Shown here: positions 1 to 64,000 of the stretch, in pieces
Layout of the letters: every line of letters starts with the position of its first letter
Numbering within the stretch: the stretch's first letter is position 1
Origin: Camelus ferus
Taxonomy: Eukaryota
Assembly: GCF_009834535.1 (NCBI RefSeq)
Contig: NC_045696.1
Span: 61,630,001 to 61,694,000, forward strand
Direction of reading: 5' to 3'
Length of the DNA: 64,000 nucleotides
Position numbers and translations under genes: made by a program
The notes under the pieces: model-generated
Database searches by the model: none
The model's input: only the letters and a program-made list of their open reading frames with translations
Told to the model about the DNA's origin: nothing

Positions 1-330
1 GGAAATTTGTCTTTTTATTGTTGAACTGTGGAGGTTCTTTATATACCTTAGAATAATGGTACCCTCTTGAATTACAAAAATGTTTAATTTGATGAAGTCC
101 AATTTATCCATTTCTTCTTTTTTCAGTTGGTTTTGGTGTCAGTGTCTGAGAAACCACTGCCTAATCCAAGGCCATAAAGATTTATTCCTTTTTTTTTTTT
201 TTTTTTTTATCCTAAGGGTTTGATCGTTTCAGCTCTTGCATTTAGGTCTATGGTCATTTGGAGATAATTTTTGTTTTTATCTACAGTAGGAGTCCAACTT
301 CATTCTTTTGCATGCAGATATACATGTGAA
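1..330 (-). mobile_element. Old LINE-1 ORF2 3' fragment
   Basis: Typical antisense L1 text: 'tttgatgaagtccaatttatcc', 'ctgagaaaccactgcctaatccaagg', 'gtccaacttcattcttttgcatg'. Confidence 0.8.
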
Positions 331-389
331 CTATTAATTTTCAAAAATTTTCCTCATAATTCTCTTATTTTCTTTTGAGATTAAAAAAT

Positions 390-827
390 GTTTTTATTGA
401 ATTATAGTTGATTTACAATGTTGTCTTAGTTTTAGGTGTACAGCAAGTGATTCAGTTATACATATACATAATATATATACATATTCTTTTTCAGATTCTT
501 TTCCATTATAGGTTATTACAAGATATTGAATATAGTTGCCTGTGCTATACAGTAAATCCTGTTGCTTATCTATTTTATATATAGTAGTTTATATCTGTTA
601 ATCTTCAAACTCCTAATTTGTCCCTCCCACTCCTCTCCTTTTCCTCTTTTGTAATCATAAGTTTGTTTTCTATGTCTGTGAGTCTGTTTCTGTTTTGTGT
701 ATAGATTCATTTGTATTATTTTTTAGATTCCACATATAAGTGATATCATACTATATTTGTCTTTCTCTGTCTGACTTAATTTAATATGATAATATCTAGG
801 TCCATCCATGTTGCTGCAAATGGCATA
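390..827 (-). mobile_element. LINE-1 3' end (artiodactyl-type 3' UTR)
   Basis: Begins with a T-rich tail, then 'tatagttgatttacaatgttg...ctgtgctatacagta...gattccacatataagtgatatcata...gttgctgcaaatggc'. Confidence 0.9.
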
Positions 828-1012
828 AAAAATAGATAAACAACAAGGTCCTACTGTATAGCACAGGGAACATATTCACTATCTTGTAATAACCTATAAT
901 GGGAAAGAATCTGAAAAAGAATGTATATGTATATGCATAACTGAATCACTTTGCTGTATACCTGAAACTAGCACAACTTTGTAAAGCAACTGTACTTTAG
1001 TTTTCAAAAAAA
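828..1012 (+). mobile_element. LINE-1 3' terminus of the same family, opposite orientation
   Basis: 'aacaaggtcctactgtatagcacagggaac...ctgaatcactttgctgtatacctgaaac', ending in an A run. Confidence 0.88.
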
Positions 1013-1226
1013 TCATAATGAAGAAGCTATTGGCTTTTTAAAAATATCTCCCTGTTCTTGTTTCAATTTTGTCAGAGTTTGTCTCATAATTTTGCATCTG
1101 TGTAATGCATGTTACTCACAGAGCTACAAGAGTAGGGGAGGGATAGGAGAGAAGCATTGGCACTGAAGTGACAGTGGGAAGGGAAGAGGGAGGGTTTGGG
1201 AACAGGTGCAGAGTTCAGTTTGATAG

Positions 1227-1777
1227 TGTTGTAGAAAAATGTGTTACAGCTGGGTGTTACAGCTCAGTTGAGACAGCAACATTACAGCTCAGTTGTGACA
1301 GCAACCTGGATCCGGGCGAGAGACCAAGCAGCACTCGGAGAGTTGGAGAACTCAGGTTTACTATGCCAGGGGGCCCAGAGAAGTTAACACTCCAAACTCT
1401 AGACCCCGTCTGTAGGTTTACACAGGCTTTTATAGGCTGCCAGTTTACACTTGGCAACATCATATGCAAATGAAGTATAATGAAAGTTGACTAGGAACAA
1501 GCTTTGTAGAAATGGACCAATCAGGAGGGAGAGATAACCAATCAGGAGTGAGGGAAATGGACCAATCAGGAGTGAGAGAAATAACCAATCATGAGTGAAG
1601 GAAATAACCAATCAGAAGTGAGCTCAGGGAACCAATAGAATTTCACGGGTAAGTAAGCTGTTTCAGAGGCAAAAAGTGAGATAGAGCTTCTGGGCCAGGG
1701 AACTGGATGGTGCTGACAGGAGAGTAGTGGCCCTGCCTGGGGATCCTGCCGGCCCTTTTATGGGGCTTCCCTCCTCA
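1227..1777 (-). mobile_element. Solo ERV LTR (ERV1-like, 551 bp) inserted in an L2 fragment
   Basis: TG...CA termini with a 4-bp TSD ATAG (1223-1226, 1778-1781). Minus-strand TATAAAA at 1428-1434, octamer at 1464-1471 and a CCAAT array. The flanks rejoin as continuous L2-like sequence. Confidence 0.82.
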
Positions 1778-2114
1778 ATAGGAGCAGAGCCTGTGCCAGG
1801 AAGTCTAGTGGGAGGCAAGGCTGAAAAGGTGGGTTGGGGCCAGTCTATGGACTTTGGAATAAAAGGTGAGAAAAAGTTAGTTGAAGATTTTGAACATTAT
1901 TCTCTTGGCAATGTAGTCTTTGAACTTTTTTTCCTTCACACAACAAACCCTTTGATTTAGGAAGGTTAATGTGCTTCAGATAGGCCAAAGGGAGAAGCTC
2001 GGTGGTCTAGGCCTCATCAAGAGCCTTGTCTCAAGTGGTCACTCTCCCCCTTGCTCTGCTTTGACCTCCTTTTCTTTAAAAAATAAAAAGTCATTTATTG
2101 ATTTTAATTTTTCT

Positions 2115-2261
2115 TTAAAAATTTTTTTTTGTTTTTTTTTTGGGGGGGAATGTAATTAGGTTTGTTTGTTTGTTTGTTTATTTAATGGAGGTACTTGGGA
2201 CCAAATCCAGGACCTGGTGCATGCTAGGCATGCACTCCACCACTGAGCTATACCCTCCCCC
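2115..2261 (-). mobile_element. tRNA-derived SINE (camelid vic-1-like)
   Basis: Antisense tRNA-like head (ggggagggtatagctcagtgg), tail 'aaacctaattac' plus poly-A, and a 17-bp TSD ttgattttaatttttct (2098-2114, 2262-2278). Confidence 0.85.
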
Positions 2262-3299
2262 TTGATTTTAATTTTTCTGAAAGTCATGATCAATATAGGT
2301 TTTTTTTTTTTAAACCTTTTTTTAACAAGCCTATATACTGATTATAAACCAAAGGTTCCAGATGTCTCCTGCAAAGATTGACTTTCGTGTCAGTCTGTAT
2401 TTAAAATACTCTGTTTTACTGCCAGTTCCTTCAGAGTTTCCCTCTTCTCAGCCTGGCTGTGGAAAGGGGCCACCCTCCAAAGACACCCCCTGCGCAGGCC
2501 CAACTGTCTCCTCCCAGCAGGGGGCAGCAGCCACACACTTCAGGAGCTTGGGGGAGGGTGGCGTGTTGTGGGGTGCCCTGTGGGGAGGAGCTCACAGAAG
2601 GAAACCTGTAGAGTGGAAAAAGTTAACTAGTTCCTCAGTCCCAACTCAGAGCTGAACCCACACCCTGCGGCAGGTTGAGCCACAAACACCATGCTTTCTG
2701 TAAAGCTGATAGTCTTCTGGAGGGAGGAGGAAGCTCTCAATATTTTTGAGGACCAGGCTTTTTGGTTTCTCCTCATTATTTATCCTCTGCCTTTGCCCAT
2801 GTAACTTCTAGTTCCTCCGGTTTTCCTTTTCCCATTCTTTCACTTCCTCCACTTTCCCACCACCACAATTATGGGTCAATCCAAATAATCACCTCCTTGG
2901 TGCTCTGTCCCGCTGGGAAGAAGAGATGGAGGGAGAGGGAGGGGCACGCTGGCTGGCTTCCCTACCTACTCACCGCCCCCAGAGACATCATTTTTAGATT
3001 AGATTAGAGACTAACCACTTCTAATCAAAGGCCCCTGGCAATCTCTCACACATCTTCCTGTTCCCACTCACTTGCTGAATCTGCTACCTAGACAGGATGA
3101 GAACACCGGCACCCCCCACAATCTGGCATGTAACTTGGGCTACACCTGCATGCCGCACGGGGAAGGAATTCCTGGGGGCAGAACATGTGGAGTTGGGGAT
3201 CAAAGCACAGAGGTAAGGGATAGTTTTGCTCACTGCTTTTCCCCAATCCGCTGTTACAAGCCCTCATACAACATCACCACCCTGGCATATTACAGTAGA

Positions 3300-3530
3300 G
3301 GTGGGGTGGTGTAGTAGAAAGCACAGGGGGACCAGGAAACAAGTCCTATGCTTGATTTTTCTGCTGTGTGGTTTTGGGCAAGTCACTTACCTTCAAGCCT
3401 CAGTTTTCTCATCTGCAAATTAATATTAATAATCCTCTCTATAACTACCTTACAGAGTTGAAATACTCAAGTAAGATCATGATATGAAAAGGTTTGTATA
3501 CATAGTAGAATACTTCCAAAATATCATTTA
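3300..3530. mobile_element. MIR SINE
   Basis: MIR core 'ttgggcaagtcacttaccttcaagcctcagttttctcatctgcaaa'. Confidence 0.75.
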
Positions 3531-5689
3531 TCATGACTATTTCTTTTTCAAGAGCGCTTTGGCTTCTGTTTCCTGGGCACAGAATCCAGTATTGGGACAA
3601 ACTGGATTCCTGAGGGTTCCAGGGCTATTGAGAGAAAAGACCAGAGGGAACAGAGTGGGGCTGTTTTTAGGGACTTGACTTCTAGCCCTCTGTGAGAACA
3701 GGGTTTTTTTTCTTTCCCTGAGGCCAGAGAAGAGAGACTAACAGAGAGACCTATCTTTAGAATTCTGGGTCCAGACAAGACCACCAAAGGGTCATTGGTC
3801 TTAGGCCATCTCCCTGCTCCTCAACTAGGCTGCATCTAAACTACCCAGGTGGGTAAGAAAGAATATGGCACGTCATCTAATTGTTAGGTGTTTCCAGGGA
3901 GATTCCATATCCTGTCTTGGCATTTCAGAACAAAATATGTTTTACAGTGAGTTCTTCTTTGTATTTAAGTTTTCACCTTTTTCTACAGTTGAAGGTTTTG
4001 AGTGCTTTGAGGGCAGGAAAATCGTACATTCATCTTCGTTTCCCATCTCAGCCCAGCACAAAGTGACCCTGGGGTCCAGAGTGACGAGCTGAACTGTATT
4101 GTTCTGTCCTCACCAGAGCTAGGAAACATGCTAGTCACTGTTTTTGGCCCATTTAACGTACAGTATTTGCAAAGTTCAAAACAAACATTGCAGTAATTTG
4201 GCTAGCATCTTCTCTCTGAATTCCCCCTCCTTTGGGGAACTGAGCTCCCGTTTCTGCTCAAGGACAGGCCCCATGAGGGACTGGCTTAGGCTCCCCTCCC
4301 TTCCTTATCAGATGAAATCTGCCACTGAAGGAAATTGGCTTCTCCAGATTGCGAGAGACAGGAAGCAGCACTGAGAGGCAGTGTCCCAGGAGGGAAGCCA
4401 GAGAATTAGCTCAAGGCCCAGCACAGTCAGTGCCTGGCCCGGCCTCCTTCCCTACAGCTCTGTCTTGTTCTCATCATCTCCAGCCCCACCTAGCCTCCTC
4501 CTGGGTCCTGGCATATGAGGCTGAAAGGGACTGTAGAAATCATCAAGGCTGGCACACGCGAGTTTTGTAGCCTGTGCCTGATGCTTCCAGAGATGGGGAT
4601 TTTTCTGCTTCCCCAAGAAATCAGCTCCATTTTGCCTTTTATCCAGCTGACATCTGCCTCCAGTCAGGGCTTGTCTCCTCCACTAGACAGCCCTTCAGTT
4701 GCCCTAGTCTCCAGATGCTGACATCCCCCAGGGGAGGTCCTGATAAAGGCATTAGTTTCTCAGAAACTCACTAACCCAAAGGGCCTCCGGACAGGAACCT
4801 AAGCAGGAAGGAAATGCAGAGAACAATGCCTTTGGTGGTCCCTTTCCTTGCCAAGGAGAGTCCGTGGTTCATCCTGATGTTTACTGTGACCTTGACATAC
4901 TGCCTTTTCCCCCTTCTGTGTGCCCAGTGTCTTCTGGAAGAATCCTCCCCCACACCGATTCAGCTCACTTTATTAATTTTTGCTAAAATATTTAAAAGTA
5001 TATTTAAAGACATCATGACATTCTGCCCCTAGGTACTTCTGTATGTGTCTTTAAAACAGAAAAATATTTCCCTGCAGAGCTGCAATCAAAATACCTACCA
5101 AAATTAATTATACTTTCCTGACTTTATCGAATTCTTAATCCAAGCTGAGAAGTGGAAGGCAATGGCCCATCTTCTGCCTTTGTCCGACTGCTTCCTTGTT
5201 GTAGTGTTCTTCTAGATGGTTCTTCTGTGACCTTTATTTCTGTAAGTGGTAAGTTAGATGTTAGGGTTTGGTTCCATTCCAGTTAAAAAACATTTTTAGC
5301 CAGGATATACCCTCGGTGATGTTGGAACTTCATGTTGCCTCACATCAGGAGACATGAGTACTTGTCCTACTATTAAGTGATGCTGAGATTACCCCCTGGA
5401 TTAGGTGTTGACCCCTTCATTGTGTTTTTCTATCTTGTGACCAGAAGGAAATCTGTGTGGTTGCTGTATTACAGCACTATATAAATGTCAGTTGATGTGT
5501 ATATTGAAGTCACAGTTGATCAGAAAAAGAAAAAGCAGGGCTGGGATGGATGGAGATTCCATCTCTGTTACATGTTTTGTTCTTGTGTAAATCATTTCAC
5601 CCTCAAGGCATCAGTTTTCCTATCTGGAAAATAAAGGGTTTGAACTAAAAGATCTCTAAAGTTCCTTCTAGCTTTAATCTGCTTCATTT

Positions 5690-6680
5690 TTTTTAAAAAA
5701 AAGGTTCAATTGTAGTAAGATACAATGACATACAATTTACCATTTTAACCATTTTTGAGTGTGTAGTTCAGTAGTATTATGTATATTCACATTGTGGTAC
5801 AACCATGGTCATTATCATCAGAACTTTTTCATCTTGCAAATCTGAAACTCTGTACCCAGTAAACAACTCCACTTTTCCCCCTCCCCTCAGCCCTTGGTAA
5901 CCACCATTCTACTTTCTATTTCTATGAGTCTGGCTACTTGAAATACCTCATATGAGTGAAATCATATAGTATTTGTCTTTTTGTGACTGGCTTTCACTTA
6001 GCATAATGTCTTCCAGCTTCATCCATATTGTAGCATGTTTCAGAATTTCCTTCCTTCTTAAGGCTGAACAATATTCCATTAGATGTATATACCATAGTCA
6101 TCTGTTAATGGACACTTGGGTTGCTTCCACCTTTGGTTATTGTGAATATTGCTGCTAAGAACATGGCTATACAGTTATCTCTTAGAGACTCTGCTTTCAG
6201 TTATTTTTGCTGTATATCCAGGATGGTATTGCTGGATCATATGGTGATTCTATTTTTAATTTTTTGACAAACTGCCTGTCTTCCATAGTTGCTGTACCAG
6301 TTTTCATTCCCACCCACAGAGCACAAGGGTTTCAATATCTTCACACCCTTGCCAACACTTGTTGTCTCCTGTTTCTTTGATAAAGCCATCCTAATGGATG
6401 TGAGATGTTATCTCACTGTGGTCTTGATTTACATTTCCCTGATGATTAGTGATGTAGAGCATTTCCTTCATGTGCTTGTTGGTCATTTGTGTATCTCCTT
6501 TAGAGCAATATCTATTCAAGTTCTTTTCCCATTTTTTAATCAGGTTATTTGTTTTTGTTGTTGTCAAGTTGTAGGAGTTTTTTATATATTTTGGATAGTA
6601 ACTCCTTATCAGATACATGATTTGCAAATATTGTCTCCCATTCAGTGGTTTGCCTTTTTGTTCTGTTGGTTTTATCTTTG
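5690..6680 (-). mobile_element. LINE-1 (L1MB-like) 3' UTR and ORF2 end
   Basis: Minus-strand ORFs translate to L1 ORF2 C-terminal motifs (KRQTTEWETIFANHVSDKELLSKIYKKLLQL); 3' UTR 'tttaccattttaaccatttttgagtgtgtagttcagt'. Confidence 0.92.
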
Positions 6681-7329
6681 GATATACACCAACTTAAGTC
6701 TATCAAACTGGAACCACAATTCTTCCTCTCATCTTTGGCCCAGCTGCAGTCTGAAGACCTTAACTTCTCTCCCCTAAACAAGTAGCACTCCTATCTCACT
6801 GCTTCTCTGATGGTTCATATCTCAGAAAAGAATTCTAAGTTCTCACAGCTAGAATAGAACTTAGAGGTCTTGCCCGACTTCATTTTACTAACAGACAAAC
6901 TAGGGCCCACTGTTAACAGCAGAGCTGGATCTAAAATATGGATCCTCTCCCTGTCTACCCAGGTCTCTGTTTCACCAGCACTGTGACTCAGCTCCTCAAG
7001 TCTGCTGGTTATGTTAGTAAACTCCTCAGGAAACAAACTGATTACAGGAAAAGACAACCAGCTGCTAAGAGGGAATCTTATTCTGTTGAAGCTGTGCTAT
7101 GGGAAAATATGCATGTGCTTGTTATATGTGATCTATTTACATAGTCAAAAAACTTTTTACACTCTAAAAGCCATTACCCATATTCTGAGAGCATGTGTGC
7201 TGTTTTCTGGTAGGTTAGGAAGTGGCTCAGAGACCAGGAATGAGAGGTGGCGATCAGCCAGCTTCTCTAGGTGAAGTATAATTTGCAGTATTTCCAGGGA
7301 ATCAATACTAAACCTGTAGAGAGAAGGAC

Positions 7330-7865
7330 CACCATTTCTTATCTGCCCAGCCTCCATCCCTCTTGTGATAAAAGCACTGATTTTCTTTAGAGGGCCACTC
7401 CTCCTCCACATTTAATTCATATAGTTTGGGTGAAACTTAAAGGGTAGGCCTATGATCTGATCCACAGACACCAGTGAGTTCCATCCCCCAGCCACAGTGT
7501 CTAATGAGGGAAGAAACACTTGACCCCAGGTCATACTAAGGAGACTCAGTCCTGGAACTTTTATTGGGCTATTTTGAAAGAGGCCTTTTTTCTCCTAGAA
7601 TTGCTAAACTAGTAGGATGTTGGCCTGGAACTGCCAGTAGCCATCTCAGATGCCACCTGGGAAGAGTCTGCCCGTTAAGGGAAACACACAGAAGAAGACA
7701 GGGGGCCAGAGCTGGAGAGACAGATTTTTGAAAGCATTGTTTGAGCACCTGGATCCAGGCTTGCCTTTAATCAGACTTGTTGGGGAGATGAGCCAATAAA
7801 TTCCCCTTTTTGCTTAAGCCAGTTTGAGTTAAGTTTCTATCACTGATAATTAAAAGAATCCTGAT
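7330..7865 (+). mobile_element. MaLR LTR (MLT1-type)
   Basis: 'gagcacctggatccaggc...gagccaataaattcccctttttgcttaagccagtttgagtt' is the typical MLT1 3' end. Confidence 0.8.
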
Positions 7866-8269
7866 TATTCTAAATTGTACTTTAAAATACTTGTGTAAAT
7901 TATCTGGAGGAGGGTTATAAAAATAATGGGCAAAAAGTGAGACTTTTTTTTTCAGGTAATAAAAGTCAAACTGATGGGAATAATTCTGTAGGGAAATTGT
8001 GTGAAACTATGTTAATGATAAGACATTTGACTGTGAAGTTTAGTCTTCAGTGTAAGCAAATGGCTGGTAACACATTCAGGAAACAATAACTTAAATTCTG
8101 TTTATAGTATGACAAGTTGCAAGACAAACAACGAGAGGCATTAAAGGCTCTTTAAGAGCATATTGTGCCAAGATGCTTCTGCTGCCACAATATATGGGAA
8201 AAGCATAGGAAAAAAAAAAAACCCAAACCCAGTTAACATGATTCATTCCACCCTTGTGTAGATTCACAG

Positions 8270-8640
8270 TGTGCCGGGTTTACTTTGACCTTCTGGACCC
8301 ACTCTCCGCCCTTGTCTGCCCTGCTCTCTGCTCAGGGCAGTAGGCCTGTGTTGACTACAACAGCGGTTCTTATGTCCTTTGTCTTCTGGGTGGGATCCCT
8401 AACTGGGGTGCTGACAAGACTAGATTAGAGGCAGAGAGGAACCGTTGGGGTATTTATTTTCCTGGTTCCTTCCTCATTGGCTTGAATTTAGTCACATCCT
8501 ACCCTCTGAAATAATAACAGTTCATTGGATTTGGGATTTTGCTGATGAGCTGTGGCCTGATCCATGGTGCCTGTTTAAGCCAGAGGCGAAGTTAGCTTTC
8601 CTTAAATCCTCTGGATTTTCTGGTGGATATATAGTTCCTG
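8270..8640. mobile_element. ERVL LTR (LTR33-like) fragment
   Basis: 'gcccttgtctgccctgctctctgc...ggggtatttattttcctggttccttcctc' resembles the LTR33 consensus. Confidence 0.55.
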
Positions 8641-11600
8641 GATAAAAGCTGGGGTGGTCACAGGAATAAAGAAATGGATAGGGTGGGAGGGACAATCATA
8701 GTGTCACCAAACATGGCAGAAACTAGTAAAATTTGATACAGATCCAATACAGATAAAGAGCCAAGAAAGGAGACAAAACTAAATTTAAAAATTCAAAGAA
8801 AAGAGAATTGATCCTAGTGAAAAGTATTTCAGTTGAATAAAGATGAAAATGGATAAAAATGGAAATGTTTCAAATAAGTATCATAGAAAGATGATCAAAG
8901 AATTATATTGACTTAGTGTTGTTTGTTCCAGAAACACATTCCTGATGAAAATTAATCAATGTTGGTGTCATTCCTTTGAGATGTTGGCATTGAAAACCTC
9001 CTTGGGGATAAAATGGCAGGGATGAAAATTTTCTCTAGCCCCCAGTGACCACTGCCTCTTTGAGGTGCCCACAAGCCATCTCATTAATAATCCATTTTGG
9101 TTCTGGGACTTATAAGAAATACAAAGACTTATGATGTATGGAAGTGAATTTTCTCACTGTTTTGAAAATTGTAATGAGCATCTGTCTCCAGAGATCTGTC
9201 CCTTAGACAATGCCTACAGGATAATTCATCTGCAAGTCTCCCCACACTCTGGAAAATTTGTTCTGGTCAGATTCCTGGAATTCATATGGAGAACTGAATT
9301 GGGTTGTCTCTTGCAATTTTCCCTCCCACCTTGGGTTAACTTTTCCTCTGGGCGTTTCTGTTCTAAGAACATTCCCTGTGACAGAGAAAAACAGAAGCAA
9401 AATACAAATTGAGTTCTGCTTTCTCTTTGTCACCCACCAACATGACAACACTGACCACAAATAGCATATCCCTTTTTTGATTATAGTATGACTTTATGAA
9501 GCCCTTTAAAGGCCTCAATTCATGTGAGGCTTTCACTTTCTCAAAAGCACGTTAGGTATCTGTTCCACCCTCTTGTGTTTATCAGTGGTTCTGCTCCCCC
9601 CTGTCCATTTCAAGATTACTTTCTCTTATAATCAAATAAATGAACATATATGTAACTGTGTGATTTCTTTCAGTCCCTTCCCCTTTTTCACTGACTTGAG
9701 ATTTCACAGGTAAAGGGAATGTTCTTAAGAAGATATCAAATTCTTGAGCATCTTTCTAAAGTCTCAAGCCATGGTATTTTCTTTTAATTGTTAAAATCTG
9801 GGGAACACATCTAAGGGGGTCCTACCATTTCTCTGACTCTCACAAACTTCAAGAACACACAGTTGCTTTCTCCCAAAGTTCCTGTCACTTCCACTCTGCC
9901 AGCCAATTCCTCCTTTTGGCCAAATTTAGGTTCAGAATGGCAGTTCCCCTTATTACTTCCTCTACTCTCTGGAAGATGAAATTGTCAGCAAGCAATAATA
10001 CTAGCTAAGGCCTACTGAGCTCTCACTGTGTGGAAGGCATCTTTCCCATGAGAAAGCTGAGGCCCAGAGGAGCTAAGCATCTTGCTCAAGTTCGTCCACC
10101 TGGCAGGTGGTGGAGCACAGGCATTGGTGCCAGAGTCTGACCTCAGAGCCCACATTTTGTCTCCGGTTAAAAGAGCTTATTTCACAGTCTGATTTGAGCT
10201 GGGAATAAGTTCAGCAGGCCTGAGGAAGATCACCCGTCTGCGTTGCCCTGCCTCCACGCCGCTTTTGTGACATAGAGAGGCTGTGGTCCGTATCCTGCAT
10301 CCAGTTGTGGGAGCTGTGGTAATTCCCACCGCAACGTCCTTTCTGGCTCTCTCCTCTCCTTCCACCCTCAGCTTTCGATCCTTGTGACCTACAGCCTAAC
10401 CTAAGGTTCCCTGGGTTCCTTGGTTACCTCCTAGGGTTACCTAACTTGGCTCCTTGGTTACCCCCAGGATGTCTTCATCCTCTCCCCTCGCCAGTCACAA
10501 GGAGAGGCTTTTCTTAAACACCTTTGCTCCCCCTACCTGTGCACCATCTTGCACTCATCACAAACTTGGCTGACAGAAAGGTAACGATGGCATATGTGGG
10601 GGGCCACTTGAAGTTGGTGGTGAGTTCCCAAGCAAAATGGTTATTCCTTGCAGATCCTCCTCTACACAGCTCTGCTCTTTTTATTTTTTTTCTCAAGTTT
10701 AATCAGTTCTGGGAATGCCATGCCTTTTGGGTTTTTGGAGTAATTTTGTTTCCGTTAAAGTGCTGTCCAAACCTGTTTTCCTTTCCATAGTCATTGAGAG
10801 TACATCTGGCTTTACCCCAAGTAATAAAAAACCCAATAATCACAATAAAAACAACTAACACTTATTAATCTCTTAATATAGGTCAGGCTCTGTTCTCAGG
10901 GATTACAATATTAATTTATCTAGTTTTTTTTTTTTTTTCAGAACAATTCTATGAACTAAATACTGTTATTACCAACATTTTACAGGTGAGGAAACTGAGG
11001 CACAGAGCAGTCACACAACTACTAAGCAGCTGATAACCATCCAGTTTGTGTCTAAAATATAACAAAGCCTATACAAATCTATTTCTTTTATAAACTTTCT
11101 ATTAATCATTTTCAGCCAACCCATATGATTGAAAGGATCCTAAGATGGAAGAAGTGTCATTTCATTGAAATGATCTTAAATTCATTATTGCCTAATTTAA
11201 TCTACCAACTATACTTAGAAAGTATTGTTCTCTTGTCAGTAATTCCAATGGTAGTATTTATTATTAAATTTATATAGAATTATAATTTCAGAATAGGTTA
11301 AATAGTAATTATAACCCAAACTATAAGTACTTCTAGCACATAATCACAAGTCAGTTCTCCCAATTCTTATTTTTAAGTCTAGTTTGACATTATTTCACCT
11401 ATAAAAATTTATTGCTTATTAATGTTTTCACAAATTATTTTTGGCATGTTTCAAATATTTCAGTCATTCCTATTCTGTCATCAAGTTTTGGGCCAACACT
11501 TAACTCCTTTTCCTCTATGTGTTTCCAGGCCTAACTTATCCTAAAATACATCACCAAAAAGCATCATCTTAGAACATCAGATACTGTCTCTGAAAAGAAT

Positions 11601-12394
11601 TCTATCACTCTATCATTTGAGTGATAGCCTGCTGGGTTAGTGGACTGTAATTTTTCACTTGTGCCAATTGCATTGCAGTCCTGGTTTCCCTGGGAGTCCA
11701 GCAGCTGTGCAGGTAAAATCTTACTCTAAAAAGGCTTGTCACTGTTACTGCCTTCTGCTAATTCCAAAGGAAAGCTTATTTTACCTTTCCAAATCCTAAT
11801 ACCTCCTTTGGGGGGGGTATATATATTTATTGAAGTATAGTTCCAATACCTCCTTTGTTCCCCTGCCTTTTCTCCTTCACCCATCATCTTCTTCAACTTA
11901 AGGAGTTTTTTTTTTTTTTTTTTTCCCCTTTCTTTCTTTGTTTTTGGTATTTTTCTTATTTGGAGAATGAATCAGGATTCTTGACTGCAAGCAACAGAAA
12001 CTGATTCTGGCTCACTTGAGCAGGAAAGGAATTCTTGGAAGGATCGTAGGTAGATATGAATGTTAAGGCTGGAGATCTAGATGAGCAAATGGGCAGCTCT
12101 AGAGGGAGGTGCCACAAGGACAGCCTGGTTGGAAGGCTGCATCACTGTGAGTGCTGAATGCTGTCCCTGACGCTGCTGCCGCCACTGCCCCAGACATCAG
12201 GGGCTGCCGCTGCCATCTCTGGAGCAGTCAGCTTCTTTGCATCACTTGCTCTAGACTCATGGTTCTTGGCACAGATTTAGATGATTGAGCCTAGATCATG
12301 CAGTCATTTCATAATTTCCAAGGGATAGGGCTCTGTGTCCTACCAAGGTTCTCCTAAACAGGTGACACTAAGCATCCCTCAAAAACAGCCCAGA

Positions 12395-12907
12395 TTCTTT
12401 AAAAACTAAAAATAGAGTTGCCATATGATCCAGCAATTCCACTCAGGTATTTCCAGAGAAAACTAATTCAAAAAGATACATGCACCCCAATGTTCATAGC
12501 AGCACTATTTACAATAGCCAAGACATGGAAGCAACCTAAATGTCCCTCAACAGATGAATGGATAAAGAAGATATGGTATGTGTGTATATATATATATTTT
12601 TTTAATCTAAATAAATATTTAATAAAATACCACAGCAAAGAAACCACTGAAGTAGAAATCCCACAGGACTTTTAAAATCTGTGTAGCCCTTTAGCATTTT
12701 CATAGGACTTTTGAAGAAATGGCTTAACAAGATAAGTTCCTTAAAACAATACAGAAATATCAAGTGCAAGTATTTTTAAGGGTAAGAGCAGTTAACAGTA
12801 CTCAACAGTGGAAACCAAGCTTTCAAACTCAGGGAAAAATTGCTCTTGGCCATAAAGTTAAGTTCAGACTCTAATATATATATATAGACATACATACATA
12901 TATATAA

Positions 12908-12947
<40 letters not shown>

Positions 12948-13380
12948 TATTACTTGGTCACAAAAAAGAATGAAATAATGCCATTTTCAGCAACATAGAT
13001 GAACCTGGAGATTATCATACTAAGTGAAGTAAATCAGGAAAAGAAAGACAAATATCATATGATATCACTTATATGTGGAATCTAAAATATGATACAAATC
13101 AACTTATTTACAAAACAGAAAGAGACTCACAGACATAGAATGCAAATTTATTGTTACCAAAGGGAAAAGGGTGCTGGGGAGGGATAAATTAGGAGTTTGG
13201 GATTAGCAGATACAAACTGCTATATATAAAATAAACAGCAAGGTCCTACTGTATAGCACAGGGAACTATATTCAATATCTTGTAACAACCTATAATGAAA
13301 AAGAATATATGAAAAAGAATCCATTTGCTGTACACTAGAAACTAACACAACATTGTATATCACCTATACTTCAATTTAAA
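12395..13380 (+). mobile_element. 5'-truncated LINE-1 with 14-bp TSD, carrying a nested insertion
   Basis: ORF2 end (PYDPAIPL...TCTPMFIAALFTIAKTWKQPKCPSTDEWIKKIW), 3' UTR and A tail. TSD aaaaacagcccaga at 12381-12394 and 13381-13394. Confidence 0.93.
12910..12943. repeat. (CA)n microsatellite
   Basis: Direct reading of the sequence. Confidence 0.95.
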
Positions 13381-13649
13381 AAAAACAGCCCAGAAAATAT
13401 TGACTATCATGGATCCAAGCCTTAGGTACACAATCCTCTTTTAGCCAAAAAGAAGAAGAGAATCATTTCTAATCTCTAAGGGATGAGAACTCCTTTCTTG
13501 TTAACAAGGGATACTAGATGCCCAATGTTTTCTGAAATATAAAAATATACAATTAATTTATATATTTAAATTATATAAACTAAGTATATATATTTATTAT
13601 ATATTTATATTATACTTAATAAAATAGTTGTGTAATATATAATAATACT

Positions 13650-14060
13650 ATAGTTATTATATATTAATAATCTTGTTAGCAACACTCTCCAATGTAGGAT
13701 TAATGATCATTATGTATTAAATAAGAAATCTGTAGCTTCAAAATCTTCAAAACATTAAAAGACATCTTAAAAGGTGATAAAGGGAGAGTTCAATAGCACT
13801 GAAATATTTTTACTTTGAAAAGCAAAATATATGTACGTGAAACACTCAGCAACTAAACGAGGAACTCTGCACAAATTCAAGAGAATATGGTCAAAATTTT
13901 ATGTCACTCTGTCACTTAGTATGTTTTCAACCATTTGCTTTAGAGTGCAATGACTGAGAAACAAGATGTTTTACATATGTATTTTCCAGATAACTGGGAA
14001 GTATCAACTTAAGCATTAATTTTTAAAATTCTGATTAAAAAATTCTTAAACATCATGTAC
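13650..14060 (-). mobile_element. Degraded hAT (Charlie-like) transposase fragment
   Basis: AT-rich. The reverse strand near 13940-13990 reads YICKTSCFSVIAL, reminiscent of the hAT dimerisation-domain motif YLCExGFS. Confidence 0.4.
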
Positions 14061-14099
14061 TTCACTTTCTTACTAAGAAACTGAGTCTATAGATTCTGG

Positions 14100-15025
14100 G
14101 GTTTTTTTCTAGTTTTATTTTGTTTATTTATTTTTATATAAAAGCTTTGTTGAGATATAACTCACATGCCAAGCTCATATTAAGTATATGATTCCATGTC
14201 TTAAAGCATATTCACAGAGCTGTGCAACCATCACCACAATCAATTTTAGAACATTGTCATCATTTCAAATGGAAACTCCATGCCCATTAGCAATTTCTCC
14301 CCAACTTTCCCCAAACCCCCAACCTACGTAACTACTAATCATTCTATTTCTATAGATTTGCCTATTCTGGATATTTGTTACAAATAGAATCATATAATAT
14401 GTGGTCTTTTGTGACTGACTTCTTTCACTTAATAAAATATTTTCAAGGTTCATTTGTGTTGTAGTATCTGTATTTCATTTTTTTAATGGATGATTAGCAT
14501 TCTATTGTATGGCTATTACCACATTTTGTATATCCATCGATCCCTCAATGGATATTTAGGTTGTTTCCACTTTTTGATGATCATGGGTAATGCTGCTAGG
14601 AACATTTGTATAGAAGTTTTTTGTGGACAAAATGTTTTCATTTGGGGAAGGGGTACCTAGGAATGAGACTGCTGAATCATATGATATCTCCATGTTTCAT
14701 CTTTTGAGGAACTGCCAGAATACTTTCCAAAGTTTCTGTACCAATTTATATTCCTATCAGTGGTGTGTGAGAGTCCCAATTTCTCTCCACCTTTGCCAGT
14801 ATTTGTTATCTGTCTTTTTTATTTCAGCCACCTTTGTGGGTGTGAAGTGGTATCTCATGGTGGTTGTGTTACATTTCCCTGATGGCAATGATACTGAGCA
14901 TCTTTTCATGTGCTTATCGGCCATTTGTATATTTTCTGGAGAAATGTATGTTCATGTCCTTTGCCCATTTTTTAATTGGGTTATTATCTTTTTATTACTG
15001 AGCTGTAAAAATTCTTTATATAAGT
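14100..15025 (-). mobile_element. LINE-1 (L1MB-like) 3' region
   Basis: Minus ORF MNLENILLSERSQSQKTTYYMI and 'gtgcaaccatcaccacaatcaattttagaaca'. Confidence 0.9.
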
Positions 15026-16534
15026 TAGTCAGTTCTTGATGTCTTAGAGCCTTCTTATGGGAATCAGTGACTGAGATTCACTGTGATACTGAGGTTCCCT
15101 CCTCTTGGATCCATGCAGGGCTGCCTGCCCTATATTAAAAGGCAAGACAGTGCTTTCAGAGAGAACCAAAAGGTATTTGTAAGAGCATGTCCTTATATAT
15201 TTTTATATATCTCTTTTCTTACTTTCTCTGCTATCATCCCCTGTTCTCACAGCTCTAAATATTTATGATTACTCTAGGTAGAAGCCAAAGGTGACAGCTT
15301 ATCCCATGAATGAGATGCTTGGGTTTTGAGACAGCTTTCTGCTGTGTTTTAGGTGATTTAGTTACCAGGAATTTAATTTCTGAAAGACTTAGTGGTATTT
15401 TATACAAGTAGAGATAGAACATTGAATAGGGTGGGATTAACTGAGGCAGGTTTTGAGGAGGGGAGTCTTTAGAGAAATCCCCAATGAGGTCGTGACGATA
15501 ACCTGGCAGAGGAGATTCCTGTAGGAGGGTTTCTGCACGTTGTGCATGGGAATTTCACCACTGGCATGACTGATCTTAGTAACTATGGCAAGAAGTGATG
15601 AAAAGGAAGTCTCCTTCAGAGTGGGGAAGGGTCTAAATTCAGCCTTTGAGCTCATTGCCAGGCTGATAATAATTGGTATGATAGGTCAGTCTTCCTCTGG
15701 CTTGATGGTGTGAGAATAAAAGAAAAAAATCACTCCTCCCTGTTTCTGTCTTACCAGCCTCTCCTGACTCTTTCAACCCCGCCCTGCCCCCAGCTTGTGG
15801 CTAAACTGCCCAACTGCCAATTAAAACCCACACTTCCCAGCATGCCTTGCACCACCCAGAAGTCCCAGTCCCCACCATTCATTCTGCTCCCCAGCTGAAA
15901 GCAGCTCTAGCAAACAACCTTCCAGATTCAGGGCCTCTTGCTCTCTGGGGGCCTCTCCCCGCTGCCTCCCTTGACTGTGGCTGAACCTGCTACCACTTGA
16001 CAGCAAACCACACTTGACACAGGAACAGGAAGGAGAACGGGGCCCACTGCCCTCGGCCTCTATGAAATCAACAGGGTTGTACTCCTTCTCCTCCCACAGC
16101 TACTGAGCCTTCCACCCTTCTTTCCTCTCTCCCAGGCTCTCAGGAGGCCCAGTGGCCTCCTTTGGTGATCTTATCCTTGATGTGGAGACCTTCTGGGGTA
16201 GGTGAATGGGAAATGAATTGAGGAGCTCTTGACCTGTGCTTTGTGGCAGTTTGCACATTGCCCCACTGACACGGCCTCTCTGGCCTCAGTCACCAACACC
16301 TCCCCCGCCCCACATGCACTCCCTCACTCCTCAGGACCCTGCTCCTACAGCTGACCTCCGGGCCTGCAGCCCTCCCTGTTCTTGGAATCCCACCACCACC
16401 TTTTTCTTCTTTTGCCTCTCGGAGCAGCCAGAACCTTGTCTTGTGGTTATGCTTTTCATTCTGCTGCCATTCTAGAATGCCACAGCTGTTGGGAAACACG
16501 ACCAGGCAGTGGGACAAGCCAGCTTCAAATCCCT

Positions 16535-16847
16535 GTAAAGTCCACAATTCTGAAATCCACAAAGCTCCGAAAAGCAAAGGCTTTTTTTGTGAGTTTGACC
16601 CAGACTCATTTGGTTGCAAAACTTGGCCTGAGCTGACAAAAGCCCATTTTGTTCACTTTATCTTTTGCCCACTTAATGTGAATTTTTATTTTTGTCACCA
16701 AAACATTAATGTGTTGATTTTAGGGTAGAGTTCTAGACCCCGTTGGAGGAATTATATAATAGATGGTAAATGCACCATGTAAACCATGAAAAATTGTGAT
16801 TTTTGAAGCACTCTGGTCCCCAAATTTCAGGGAATTTTGGACCTGTA
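16535..16847. mobile_element. MER46C-like TcMar-Tigger MITE
   Basis: 'gtccacaattctgaaatcc...ctcatttggttgcaaaacttggcctgagctgac...ttggacctgta', with inverted termini. Confidence 0.8.
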
Positions 16848-17829
16848 CTATAATGCTGCCCAAAAGAGAACTGGATAATTAACAATATACATCCAAGTGA
16901 CAGAATAATATAGAACTAATCAAAAAATCATGTCCATGAAAATTTAGGGACAAAGGAAAACAATTCTAATGTGTTGTTATAGATTATGTGTGTAAACTTG
17001 CAAAAGAGCATGTGGAAGCTGATCTCAGTATTTTTTAAAAAGCGTATTGTACATGCATTAAAAAAGCTTGACCTGCAATACACCGTAATGTTAACAGTGA
17101 CTTGTCTCTGTACTGTGGGTCTGTGGTTGATTTTCTTCTCTTTTAGCCTTTTTAGCATTTATGTAGTACTTTTATAATCAGGAACTTTTTTGAAAAACCA
17201 GTAACCATTTCTAAAAACAAGTTGGGACTGACCCTTTCTACTGCAGGGCCTTAGGCAAATGACGTGATCAATCTGAGCCCAATTTTCTCTTTGGTAAATT
17301 GAGACCATTAGTATCTATTTAACGGAGTCATTGAGGGACAATGTATGTACCTGGGTGGCAGGTAGCGATGACTGTGGGCCTTGTGTCAAGGTACCTTTCT
17401 CCTCTACCAGGCGTGGGCTGCCCACTGTCGTTACGCAATAGTGCAGACCAAGTCTCCCACACCATATGGAAACAAAGATGATTAACAGTCCTTTCAGGTC
17501 TGCCTTTCCTTCTCCCTGTCATATGACCTTAATATCCACCACGTGCAGAGGGTCTGCCACTTTGCCAAAGTTAACCCCCACCTAGAGACCCGATCCCATC
17601 TCCACTCATCTCTCCCTGACCTGTTCTGCCGAGGAAATAGATTTACACGGTACCTCACATTTTACAAAAGATGTTCACAAACTGACTCCTCCCTTCAAAC
17701 CTTAATTCTTGAAAGAATACTAGTCCTCTCTGTGCTTATTTTCATACCCCTAGTCACCAGCTAACCAACACTTGGCAACCCGGCTCCTGATCCCATGACT
17801 CTGCCACATTCTTTTTAAGAGCACTCACT

Positions 17830-18380
17830 CACTCATCCACATGGTCCACATATATTTATAAGCACCTAGTATGTGTCAGGCTCTGTTCTAGGCACTGGGC
17901 TACAGCAGTTAGTAAACAAATTTCTTTACCTCAGGAGCATACAGTCTAGTTTGGGAGGCAGACAATTAGCAAGTAAATATATAATATCAGGCAGTGACAT
18001 GAATTAAAAAATGTGAAGACAAAGTTAAGTAAGGGGAAAGTGATGGAGGTGTGTGCACCATTTTAGCTGGTGTGATCAGGGGAGGCCTCTTTGAGGAGAT
18101 GAACATTTGAGCAGAGGCCTAAAGGAAGTTAAAGAGTGAGCTGTTTGGACACCTAGGGGAGGAGGAGAGCATTCTGGGTCTAGGAAAGAGAAAATGGTAA
18201 AGGCCCTGAGACAGAAGGCTACTTGGTTTACATGAGCTGCACGGAGGATGTCATGCTCTGAGTGGAGTAAGTGAGGAAGAAAGTGGCCGGGTATGAAATC
18301 CAAGGGAGGAGGGTTACGGAACCCCACCAGCAGGGCCTTGAGCCCTCAGTAAGGACTGGGGTTCAGATTTGTCAGTTATG
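17830..18380 (-). mobile_element. L2 LINE 3' fragment
   Basis: 'atatttataagcacctagtatgtgtcaggctctgttctaggcactggg...ggaggcctctttgaggagatgaacatttgagcagaggcct'. Confidence 0.8.
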
Positions 18381-21300
18381 AAAAATGATTTCTCAATGAC
18401 CAACAAATGACTTTTCCCAAGTCCTCAACCTCTCCAGCTGCTCTAGCACAAGTGACACTTTAACCTTCATTCATTTAAGAAACTTTCACAGGGAGCCTAC
18501 TAGGTGCTAGACTAGGTGTTGCTGAAGATACGTACAAATGTGGACAAACCATCGTGCAGGCCTGCCAGGTCTCACTGCCCCAGGGAAAAGGCAGAACTGT
18601 GACGTGTAGACGGTGATGCCCCTTGCGCAGCACTGGACAGAACCGTGAATGAAGTCCTGTGAAGACACAAAGAGATGCCATCATTGCTTCTACAGTCTCT
18701 CCTCCTCAGCATGGCTTTATCTCATCATCAAATTCAGCTTCCTTATGTCTTCTTCAGTCTTTGACTCCATGCCCAGTCCCATCTCATGAGGATCTAGTTG
18801 AGATGCCACCTTTTTCTTAAAGCTTTCCTTAAAGTCCCCACCATCTGTGCTCTCCCTCCCATGACTCTCCCAGCACCTCCATGGTTTTCCATGATTCCCT
18901 TCCACTCTGCCCTGAACTGGACCACAGTTAGTTTTGTGTGTCCTTCCCCACTGATATTGTACTGCCGGCCACACCCTGACACTGACATTATACTTCTGTA
19001 AGCATCTTGCCATCTTTGCACAATGTGAAATCTTTTATCATACGTTGATATGGTCTGTGTTTCCAGAAAAGGAAGTGTTCCCACGACGTCAGTCGCTGGA
19101 ATTATTGGCTGAGGGGTGCTGTGGGCTGATCATCCTGGGAGATCTGTGTGAACTGCTTAAGGCCCCACCTGCTTTGGCAACAAGGAGCAAGAGGAGCTGA
19201 CCTCAGGATTTGAGACCCACCCAGATGTGTAGAGAAGAGGAGTAAACACGCCGGGAAGAACCTTCAGCCAAGCCAGTCCCACTTGCCCTCAGTCTTTGGG
19301 CTGACCCCTAAGCTTCTCCAGAACTGGCATCAGGAGGGGTTCAGTGAAGCCAGTGTGGGTGGTGGCCTCTCCCCTTTCCGTTTTGATCTTTGGTTCTTAA
19401 AAACTACATTCCAAATGAGGGAAATGAAACTACTGAAGACTCTCCCCCAACAACCAGCCGACATGGGGCAAGAGAACAATTCCCAGTTTAGGCCCCAAAG
19501 GAAATCCCCTCCCAGTCATGTGTCGAGGCCTGGAGAAGCGGGGGAGGTGCTAGTTCACTGCTTGGCCAGGCCCAGCCTCCAGGGTGAAGGGCCAGGATGG
19601 AAGGGCTTCACTGTCTGTGGCCAGGGCCAGAGAGCCCAGGGCTGCGTGGGAAACACGGCAAGTGAGAGCGAGAGGATGGAAATCCTGGGCTTGGGGTGAG
19701 CTGCCAGTTCCAGAGGGAGACCCCGCTGCTCGCTCCATGGCTGGGCGCAGTGACGGTACTCTCCTCGCACGGACCCATCTGTGGGAGGAAGCTGGCCCCT
19801 GTCTCCCACTGGATCCTTTGCACACTTTGCCCTGACTCGGAGGTGTCTCCCTTCACGGTCTCTACTGTAGGTCTCCAACCCCTTCAGTTTTGAATAATAT
19901 CTGGTTATTGTCTGAAAAAGCAGTGGGATGGGAGAGCAGAAGCCAGAGATCCTTTGATCTCTTTGGGAGACTGAGAAGTCCTACCAGTGACAGACTACTG
20001 TAAAGCTTAGTTTAAGAAAGAAAGGGTGTGGGGAACCCTCAGAAGGCAATATCTAGAGAATCATCAACAAGGTAGATTTAATTCCTTCCTTTTTTCCTTC
20101 CTTCTCTTCCTTCCTTCCTTCTTGAGCAAATATTTACTAAGCCCCTTTCTGTGCACTGGGCAATATGCTTTTTGGAATAACACATGACCTCTTCCCTCAA
20201 GAAGTTTGTAGTGTAGTTGGGGAAACAAGACAGAAATTCTAAAAGTTAGATCATGGTACAAGAGATATCATGAGGCCAGTGTATACTGTCGATACTTGTG
20301 ACCATGTGTTCAGAGGAAGAGGTGGAGGCATCACAGGCGAGGGGAGCGCAAACTGTGCCTTCGAGATGGGGAGGGCATGGTGGACAGCTGAGAGGCCATT
20401 CCAAGCAAGGGAACCCTCTGACAGAGGGAGCACAGAGTGGGGAGCATTTGCTCTGTATTTAGGGATGAAATGCACTTGTGGACCACGTGTTGAAGTCTGG
20501 GAATGAACAGTGACAAGAAGCTGGAGACATGATCAGGTTGAATGAGGCACCTGGACTTTCTCCTCCAGCTGGGAACTGCCCAGCTCCTTGCTTTCACCTC
20601 AGATCTCCTCAGAGAACCAGATGTGCTGCTTGACACTGAACTTGTCTCTGTTATTTATGGTTGAGCACAGGAATGGGCACAAACTCCACAACAATGGCAC
20701 AGGCTCAAAGAAAAAGGTACATGGTCCCCCAGACTCTCACCATCATGTGGAGGGATGTGCTTGACCAGGGCAGGGCTGAATGCACAGTGGGTTGTGCTCC
20801 GGAGGAAGCACACTCATCCCCTCTGCCTTGAGCAGCATGGTTCGGAGGGGGCCCAGAGCACCCAACCACATTGGAGAATCCTGAGCTGTGCAGTCAGGGT
20901 TACAGCCTTGCCGGCATGAAAAACATTGTTTCCAGCAGCACTGGTGTCATCTGGAAGTCCTAGGTCCTGCCTGTGAGCCAGCTTGTTGCTAGACTAGAAG
21001 GAGAGCTGTTGGTGTTATTTACCAACAAACCGGCTTGCCTCCGCACACCCATCAAGACCACTGGTTTTCTAAGTTCTTTGGAGAGGAAGCAGCTGCCTTT
21101 CTCAAAAGAAATTTAATCGAGAACCTCAATGTATAAAACATTTAAAAGTGGAATTGCTTGGGATAAGGTTGGGATGGAATGCCAGGAGTCCCACCAGACA
21201 GTCCTTAGGAAACTTGAACCTGCTGAACCTGGTCTTAAACTGCTGATCCAGGTAAGAGACAATGACAAGCCATGAAAGGGCTATAAGTAGGGAGTAAGAT

Positions 21301-22569
21301 AATCCAATATATACTTTAGAAAGCTGCCCATGGCCGCTGGGTGGAATCTATATTGGAGGTAGGGAGCCCAGGTTAAGGAAGCTACTAAAATGATCCAGGC
21401 CTGCATTGATAAGGTCTAGACTGAGGGCAGTGGCAGCAAGGATGAAGAGTAGGTTAGGATTCAAGAAACATTTCTGAGTTAGAGTCCGCAGGAATAGGTA
21501 ACCAATTCCATAGGAGGGGTGGAGTCTGAGAGAGCTGGACTCCCCTGATGGAGGCATGCCAGAAATAGTGACAGCCAAACAGGGCGAGAAACCAGCTAGG
21601 CCAAAGGATGAGTTCAGTTTAGGACACATTGTGCTTTGGCCACTCTGGGACATTGACCAACAGAGAGTTTAAAATATTTCTGGATCCCTTCTCTCCTAGG
21701 AGAGAATGTTGGAGCTAGAAATTACAATTTGGGACTAATCAACATATGGGTAGACACAAAAGGCATGGGGGTAGAAAATGTGCATACTATGAGAAGAAAA
21801 AAGCCCAAAAGACAACCTTGGTTTGTGATAATTTGACTTTTACTTGGTTTTTTCATTGGTGGTCTCATTATTACCATTACAAATGAATATTTTAGGGAGC
21901 AGAGACAATTTACTGGATGTTTGGGGCAGGAAGGACTTGTTCCTGTTCTCTTAGGATGCACATGCCAGTGATAATAATGCAATAGAGAATCACAAATCAT
22001 CAGGCTACTAGAGCTGCGAGCCAGCCCTCCAGGTCACTTCAGCTCTGCAGATCGGTTGGGAAAGAGCAGAACAGGAGATCCTGTCTCTGATTCCCCTGCT
22101 GTGCTTGTTTGCATTACTCATTCCGCATGCAGCAGACACTGTAAATATTTTGCCTTCTCCACTAGATGGTAAGCTTTTTGAGAACAGGAGCTATGAGATA
22201 ATGCATAGGAAGCTCTTAGCGTAGGGGCTGGTACCCCTTGGATAGTGGCTACCATTAATTCAATTATTCTTTTGAATTCTTGGCAAGAGCTCGCAGGGAA
22301 TTTTCTACCCATCAGGTACAAAAAGTTCATCCATGCAGCCTACGCTCAAGAAGTACCTAGCAGGCTGACAGCCCTCCCCAAAGCAATTTCCATTTCTTTT
22401 TCTTTTTTTTATGATGTGCTGGACACATAAAAAGGGATTATTAGTAAAGACTAGCCGAATGGATGAGTCTTCCAGAAAATGGACTCTCTTTCAATCGGAA
22501 AACGTGTATTCTACCCAGTCCCACAAGCTTGACCCTTGGGCATAACCTTGAAGGAGAGTTTCTGGGTCA

Positions 22570-23200
22570 GAAAAGCTCGTAGGCAAGCGCCCCAAGCTCA
22601 CCACCCGCCTCAGAAATTCGAAGGCAAGAAAGCCCGGGGATCCTCGGTTAGCACTGCTGACCTCCTTCGCAGCTAACCCAGCAGGTAGTCCTGGGGCCAC
22701 CGCTTCCCGCCAGCCCGCCGCCCTCTCCCCGCCCCCTCGCCCCCCACCCGCGGCGGCAGTTCCCTCTAAGATGCCTGCTCTCTGTGAGTGCTGAGTCGCT
22801 GAGCAGCTCGTTCTCCATGTGACTTCAGTTTCCGTCAGTTCCTTCCGCAAGTGCTAAAATAATCTGATGCCCCAGAGAGAGCAGGCAGCCCAGCCCCGCG
22901 TTCGGCTGCTCTCGAGGAGGAGGAGGAGGCCGGAGCCCCGGGAGAGGATGCGCCCCGCGGAGCCGCCTGGGCCTGCGGGAGCCGTGAGTATTTCCTGCGG
23001 GGCGGCCTCCCCGCGCGGCGGCCGCGGCCCCTCCGGGGGCGGGCGGGCGGGCTCCGCGTGGTGGCGAGGTAGGAGGTCAGCGTCCGCGGCCCACTGCTCA
23101 GGGCTGACGGGGAAGTTGTGGGTGGCTGCGTCCAAGCTCCAACAATTCTGGGCTGGGTTTGGGGGCCACGGCTCCGGGTGGCGGTGGAAATACCTCCCTC
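22570..23200 (+). promoter_or_regulatory. CpG-island promoter of NRROS with GC boxes and ETS-type TTCC cores
   Basis: Sharp rise in GC and CpG content. CCGCCC/CCCCGCCCC boxes at about 22707-22750; cagtttcc and agttccttcc at about 22826-22848. Confidence 0.85.
22780..22983 (+). other. NRROS: NRROS 5' non-coding exon 1 (start approximate)
   Basis: Lies inside the only strong CpG island of the window and ends at donor GCC|GTGAGT (22984). Consistent with the known 3-exon NRROS structure with a long first intron. Confidence 0.75.
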
Positions 23201-24904
23201 TAGGAGCATGAAGAGCTGAAAAGGTCGCAAGGTGTAGTGGAAACGAGGGCTTCGGATTCAGACCTGGGTTTAATTCTGGCTCTGTGGGGAGAATTTCTGA
23301 GCCTCAGTTTCTTCATCTGTGAAATGGGAACAATAATGCCCCCTCCCTGGGCCGCTGACTGGAGATAGTGAGACTACTCTGTGAGCACTCAGCGTGCTGA
23401 CTTACGGATCTCCTTTCCTGTCCCACAACTTGGATTGAGGACCACAATTTCATAGATGAAGACACTGAGACTCGGTAACAGCAACGCATATTCATATGTA
23501 TCGTCCATGGGCAGGCGAGATCCAGGTGCTGGGGGTAGACCTGTGAAGACGACAGGCAAAGCCCCCTCCCCATAGAGAGTGTTTCCTTGGGAGATTCCCT
23601 AGGGTTCTGTTATACTTGGACCCACAGCCTAGAGACTAGATTTCAGGCCTCTCTGACCCCCTTGTCCAGGGCTCTTCTGTAGCCCTGGAAGCCTCTCCAT
23701 GTGGGCTGGATTCGGAGTGGGGTGGGGGGTGTTGTCCGGGTCTAGCATGCATCCCCCTGCACTCATGAGCTTACAGACTAAGGAGGCACCGAGCAGAGCC
23801 GGCTGCCTGCTGCTCTCAGAACAGGCTACCAGGCTTACTGCACCCCTGAGGAGAGGTGACCACGTGCCCAACTGTGGCTGGGACTCCAGGAGGCTGAGGC
23901 AGGGTGCTAAGAGTGGAGCCCCTGGATAGAGCTGATCCGGAGTGGCGCACTTCCAGGGGGAGTGAAGGGACCCCACCGGAGGTTTCACCCAGCAACGGAT
24001 ACAGCCTGTTAGGAGTCTAGACGGTAGAATCATTCAGAGTTTATACAGCTGACCTTCCGAAATCTCCCGTGCCCCTTCACCTATTGACTGTGCCGCACTG
24101 ACTCCTTCTGTGAATGCTGATGGTTTACTGGATTTTGTGGCCCTGAGATTTATTTTCTCACACACCCCATAGGTTTGTACATATATGTCTGAGAGTTCCT
24201 AGAGGGAATTTAGGATCATGGGCCAGAGGGTGGGGGAAAGCCCCACAAAACTCAGCTTCTGTCTTTAGATTAAATGAAAACCAAAACCTGTTTCACAAAG
24301 GAGGTGCTTTCATCTAATTCGTGCCTTCATGGGAACTTCATGAAAATCCATGTAAACCTGGTTCCGCAGAGTCCTTAAACCCATCATCCAAGAGCAGGCT
24401 CCTGGTATCTTTGTCCCAGTGCCTGTATTAGGAATGCATTGACCTGTCTGTCTCTGGTTTTCTTGATTCTTTTGGAAGAGTGATGCTAGTACTGATTATA
24501 ACCTGCGTTCTGGCTGCAGTGTGCATCTCCACATCACAAAGTGTAAGCTAGACGCTTGGATGGACAACTAAATGTTCCTCACATCATGTTCAGATCCACA
24601 CAATAACCGCATACATTAGGGGAGGGTGGGGTTTCACCCATGACTGAAAAACATTATCTTTCTTAGGATATGCTTGTGTGCTCAGTGATGCTCACCAATG
24701 TATCTGCACATCAGTGACAAATGTTTTGCTTTATTCTACTCATTTCCCTTCAAACTATTCTTCTCAACCTCATCATCAAACAAACATCATGTGTTCAATA
24801 TGTGGGGATTCCTGGTCTAGATTAGGTGATGATCTCTGAAAGCTCAGAGAAGTGAGGAGAGGGCAAAGGGACATTGATACTTGGATCTTATCAAAGAAGC
24901 TTCA

Positions 24905-25630
24905 CAAGCAACTATCACCTTGATTTTAGGGGTCTTTTAGTTGCAAATGACAAAAACCCAACTGAACTTGGTTTCAGCAGAAAAAGAGGATTTATTGTTT
25001 TAAGTAACCAAAAAGCCTATAGGGAACAGCTCCAGGAATGGCTGGATCTGGGTGCTCAAACATTGCCAGGAATTCATCTATCTCCATTCCTCATCTTTGC
25101 TTTCCTCTGCATAGGCTTCATTATCAGGCAGATCCTAGAGTTGTTGGGAAAGATGGCTACCTGCTGCTCTAAGCTTAATTCCCACCAGTTTGGCATCTGA
25201 AGCAGGAAGAGAAAGCCTCTTTTCTAATAGTTCTAGCAAAAATCCTTGGATTGAGTCTCATGGGCTTGGCATCTGGTGATGTACCAGGTATAAACCCATC
25301 ACTGTGGTTAAGGAATCCGGAGGCTCTGATGGGCCCAGCCTTGTTCATAAGCCTCATTTAGGAGCCAGGAGTTGAGGTCAGACCCAAAAGAATATGGACT
25401 TTTTAAGAAAGGAAGGATGTTGCTTACACAACAATGTAAATGTACTTAACACTAATAATTTCTACACTTAAACATGGTTAAGGTGGTAAATTTTATGTTA
25501 GTGTATTTCACCACAAAGAAAAACAATTTTTAATAATAAGAAGAAATAAAAGAAAGGGTGGTTTCCTCAAAGGGAAATTGAGGAGCTGTTACCAGAGGGA
25601 GAAATGAATATGGCTAGGCAAAACCAACTG
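24905..25630. mobile_element. MaLR LTR (MLT1-type) interrupted by a short L1 3' tail (about 25420-25540)
   Basis: 'tagttgcaaatgacaaaaacccaactgaacttggtttcagc...ggctggatctgggtgctcaaa'. Confidence 0.7.
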
Positions 25631-26944
25631 ATTTCCAGAGCGAATGGAGTCAGGGGCTGAGACAAAACCACACATGTCTTCTCACATCAGCGCGTATGTG
25701 ATGTCAGACTGAAGAACGGGCATAAAGGAGGAAGTAGAACCCTGTCGTCCTCACCAGCAAGGTGGGCCTGGGGAGCAGTGCTGGTGCCAGGGAATGGGCT
25801 AAACGTGGCCACAAAGCCCTGTGAAGACACAGGGACTCCCCACCTCCAGCCTCAACCCACAAGGTCGCCTTGGTCAGGTGCTGTGCTGTGTACGCCAGGA
25901 AACTTTCTGGTGCCCCTTCCGAGAAAGAAAAGAAGGGGAAGGGATTTTTCCTCACAAGAGAACACTGGGGCTCTGTCTTTGCACCCTGGTTCTCTTAAGC
26001 AGGACCTAGGGGTCTGAGGCAGCACGGCACCCACAGTGCCAGGCCGGGGCTCATCTTGGGGTATGCAGTGTGTTCTCATGTCATTCTATTTTAGCTAGCA
26101 GGCTGGACCCCAGCTCCTCCTGATCTTCCCTGCTTTCACTCCTTGTCTGCCTTTCCAGTGTCTCCCCTCCGCCAAGGCTGGGCTCTCTCCGTCAGCCTGC
26201 AGTGTCTGTGGCGAGGGGCCGTGGGCCACTCCTTCACGTTCAGACGTACTAATGGTCTCCCGATCACTGCCCAGCCTGACCCCCTGAGACTTCTTCATGG
26301 GACTCTCCCAACGGCCTTTCTCTTTTTCTAGGTTACTGTGCCCTTCCTCAGGTCCCTAAACTGTGGCTTTGATTTTACTTAATATTACTGTCTTCTTATT
26401 TCCTTCTAAATCCCCAGTTTTTTCTAGGCTTTCTGGCTCTTTTTTTGCAGAGCCTCTAAAGGCCCTCATCTTTGTTATAGGAATATCTTACGGCATTAAC
26501 AGGGTACTTCATCCCCTGAGAAGACATGGCCCCCTGAACACTCAGGGGTGGTATTCAGACTGTCAGACACCACGTGGTACAGGCACTGACCAATCAGAAT
26601 GGACATTGTCTTTAGAAGCAGTGTCCTGGGGGCCCCTGCTGAGCCAGATGTTACTTCCTTGGTTACTGGATCATTGTGGACTGGGAGTTCCAAGAGAGGG
26701 GCCAGGGAGCTGGGGTGGAGTCTCAAGGGATGCCTATTTACCAACAAATACATTCCTGTGCAACCCAGCTGAACTTTCATCCAACATGTGTTCCTCCCAG
26801 GCAGGTGCACATCCAGCATCTACTGCCTGGGCCAGAGCTCAGCTCTAGTTTTGGCTTCACTGTCTACAAGCTATGTGACTTAAGCAATTCACTTTAGCCT
26901 TTTTGAGTCTTGGATTTCTTATTTGTAAAATGGGGATAATAAGC

Positions 26945-27470
26945 ACGGATTCTAACATAGATATTTGTATACCAGTGTTCATAGCAGCATTATTCACAAT
27001 GGCTAAAATTTAGAAACAACCCAAATGTCCATTGATGGATGAATGAAGAAACAAAATGTGGTCTGTACACACAATGGAATATTACTCAACCATAAAAAGG
27101 AATGAAATTGTGACACATGCTATAATAACATGGAGGAACCTTGAAAACATTATCCTAAATGAAATATGCCAGGCAGAAAAGAACAGATATTATATGATTC
27201 CACTTATATGAAGGACCTAGAACAGGCAAATGTATGGAGAAAGAAAGAATAGTGGTTACCAGGGGCTGTGGGGAGGGAGGAATGGGGAGTTATTGTTTAA
27301 TGGGTACAGAATTTCACTTTGGGATGATGGAAAAGTTCTAGAGAAGGATAGAGTTCTAGAGGGTTGGTGAGATTGCACAACACTGTGCGTGTATTTAATG
27401 TTACCAAATTGTACACTCAAAAAAGGGTCAAAATGGTAAATTATTTGTATATTTTACCACAATAAAAAGT
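26945..27470 (+). mobile_element. LINE-1 (L1MB-like) 3' end inserted in a MIR
   Basis: 'gttcatagcagcattattcacaat...aaacaacccaaatgtcc...ttttaccacaataaaaa', with an imperfect TSD (aaaatggggataat / aaaagtggagataat). Confidence 0.88.
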
Positions 27471-30400
27471 GGAGATAATTCCTACTACATACAACTGTTG
27501 TAAGTATTAAATGAGATCAGGTATCTGTAAGAAGCCTTTGCAACCTCAACTGCTATTATTATTACCAACCAATAGCATTAAGTTATAATCCAATTGTTTT
27601 GGCTTTATCCAAAAATTCCCTAAAAATCATTATTTTGAGGGGAGGGGATTAAAAAAAATCACATTACTCTCATTTCTCTGTGAATTCAAGTAAGTTTCAG
27701 AGAGAAGAAAAAAAATTAGCCTTAGAACAAGTAGCCCACCTTGCCAGTACAATCTGAAGGATTTTGAAAAGGACAAAATTATCTCCCTTACTGTCCTGAT
27801 ACCAAACCATGAAAATGTTGTTATTTTTTGTCATTACCTTTAGAAATACCTATTAAAAAGGGTATCAGTCATTCACAATTTAGTGTGAACTGCTTTCCTC
27901 CTAATTCTAGCTGAGAACACTAAGGCAGTGATTATCAAATCCTTTTTCCTTCTGACAAGACGTAAACTTTTTTTTCAAATAAAATACCTGATTTTGCAAT
28001 TTCAATTAAATTGAAGTTAAATTAATCAAATTGACCCAGAAGATTAAAAAAGTAAGGAGCTTTTTTCTTCTTTAAATTTTTTTCTGGAACTTTTTTTGAA
28101 AGTTAAATCAGTTGATATGCATTCTGAAGTATTTAGGGGGAGGTGTACTGATGGCTGCAATCTGTTTTGAAATGCATCAAAGAATAGGATGGATTGAAGG
28201 ATAGGTAGACAGATAGATATGTGGTAAAAACATGTATAGTAAAATGTTAATAATATGTTCTAGGTGGTGGGCATGCCAGTGATCACTGTTAAGTTTTTTC
28301 AACTTTGCAGTTTGTTAAATTTTTTTCATAATAAAAATTTGGGGAAAAGTTAAATTACTAATAGTACTTAATAACTGCTCACTTTTCTTTTCATAAACAT
28401 AAAAATCAAATAATAAAAAATTTTTAAACTTCCATAGGAGTTATAACTATCTATAATATAGTATCTTATTATATGGTTTATTGGATTATTGTGCAACTGA
28501 ACTATTAGGATGTGATGAGGAGGTGACACGTACTGGACCTTGTAGGATGAACAGAAGTTCGGCAGTTGGACAAGATCAGAAAAAGGGCCTTTCCCACAGA
28601 GGAAATAATGTGTGATTTAGTCAAGGATAGCCAGTATCCCAGGGTGGATCGGGCTTGTGGCATTGACGTTGAGTTTTGCTGGACTCACAGACTAGGTCTG
28701 AGCCTCAATTTACCAAATGAAACATGAAGATAATAACATTCACTTGCTAGGATTTTGTGATGATTATTGCATGTAGAGCACTGGGAATGGTGCTTATCCA
28801 ACGTGAGCATTCAATAAACATTTACAATTAAGAGCCTGGAAGGCCGTCTGTGAGCTTGAATACTCTCCCATCGAGCTGGTCGGTCATCAGGAATCCATAT
28901 TGTTTCATTCCTCACTTGTGCTCTTTCTCAGGAGAACCTGGATCAGTGGTTGGTTGGGGTGACATATTTCCACTCTGGGCAGTAAGCCTCAGTTATCACC
29001 TATAACCCCTTCAGTCTGTAGTCCCCCACAGACTCTGGGTGGTCTCTCCTCCTCTGAACAGTCCCAAGGTCCACACCCTGCAGCTCACATGGAAGGGAGA
29101 GGGACTGCAGCTCCTGTTTTCTTTCTTTTAACACCAGCTCCCTGTTTGCACAGAGCAAGTCTGCCTTCTCTTTAACCTGACACTACCTCATCTTACTAAC
29201 GAAGTCCACAAAATTTCCTTTTTGACAAAGCCTTTTCACACACATTCTCTCACTGTCTTGACACAACCCTGTGAAGTCAGTAGAGCAGCTATTATTGTCA
29301 CCCAGAGCCACATTGTCACCACCTGAGTGAAGTGATCAAAGAGAACAAACCTGTGATACTGAGCGGAAATGACAAGTTTGAAACGAATGCATTATTGGCT
29401 GGGTGCCTATCCACAGAGTATGTGGGTCTCTCTCTACAAAGGTGACACCACCAGCCTAGTAAGAGCAAGGTGTTAACACCCCAGTGGGAACAGATTTGCA
29501 TTTTTTAAGACCTGTGGCTAGAGGCAGCCTGTGGCTATGGGACAGGACAGAGTGAATTGACTTCTGTTGGTTCTAAAGGGTTGACCCTGACCACACGGGG
29601 AAGCTGGTTGACTCATTTGTAGCCTTGAGGAGACCAAGTCAGCAGGGTAGTGTGCAGGCAGTGCTCCACACCTTAGCTGCCTGGACTCACCATAGGAAAA
29701 GCCCAAGGGAAGAAGAGCAGCTGTGGCCTCCGGCCTCCCTCCAGGTGGAGGCAAAGCCTCAACCATTCCCAGAGAAGAATCCTCACGAGAGCCTTTGTGG
29801 AGCCTGGTTGACCCAGTGTGCTAGGCTCTAGTGGGAACAAGTGATCTGGATTTGAAACCAGCGCTTGGAAACCATGTCATAGCATTCCCTGTGGCACCTT
29901 GTCCGTGTCGTTTCATCTCTCTGGCCTGAGTGTTCTCACCTCCAAAATACTGGTGGGTGGTCCCTTCAGAATGCTATGTTCTTCTCAGAAGGTTGGTCAG
30001 TTACTAAATTTAAATGAAAGTGCAATTGCTGTAAGAGTCACGTGTCACAGTACTGTCCTTTCTCACAGCAGTTCTTAGGCCCACACATTCAAGGAGCATT
30101 CCAACAAATTCAGATGATGCAACTCCTTACTTACTTGTCCAGGCTTAGAGGGGGATCCAAGTCCTAGAAGCAAATGCAAAGGGGCCCCAGTAGCACAACC
30201 AGCTGCTCACAAAACAGTGAGCTCCCACCCTGCATGTGTTTAAGGACAGGCAGGTAGACAGCCTGCCAAGGATGAGGATGCTGTAATGACGGCAAAAACT
30301 ATTTCTTGAACTTTCTTGTAAAAGTTGTCCTAACACAGTAATAAGTTGCAACGCAGGCATTCTGATTCCCATTTGACTGGGGAGGATACGGAGGCCAAGA

Positions 30401-31170
30401 AGCTGAGTGATGTACCCAAGATCAGAGCCAGGCTTTGAAGCTGTTCCATCTGTTCCCATATGCTGGGCTCTTCCTTTACCCTTACAGCCTTTCCCGGGGC
30501 TAAGCTAAGAACATTGAATCCCAATTCTAAAACCCCTGGACTATGAAAAATAAAAGTAGTGTCTGTAATAAAACTTATTTTAATTATTAGTCAGTGGTAT
30601 TTTTTCTTCTGTTGAGTCCACATGATCCTTTTAAGCACATTCACAGTAATTTCAATTCTAAGTACCTATAAGAAATTCTCTATTTCAGTGATACTTACTA
30701 GGCTCTGATTATGACATATATTTTAATTTTTAATTAATAATATATTGTTTCTATTCTTTTAAAACTTGTCTTAATATTGTAATTGAAGTTAATTGTTGGA
30801 AAATTAGAAAATACAGAGAAGCAAAAATAAAGATATGGAAAAAGTAAATATCAGGTGCAACTCTCCCCACTGTTGCAATTCTGATATGTGTGTATCCTTT
30901 CAAGTATTTTCTATGCCCATGCAGATAGGTGCATATTCTTCTAATGGACTTGAGATCATACTATATAGTTTCGTACTTTTCTTTTTCTTAATACTATTTC
31001 ATTATGAACATCTTTCCACGTCAGATATATTCCTACCAAAGCATTTTAATTTCCACACATTATCCCTATCATGTAAGCTGTATCATAATGTATTTAGCGA
31101 ATCCTTTCATTGTTGGACTTTTAGGTGGTTTCCTTCTTTTTTATTATTTCTAATGTTGCAACGAATATTT

Positions 31171-31287
31171 TTTTCAGGGGGAGGTAATTAGGTTTATTTG
31201 TTTGTTTATTTTTAGAGGAGGTACTGGGGATTGAACCCAGGACCTCGTTAAGAATACGCTCTACCGCTTGAGCTATACCCTCCCCCC
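31171..31287 (-). mobile_element. tRNA-derived SINE (camelid vic-1-like)
   Basis: 'ggggattgaacccaggacctc...gagctataccctccc'; TSD caa(c/t)gaatattt. Confidence 0.85.
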
Positions 31288-34200
31288 ACAATGAATATTT
31301 CTATAAAAATATTTTTACATACATTGTCATCCCTTAGGATAAATTCCTAGAAGTAGAATTGTTGAATAACATAATCTGTTTTTAGGGTCTTTGATAAATC
31401 ATGTTAAATCATCCTTTAGAAAAAGTGTGCCAGTTCATTCTCTCCTACCTGCAGGATATAAGACAATTTTTTTTTTTTGGCAGGGGGGCACTCAAAAGTC
31501 ATTGTATTGCCTATATTTTAACAAATTCATTATTAAGAGAGAAAGCCAGTGAAGCAGGTCGTGAGGTCTGAATTCATACATCTCAATTCTAAATGCTCTT
31601 TTGCTCTAATCCTCAACCTGCAAGTTCTTTTTACATGAAATATAGGAATCTATTAATCTGACCAAAAATACAACTGGTTCTTTACTTTTATAACTATTCT
31701 GCATTTTCTTTTACATGTAATTCCAAAATCAAAATTTAAAAAAAATCTTTGGATTTAAAAGTACACAATTTGGACTTTTTTCCAAAGAAAATATAGAAAT
31801 GGTCAATGAACACATGAAAAATACTCAACATTATTAATCATTAGGAAAATGCAAATTGAAACAACAAAAAGATAGCACTTCACACCCAATTGGACGGCTA
31901 TAATAAAAATGACAGAAAATGACAAGTGTTGGTGAGAATGAGGAGGAATTAGAACATTAGTAATGTTGCAGACATCACACCCTTTACTTCTAAATAATTC
32001 AATGTATATTTTCTAAGAACAAGGACAGTCTTCCATAACCACAGTACAGTGATCAAAATCTGGAAAATTAACATTGATATAATACTATTATTTCAAATGT
32101 TGTCTGTATTCAGATTTTACCAAGTTCCCCAGTAAGGCCCCTACAGTAATTTGATCATTTGCTTAAGGAGGTGTTTGCCAGTTTTTCCACTATAAAGCTG
32201 TTATTTTCACCTTTGTAAAATTAACAAGTAACTTGTATTAATAAGATACTCTAAGACTATATGAATATCTTGTTTCCCAACAAGTTTTTACTCTTTAGTT
32301 TTACCATCCCTTGTGATTTTTGCCTGTAGGGTGCACTTTGAAAAATACATTCCTACATTCAGACTTCAGCCCCTTTCTGTAATTTACAGGTAGCATTATA
32401 AAGCTTATACGTGCTTTTTTGAAATACTACGTTCAGTTTTGTCTTTTGTTTAAGCTTATTAAAGAGCACAAGTTGTGTTTTAGTTAGGTTCTTTTTGTTG
32501 CTAAGATGCAACATTTGGGCCATCCTCTGGGGTGGTGATGGTGGTGAGGTGCTATTATGAAAAACTGTGGAGCTTGGAAATGGACCTGGCTGGGGAAAGA
32601 ACCACCAGAAACCTGGAGAGGCAGCCTTGATCCCGTTCTCTCCATCCTCTCTCCCAGCCTGCACAGTCTGCCTCTTGTCATTCTTCCTGGTCTCTGCTCT
32701 CTGCTGACTGTCTATTCTTTTCTGTCTACGTGCCTCAGCATTTAGCTCATACTTCTGCTTCCTCATGGCAAGATCCCTCAAAAATTCAACTCTGTCTCTC
32801 TCTGTGTGCCTCTTAGCTCCAATTTCCACTGCAAATTACCTAATTGTCTTCCTTGTGTCTCTGCATTGACACTTCTCATAGGATGTTGGCCACATGTAAT
32901 GACTGACCCCCCCTTGAGGTCAGGTGCTTCCTCAAGATCCTGTCAGCTTCGTGGACATGCAGGTGGTGGTGGGGTCATGAGCTTCTCATGAGGGCTGCCT
33001 CGGGCTGCCCCACCAGAGGGACTGTGGGTGTGGTGGGCAGAGCAACTGACCTGGACAGTGGAAGGGACAGCAACTGTGTTTCCTGAACCACAACCAGGCC
33101 ACACAATCTAACACTTCTGTGCCCCTTTCAGGTGTAAGAGAAGCAGTCTGGAAACTCTAGACATTCAAATCATTTTGAATGTCAAAATGTTAGAATTTTC
33201 AGGATAGTTCAAACTTTACGTGTCATGCATTTTAAATTTAACAAATGTTTACTGAGCACGTTTCTGAGAAAAATGTACATTCCTGGAAATTTGGGGGCAG
33301 AAGATTAACCGTAATTTCCCCTCTGCCTTTAGGACCTCCAACATTTATTTCATTTTTCCCATTTTTTTATTTTGAAAAATTTCAAAACTACAGAAAAGTT
33401 AAAAGAAAGTACAAAGCTAAATTTGCCATTTGGTAATATTTTGCTTCAATTTTCTCTGTCTCTTTGTTGAGCCATTCGAAAGAAGGCTGCATAAATTGTA
33501 GACATCATGAAACTTCACGCCTGGATACTTCAGCATGTATGTCCTAAGAATAAGGGCATTTTTCTACATAACTGCAACATCATTATCATAGCAAAGAAAA
33601 TGAGCAATAATCTGGTAATATCATCTGTACATAATATCATCTGAAAACACACCATTTAGTACACATGTAAATTTCCCCAATTGCCTCAAATTTTTCTTTC
33701 AGAGATTTTTTTAAAATCCAAAATCCACTCAAGGTACATGCATTGGACTTGGCTATTATGTTTCTTAGTTACTTGTTATCAGACCTCTCCCCTCCCCAGC
33801 CTTTCTTTGTTTTTTTTAAGACTGACTGTTTTGAAGAATCCAAGTCAGTTGTTTTGTAGGACATCTTACAGCCTGGATCTTTATGATTGTTTTCTCATGA
33901 CTGAGCTCAGGGCAAACATTTTTGGCAAGGGTGCTACTGAGATGGGACTCTGGGTTTCCCAAGGCACCACACCTGGAGACTCAGGGTGCAGGTGGTCTCC
34001 CCATGGGAGATGCTAAGTATGAACGTTTGGTGCCAGTTGAGATCACTTTTTTTTTTTTTTTTGCTAAGAATCAGAGACCAGAGCTGCTTGCCTGAGGCTT
34101 TCAAATACTTCTTGGTAGTAGGAAGTATTTGAAGTGGCCAAAACTCGGGTTTCTCGTCTTTATTATCCATTCTCTGTGGTATGTGACCAGCTGACCTTCC

Positions 34201-37200
34201 CTTTCTCCCAGGATCCCAGGTGGGATTTGCTCTTTCATTTTTAAACAAAGGCAGACTCCCTTTCTGTGGAGCCCTCTACCTAGCCCCTGTGCCCTGTGTG
34301 CTCAGGGATGTCACCGGCCCCCATTTATGTCCCGCACGTGTGCAAACTCTGTCTCTAGAGATTCTCCCCCTCCATCCCCCTTCCCCAACCAGTCTATGCA
34401 TATTTGTTTCTAACACCAAATATCTCTGAGAGTTCCCCACTCTCTCGTTCAAGACCTCTTTCTTTAAAGCTTTTTCAGCTTATCTGATTACTTTGAGGAG
34501 GAAATTCTCAATTACGTGCTAATGTATGTTAACACTCTTAGCACTTGCTAATAGCGCCTTTAGCAAGGAGGTGGCAATCCCAGCTCTGGAGGCAGCTGCT
34601 GTAGTAGCGGCAGCAGCTGGAGGAGGTGGAGAGGTGAGAGAGTGGAGAGAGTGAGGGGAGTGAGGGGGTGATGCTCAGGGTGCCCTTGAATACTAGAAAT
34701 CCAGCATCCTCTCCTGAAAATGAATCAAACAACACCAACAAAGCAAAACCAAAACTCAGGTTAGAGCTGCTGCTTAGCATTCCCAGACTTAGAGGATGAG
34801 GAGACCTTTTTATGGACAGAAATACCTGGAGATCTGCCCCTACCTGATGGTTGTGTTTTTTACTATCAGCTGATGAAGACATTATACAACATATGGCGTA
34901 TTAATTTTTATGTATTTCAAGAAAGCTACTTGGAATTAATAACCCTTAAAAGAAGAAGTTATAGTTTATTAATACAGAAAAATCTACATCCATTTCAAAG
35001 AAAATAGTGCACATTTGTGTTTGCAGAGGATCTGACAAAAACAGGGACGCTGCTGCACTCCTAGTCTATTCTGATTCTGATGGTAGGGACATGAAAATTT
35101 CAGGGCTTCAAGAAGCAGAGACAAGCAGGTCAAAAGGGTCCACTCATCCTTTCTTCCCTGTCCATTGCAAAAGCAAGTATCACCCACACGTGTCCTGGAC
35201 TGGACAGGAGCCACCCCTTGGCCTGCATGTGACCATCTTCTTCCATCTAAGCAATCCTGAGTTTACAACTTGAGCCGCACCTTATAGTCAAGCCACTGCC
35301 AGCAGGATCAGGATGGTCCTTCCAAAAGGAGTAAATGTTCTCATCCCTTTCATTGTTTACACAGCCCACAGGGCCATCCAATCAGCCTTCTTTTCCCTTA
35401 CTTGGCTCAGTGAAGCAAGGGCTTCTCCCTATTATTTTGTGGAAATGGAAAAAGCAAATAAGCATAGTTTCTGAAACAAAGAGGATTTTTTTTTGTAGCT
35501 GATATGCATTCTTCTTCCTCGCTGTCAGTGTTCTCTTATTTCAGAATATAGTCAGCTATTTTTATGAAATGAATTTGATTTCACCACTTATTTATTATGA
35601 CCAGATCTGGAGAGAGAAAAGCCAGACAAAAAGCCATATTGCCTCTCTGACTGAAAAAGGAACACTCTTTACAAACAAGGGATGGATGTGGGGTTGAATC
35701 ACACGTTTCCATGATAACCAGTTAGAAAGCATAATATCAAGATGAATGGTTATGTAGAGGATGCCATCAAGCACTTGAGGTCCTAATATTTCAAGGACTT
35801 CTTAGAGAGGAACCAGGATGGACATTCTGTGATGACACAAACAGAATAGTTAGAAGATAAAGAAAAAAATATAAATGCAACAGCAAGAGGAGTTTGCTTT
35901 AACATGAGGTTGGATTTATAATCTTGATATTTCCAAGTCAGGTGTGTTACAGACACAGTATAGAATCTTGGCTCCTGCACCAGGGTCAGTGGGGTCTTGT
36001 CCCTTCAAAGCTTTTCGCTAATTCAAAGCTCACGGTCTCTGGCTTGAGTCATAACCATGATAGCTATAACAGGGTAAAAGATAGAGGGACACTGTAGAAT
36101 TCGTTAACTGACTCAAAGAATATAGGCTTTGTAGACCCTATATAAGAGAGAATGGAATTTACCATTTTCTGCTTCTGCACTTGGAAAGAATTCTTTAACT
36201 TTGCCATCTGGTTTAAGAACAGATACAAGCAGATTCTGTTAATGCCATCTGCTTCCCGTGTCAGGATCTCAGGTCTTATATAGGATATTCCCCCAGTGGT
36301 CACCCAGACCAGGAAGAGACATAACACTGATTCACATCCTACTTGGAACATGGGTTGATTTGTAGTTCCTTTGTATTAACTCTGTGGCTCCCACAGTGGT
36401 TCTCAGCCTATGAAATGGGCACCATTGATGCAAACCCTTTTAATTATAATGAGAGGAGGTTCCAGGTTACCTCATTTAAATTGTTAATGTCATGCTGTCA
36501 TGTGTGCCCCCTGTCATAGTTGTTCTTCATTCACTTCCCTTTCTCCAGCAAAAATGTATCTAAGATGAGCAACATTCGGCTTAAAAAATTGATGTTTTTC
36601 AGAAGATATCAGACAGATAGGAGTAAAGTGGGACAGTTACTTTTTTAAAAGCACACTCAAGCATAGACGCTCTCATACAGCTGGAGACACTGTGGAGTGG
36701 TCCTCACCCAACTGAGGTTAAGTGTGGGTGGAGAGAAGCAGTCCCGAGCACACAGGAGAGGTGTCATGGGATTTTCCAGTGAGATCTGGCATCCCAACTG
36801 TCTGTCTTGTACTCTTCGCTGTGCTGTGGCTCTGAGGAAGGTTTCTGCAGCTAATGCTCCACAAAGAGTGTTTCTCAACCTAAACGGTTACTATTTTGAA
36901 AGTCTTTTATTGCTTTTCAGAGCCATTACACACCATACCTTTTGGTTTAGTATTGCTCCAAAACCATTCTCACTTACATCATTATATTAGTCAGGCTCCA
37001 AATAGGAAACAGAAACACATAGATTATTTAAAACAGAGGAAATTTAAAGCAGAAAGTTGGCTACACATGATGGAAGAGGCTGAGAAGCCAACCAGAGAAC
37101 AGACCATTAACCCAGAGATTAGCAACTTCAGAAAGCTGCCCCCTCCCCTAGGCCTTGGGGAGGACAGAGGGAGGATGTTACTAGAGCTTCGGAGTCACCA

Positions 37201-38255
37201 GAAGAAGCTCAAGGGCCTCTCCTTAGGCAGAGAGAGAGGAAGAGAAATATCATGGATTTTCTCCTTCTACCTTTTAACTAACCTCCCACTAGTGCCTCCC
37301 ATTGACCAAACCAGCTGGAGGCCAGCTGACACCCAGAGCCTTCAGCCATCAGCCCGCTGTGATCCAGAGCAGGGTAGGGGAAGGGTAAACCATGGGTCTG
37401 AGGGCAAACGGCTCTCAACCAGCATAGTCATCTGTTACTGGGATTAGTCCTTTTCTTTCTGTCCAAATAACAGAAGTTTATTCTGGAATTTATTAATGTA
37501 GAATTTTTAATTCAACCTTCCCACATAACTTTCACACATTTACTCTGTATAATGATATATTCATTCTTTCAGCCAAATTCGATTTTTCCCCTTCTTTATG
37601 TAGCTGTTGAATTACCTTGGAGGTTACACATTAGAGTAAACGATGACTTAACCAGCCCATTGGTGTTTGGAATTCATGAGTAACAATTATGTTATTAACT
37701 ACCTTTATAGTTAATGAAGCACTTTTATATATACTATTTGATTTTCATGAAAATTCTGAGTAGTTATTGTTATCTCCATTTTATATAAGGATTATCTGAG
37801 TCTCGGAGATTTTACGTGAATTGCTCAAGGACAAATAACAAATCCTGGAGCCAGAATTCAAATCCTGGTCTGTCTGGTTCCAAATCCCATAATCTTCCCA
37901 CACTGCCTCATGGGAGATGGGGTCACCCAGAGGGCACAGCAAGAGTCTTTCTGGGCCGGTTGGCTGAGTTTAGGAGAAAATATGCTTTAAATTTGCAAAA
38001 ATTTTTTTGCTGATCCAGAAATTAAAATTACACTCTGGGCATAACTGACGCCAGGTCTATCTAGCATACCAGTCTAAAGAGTTACATTCTCCCTGAAAAA
38101 ACTACACTCTTGCCCTGAACACATCTAGACTCAGTATCAGTACACAGGGCTGGCTATTCCGGTGTCACAGCAGCATGTACCGTCCCAAGCCTGACAAAGG
38201 GGATGAGGGACTAAAGGAGTAAGTCCATGGTTCACATCTTCCATCTCTTCTATTT

Positions 38256-38420
38256 CTCGCTCTCTCTCTCTCTTTTTTTTTTTTTTTTTTTTCTTTTTTT
38301 TGGCTGGGGGAGGTAGTTAGGTTTATTTACTTATCTATTCTTAGAGGAGGCACTGGGGATTGCTCCCAGGACCTCATGCATGCTAAGCATGCACTCTTCC
38401 ACTTGAGCTATACCCTCCTC
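38256..38420 (-). mobile_element. tRNA-derived SINE (camelid vic-1-like) with long T tail
   Basis: 'ccaggacctcatgcatgctaagcatgcactcttccacttgagctataccctcc'. Confidence 0.85.
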
Positions 38421-38436
38421 TTTTCCTGTCTCTTCT

Positions 38437-38597
38437 CAATAAAATACAGGGCACTCAGTGAAATTTCAATGTCAGACAATGAATTTTTTTAGTGTATGTT
38501 CCAAATATTGCATGAGACATATTTACCCTAAAAAGTTATTTGTTGTTTATCCGACTTTCGAATGGCATCTTGTAACTTGCTAAGTCTGGCAACCTTA
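38437..38597. mobile_element. MER53 palindromic hAT MITE (partial)
   Basis: 'aaaatacagggcactcagtgaaatttc...ccaaatattgcatgagacata...tgctaagtctggcaacct'. Confidence 0.82.
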
Positions 38598-40176
38598 TCT
38601 CAAGGAAGGCAGTGATCACGCTTTGTGCGTGTGTGTGTGTGTGTGTTGGGAGGAGACTGAGGACAGGAGCCCATATGCCTCTGTTTTTGCCATCTGGGCC
38701 CTGTACATGCCATGAGGTAATAATTCCTGCACAGGTGCAGGAACGGAAGGAGGGCCTGGGAAGCAGACTCCCACTGTCTGGCAAACACTGATGAATCCTG
38801 AATTGGAGGTTCCCTCTGTGGTAAGGAGAACTGGCCTGACCTGAAGCGAAGGTTAAAGTTGACTTACCTGGTTTCACTTAGCTTTTTCTGTTAGTCTGTT
38901 TTCACTGGTGAGTATTCAAATCTGACCAGAAAGTTAAAATTAGCCTTAGAGATGTGTAAACTCATTCGAAGAAAAGGAAAGAGGAAGGGGCCCAAGATGG
39001 CTAGATGTGTCAGGCAGAAAGGTCTGTGGGTCCCATGGAATAGATGAGGGGGTGCGTGTTACTGCTGGTCCTGCTGGCCCCAGAGAAGACTCGAGAGCAG
39101 ACTCGGTGTCCCTTCCCGTGGGGATGTCAAGGAGAGGACGGGGCAGGTGAAATGCTGGTGCTGGGCACGTGCCTCTAATTCTAAGCACTGCAGAGCTGGG
39201 GTTGCCACTGGTCTGTGAACTCTCCCAACAAGGGGGCAGTCAACTCAGCAGCACCTGCAGGGAGAGAAATGGTTACTCATCCTGGAGCTCGGGGAGGGGG
39301 ACCTGGAGCTTCTGACAGCCCCGCCACCAAGTCAGTCTGGAACCTTGAATAAGGCCTATCCTTGGGCCTATGTACCTTGGCCCTGGAAAAATGTGATGGT
39401 GGAGGGTATACTACATTTCCATTATGCTTCCTTTTAGTTCTAAAATTCTATTGGTATATGTATCATTTTAAGCCTTCTCATGACTCCTGTTCTGTGCTCA
39501 CCGGCCAAGTAAAAGAGCCAGTAACCACACTTCATCAATAATCTTTGTTATATCTGAAGATTACTTTTTCATTTTTTCCTCAGTGGGAAATACCAAAATC
39601 CTTTTTTTAAAGGGCTGTATTCAAATGAGTTAATCAACGAGGTCTACTCTTTTCTAAAAGACTCATGCCAGCACAACAGCTATTAACTCTCTGAGACCAG
39701 AGGCTACAATTAATAATTCAATTCCAGTTCATCATTCATTGTCTCATTCATTCACTCAGCAAATATTATTGAGCTCAGGCAATGCATTGGGCAGATGTGA
39801 GCTTTGAGAGGAACATTTTAACAGAACTATGAAACATGGCAAACTCTAGGTGACCTGAGACCTGGTTCCTCAAATCATTTGCTTTTCTCTTCTGTTGCTG
39901 GACCCAGGAGTTTCAGGTTCAGCCACCTGCTCATCAAATGGCAGAGGCAAAATGAAAATGAATTCTTGTTGACAGCTGCAGTGAAAGGTTGACAGTGTTG
40001 GCTAACTTGAGGTATTTGAATCTTCTACGGGTTTCCACCTCCCTGTAGCTGTGGGCCGCCAAAACCGGACATAACAGAGAACTGGCTTTTTCTACTGGGA
40101 GTGCAGGGCAGCCCTCTGGGATGTCCTTCTCTTACCTGTGTCTTCCTTGCCCTCTGTCCACAGTGCTGTACTTGAG

Positions 40177-40284
40177 ATGGAGTTATTGCCCCTCTGGCTC
40201 TGCCTGGGTTTTCACTTCTTGATGGTGGAATGGAGGAACCGAAGTGGAAGGGTCACAGCAGCTTCCCAAGGGGGCTGCAAGTTG
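40177..40284 (+). CDS. NRROS: NRROS/LRRC33 first coding exon (gene exon 2, 40164-40284): signal peptide and start of the LRR N-cap, 36 codons
   Basis: Pyrimidine tract and CAG acceptor at 40161-40163; strong Kozak context gagATGg at 40177. Translates MELLPLWLCLGFHFLMVEWRNRSGRVTAASQGGCKL, matching the NRROS N-terminus. Phase-0 donor TTG|GTGAGT at 40285. Confidence 0.96.
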
Positions 40285-43200
40285 GTGAGTTTTCCTGGGA
40301 ATTCCCAGTTGTCTGTCACACCTGTCCTGACGAGGCTGGGTCCATTTGGAAAGTTGATGGATTGTCAACCAAAGAGGGGAGGGAATGAATGTCTGGATCA
40401 CTCTGTACCCACTTAGCATGATGCCATGTGCAACTTGCTCTTTGATCAAAAGAGATGATGCCTGGGAAAGGCCCTGCCCCACCTGTTTCATACCTGCTAA
40501 AGATAGATGACCCCAGAGATGGGCTGAGGCCAGCTACCTGGAACAAGAACACCTTGTTAAGTATCTGGCTGATGGAGCTCCACTAATGGTCTTGGAATCT
40601 CTGGGTGCGGAATATTAAGGTTGGAAAAGCCCTCCCTCAGAGTCTGTGTGTGAGCCGATAGCAAATGCTTACCCAGCTGTTCTGAAGGGCACACTGTCCA
40701 TGCTGCACCACAGAGCAACATCCCTGAGCTCACTCAGGCCTGTGACCATCCAGGGAGAGACACCTGAGTTTTACCGTTCACCCTCACCAGGGCTTCAGCC
40801 CATATGTGGAAGCAGACTTGGCTCATAACAACTGAACATTCTGTCAAAATTTTCTCCTTTATCTATAGCTCAGTGGCATCAAAAGTCTGCTGAGAAACAC
40901 ACATTTAATGACTGTTCCTTGAGTCCTATTAGATACTAGACACTGGGAAGACAAATTGGATGTCAGGGTCAATACTTACATTCAAAAATGTGTTCTTAAG
41001 GCTGATGAATCTTAAAAACCCAGGTGATCATGGTTCTTAACCACTTTTAGTAACCTCTAACTGCCATGCTAAGTAGACTCCAATGTGGGGTAGAGGGTGT
41101 ACAGTATAAACCAGATCAACTTTAAACCCCAGCCCCACCACCTACTAGCTGGTGACATTGGACCAGTCTGTGCCTCAATTTCCTCGTCTGTAAAATATGT
41201 AGGTAATAATAGTACCAACCAATAATACCATAACACTGGGCTTTTATGATGATACAGTGAGTTAATGTAGGTAAAGCACTCAGGACAGGGCCTTGTATGC
41301 AGTAAGTGCTGTGTGTTTTATCCGTTGTTATTATTGTTGCTAGTCTCTGCTACACAGACTTCTATTATTCATTCACAGAGGCAATGAAAGGTTAACTTCA
41401 CAGTGGCTAATTCAGGAGTCACCAGGCAGAGGAAGAGGAGGGAGTAAAGCTGGAGTACTTTGGCATCTTTAGAGGTTCAGGCTAGACTCCCTGCCTGATC
41501 CTCTGCAGCCCGATGGGCAGGAGTAGGGCCTTGGCTACCAGTGAGATCAGAGCAGATTTCCTGTGCTCTTTTGAACTGAGGGTTGAGAGTTTGAAGGTCC
41601 AGGTACCCTCCAAAGCCCCCCTTGAATCAGTCATGCGGTGTTATCATGAAGTGGATGTGGTAAGCTTTCTCGGGCCCTGACGGCCATATGGTCTTTCTGC
41701 AGTACTTCAGTGGGGCTGCAGGAATTGCAGAGATGTGTCCCCTCCTACCCTCAACTGCAGCAACTCTGGTGAAAAAGGGTTTTATGTAGCTTGAGGAAAG
41801 CCCCTAACCACAACATTGTCCAGAGAGTCCCTGCCGGGGGAAGACCAACACTTACTCAAGTAAGGATATACATCTTGTTCCTGCATGGGTAGATTCAGTT
41901 TTGTAAAGATATCAGTCCATCCCCAGATTACTCCATGATTGTAATAGGATCCCAATCAAAACACCAAAGATTTTTCTGAGGGGGTAAGAGGAGGTCTAGA
42001 AGGAGCTAGACAAATTCATTCTAACATTCATCTGTAAATTAGAAATAACTCAAATGCTCAACAATGGGAGATTAATTAATTAGAGCATGCTAATAATCAT
42101 TATAGCTAACATTTAGTAAGCATTTACGTGGCAGATTCTATGTTAAGTGTCTTACATAAACAATCACACTGAATCCTCAAAAGAAAACCTGTGAGAAAAT
42201 TACAAGTATAACTTCCATTTTACAGGTGCAGTAATGAAGGTCGCTACAGGTTAGGTACCAGTCCAAGGTCACCCATTTGATAGAAAGCAGAATCAAGATA
42301 GGCTGACCCTAGAGATCTTGCTCTTAACCACTCTGCTGTTCATGCAATGAACTAACATACAGTTGCTAAAAAGAATGTGACCAAATTTAATTTTATTGAC
42401 AAGTCAGTATGTCTATCACATGTTATTAATGGGGAATGGGGAAGAGTAGATTACTGAACAGTTTGTAGAGTGCAATCTGATTTAAAAAAAATTTTAAGGT
42501 AGATAACAGGAAAGAGTCCAGAAGAGATATAACAAAACGATAGCATTTCTTTGAAGGAGAGGCTGAGGTTACCGAATAGTTTAATTTTCTGTATTTCGAT
42601 AATGTATCAATTTTTAATTATGAGAAGATTTATTTCAATAATCAGATAAAGAACTGGGGGTTCCAAGAGGTTAATTTTTTGCCCAGAGTCCAAAGCTAAT
42701 AAGTTGCAGGCTTGAGTCTGTCATCTCTCCAAAGCTGTACTTCTTCCTCTCTCTCTCAGGATTTTCTCCCCTGTCCCACTACTCCATTTGCCCCCTGGGA
42801 TTGGGCCCACAATTTTAGGCAAACACTGACCTTGTCCTGCTGAGCAGTCTGTGGAAAGGTATGCCATTGGCTCTTCTGTCTTATCACTTAAAACCCTTTT
42901 CCTGGACACCAAAGGAATATCAGGTGGCTGGTTGTTTTTGCCAATCTTGTAAAAACTGGGCTGAGTTAAAATATCCTGAGGCTTATTTGATTTCTGCAGT
43001 GAGACCAGACCCATCCTTCCTGCCTCCTTACACCACACAATCGTAGCAGAATGGCATTCAGGAAAAGCACTGAATTGGGCAATAAGAGCTCTGGGCTCCG
43101 GTCCCAGCTCTGTCATTGGCTCTTCACTTGTCTTCTCTAGACCTCACTTTACTTCTCTGTAAAATTCAGGGTAGTAATGAGCGATCAGGTCCTTTCGAGC

Positions 43201-43773
43201 TGTAATATTTATCAATCCAAAATATGGTGGAGCCTCCCCGGCAGAATTCCTTTAGGTGAAATGAAGATGCCACAGCGCCGCTGGTTCTCAGCATCCCTGC
43301 TAAACACACAGGTGTTAGGACAATGGCGATAACACTGCAATAGCGACCGTCTGCATGAACGGTCACCGTGTGCCAGGCACTGTGCAGCCTCTTTCCTAAT
43401 TTCACTACAGTCCTCTGAAGTAGGGACTCTCTTAATTTTCATTTTTCAGGCAAAATAACCAGATTTAGGCTAAATTATTTGCCCAAGGTCACGCAGAGGT
43501 GGAATTCAAACCCAGGTAGAGACCTGGTCCTCAGTCTCCCCCTGTAGTTAAAACCAAACTGCAAGTACAATGGTCAACACTCAGCACCCCATGGACAGGT
43601 GCTCAGATCTTTCCGAACACGCTGTGTATTCTGAGTGAGGCCTGGAGCATTCAGTGAGGCTCTAGAGCCCTCCCAACGGTTGCAGGAAAAGTCTGATGAG
43701 GAACTAAGTTTCTGTGCATAACCTCTGCCTCAGAGGCCCCCCTCCCTGCTGACCAATGTGTTTCTGGCCCTAG

Positions 43774-45744
43774 CTGGATGGAGTCGCTGACTGTCGAGGG
43801 CAGAACCTTGCCTCAGTGCCCAGCAATCTCCCGCCCTACTCCCAGACGCTCATCCTGGATGCCAACCCTCTCAAGACCCTGTGGAACCGCTCCCTGCAGC
43901 GTTACCCTCTCCTGGAGAGCCTCAGTTTTCACAGCTGCCACCTGGAGCACATCAGCCGCGCCGCCTTCCAGGAGCAGGTGCACCTGCGCAGCCTAGCGCT
44001 GCCCGACAACTCCCTCTCGGAGAGCTACCAGGAGGCCGCAGCTGCTCTCCGCGGCCCGCGGGCTCTGCGGAGGCTGGACTTGTCGGGGAACTCCCTGACA
44101 GAAGACATGGTGGCCCTCATGCTCCAGAACCTCTCTTCTCTGGAGTCTGTGTCCCTGGCAAGGAACACCATCATGAGGCTTGACGACTCCGTGTTTGAGG
44201 GCCTGGGGCGCCTCAGGGAGCTGGATCTGCAGAGGAACTACATCTTTGAGATTGAGGGTGGTGCTTTCGACAGCTTGACGGAGCTGAGGCACCTCAACCT
44301 GGCCTATAATAACCTCCCTTGCATTGTGGACTTCGGTCTCACACAGCTCCAGTTCCTCAACGTCAGCTACAATGCCCTGGAGTGGTTCCTGGCATCGGGG
44401 GGAGAGGCTGCCTTTGAGCTGGAGACGCTGGACCTCTCTCATAATCAGCTGCTGTTTTTCCCCCTCCTGCCCCAGTGCGGCAAGCTGCACACCCTCCTGC
44501 TGCGGGACAACAACATGGGCTTCTACAGGGACCTGTACAACACCTCGTCGAGGCAGGAGATGGTGGCCCAGTTCCTCCTTGTGGACGGCAACGTGACCAA
44601 CATCACCACCGTCAGCCTCTGGGAAGAGTTTGCTTCCAGTAACCTCTCAGATCTCCGCTTCCTGGATATGAGCCAGAACCAGTTCCAGTACCTGCCTGAG
44701 GGCTTCCTAAAGAAAATGCCTTCCCTCTCCCACCTGAACCTCAACCAGAATTGCCTGATGACGCTCCACATTCGGGAGCATGAGCCGCCAGGAGCACTCA
44801 CAGAGCTGGACCTGAGCCAGAACCAGCTGTCGGAGCTACACTTGGCTCCGGGGCTCCCCGGCTGCCTGAGGAGCCTCCGGTCCTTCAATCTGAGCTCCAA
44901 CCAGCTCCTGGGTGTCCCCACAGGCCTTTTTGCTGATGCCAGTAACCTCACTACAATTGACATGAGCCACAATCAGATCTCACTTTGTCCCCAGCCGGCG
45001 GGCTTAGACCCCGGGGGCGGCCCTGCCTGTGTGGATTTCAGAAACATGGCATCTTTGAGGAGCCTGTCCCTGGAGGGCTGTGGGCTGGGGGCACTACAAG
45101 ACTGCTCATTCCAGGGGACCGCCCTCACCCACCTAGACCTGTCTGGCAACTGGAGGGTTCTGAACGGGAGCATCGCTCCTCTCTGGGACACTGCCCCCAC
45201 GTTACAGGTCCTGTCTCTCAGGGATGTGGGCCTCGGTTCCAGCCTCACAGAGTTGGACTTCTCTGGGTTTGGGAGTCTGAGGGACTTGGATCTGTCGGGA
45301 AATGCCTTGACCAGTTTCCCAACGTTGCGGGGCAGCCTGGCCCTGCAGACCCTGGATCTCCGCAGAAACTTGCTCACAGCCCTTCCGCAGAGGGCTGTGT
45401 CTGAGCAGCTCACAAGAAGTCTGCGGACTGTCTACCTCAGTCAGAATCCTTATGACTGCTGTGGGGTGGAGGGCTGGGCGGCCCTGCAGCGCCTGCACAC
45501 TGTCGCCGACTCAGCCATGGTCACTTGCAACCTCTCCTCCAGGGTCATTCACCTGACAGAGCTGCCTGGGGGCATTCCTCAGGACTGTAAGTGGGAGCGG
45601 GTGGACATGGGCCTGCTGTACCTTGTGCTCATTCTTCCTAGCTGCCTCACCCTGCTGGTGGCCTGCACCATCATCTTCCTCACTTTCAGGAAGCCTCTGC
45701 TTCAGGTAATCAAGAGCCGCTGCCACTGGTCCTCCGTATACTGA
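43774..45744 (+). CDS. NRROS: NRROS/LRRC33 (TGF-beta1 anchor protein) last coding exon, 656 codons plus stop; spliced protein is 692 aa
   Basis: TAG acceptor at 43771-43773. The exon opens in phase 0 ([20 protein letters not shown]), in frame with the 642-aa ORF. Many LxxLxLSxN leucine-rich repeats, LRRCT motif NPYDCC, TM helix [25 protein letters not shown] and tail [10 protein letters not shown], all typical of NRROS. Confidence 0.98.
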
Positions 45745-46005
45745 CCTGGCTATGTGCCCACACTAGACACCTGGGCTGGGTGGGTCAGGACACTTTCTCT
45801 GCCAGATTTCAAGGCCTGATGCCAAGGGCAAGTCTGATGAATTCAGGTTTAAATTAAATTGTTAAAAGTTTCCATCCTTCAGTTGTCCCCTGTGCTTCCT
45901 CCATCATTGTGATGTATCCTCATCATCCTGGTAAAATATTTATTAAGTGATATTCTGTGAAAATTTAAAAACATGTCTTATAAATATTTTTTTAAGCCTA
46001 ACACA
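45745..46005 (+). other. NRROS: NRROS 3' UTR; polyadenylation probably by a variant hexamer
   Basis: No AATAAA seen nearby. ATTAAA at 45853-45858 and TATAAA at 45979-45984, followed by a GU/U-rich tract at about 46008-46042. Confidence 0.55.
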
Positions 46006-46699
46006 GCGGTGTTTTTTCTTTCTTTAATGTTTTTTGGTAGTTTCACTTAGATTATTTTTCAGTGCCCTTCCCTTGGTGACATCCATGGAGCTGGTGAGAA
46101 AGGGTGGTGATTCAGCGCTACCCGTCAGCCAAAAAAAACTCCAAGAGCATATCCTCTGGATGCAAGTCAGTGCCCTGAGGGTTCCCCAAGGACAAGTCTT
46201 TCAGAGCCTGGCTGGGGAATCTGAGACAGGAGCACTGGCCTGTCGTGGCTTGCATTGCTGCTGTGGCCGGAGTGGGCCTGCGGCAGGGTCCTCTCTGGGT
46301 GCCCTGGGATCATGCCTGGAGCCTCTGGCAGGTGAACAGGACCCTTCCATGGAAAAGTTCAGAGAACAATAGCTGGGCCCTGAGTTTATTTATGAGGTAA
46401 CTGAACACCAGGCACAGTCCTTGTTCTGAGGGAAAGTGAAGAGGAATGCGGAAAGGAGTGAATCCTGCTAACTCATGAGTTACCCCTACTCTCCACAAAA
46501 CCCAGACAACTTCTTAGCAGATGATCAGTATCTCTACTCACTACTCCCTCCCTCTCCCTCCCCTCAGTGAACAATTTCTGGGCTCTTCTCTGGGGGAAAG
46601 ATCATAAAGTCACAGACCTTGCCCTGTCATAGTTGAGAATTTACACTGTCCTTGCACTCTTTATCCCTGCTTTTTAAATCATAAAGGGACTAAATGCAG

Positions 46700-46744
46700 T
46701 GGTGGTGGTGGTGGTGGTGGTGGTGTGGGGAGTGGGGAGAGGGT
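46700..46744. repeat. (GGT)n microsatellite running into a G-rich tract
   Basis: Direct reading of the sequence. Confidence 0.9.
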
Positions 46745-48669
46745 AGAAATCCCACAAACTGATTACTATTACCATCAAAAAGAAATGTCAGCAGAAATGC
46801 TCAGGCAAATCAAAGAGATAAAATCAGTGGTCTTACTTTGACAAAGCAGAAACTTCCCTTGGATGCACTACAAGTGTATAAACAAGGCCGTTTCAGCAAG
46901 CTTCCTCACTCAGTAGCATCAGCCTCAGCCCATGTTAGCTACTACCCTTATTGTACCTTCATCTTTCCTGTCCACATATCTCTCTCCATCCTGCACTGCC
47001 CCAGCCTAGTGCCTTGAATGTGTGTCCCTCAGACTGCCTTGAAGCCTCTGTCCAGTGTCCTTCTGGGGAAGCCCCATCAGCTAATGTCCGTAAGGCCAGA
47101 CTCTCCAGATTTCCTCCCCCTCAACAAAACTCTTTCCTGGGGTCCTACTGTTTCCCAGGGTGGCAACTAATGAATTAGACAAACGCATCTCTCTGTGGCT
47201 GGTACATTTAAGGCTTCTCTTGAGTGAACGTATCACCCCTGGAGTCATCCCTTGGGTGTTCTTAGTTTCCTGCATCTAAGGATGTCTGGTTTAAGCAGTG
47301 TGGGGATTTAGTAGAAGGATACTGGGAAGTTCTAGACTCTCTGGGCTGAGGAACAGACTTTAATAATGAGCAGGATCAGGAGATGCTACACAGCAGTGGA
47401 GGCCACAGCCCAAGTAATGCCATAGACAATAATTCTGAGAACATGATGGCAGCCACCCCCTACTGCTGGATACCACAGTTTGCACGGCTGCCATGACAGC
47501 TTGGGTCAGGGCCACTGCCACAGGGATCACCGCCACTGCTGCCACCCACTACCAAAATAAACACTGTCCCAAATTCTGCCATCTTGTGTCACTAGCGCTC
47601 AGTGTCCGGTCTGGAGCAAGTGGACCTGGTTGGTTGGTCTTAGGACCCTGCCCTGGCAACAGAAAATGGGCTCTACTTCCTATAAATACTCATAAGGTGT
47701 GAAATTCTCAAAACAGGAAGGGAAGTTCGATGTTGAGAAGACAAAAAGAAACACAAATGTGCACCACACCCTTTTAAGCAGCAGGTACATTTTAGCAGAG
47801 GACTTCTTGAAATAAACTCTTTGCATAAAGAAATGACTCAAATGATGAAAACTTCAGACAGACCCTCAGGCCAGCAAAGGAGATAGTTTGGGGTCAGGCA
47901 AGCCTTTTGAAGCCCCTCCAGTCACACCTTGTAGCTCACCACCCACTCTGCCTGTTCTGAGGGCCTAGCCTTGCAGAATGGCAAATTGAGAAGCCCTTAG
48001 GACAAAGCCCAACCCCTGCCTGGGGCAGGGACTTCAGAAGGCTGAGCTTTTCTTAGTCTGTTAGTCCATCACTAGGGTCCAATGGACTATTTCCCAGCTT
48101 TCTTATTGTGTGGTAGGAAGAATGGTAACAGCAGGTAGATTTTTGCCTCCAGTCCTGAGCTGGAGTTTCTCCAACAAACTCTGTACCATTGCCCTGCTTG
48201 TCCCCCCACCCCTTGCCACCTCCACATGCAGGAGAAGAGTGCACTCTGATGTCCACTCTGTGGGTGCTAAAGGGGGGTCCACAGAGCCTGTTCCCAGATC
48301 TCCCTGGGGGTACTAGCGTGCTGTCTGCCTAAGGCCTCCCATATAGCCAGACTGAGCACCAACTGGTTTTTCCTCAGTGGGTGGGAAGTGGGGGCCACCC
48401 CCAGGTGCCACAAGCCAGTATATTCAGACAGGAAAATATTCGGAATCAAAGATAAATAATGTTAGAGACTGGACTGTTACCATGAGTAACAATTGTTCAG
48501 ATATTGAAAATCCAGTCACAAAACAAAAGCTGAAGGTTTCTCTAGAAGCACAAAATAAGTTATTAGGGGTCAACTGATTTTTTAGGACCCCAGCTGCAAG
48601 AATTGGATAAACTATAATCCTTGGTTCATATCACTGGTCATCTTTGGTCACCCTTGACCCATGCATGGC

Positions 48670-49165
48670 CCACTTTTATTTACTTAATGTACCAGATACC
48701 TTCCTCTGGCCCCTCCAGATCTGTTCTCTGCCCTTCTCTGTCCTGCCCCAGGAGGCTGACTGCAATGGGCTCCCTTGCCCTCTGGCTTCCAATTGCATTT
48801 GGCTGAGAAGGAGCCTTTGCAGATCAGAGAGGAGGAGGAAAGGAGCCAGGGTGCTCATTCTCCTGACTCCTCCCTCTGGATTTGTCTCCAGCTGGCTGCA
48901 CTCATAACCAAAGGTCACATTCCTCTCAAGGTGGCCCTTTCTACACAAAACTCTGCCTTGGGGTTCTAGGAAACACTCCAGAGGTTCCTCCTTTCTGGGC
49001 ATAGGGACAGGGAACAGCTCTGTCATTACCAGCCCCATGTAACTGCATTATCCCTTGCGGTTTGCTTTTCCCTACCATCCCCCTTGTAAACAGTCCATTT
49101 ATAAATCTTCGTAGAGTGTATCCTTGTTTGAATGTAATTCCTATCGGTTCCTGCTGGGACCGTAA
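48670..49165 (+). mobile_element. ERVL LTR (LTR33-like)
   Basis: 'ctcccttgccctctggcttccaattgcatttggc...ccccttgtaaacagtccatttataaatc...ttcctgctgggacc'. Confidence 0.75.
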
Positions 49166-50853
49166 GTGAGTTGGTTGTTTATTCAGTAATACTGAGCCAG
49201 AGAAATCCTGGTATTTGTATCAGGGCACCACAGATGGCTAAGAATGCAGCCAGAGATATACAGGCAAATCCCCCGGAGATGGTTGTCCCTCTGATTCACT
49301 GTGGGCAGACATGAGGAAGAGGCTGGACGTGAATAAGATGGCACACCTCATCTCACTAGCAATGGTATATTTAAGTGTAACCCAAGTTGGAGAGGGAGAA
49401 GAGTCCTGCCTTGGAGACTTTCTTTAAGAGTGTGAGTATTGTGATGGCATGGGGCCAAAGGAAACAGACAAGGGGTTGGGAAAAAGTGTTACAAAGAAAA
49501 GAAAAAGAAAAATACTCCTCACTAATCAGTCTTGTCTTCTATTCCATCCTCATCAACAATCACCAAGCACTTATTTTGTGCTAAGTGCTTTATATGGAAT
49601 ATTTCACTTAATTTGGGAAAACCGTAGGCTGAGAGCAGTTCAGATTCGCCCAAGGTCACAGAGAACTGTGGTAAAGACGTGACCATTAGGCTGAAGAAGA
49701 GAAAGCAGCTTCAGCAACTTGATTATCTTTATCAAGTCTACCCAACCGTCAACCTGTAGCAATCTATAGTGGTTACTGAACAGCACATGTTTGCTGATTA
49801 AATGGTAAATATGGAAAGGTTCATATGGGGCACAGGTGAGCAAGTCCAGAGTAGCTGAATGTCACCCAGGCTGTTCTGAAAGCAGTGGCACAGTTTGGTG
49901 ATAGCTTGGAGGTAATCTACAACAGAGGACTCACACTCAATTTCTTCTTCCTTCAGCCATGCAGCAGCTTCCTGCTCAACAGTGAAGACAAAAGGCTGGT
50001 GCAAAAGGATTCTGATTTTCATCATGATTTGAAAGGCTTATTGTGGGTGAGGAAACTGATCAGGGAAACTCTGTTGCCCAGGGAAGACACTGTTTCTGTG
50101 ATAACTAAGTTTTTCAGATGGAGAGCCCAACTTTTAAAGATGTATTTTCTCTGGAAAGAAAAATTAGGATAAACCTAATAGACCAGTAGACCTAGTACTC
50201 AGAGACTTATGAGTTGTTAACATACTGACCCATTCACTCCAGGATGTCTGAGAGCTCAGGCAGCTCTTGGTTTCAGCGTTAGCTACCAGGAATGGTGGAC
50301 GAGGGCCAGCTGAGCCCGGGGAGAGTCGCAACGTGCAGACCTCCACACTCCAGATGGAGTCTCCTTCAAATTACACTTCCCAGTGCTCCTTAAAAACTGT
50401 CTTTAGTGATGACTCTCAAGAGCTGCTTGTGTCTTTCACTCACATCCTAGACACGGCTCTTGTTTTCACTGTCCCATCTTCAGGGGAGAGCAATGACTGT
50501 GCTCAGCTGCTTTTTGGCTGTTCTTGGTCCTATGGTACTTAGTCCTCAGGCACTTAGTCTTGCACTCCCACCACCTCTAGAACCGTCCATATGGAAAATG
50601 TGGAAAACTAGATCCCAAACTTCAGTTATATTTAACTCTTACCATTGGATACACTAAGTTGGTAAAAAAAAGCATTCCCCCTCTCTCTTGCTTATTTCAA
50701 GGGTGTTTGGCTTATAAAGGGCAGCATAACAAACCATTTTCCATGTAAGAACATGCATAGCAACACAGATATGTACTGAGTCTGAATCACAATGATTCAT
50801 GCTTAGTTAACTTTAGACAACAGTATCTCACGTTTCTGAAACTGAGAGAAGTT

Positions 50854-52028
50854 TCTTGCAGAGTCTCAAAATCGACAAGCGGTATTAGCAGAGAACAGTT
50901 TGAAGATGGTCTTTCCTGCGGAGCTCAAAAAATCATGATCAGAGTGGTGGGCATGGGGAAGGTACATGGCCCAACCAAATTTTAATGGGGATAAAATTGG
51001 CTTGAACACAGAAGTGGTCTCAATAGCACAACCCCGAAGGAGCCTTTGAGGCTCCTAGGGGGAAGTAAGCCACGATGGGAGGCACGGGGAGTGGGGAGGA
51101 GGGTCATGCTTTCTGGAGGGTGGGTGTGTTTCTTTCTTTTCCGGCTACTGTTATCAATGTGGTGAGCACATCCCTTCAGCTGAATGCCCTGGAGAGGAAG
51201 CCCAGGGCTTCCTGTTGTCTCACCAGTGCTGCAAAATGCAAGTTAGAAATAAAGAAGAGGGGGAAAAGAGGGGGAAAGTGGGAAGCTCCTCCAGGTAGGT
51301 CAGGGATGCCAGCCTCCAGGAGAAAACCCAGCTCATGTTTTCCTGGAGATGTCATGGTGAAGGCGCGTCCCAGATGTCTGCTGTTTCTCAAATAACTGAG
51401 GAGCCAGAAAATAATCTCTCTAGAAAAAGGACATTTTTGAGAAACAGCAGAATAGACAGCAGAGTTGATCTTGAAAGGAAGATTAAGGAAATACATATAG
51501 ATACTGCCAAAGAAATCTACTTTTCCCTTGCTTAATGCCCTTAAAATTCTTCTGTTTGTGAGGCTCTACCCCAAAGTTTTGGAGTATTGGAAAGAGTCAT
51601 TTAAATATCAGGATCTGTTTTTATTTTGCAGCTATGAGCTCTAGCTATCTGTGAGATACTTCACGAGATTTAGCTGAAATAACATCCTGGCCCTCGGCGG
51701 AGGGCACACAGGTGGTGCCAAAAGATTGCCATATATTTACATATTTATTTGTGGCACCATAATCAGTATAAATACTTACATGTATTTATTTATATCACCC
51801 GTAAGTTACCACAATAAAATAACCTCCCCTCCCCTTGCCTTTTAGGGGCCAACTTTTTTCTTCTATTCTTCAAAAGGCCAATTTTATCCCCTTTGAAATT
51901 TGATTTGGCCATGAACCTTCCCCACATCCTCCTCTTAGAAAACATTTTTTGGAGATCTGTGGGCAAGGCTGTTTTCAAACTGCAATCTGCTAATGCCACC
52001 TTGCCTAAGATTTTGAGAATCTGCAAGA
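50854..52028. repeat. Imperfect long inverted repeat (arms 50854-51003 and 51874-52028)
   Basis: Arm 1 'tcttgcagagtctcaaaatc...ggggaaggtacatggcccaaccaaattttaatggggataaaattggc' aligns to the reverse complement of arm 2, 'tcttgcagattctcaaaatc...ggggaaggttcatggccaaatcaaatttcaaaggggataaaattggc'. Confidence 0.85.
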
Positions 52029-55000
52029 TTTTCAACCTTGACTTTCTTGAACTAGATTTCTTTAACAATATTATCTTCCTCTGTTGCCTGGGTTTCACAT
52101 CATAGTACATCCTTCCTTCGAAAGAGAGATAACAACAACAAAAATTCCACTTTGATCGTAACAGTTGATTAAAAAGGGAAACTCCCTCCAGTTTTCTAAC
52201 TTTTCAAAAATGCTATGCTTTCCCCTTGAAAGAAAAGTAAGTTTTGCATCCCCCCCTTCATTCCCTACGGTTTTCCTAATGGGCAAATGTTGACTGCCTG
52301 GTAAGCGGAGACTAAGGCAAAGAGGTAGACATGTTTGCTGCTAGCATCACCCTAGGGGATGCTACATCCAGCTGTGTTTCTAAAGATAATGTTTTTCTAC
52401 TCCACTCTTCTTTACCAGAAGTTCCAACAGTATTTAAGTTATCTTCTGAACCGATTTTCATGGAAGACTGTTAAGTATTCTGCAATATATGTCATAGCCT
52501 AGAGAAAAGACCTTGCCAATGTGTCAAGTAACCACCAAAAGTGCAGCAGGTCTGCAGAAGGAGGGTCTCAGCTCTGACAGCTGGCTCTGCCAGGGAGTGG
52601 GGAGCATTGTGACACAGACAGAATTAAGTTTTCGTTTCCCTTTTGGTTTTGAAATAAAAACTGTCATTAACTGCAAAATGGCTACAAATTCTACTAACGC
52701 ATTCATCAGAACAAATACAATGCAAGTGTTCATGATGCCTGTGAAGACTGTACAAATGTAACCTGGGAATTGGTAGTTTAAATGATCATGATATAAGAGA
52801 GATTTAATATTATGTGGATTGGGTAAATATGAAAATGTGATGCAGCATATGAGGCATGACAAATTGTTGAGCAAAATCAATCAATTTAATGGATCCAGAG
52901 AATGGATCTGTTTAATGGATCTAGAGAAAGTAATTGCCCAAGATAAGGCAAAGAGATCAAGGTCTTTACCTAAGAGCCAATTTCACATGAACTTCAATGC
53001 CATTTGGATATGTGTATGAGGATAGATAAAGAAATTACACATTTTAAAAAGGGGGTCCAAAAATGGGAAAAAATTAGATCTCATCATTCTGCAAATATTA
53101 AAGGAATAAAAAAAAGGCTTAGTAGAAGAGTAAAAATGCAAAATGTACAAAAGTATGAAATAGTTCAGTGGAAATATTGTCCATAGGGCAAATTAATTTT
53201 AGAAAAAAGGATTAAAAAGGGGAAGAAAGTGAAATATTTGAGCTTGAAAGACAATTGAATTTTGAGATGAAAGAATTGTTTGTGTAAAGAATGCGTTCAC
53301 AAACAAGAAATTGGTACTTACGAAGTCAGTCCCTGGAATATAATCCTGTGTTGTGAAGGGAATCAAAGTACAAAGTCTTTTTTAAATGTGCTTTATTTAC
53401 TTCAGCTGCTGATAATTTTACTGAGGTTTTCAAGGTGGGGAGATGTTCCTACAACTACTGAGCTTTCTCTGGGTTTTTTGGGTCTCTCACTTCCCATCCC
53501 ATTTCCCTCAGAAGGCAGAACATCTTTGTTGGTACTTTTTGAGTTTATTCAGACCAAGGGTGAAATCTTTTAACAATTGGATTTTTTTTTTCTTTTTGGT
53601 AGATGTTAACTTGAGTACTCTCCCCTTTTTGGTGTTTAAGATCTTGCAGACAGGTACAATTTGTTTCTCAGGTTTCAGAGGAAGATATTGCTGATACTTC
53701 TTTAATTACATGAGAAGATGAGCCTCTGGTGGCAGGCATGATTTCCGGTCAGGTCATCACTAAATTTATCATCCTTTTCCTTTCTGATTTATTTAACCTT
53801 TTTTCTCCCCAGTTTGCACCCACTCATCCCCCTTTGCCTTTTCTTTCATCTTTAGGTGCTTTTCTTGGATGTATTTTTGAGAGTTCATGACCAAATTTGA
53901 TTTCTTTTGGGGGGCTTAATTTTCCAGTGTTGATTTCTTTGCCCCATAAATGTAAGCCTCTGAATCTTTGGAAAATGTTGAACTTGCTGTTCATTTTTAT
54001 ATTTTGTTCATAGTTCTAATCACTGTATCATTTAGGGGACTGTGATCCTGTTGCATGGTAACCAAGATGGTGACTGCCATGGCTTGTTTGTTAAGACTTA
54101 ACTATTGCCTGAACTTTCATGTCTATGAGGTTTGTTCATTTTTAGAGGACAACTGAAGTTTGAGTTGCTAGCCCAAACTACGAGGTTCTCATATTACTAG
54201 GTTTCAATATTAAATTCTAGATTTTGCTTAATTTCTGGTGGTGGATGACAGTATTCAGCACCTCCTTTGAAATAACTGAGTTGAGCCTCTTTTGGAAGCT
54301 TGTATCAAACAAGGGAAGGTTGCTGATTGAATGGTCCTGCTCCTTTGAGTCCTCAATGGCTAACAATTTATATCTTTCATGGGACATCTTCTTTTTCCCT
54401 GTCCCAAGCTGCTGTTTTCCACATAGTTTTTTGTTTTATTTTGTCTTGTTTTACCAACCATTTGATGGTAAGTCTTTCCACCGTCAGTTCCTGAGGTCTG
54501 ATAGGTAGGAAGGTAGGTCTGGGTGTAGAATCTACTCTGAGGTTACCCAAGGTAGAAGAGCAGCACTGGAGTAGCAGAAAGAGCCTTAAGCTGGGAGGTT
54601 ATACTTGACTCCTAACTCGATGTGCACACTTAAGTCCACACATTTCCCTCCTAGACTTCACCTTCCCCACCTAGAAAATAGGGAGGTTGAGCTAGATAAT
54701 CTCTTCTTCTGCAAGTCCAACATTCCATCATTCTCCAGTGCTTTCTGTTCAGCTTTCTGGGTGTAGTAGGCAAGCATTATAAAGATTTATAAATAAAAGG
54801 TTAATTAAAGATAATATTATAATGAATGGGGGTCAGCCTAGTTAAGAAATGAAACAATACGGAGGTGCCTGGTTTACTGATGGCCCAAAGGTGATGATGA
54901 AGCAGCCTTACCTTCTGTTGCCCACTTTTATCTTACTGTGTGTAACTGTGAGCTTCCAGATTTGTGAGAACACTTACATGGATTTTGTTTGTTTGTTTGT

Positions 55001-57163
55001 TTGTTTGTTGTCTGCAAAGGTTTTAGCCAACTCATATCCATTCCTGGTCCAGGAACCCTCTGAGACTCGTATGTCTCAGATTTACCCTTCTCACCAGGGT
55101 CCCAGGATGCACCTAAGGGATACTGGTCAGTAACCTTCCTCTTCATGCCCCTAAAATGGCCTGGAATTCCCCTCTGCCACAAACCAACTGACAGTAACTG
55201 AGGAGGAGAGGGCAATAGGAAGGTTAGAAGTTACTGAGCATGACTAGGGACTGCTCTGCAGGAGAACTGCCCACGGGTTTCTTGGTATCAGTCAACAGGA
55301 GCTTAAAAAAACAAAGCAGCTTCATCAGCCCACCATACATCCTCAAATCTGATGTCCTAATCAGGGAATTACAGCTCAGTGTCTTCCCTATGATTTCAAC
55401 ATCATAGATCTTTCAGGTTTGTTAATGTTCAGAATATTCAGTCATTTGCTTGGGGCTTATTTCAAGCCCAGATGCACAGAAATACCTTACTTTTTGTTCC
55501 ATGCCCTTCAGTGTTCTATAATGAGGGAACAGGGCACAGAGCCCTAGCCCTAAGCCAGTCATTCATTCTGCAAATATTTTTTGAGCCCCTGCCACGTGCC
55601 AGGCACTTCTTAGCCCTGGGAATACAGATAAAGCTATTTTTCTTCTCACTGGTAGCACTTATCATTACTTTTCTTCACTTCCATTTTTCAGAGCCTCTAC
55701 TGTTCTTCACTCTCCTCAGTATCCTTGAGAGTTGGTACTGAACCACTTTGGTTAAAATACACCTGAGGTACTCCTTGCTATATCTGGGCACTTACCACAC
55801 CAGTGTAGCCCATGTGCCATATAAGCTCTTTTCTGTGTCTTCAGTTTTCTGTTTAATGTGCTCCTGAGAGAGCAGTTTCGGTTCCTGGGTCAACCATGCA
55901 TTTGCCACATAATACAAATCTACACACTGCCTCTTTCTATTCCTGATCCCAAAGCTGGGTGACACAGAACATCAATCCATCACAGATCCAGTCATCCAAA
56001 AGACACTTTAGTCCAGGCTCTGAGCCTCAGAATCTCAAAGAAACTAGAAATCAAGTAAAGTAATACTAGCTTGAGCCCTAGTGCCAGTCAACTGCTTGTT
56101 TACATTCAAATCCATACTTTAACCTTACCTGCTTTGCTCTGTATCCATCCCTACTAATACAAAGAAATGATTAGATAAGTAAATAAGTGGAGAAGAGACA
56201 AGTACAGAAGAATTTCAAATAATGCATGTAGACACTTCCCACTCTAGGAGGTGAACTTAGTCTCCACCCATCACCCTTGTTTTTGAATTTGAGCTTGTAC
56301 TTAGTGACTGGCTCCCAAAGAATAGTGTACAGAGGGTGGAAAATGGCAGCTTTACTGTGGCGAGACCTAGCAGATATTATTCTAACCAAGTGATCAAAGT
56401 CAACATCACCAGGGGTGTCATGTGATATTATGCACGCCTGATACGATGTGATGAGATGGACACATTGCCTTGGGGTATTCTTTCCAAAAATTCATCATCT
56501 CAATCTGATCATAAGAAAAACAGAAGACAAAACCAATTTGAGGGACTTTCTACAACATAGTTGAGCAGTACTCCTCAAAACTGTCAAGGTCACATAAAGC
56601 TACAAGGATGTATTGTACAACATGGGGTATATAGCAAACATTGTACAATAACTATAAGTGGAGTATAACCTTTAAAAGTTGTGAATCACTAGGTGGTATA
56701 CCTGTAAGTTATATAATATTGTACATCAACTATATTTCATTTTAAAAAGACTATCAGGGTCATGAAAAACAAGGAAAGACTAAGAAACTAAACACAATGC
56801 AGTATCCTAGATTACTGGAACAAAAGTCATTAATTAATTTAAAAATCTAATAAAATATGAGTCTGGAGTTTAGCTAATAGTAATGTGCCAATATTGGTTT
56901 CTTAGTTTTGACCAGAGGGAACAAACTGGGTGAGAGGGGTAAGGGAACTTGATGTATTAGCTTTGTAAATCTTCTGTAAATCTAACAGTATTCCAAATAA
57001 AAGTTTATTTTATAAAATTTCTAGCAAGACTGATCAAGAGGAAAAAATACAAATTATCTATATCAGGAATGAAAATAAGAATATTGCTGCAGATCTTATA
57101 ACATTAAAAAGATAATACAATGGTATAACTATCTTTATGCAACAAATTTAACAATTTAGATGA

Positions 57164-57299
57164 GGGGGAAGATATAGCTCAATGGTAGAACATATGCTTA
57201 GCATCCATGAGGTCCTGGGTTCAATCCCCAGTATCTCTATTAAATAAATAAAAATAAACCTAATTGCTCCCCCTAAAAAAACCACACAAACAAAAAATA
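57164..57299 (+). mobile_element. tRNA-derived SINE (camelid vic-1-like)
   Basis: 'gggggaagatatagctcaatggtagaac...gtcctgggttcaatcccc' (A and B boxes); TSD tttagatga on both sides. Confidence 0.87.
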
Positions 57300-58299
57300 T
57301 TTTAGATGAAATTAGCAAATTTCTTGAAATACACAAGTAAGTAAAACTGATAGAAGAAAAAAAAATCTGAATAGTTCTACAAACTGAATATGTAATTTAA
57401 ATCTTCCCACAAAGAAGAGTGAAAATCAAGCCTTGTATTGGAGATTTTCACAATATGTATAGTCAACAAAGGACTTATTATCAGACTACATAAAGAATTC
57501 CTTAAAAAAAAAAAAAGAATTTCTACAAATCAATAAGGAAAAGACAAAGACAAGCCTAATTTTTTTTAAAAAAGTGGACAAAAGATACAAACAAGATTTC
57601 ACAAAAGAGGCTATCAAATGGGCAAATAAACAATGAAAAGATGATCAAATACAGAAAATGCAATTAAATTCACAAACATTTACTAATAACTATTCACTGC
57701 AATGGCTCAAATTTAAAACACAGACAATACCAATTATGGATGAATATATGGACCAACTGAACTCTATCCATTGATGGTGAGAATGTACATTCATGCAACT
57801 TTGGGACATTGCAGGATAGTATGTGCTAAAGCTAACTGTATGCCTGTCCTACAACCCAACAATCCCATTCCTAGTATACATCCAAGAAAAGTGAGTCCAC
57901 CAAAATACATGTGCAAGAACATTTCTAGCAGGTTTATTCATAATAACCAAGCTCTGGCAACAGCCTCAGAGGGCTGGATAACCAAATTGTGATACATTCA
58001 TATAATGGAGTACTGCACAGCAGTATGAAACAGTGAATTACTGCTACATGCCCCAGTGAATTAATCTCACTGCCCTTTGTCAAGCAAAGAAACCGGGTGC
58101 CAAAGAGTACATGCTGTTTAATATTCAAGACAAAATGGAAACAATCTATGGTAGTAGAAGTAGTTGTAAGCATTAGGGTGTTGGGTATTGACAAGGAAGG
58201 GGCATAAGGAAGACTTCTGGGGTGCTGGAGAAGTACTATATCTCCATCCTGCTATTACATGGATGTATATATATGTAAATAGTCATTGGATTGAACATT

Positions 58300-58442
58300 T
58301 TATTTTTATTTTATTTTAAAAAAAAATTTTTATCGGGGGGATTAGGTTTATTTATTTATTTTTAGAGGAGGCACTAGGATTGAACCCAGGACCTTGTATA
58401 TGCTGAACATGCACTTTACCACTTGAGCTATGCCTTCCCCTC
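58300..58442 (-). mobile_element. tRNA-derived SINE (camelid vic-1-like)
   Basis: 'ggattgaacccaggacc...acttgagctatgccttcccc'. Confidence 0.82.
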
Positions 58443-60230
58443 CAAACTGCACATTTTAAATTAATGCACTTTGCTACCCTTCTATAAAAGAACTATGGAA
58501 CAACAGTAGTAGCCAATCTAGACAATAATAACAATGTAGACAACAGATAATGAAAGTCTGGATCAAAGCAGTGAATGTGGAGATGGATGCCAAGGCAGGG
58601 GTGTTGTAATTTCTGAGTTGACTCTTCAGGACTTCCTGAGACTCAACAGACAGCTCCCTACAAAGACAGAAAAGTGTAAAAATAGCCACCCCATAACAAC
58701 TAAATATATTTCTCTTTTCAGTTTTATCTTGTGCTTTAGTGGAGACTGTTGCTTTAAAAATTTGATTTAAGCGTTTTCTCAAAAAGTGAAATTCCAAAGT
58801 GTTACAGCCTAGCTTAGAAAACTTGCCAAGGGGCTTATTAATTAGCACACTGTGCTACTGCCTGTGAGAGAGAAAAAGAAAGAAAGAAAGAAAAAAGAGC
58901 TGTGAGAAACAGGCCCTGAATAACAGAAAGAAGGAAAGATATTTCCTCCAACAAGCAGGGAAGAAGGGATGTAGGTGACAACCCTTCCTCCCTGTGCTTT
59001 TCCTTCATGCAAGGAGAGGCCGGTATGTTTGCTGAGGGGATTTTTCTCTATAACAGTGTGTAAACAAAATACTGTGAACCAACCTAAGGCAACTGGGCCA
59101 TTGATAATTATTAGGGTCTACCTGGTAGTTAACAGATGATGACAGTAGGTCTCCTGACCCACAACCTTGCCGCTACAATGAAAGCAAGTCTCGGCCCAAG
59201 TCTGGCCACCCACATAATGTTTATTACCAGGCAGGACTAGAAACCAGTCTTCAAACTTGTTCTGTGGACTTGATGAAGCCCCACTTCTCCATCCTTTTAA
59301 GTGCTCCATTTCACTTGAAATGAATAAGACCTGAGTCTCCTGTGAGGATTCAGCTACCATCTTGTCAAACTCAAAGGGCCAAGACTCCTCTGAATCAGTG
59401 ACTGGATTACAGGACCATTTAGGAGACAAGCCCAGATGCCATTCTACAGGGCTTGGGCCACCAACCTGTGGCCTTGACCGTGCAACGGCAGGGATGCTCT
59501 TCAATATTTCCAGAGAATCTATACCTCTTGGGACACTACTAATGTCACCAGGGAAACATCTCTAATATCCATTATGCTAGTTAACCCAGCCTCTGGTGTG
59601 AACTGGACCAGGAATATGGGAGGTGTCTGATGTCTGCTTAGGACATCTGGCTGCCATCCCAAGCTTGTAGGTCCATCCAGTCCACCTCACATGCATTTAT
59701 AGCACTGTGATTCTGCTGAATCTGGTAAAGTAAATTACAGACAACAGAACAGAAGCTGTCACAGAAGTGATTTCTTAACGGAGGGACATAAAAGTCAGGG
59801 TGGTGGAAAGGAACAAGGCTCTCTCTTTGACGTTAGGCCCAGGGATGAAAGAAGGATTATGAATCACAAAAATTATGAATAAGTGAGAGAAAATAGGAAA
59901 AAAGAAGCAGTTACAGTAACATTGTTTAAAGTTTTCTTAATTTATTGCCCTTCATTTAAAAACCAAAGAGGGGGGTGGTGTAAACATTGAAAAAAAAACT
60001 GGAAATCATAGCCACAAACTCAGGAGAGCTCTAAAAGAGCCTACAAGATGGATTACCAAAACCAGTATTCAAATCTACCTCTGCCGCTCACATGATGCTA
60101 TGTTGCCTACTTTTTACTTCTCTCTGCTTAGTTTCTTAATTTCTGTAATAGGAACAGTAATTCTTCTATGAGGAAATCCTCTGCAAGAAAACCCAAACTC
60201 AGCCGATTCAAAGATCTGACATTGGCACAC

Positions 60231-60249
60231 TCCTGCCCCCTGGTGGCGA
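60231..60249 (-). promoter_or_regulatory. CTCF binding motif
   Basis: The reverse strand reads TCGCCACCAGGGGGCAGGA, a near-consensus CTCF core (CCASYAGRKGGC). Confidence 0.75.
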
Positions 60250-63200
60250 TTTTAAGAACTCTGTGGGCTGCAGTAAGGGCAAAAATGTGGAAACTGTAAA
60301 ACAAAAATCATGAGATGTCTTCCTTGTAATGCACACTAGCTTTTTAATCGCTAATTCCTCCTCAATGCTTTTTCCCTCCTCCTACTATCAGCAGTGCAAA
60401 CATACAGTGCAGGAAATTTCAGGAGTCATCCAAAGGAATTATAGTATATTTATTTTCATTTGTATTTTTTCTTCTCCTCCAGATAACATGGATCTGTGGA
60501 GCATACTGTGTCTTTTATGTCATTAGAATTGCTTTTTTTAGGAGATGTAACCACAGAGTGAAAGCTGTGGGAGCTATATAAAATCTAGCTGGAGGTTATT
60601 TAAATATTGAAACTTGTAGCACTAGCAGGTAGAGAGAATATGAAAAGAATTCAAGATTGAATGAACCAGTAAATAGATTAACTGGATGTGATTAAGAAGT
60701 GAAGTAATTGATTTGTGGAACTTGACCCATCCTAATTAGGTGATAAAATGGAAAGAATCTCAAATAATTAGTAGGACTTGTAATTGGACTCAAGGGAATA
60801 GGATTATTAATCCAACCCCATTGGTAGAACAAATTCTTTTTTTTTAAGTAGGTATTTTCCTGTCTATGGAATGTGTATCTACTTTTACTTTTTTTATAAG
60901 CAACTTTACTGTGGTGTGATTCTTGAACAGTAAACTACACAAATTTCAGATGTACAGTTTGATGAATTTTGATGGATGTATGCACCTGTGAAACCACCAC
61001 CACAATCAAGATGCCTAACATTTCCATCACTCTCCAGGAGGCGCAGATTTCAAGCTCCCAGTTTGTCCCTTCCACCCGCTTTACCCCTGGTGACCATAAA
61101 TTTGTCCTCTATGTCTACCCTTACTTCAACCTCACCGACTCCCCCGTGTAAATCTCTCTAAATAAATATACTTTTACTCAAAAAAAAATATATATATATA
61201 TCAGGTGTTTTCCCACTTTTCTTGACTGTTGAATGTGAGTTGGAGAGAGAAGCAAAGGAAGAAGTGAGAGAAATAGGAGGAAGATCGTAGAAGTGGGGGT
61301 GAGTGGGACCCAAGTCCTGGCAGATCGAGTCTTGCCCTGCTCCTCAGCTGGCTTGGTGCCAGCCCCCAGGCCCTTCCCCCAACTTGTGACCTTGGTTCCC
61401 TCACATTGCCTCTTGGTTGACCAGGGCTTCTGCTCTGTCATCTCACCTGGACGTCCCTCAGTGGGTCCTGGCCAGGACCCCATTGCTACCCTTAACATCT
61501 GGATCTTTCATCTGCTACACTCTCTTCTACTGATGCTGACTCGAGCCTAGTCTGAGTAAGGTTATGATGTGGCTGAGGCATTTGGCTGTGATTCAAGAGT
61601 CCTGGAAGGAGTCTTGGTTTCCAGCTCCAACCTGGAAATTAACCAAGCCACAATCTCCTGGAGCCTTGGTTTCCTTATCTGTAAAACAGGTATATCTATC
61701 TTCCCTAGCTCTGTGAAGGATCGAATGTAAGTGCTTATAAAAGGTAAGGCTTTTATACCATGGTAAAGCAGTGTCGTTAATAGCTAGTTGATGATAACCG
61801 GCCACCTCCAGCCTTCCCCATGAGAACCTCAGCCTGCTTTCAGGCTGTCTGCCTCCTGCTACTCTTTTCCCTTTCCCTATCAACATCTGCTCTTTGTATA
61901 CGATTGCTATTTACTTTTACACCTTAATAGTATTAAATCAGAGATTTAGACAATTAGAGCCAAGATAGTTATACCTTGTCCAGAGGTATTTGCATATTAA
62001 ACCTTATCTCTGAGTGGTAAAAATGTTTCGCTCTTGTTTAAGAAATGTTAACCAACAATTTGGGGTAGGAGAGAAAAGCAGACTTTCCTTGTGCTTGGAA
62101 ATCACTTAATTCATACCAGAATTATCCCATCTGAGCTGGAATTTGAAGAGAATCATAGGATCAGTGTTTTTATTTTATTTTATTTTTTTGCTCCAAAATA
62201 TTTTATTAAAAGTTTTATATAAAAAAGATAGATATGTATCACACTGAATAATGTGCATTGAAAGCATGTGTATGGGTGTATTCCCTAATTTCTCTATAAA
62301 ATTAACCAGCCATAATGGAGTTAGAGTACATATATTCATTTTTGGGAGGGAATCCTTCAGAGTACAAAATGTAGTGTTTTTTAAGTGCAAAAAAAGCTTA
62401 TAATAAGATAGACTTTTAAAATTACAAATAAAAATCTGTACATCAAGGATATTTTTCAGGCCTTTCTGTGTGCATAGCACTGTGTAGAAAGAGAAGAGGA
62501 CCTGCCCAGAGAGGACCCATCCCATCAGGTGTTACAGGTCTTGCAGGACCATCTTCTCTTTCCTCAAGGGAAATGTGTCGATCAGGTTGAAAAGGGCCAC
62601 AGGCGTCACCAGGGAGACATAGCGCTCCTTGTTTTAGAGACTTGAATTCCATTTTTTTCTATGCATATGGTTTGTTTTTTAATTGGGGTCATATTACATT
62701 TATGATTAACATCTGATGGACCAACATGGTCCACTGAAAGACATAATTGTTAGGTGGTTTGATGCACAAATTCCAGAGCCAGGTGACTTCAGTTCAAATC
62801 CTAGCTCTCCCATGTGTTATCTGTGTGTCCTTGGGGAGGTTATTAAACTGCTCTGTGCCTCAGTTTCCTTATCTACAAAATAGGCTTATTGGGAGGGTTA
62901 AATAAGTGAATAGGTCGAAAACACTTAGAACAGTGTTCAACACTTAGTAAGGATTAGCTAGTATTTATTATAATTACATGTTAAAAGTTCGAGCCATCCA
63001 GAAATTTATTTTTAAAAATTTAAGAAAATCTCACTTAAACTCCTCCCACTTTAACTTCACTCCCCTCTCCACAGGCAATGATTAACAGTTAACTTGTGAC
63101 AATCCTTCAAGAGTTTTTATTGATTTCTTTTAATGATGGGAATATAAAATGCTCACTATCTGGCAACTTGTTTTTCTCACTTAACTATGCAGCTAAGAGG

Positions 63201-64000
63201 TATTTCCAGGTCACTAGTCTACCTCCTTGTTTTGATGGGCTTTACAATATGCCACGACATGAACACGCCACAATTTACTTATTGATGGATATTTGGGTTG
63301 TTTCCAATTCTCCACTATTATGTTCACTTTTTACTCGCTCTTTTCTTTTTGTCATTCAAAATCATCACACTGAAAATTTAGCAGGGCTTCCTCATTGCAC
63401 CACCATAGCTCATTTCCTATTGAGCAAACTTCTTCCTCAGGTCAGCTCTTGCCACACGCTGCAGGGGTGGGGGCTTTTTCCACGGAAAGAAGAAGTGGAA
63501 TTATCTATCCTAGGCCTTAGGAGCAAACATGCTCAGTCCCTTGACAGTGATGCCCACGCTGCCTGGCCCACATAGCACTGCTGCCCCTGGGGCTCCCGAA
63601 CAGCCCAATAACCTGAAACAACAAAATCAGCATCACTTTCCCTCCAGTGTGGTTGATGGCACTTGGTAAGTTTTAATAGATCTGGCAACAGACAGGATGC
63701 CTTCCCACAACACAGAAGAGATGCGAACCCTTTTTTGAAGCTTTCCCAATTGCCTCGGCCTATACTAATACTTCCCTTTTCCGAATTTCTTCAGCAAGAA
63801 TGCCTTCTAAGTGCACAACACCTTGTGAGGGTGAACCCCTGGGCCACAGAACCATGAGTTGTGGGAAGGTGTGAAATAGAAGACCATCACATACCCAAAT
63901 CTCATAGAAATCATGCTATTGTAAGAGGAGAGGCCCAGACGCAGAGACACTATGGAATATATTGGAGTTAATATGAACAAAAGGAAAGGGTAGATTTGAT

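Follow-up and report, generated by a model that had tools for sequence, protein, structure and literature searches.

The region downstream of NRROS in the 64,000-nt stretch of Camelus ferus DNA analysed here (the window) appears to be a mosaic whose base layer would be old, mostly single-copy DNA. Part of this layer may be what remains of a protein gene on the minus strand that had introns and at least one large exon rich in K, S, E and N (54497-53322); its product would have been a largely disordered protein. We give this reading, an old relic (at least 15% decayed) with later insertions on top, a probability of about 0.45. The gene would have lost its function long ago and then drifted neutrally in place, with substitutions creating stops, small indels breaking the frame, splice sites eroding to background strength, and a processed retrocopy, SINEs and L1 pieces being inserted; the relic would make no protein today. 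An intron-containing gene decayed in place had been proposed in the initial annotation in a form with 12 exons, which finds no support as written; a weaker form, with one or a few blocks being old coding exons, stands at roughly even odds. These odds apply to 54497-53322 and perhaps to 59721-59228 and 50150-49690.

Genomic context

The candidate lies tail-to-tail with NRROS (LRRC33), its plus-strand neighbour, as the initial annotation had recognized. The large last coding exon of NRROS corresponds to an intact ORF of 656 aa at 43774..45744 (+), which matches PDB 7y1r_E (LRRC33) with 1118.5 bits, versus 257 bits for LRRC32. On the other side, an examination of 80 kb beyond the window located CEP19 and PIGX 13 kb or more past the window end, the last exon of CEP19 lying on the minus strand at extended position 77119-77496 and a PIGX exon further out. 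Given this placement of CEP19, the candidate region occupies around half of the 31-kb gap between NRROS and CEP19. It had also been noted that no annotated coding gene is known directly downstream of human NRROS before CEP19/PIGX, which agrees with the 3q29 gene table of PMC13326166, where NRROS, PIGX and CEP19 are listed with none in between. No description of a gene or pseudogene in the NRROS-CEP19 interval was found in the literature searched; the passages of PMC4976360 and PMC3566564 that match “cep19” concern CEP192, not CEP19.

Candidate coding blocks

The best candidate for a decayed large exon is a block of 1176 nt at 53322..54497 (-), with a 7.1-bit acceptor on one side and a GTAAGT donor scoring 3.8 bits on the other. 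It is single copy according to DNA and protein searches of the camel genome itself. The block is A-rich (AT skew, p=0.013), has a weak 3-base periodicity (p=0.035) and a low observed/expected ratio of TpA (0.59 vs 0.77, p=0.015). Considering skew, TpA and periodicity jointly, it ranks fourth among 1266 overlapping windows, the top three being NRROS, a rank that overstates the evidence because the measures were applied after the block was chosen: all coding measures concern blocks already picked at first reading as protein-like. The purine fraction is 0.57 before the donor and 0.34 after it, the steepest fall being 54 nt from the donor. The block has 17-26 stops per frame, and its disablement count is ordinary.

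The second candidate, at 59228..59721 (-), is a single-copy block of 494 nt with two open frames meeting at ~59549. In-frame matches to it, with 58-75% identity, came from four clusters of unnamed ORFs belonging to other genomes. One of these clusters, P0009 (with four members in addition), reads through the frameshift of the window at ~59549 and thereby joins the two frames into ~150 codons, a length still within chance, since the window has frames as long as 187 aa in other places. In addition, the window shares an identical stretch of 13 residues with P0002 and P0006/P0011. None of the composition tests (skew/periodicity, TpA, disablement) was significant for this block. A weak match of ~55% identity between 59173-59375 and contig C2 was treated as chance.

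The third, a candidate last exon at 49690..50150 (-) opened by an acceptor of 10.8 bits, contains a stop-free frame of 79 codons (50037-49801) and shows periodicity (p=0.017). Word-seeded, ESM Atlas and own-genome protein searches found no homologue of it, and its single-sequence fold model (pLDDT 40.8) had no Foldseek match.

The other blocks are doubtful as exons. The one at 50230..50576 (-) has an acceptor of -0.6 bits and a donor of 5.6 bits, and its disablements exceed those of controls (p=0.97). The intron-like gap of 79 nt that follows (50229-50151) failed the preset rule when tested as a mini-intron; a branch-like motif was seen in it by eye, only ~14 nt from the AG. The block at 52030..52498 (-, acceptor 10.0 bits) enters, on its downstream side, an arm of an inverted duplication, and no coding signal was found in it by the periodicity, TpA and disablement tests. 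The block at 54978..55197 (-, acceptor 11.4 bits, donor 8.9 bits at 54977) has one stop-free frame (openness p=0.105). The block at 55796..56043 (-), with a faint SRCR-like motif, is closed by a donor at 55795 (9.6 bits) that was absent from the initial list. The short block at 58560..58657 (-, acceptor 10.5 bits) presumably resembles the 3' part of an L2 repeat, and no second copy of it was found in 269 kb. Finally, the doubtful 5' exons opened at 63806 and 63612 (63420..63916, -; acceptors 3.4 and 10.1 bits) gave no Pfam or PDB match and no coding signal in the periodicity and disablement tests. The W[IV]CDGL[ML]F resemblance of 55990 to 63897 amounts to a single match of 8 residues and 24 bits, which is chance level.

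Splice-like motifs and exon borders

The 12 acceptors and five donors initially listed on the minus strand are all present (17 of 17), exactly placed or one base off. According to approximate matrices, the acceptors score from -2.1 to 11.4 bits, five of the 12 reaching at least 10 bits and another five remaining below 4 bits (63806, 62658, 60573, 56043 and 50576), while the donors score from 3.6 to 12.2 bits. The true acceptors of NRROS and CEP19 obtain 6.5-11.4 bits with the same matrices. Across the region, acceptors of at least 9 bits are as dense on the minus strand (21) as on the plus strand (20), which corresponds to 14.6 and 13.9 per 10 kb versus 10-20 in controls, and donors of at least 8 bits number 11 on the minus strand vs 22 on the plus strand, inside the range of the control regions. 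A test for a retained exon-intron structure was negative: splice signals are not above background and the minus strand is not favoured. Of the 17 sites on the list, two are part of an insertion or lie next to one (62658 a retrocopy, 56129 a repeat), and blocks 59721 and 58657 have open frames that do not connect in phase.

Most of the proposed exon borders are at chance level, and the splice-like motifs chosen here by eye occur at background density. The 12-exon model finds no support in the form given, with its motifs at this density, one “exon” being a retrocopy, its best-scoring donor following a repeat, and no colinear protein homologue found.

Coding signal over all segments

Stops and frameshifts, both part of the initial description, are seen in the minus-strand reading. 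Over 10 segments, stop triplets have an ordinary density, the minus strand having 211 where 227 are expected and the plus strand 199 where 203 are. The minimal disablement path over nine segments is 33.5 vs 34.9+-3.8 (p=0.385), or 2.7 disablements per 100 codons, and non-coding DNA gives as many. In simulations on three real exons this measure saturates at ~15% decay, so the disablement count rules out a recent loss, not an old one.

The 3-base periodicity over 11 segments, some of whose borders were set in the follow-up and not at first reading, is 0.0051 vs 0.0011+-0.0024 (p=0.06). It stands out in 54497-53322 and 50150-49690 only and is absent in nine of the 11 segments; the combined value of 0.005 matches a simulated decay of 20-25%. 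The TpA ratio across segments is 0.59 vs 0.72+-0.05 (z -2.7), a signal that weakens when the best of two windows is picked (p=0.09) and vanishes with the best of three (p=0.23), mimicking the choice made at first reading. A codon-content scanner was dropped, as it barely detected the intact NRROS and CEP19. The impression that the frames read like protein thus keeps a weak coding-like composition on its side (periodicity and TpA), while stop and disablement counts lend it nothing.

Homology searches

No intact homologue was found in three word-seeded protein searches, one HMMER scan, Pfam, PDB and the camel genome itself. The word-seeded search with the 111-aa frame of block 59721 yielded one match among 94 candidates, and those with blocks 56043 and 50150 yielded no candidates. 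Pfam scans of 21, 27 and 12 sequences returned the retrocopy and noise only, with no zinc finger in the candidate blocks and no transposon domain in the scanned sequences of the region. For blocks 52498, 55197 and 58657, the homology search consisted of Pfam only. Protein searches of the camel genome with three blocks found no paralogue, within their limited sensitivity: each retrieved itself, the next best having E>=0.23, and the match on contig C7 at E=0.23 is unrelated. Two stop-free frames had no useful match in the ESM Atlas, and none of ten window ORFs was present in an exact look-up. Scans of metagenome contigs gave three loci, none sharing DNA with the window, and scans of prokaryote contigs gave two, both bacterial by title.

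The HMMER scan, run on 1.84 billion representatives and queried with the read-through of 60572-59229, retrieved nine proteins. All of them are ORF calls without a name, 57-200 aa long, on contigs of Logan or ENA. Four lie in block 59721, with the identities given above, and five in the supposed intron (40-62%); conservation does not set the exons apart from the intron. Because unnamed ORFs from other genomes match, this DNA has counterparts elsewhere, presumably in mammals. The missing homologue is weak evidence, since only part of the region received a sensitive scan and protein searches are weak for distant, frameshifted queries.

The sole family lead derived from a tool is a match of block 56043-55796 to CD6, an SRCR protein, at E=0.021. 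The noise level is apparent from an unrelated block that matched immunoglobulin light chains at E=0.013. The block shares with SRCR proteins such as CD6 and CD163 a short W-D-x-E...E-A-V-C-R...C-G spacing, which is not significant. Using a profile built from the SRCR domains of the same genome, block 56043 came first in single frames with 7.1 bits over ~32 profile positions, although the idea had come from the same block. It had no Pfam (PF00530) or nhmmer match and was absent from the 132 genome matches. Its frameshift-aware score was 15.8 (rank 5 of 298), below the background maximum of 17.4, whereas seven of nine simulated SRCR domains decayed by 20% averaged 22-52. The SRCR lead was rejected on these results, although a very divergent domain of this kind may be present. 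Likenesses to LDLa, Tudor, PWI, USP and U1-zinc-finger domains seen by eye had no Pfam match, and Lrp13 was rejected as a family lead, its neighbour as described in PMC9935665 being rchy1.

Insertions and duplications

The “exon” opened at 62658 derives, as a processed copy truncated at its 5' end (62179..62632, -), from the last exon and 3' UTR of a gene with a DUF4174 domain on contig C37 (92% identity over 470 nt). The parental locus, C37:36870726-36871191, was assigned to DUF4174 by Pfam (E=1.8e-12), and we take this gene to be SRPX. The match falls inside one parental exon and stops just after AATAAA, continuing in the window, and not in the parent, as an A-rich stretch; this end after a polyadenylation signal followed by an A-rich tail identifies it as a retrocopy. 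It resembles processed pseudogenes in its match to the 3' end of the parent, its 5' truncation and its A-rich tail, and it is an insertion into the region and no part of the proposed gene.

An interspersed repeat block with L1-like pieces and tRNA-derived SINEs covers 56142..58480, and the best-scoring donor, 56129, lies just past its end. The stretch before this donor is a high-copy repeat, on which 35 of 40 scored matches land. The segment 59922..60539 (-), which covers most of the “exon” 60573-60406 plus a MIR, is found a second time on contig C2, with 74% identity and several gaps that break the frame. This copy has at its end an A-rich run close to where the window has an AATAAA; it adjoins an L1-like end and may represent a transduction or a DNA-level duplication. 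A motif near 60250 is presumably CTCF-like. Sequence comparison also revealed an inverted duplication at 50854..52028 with two arms of ~170 nt that are 75% alike, for which no further copy was found in the genome. In neither the C2 copy nor the inverted duplication did the differences show a codon-position bias. Profile searches placed MIRs at ~62947-62785, 61743-61638, 60173-60061 and, weakly, ~54700, none of them inside candidate exons, and the genome search misses such old MIRs. Rfam recognized one tRNA-like SINE.

The segments had been described as non-repeat. Most of them are single-copy DNA at the sensitivity of the searches. The description fails for the retrocopy at 62658 and the repeat before donor 56129, and most of 60573-60406 has the copy on C2.

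Alternative explanations

We consider it quite possible, if somewhat short of the preferred reading, that the interval is ordinary intergenic DNA, in which the “exons” are chance splice-like motifs selected for the purine-rich, stop-poor sequence after them, and the identifiable features are only the retrocopy, the repeats, the two duplications described above, both old, and a probable CTCF site. In its favour, the list for the 14.4 kb has 56 minus-strand acceptors of at least 7 bits and neither strand has an excess, the counts of stops and disablements are the ordinary ones given above, a frame of 147 aa is not special among the ORFs of the window, homologous ORF fragments are as frequent from the “intron” as from the “exon”, and the searches returned no intact homologue. 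However, block 54497-53322 stands out on three measures together, and a decay of 15% or more saturates most of the negative tests, so that an old relic is still compatible with them.

The coding-like blocks could also be relics of very old, low-copy transposons or retroelements and not of a host gene, 54497-53322 being an A-rich ORF remnant and 50854-52028 an element with long terminal inverted repeats. The ~170-nt arms look like element ends, most of the other windows with a strong A skew in ~180 kb look L1-like by eye, and old MIRs found with a profile escape the genome search. However, neither DNA nor protein search found a second copy, Pfam found no transposon domain, and the similarly A-skewed L1-like windows have TpA ratios of 0.71-0.95, well above that of the block, which makes this origin unlikely. 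Still less probable would be a long non-coding RNA transcribed from the minus strand and spliced at some of the strong acceptors and donors, whether its locus was never coding or reuses a dead gene. Five acceptors do reach 10 bits or more, and the A-rich end of the C2 copy near an AATAAA is what the end of a retroposed minus-strand RNA would presumably look like, but splice sites are not enriched, and this copy, which adjoins an L1-like end, may be due to transduction or duplication of DNA. Parts of 49600-56300 occur in 14 of 24 listed sequencing runs, one of which (X9, share 0.12, labelled reproductive system) is recorded as RNA; these records do not count as evidence of transcription.

Comparison with known systems

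In a more specific form of the old-relic reading, possible but doubtful, the gap between NRROS and CEP19 would hold a unitary pseudogene not described so far, whose ancestral vertebrate gene had ~1000 codons or more and coded for a largely disordered protein. This gene would have been lost early in placental mammals, with breaks that differ in position between lineages, and would still be intact in non-placental vertebrates. Losses of genes with no intact human or mouse copy escape reference-based screens. If true, the region orthologous to the human 3q29 deletion interval would contain an ancient gene loss so far unlisted, which would point to an uncharacterised gene to be found in marsupials or reptiles.

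There may be some likeness of motifs to Drosophila TEsup-2/CG7065 and TEsup-1/CG31510 and to fish look-alikes, namely in how Cys and His are spaced in block 56043, in a short helical stretch of block 50150 and in long low-complexity sequence between them. The boldest version of the reading, suggested by this motif likeness and very improbable, would make the lost gene a vertebrate relative of these TEsup/CG7065 zinc-finger Piwi cofactors. TEsup-2/CG7065 and TEsup-1/CG31510 combine a U1-like zinc finger with long unstructured regions (bioRxiv 10.64898/2025.12.16.694471); section 43 of that paper gives arthropod orthologues, with FUBP3 as the only human profile match, and the word “vertebrate” is absent from its main text. 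A member of this group would be recognized by the U1-like zinc finger together with the second and the proline-recognition domains that the group shares.

Unitary pseudogenes are genes that decayed in place, with no intact copy left in the genome. As the searches returned no intact orthologue and the exon borders are not above chance, features in which the region differs from this class, it is an unproven candidate of a familiar kind. It carries disabling stops and frameshifts, and searches of its own genome, of limited sensitivity, returned no intact paralogue. It is like unitary pseudogenes in its single-copy state and in its multiple segments with disabled frames at a fixed position between conserved genes.

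Splice motifs and SRCR matches

Minus-strand donor motifs missing from the initial annotation, which had proposed a decayed multi-exon gene on this strand (window 49640-63806), are found at window 55795, 55094, 54977 and 54911, with scores of 8.9-11.5 bits. The candidate exon opened by the acceptor at 56043 would end at donor 55795, and that opened at 55197 at donor 54977. For the SRCR family (PF00530), tried as a lead for the 56043 block, eight consecutive half-domain matches lie on another contig of the same genome (G000:C2:83683607-83716359), half of them with an internal stop, and possibly represent a decaying SRCR gene or matches overhanging into introns.

Duplicated and repeated segments

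Contig C2 also shares a duplicated segment of about 600 nt with the window (G000:C2:90476983-90477500 and window 59922-60539), at 74% identity. A retroposed or transduced piece would look much like the C2 copy, which adjoins a short L1-like 3' end and has an A-rich run at its own end. This copy carries a MIR and a CTCF-like motif; the window's counterpart of the motif, near 60250, is the stronger of the two. A processed copy of the last exon and 3' UTR of a DUF4174 gene, presumably SRPX, lies on the minus strand (window 62179-62632) with 92% identity to its parent (G000:C37:36870726-36871191); another copy of this gene, UTR-only, is present on contig C11 (G000:C11:62129672-62129929, 83% identity). 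Two inverted arms of ~170 nt each (window 50854-51003 and 51871-52028), 75% alike and ~870 nt apart, are either the remains of an old element with long TIRs or the product of an inverted duplication at this site; no further copy was found in the genome. A SINE-like repeat contains an Rfam tRNA match (window 57168-57239, plus strand, 44.9 bits).

Possible NRROS 5' end

On the plus strand, a short exon starting with ATG (window 40178-40285) resembles by eye the NRROS signal-peptide exon. A CpG island at window 22000-24000 may be the NRROS promoter.
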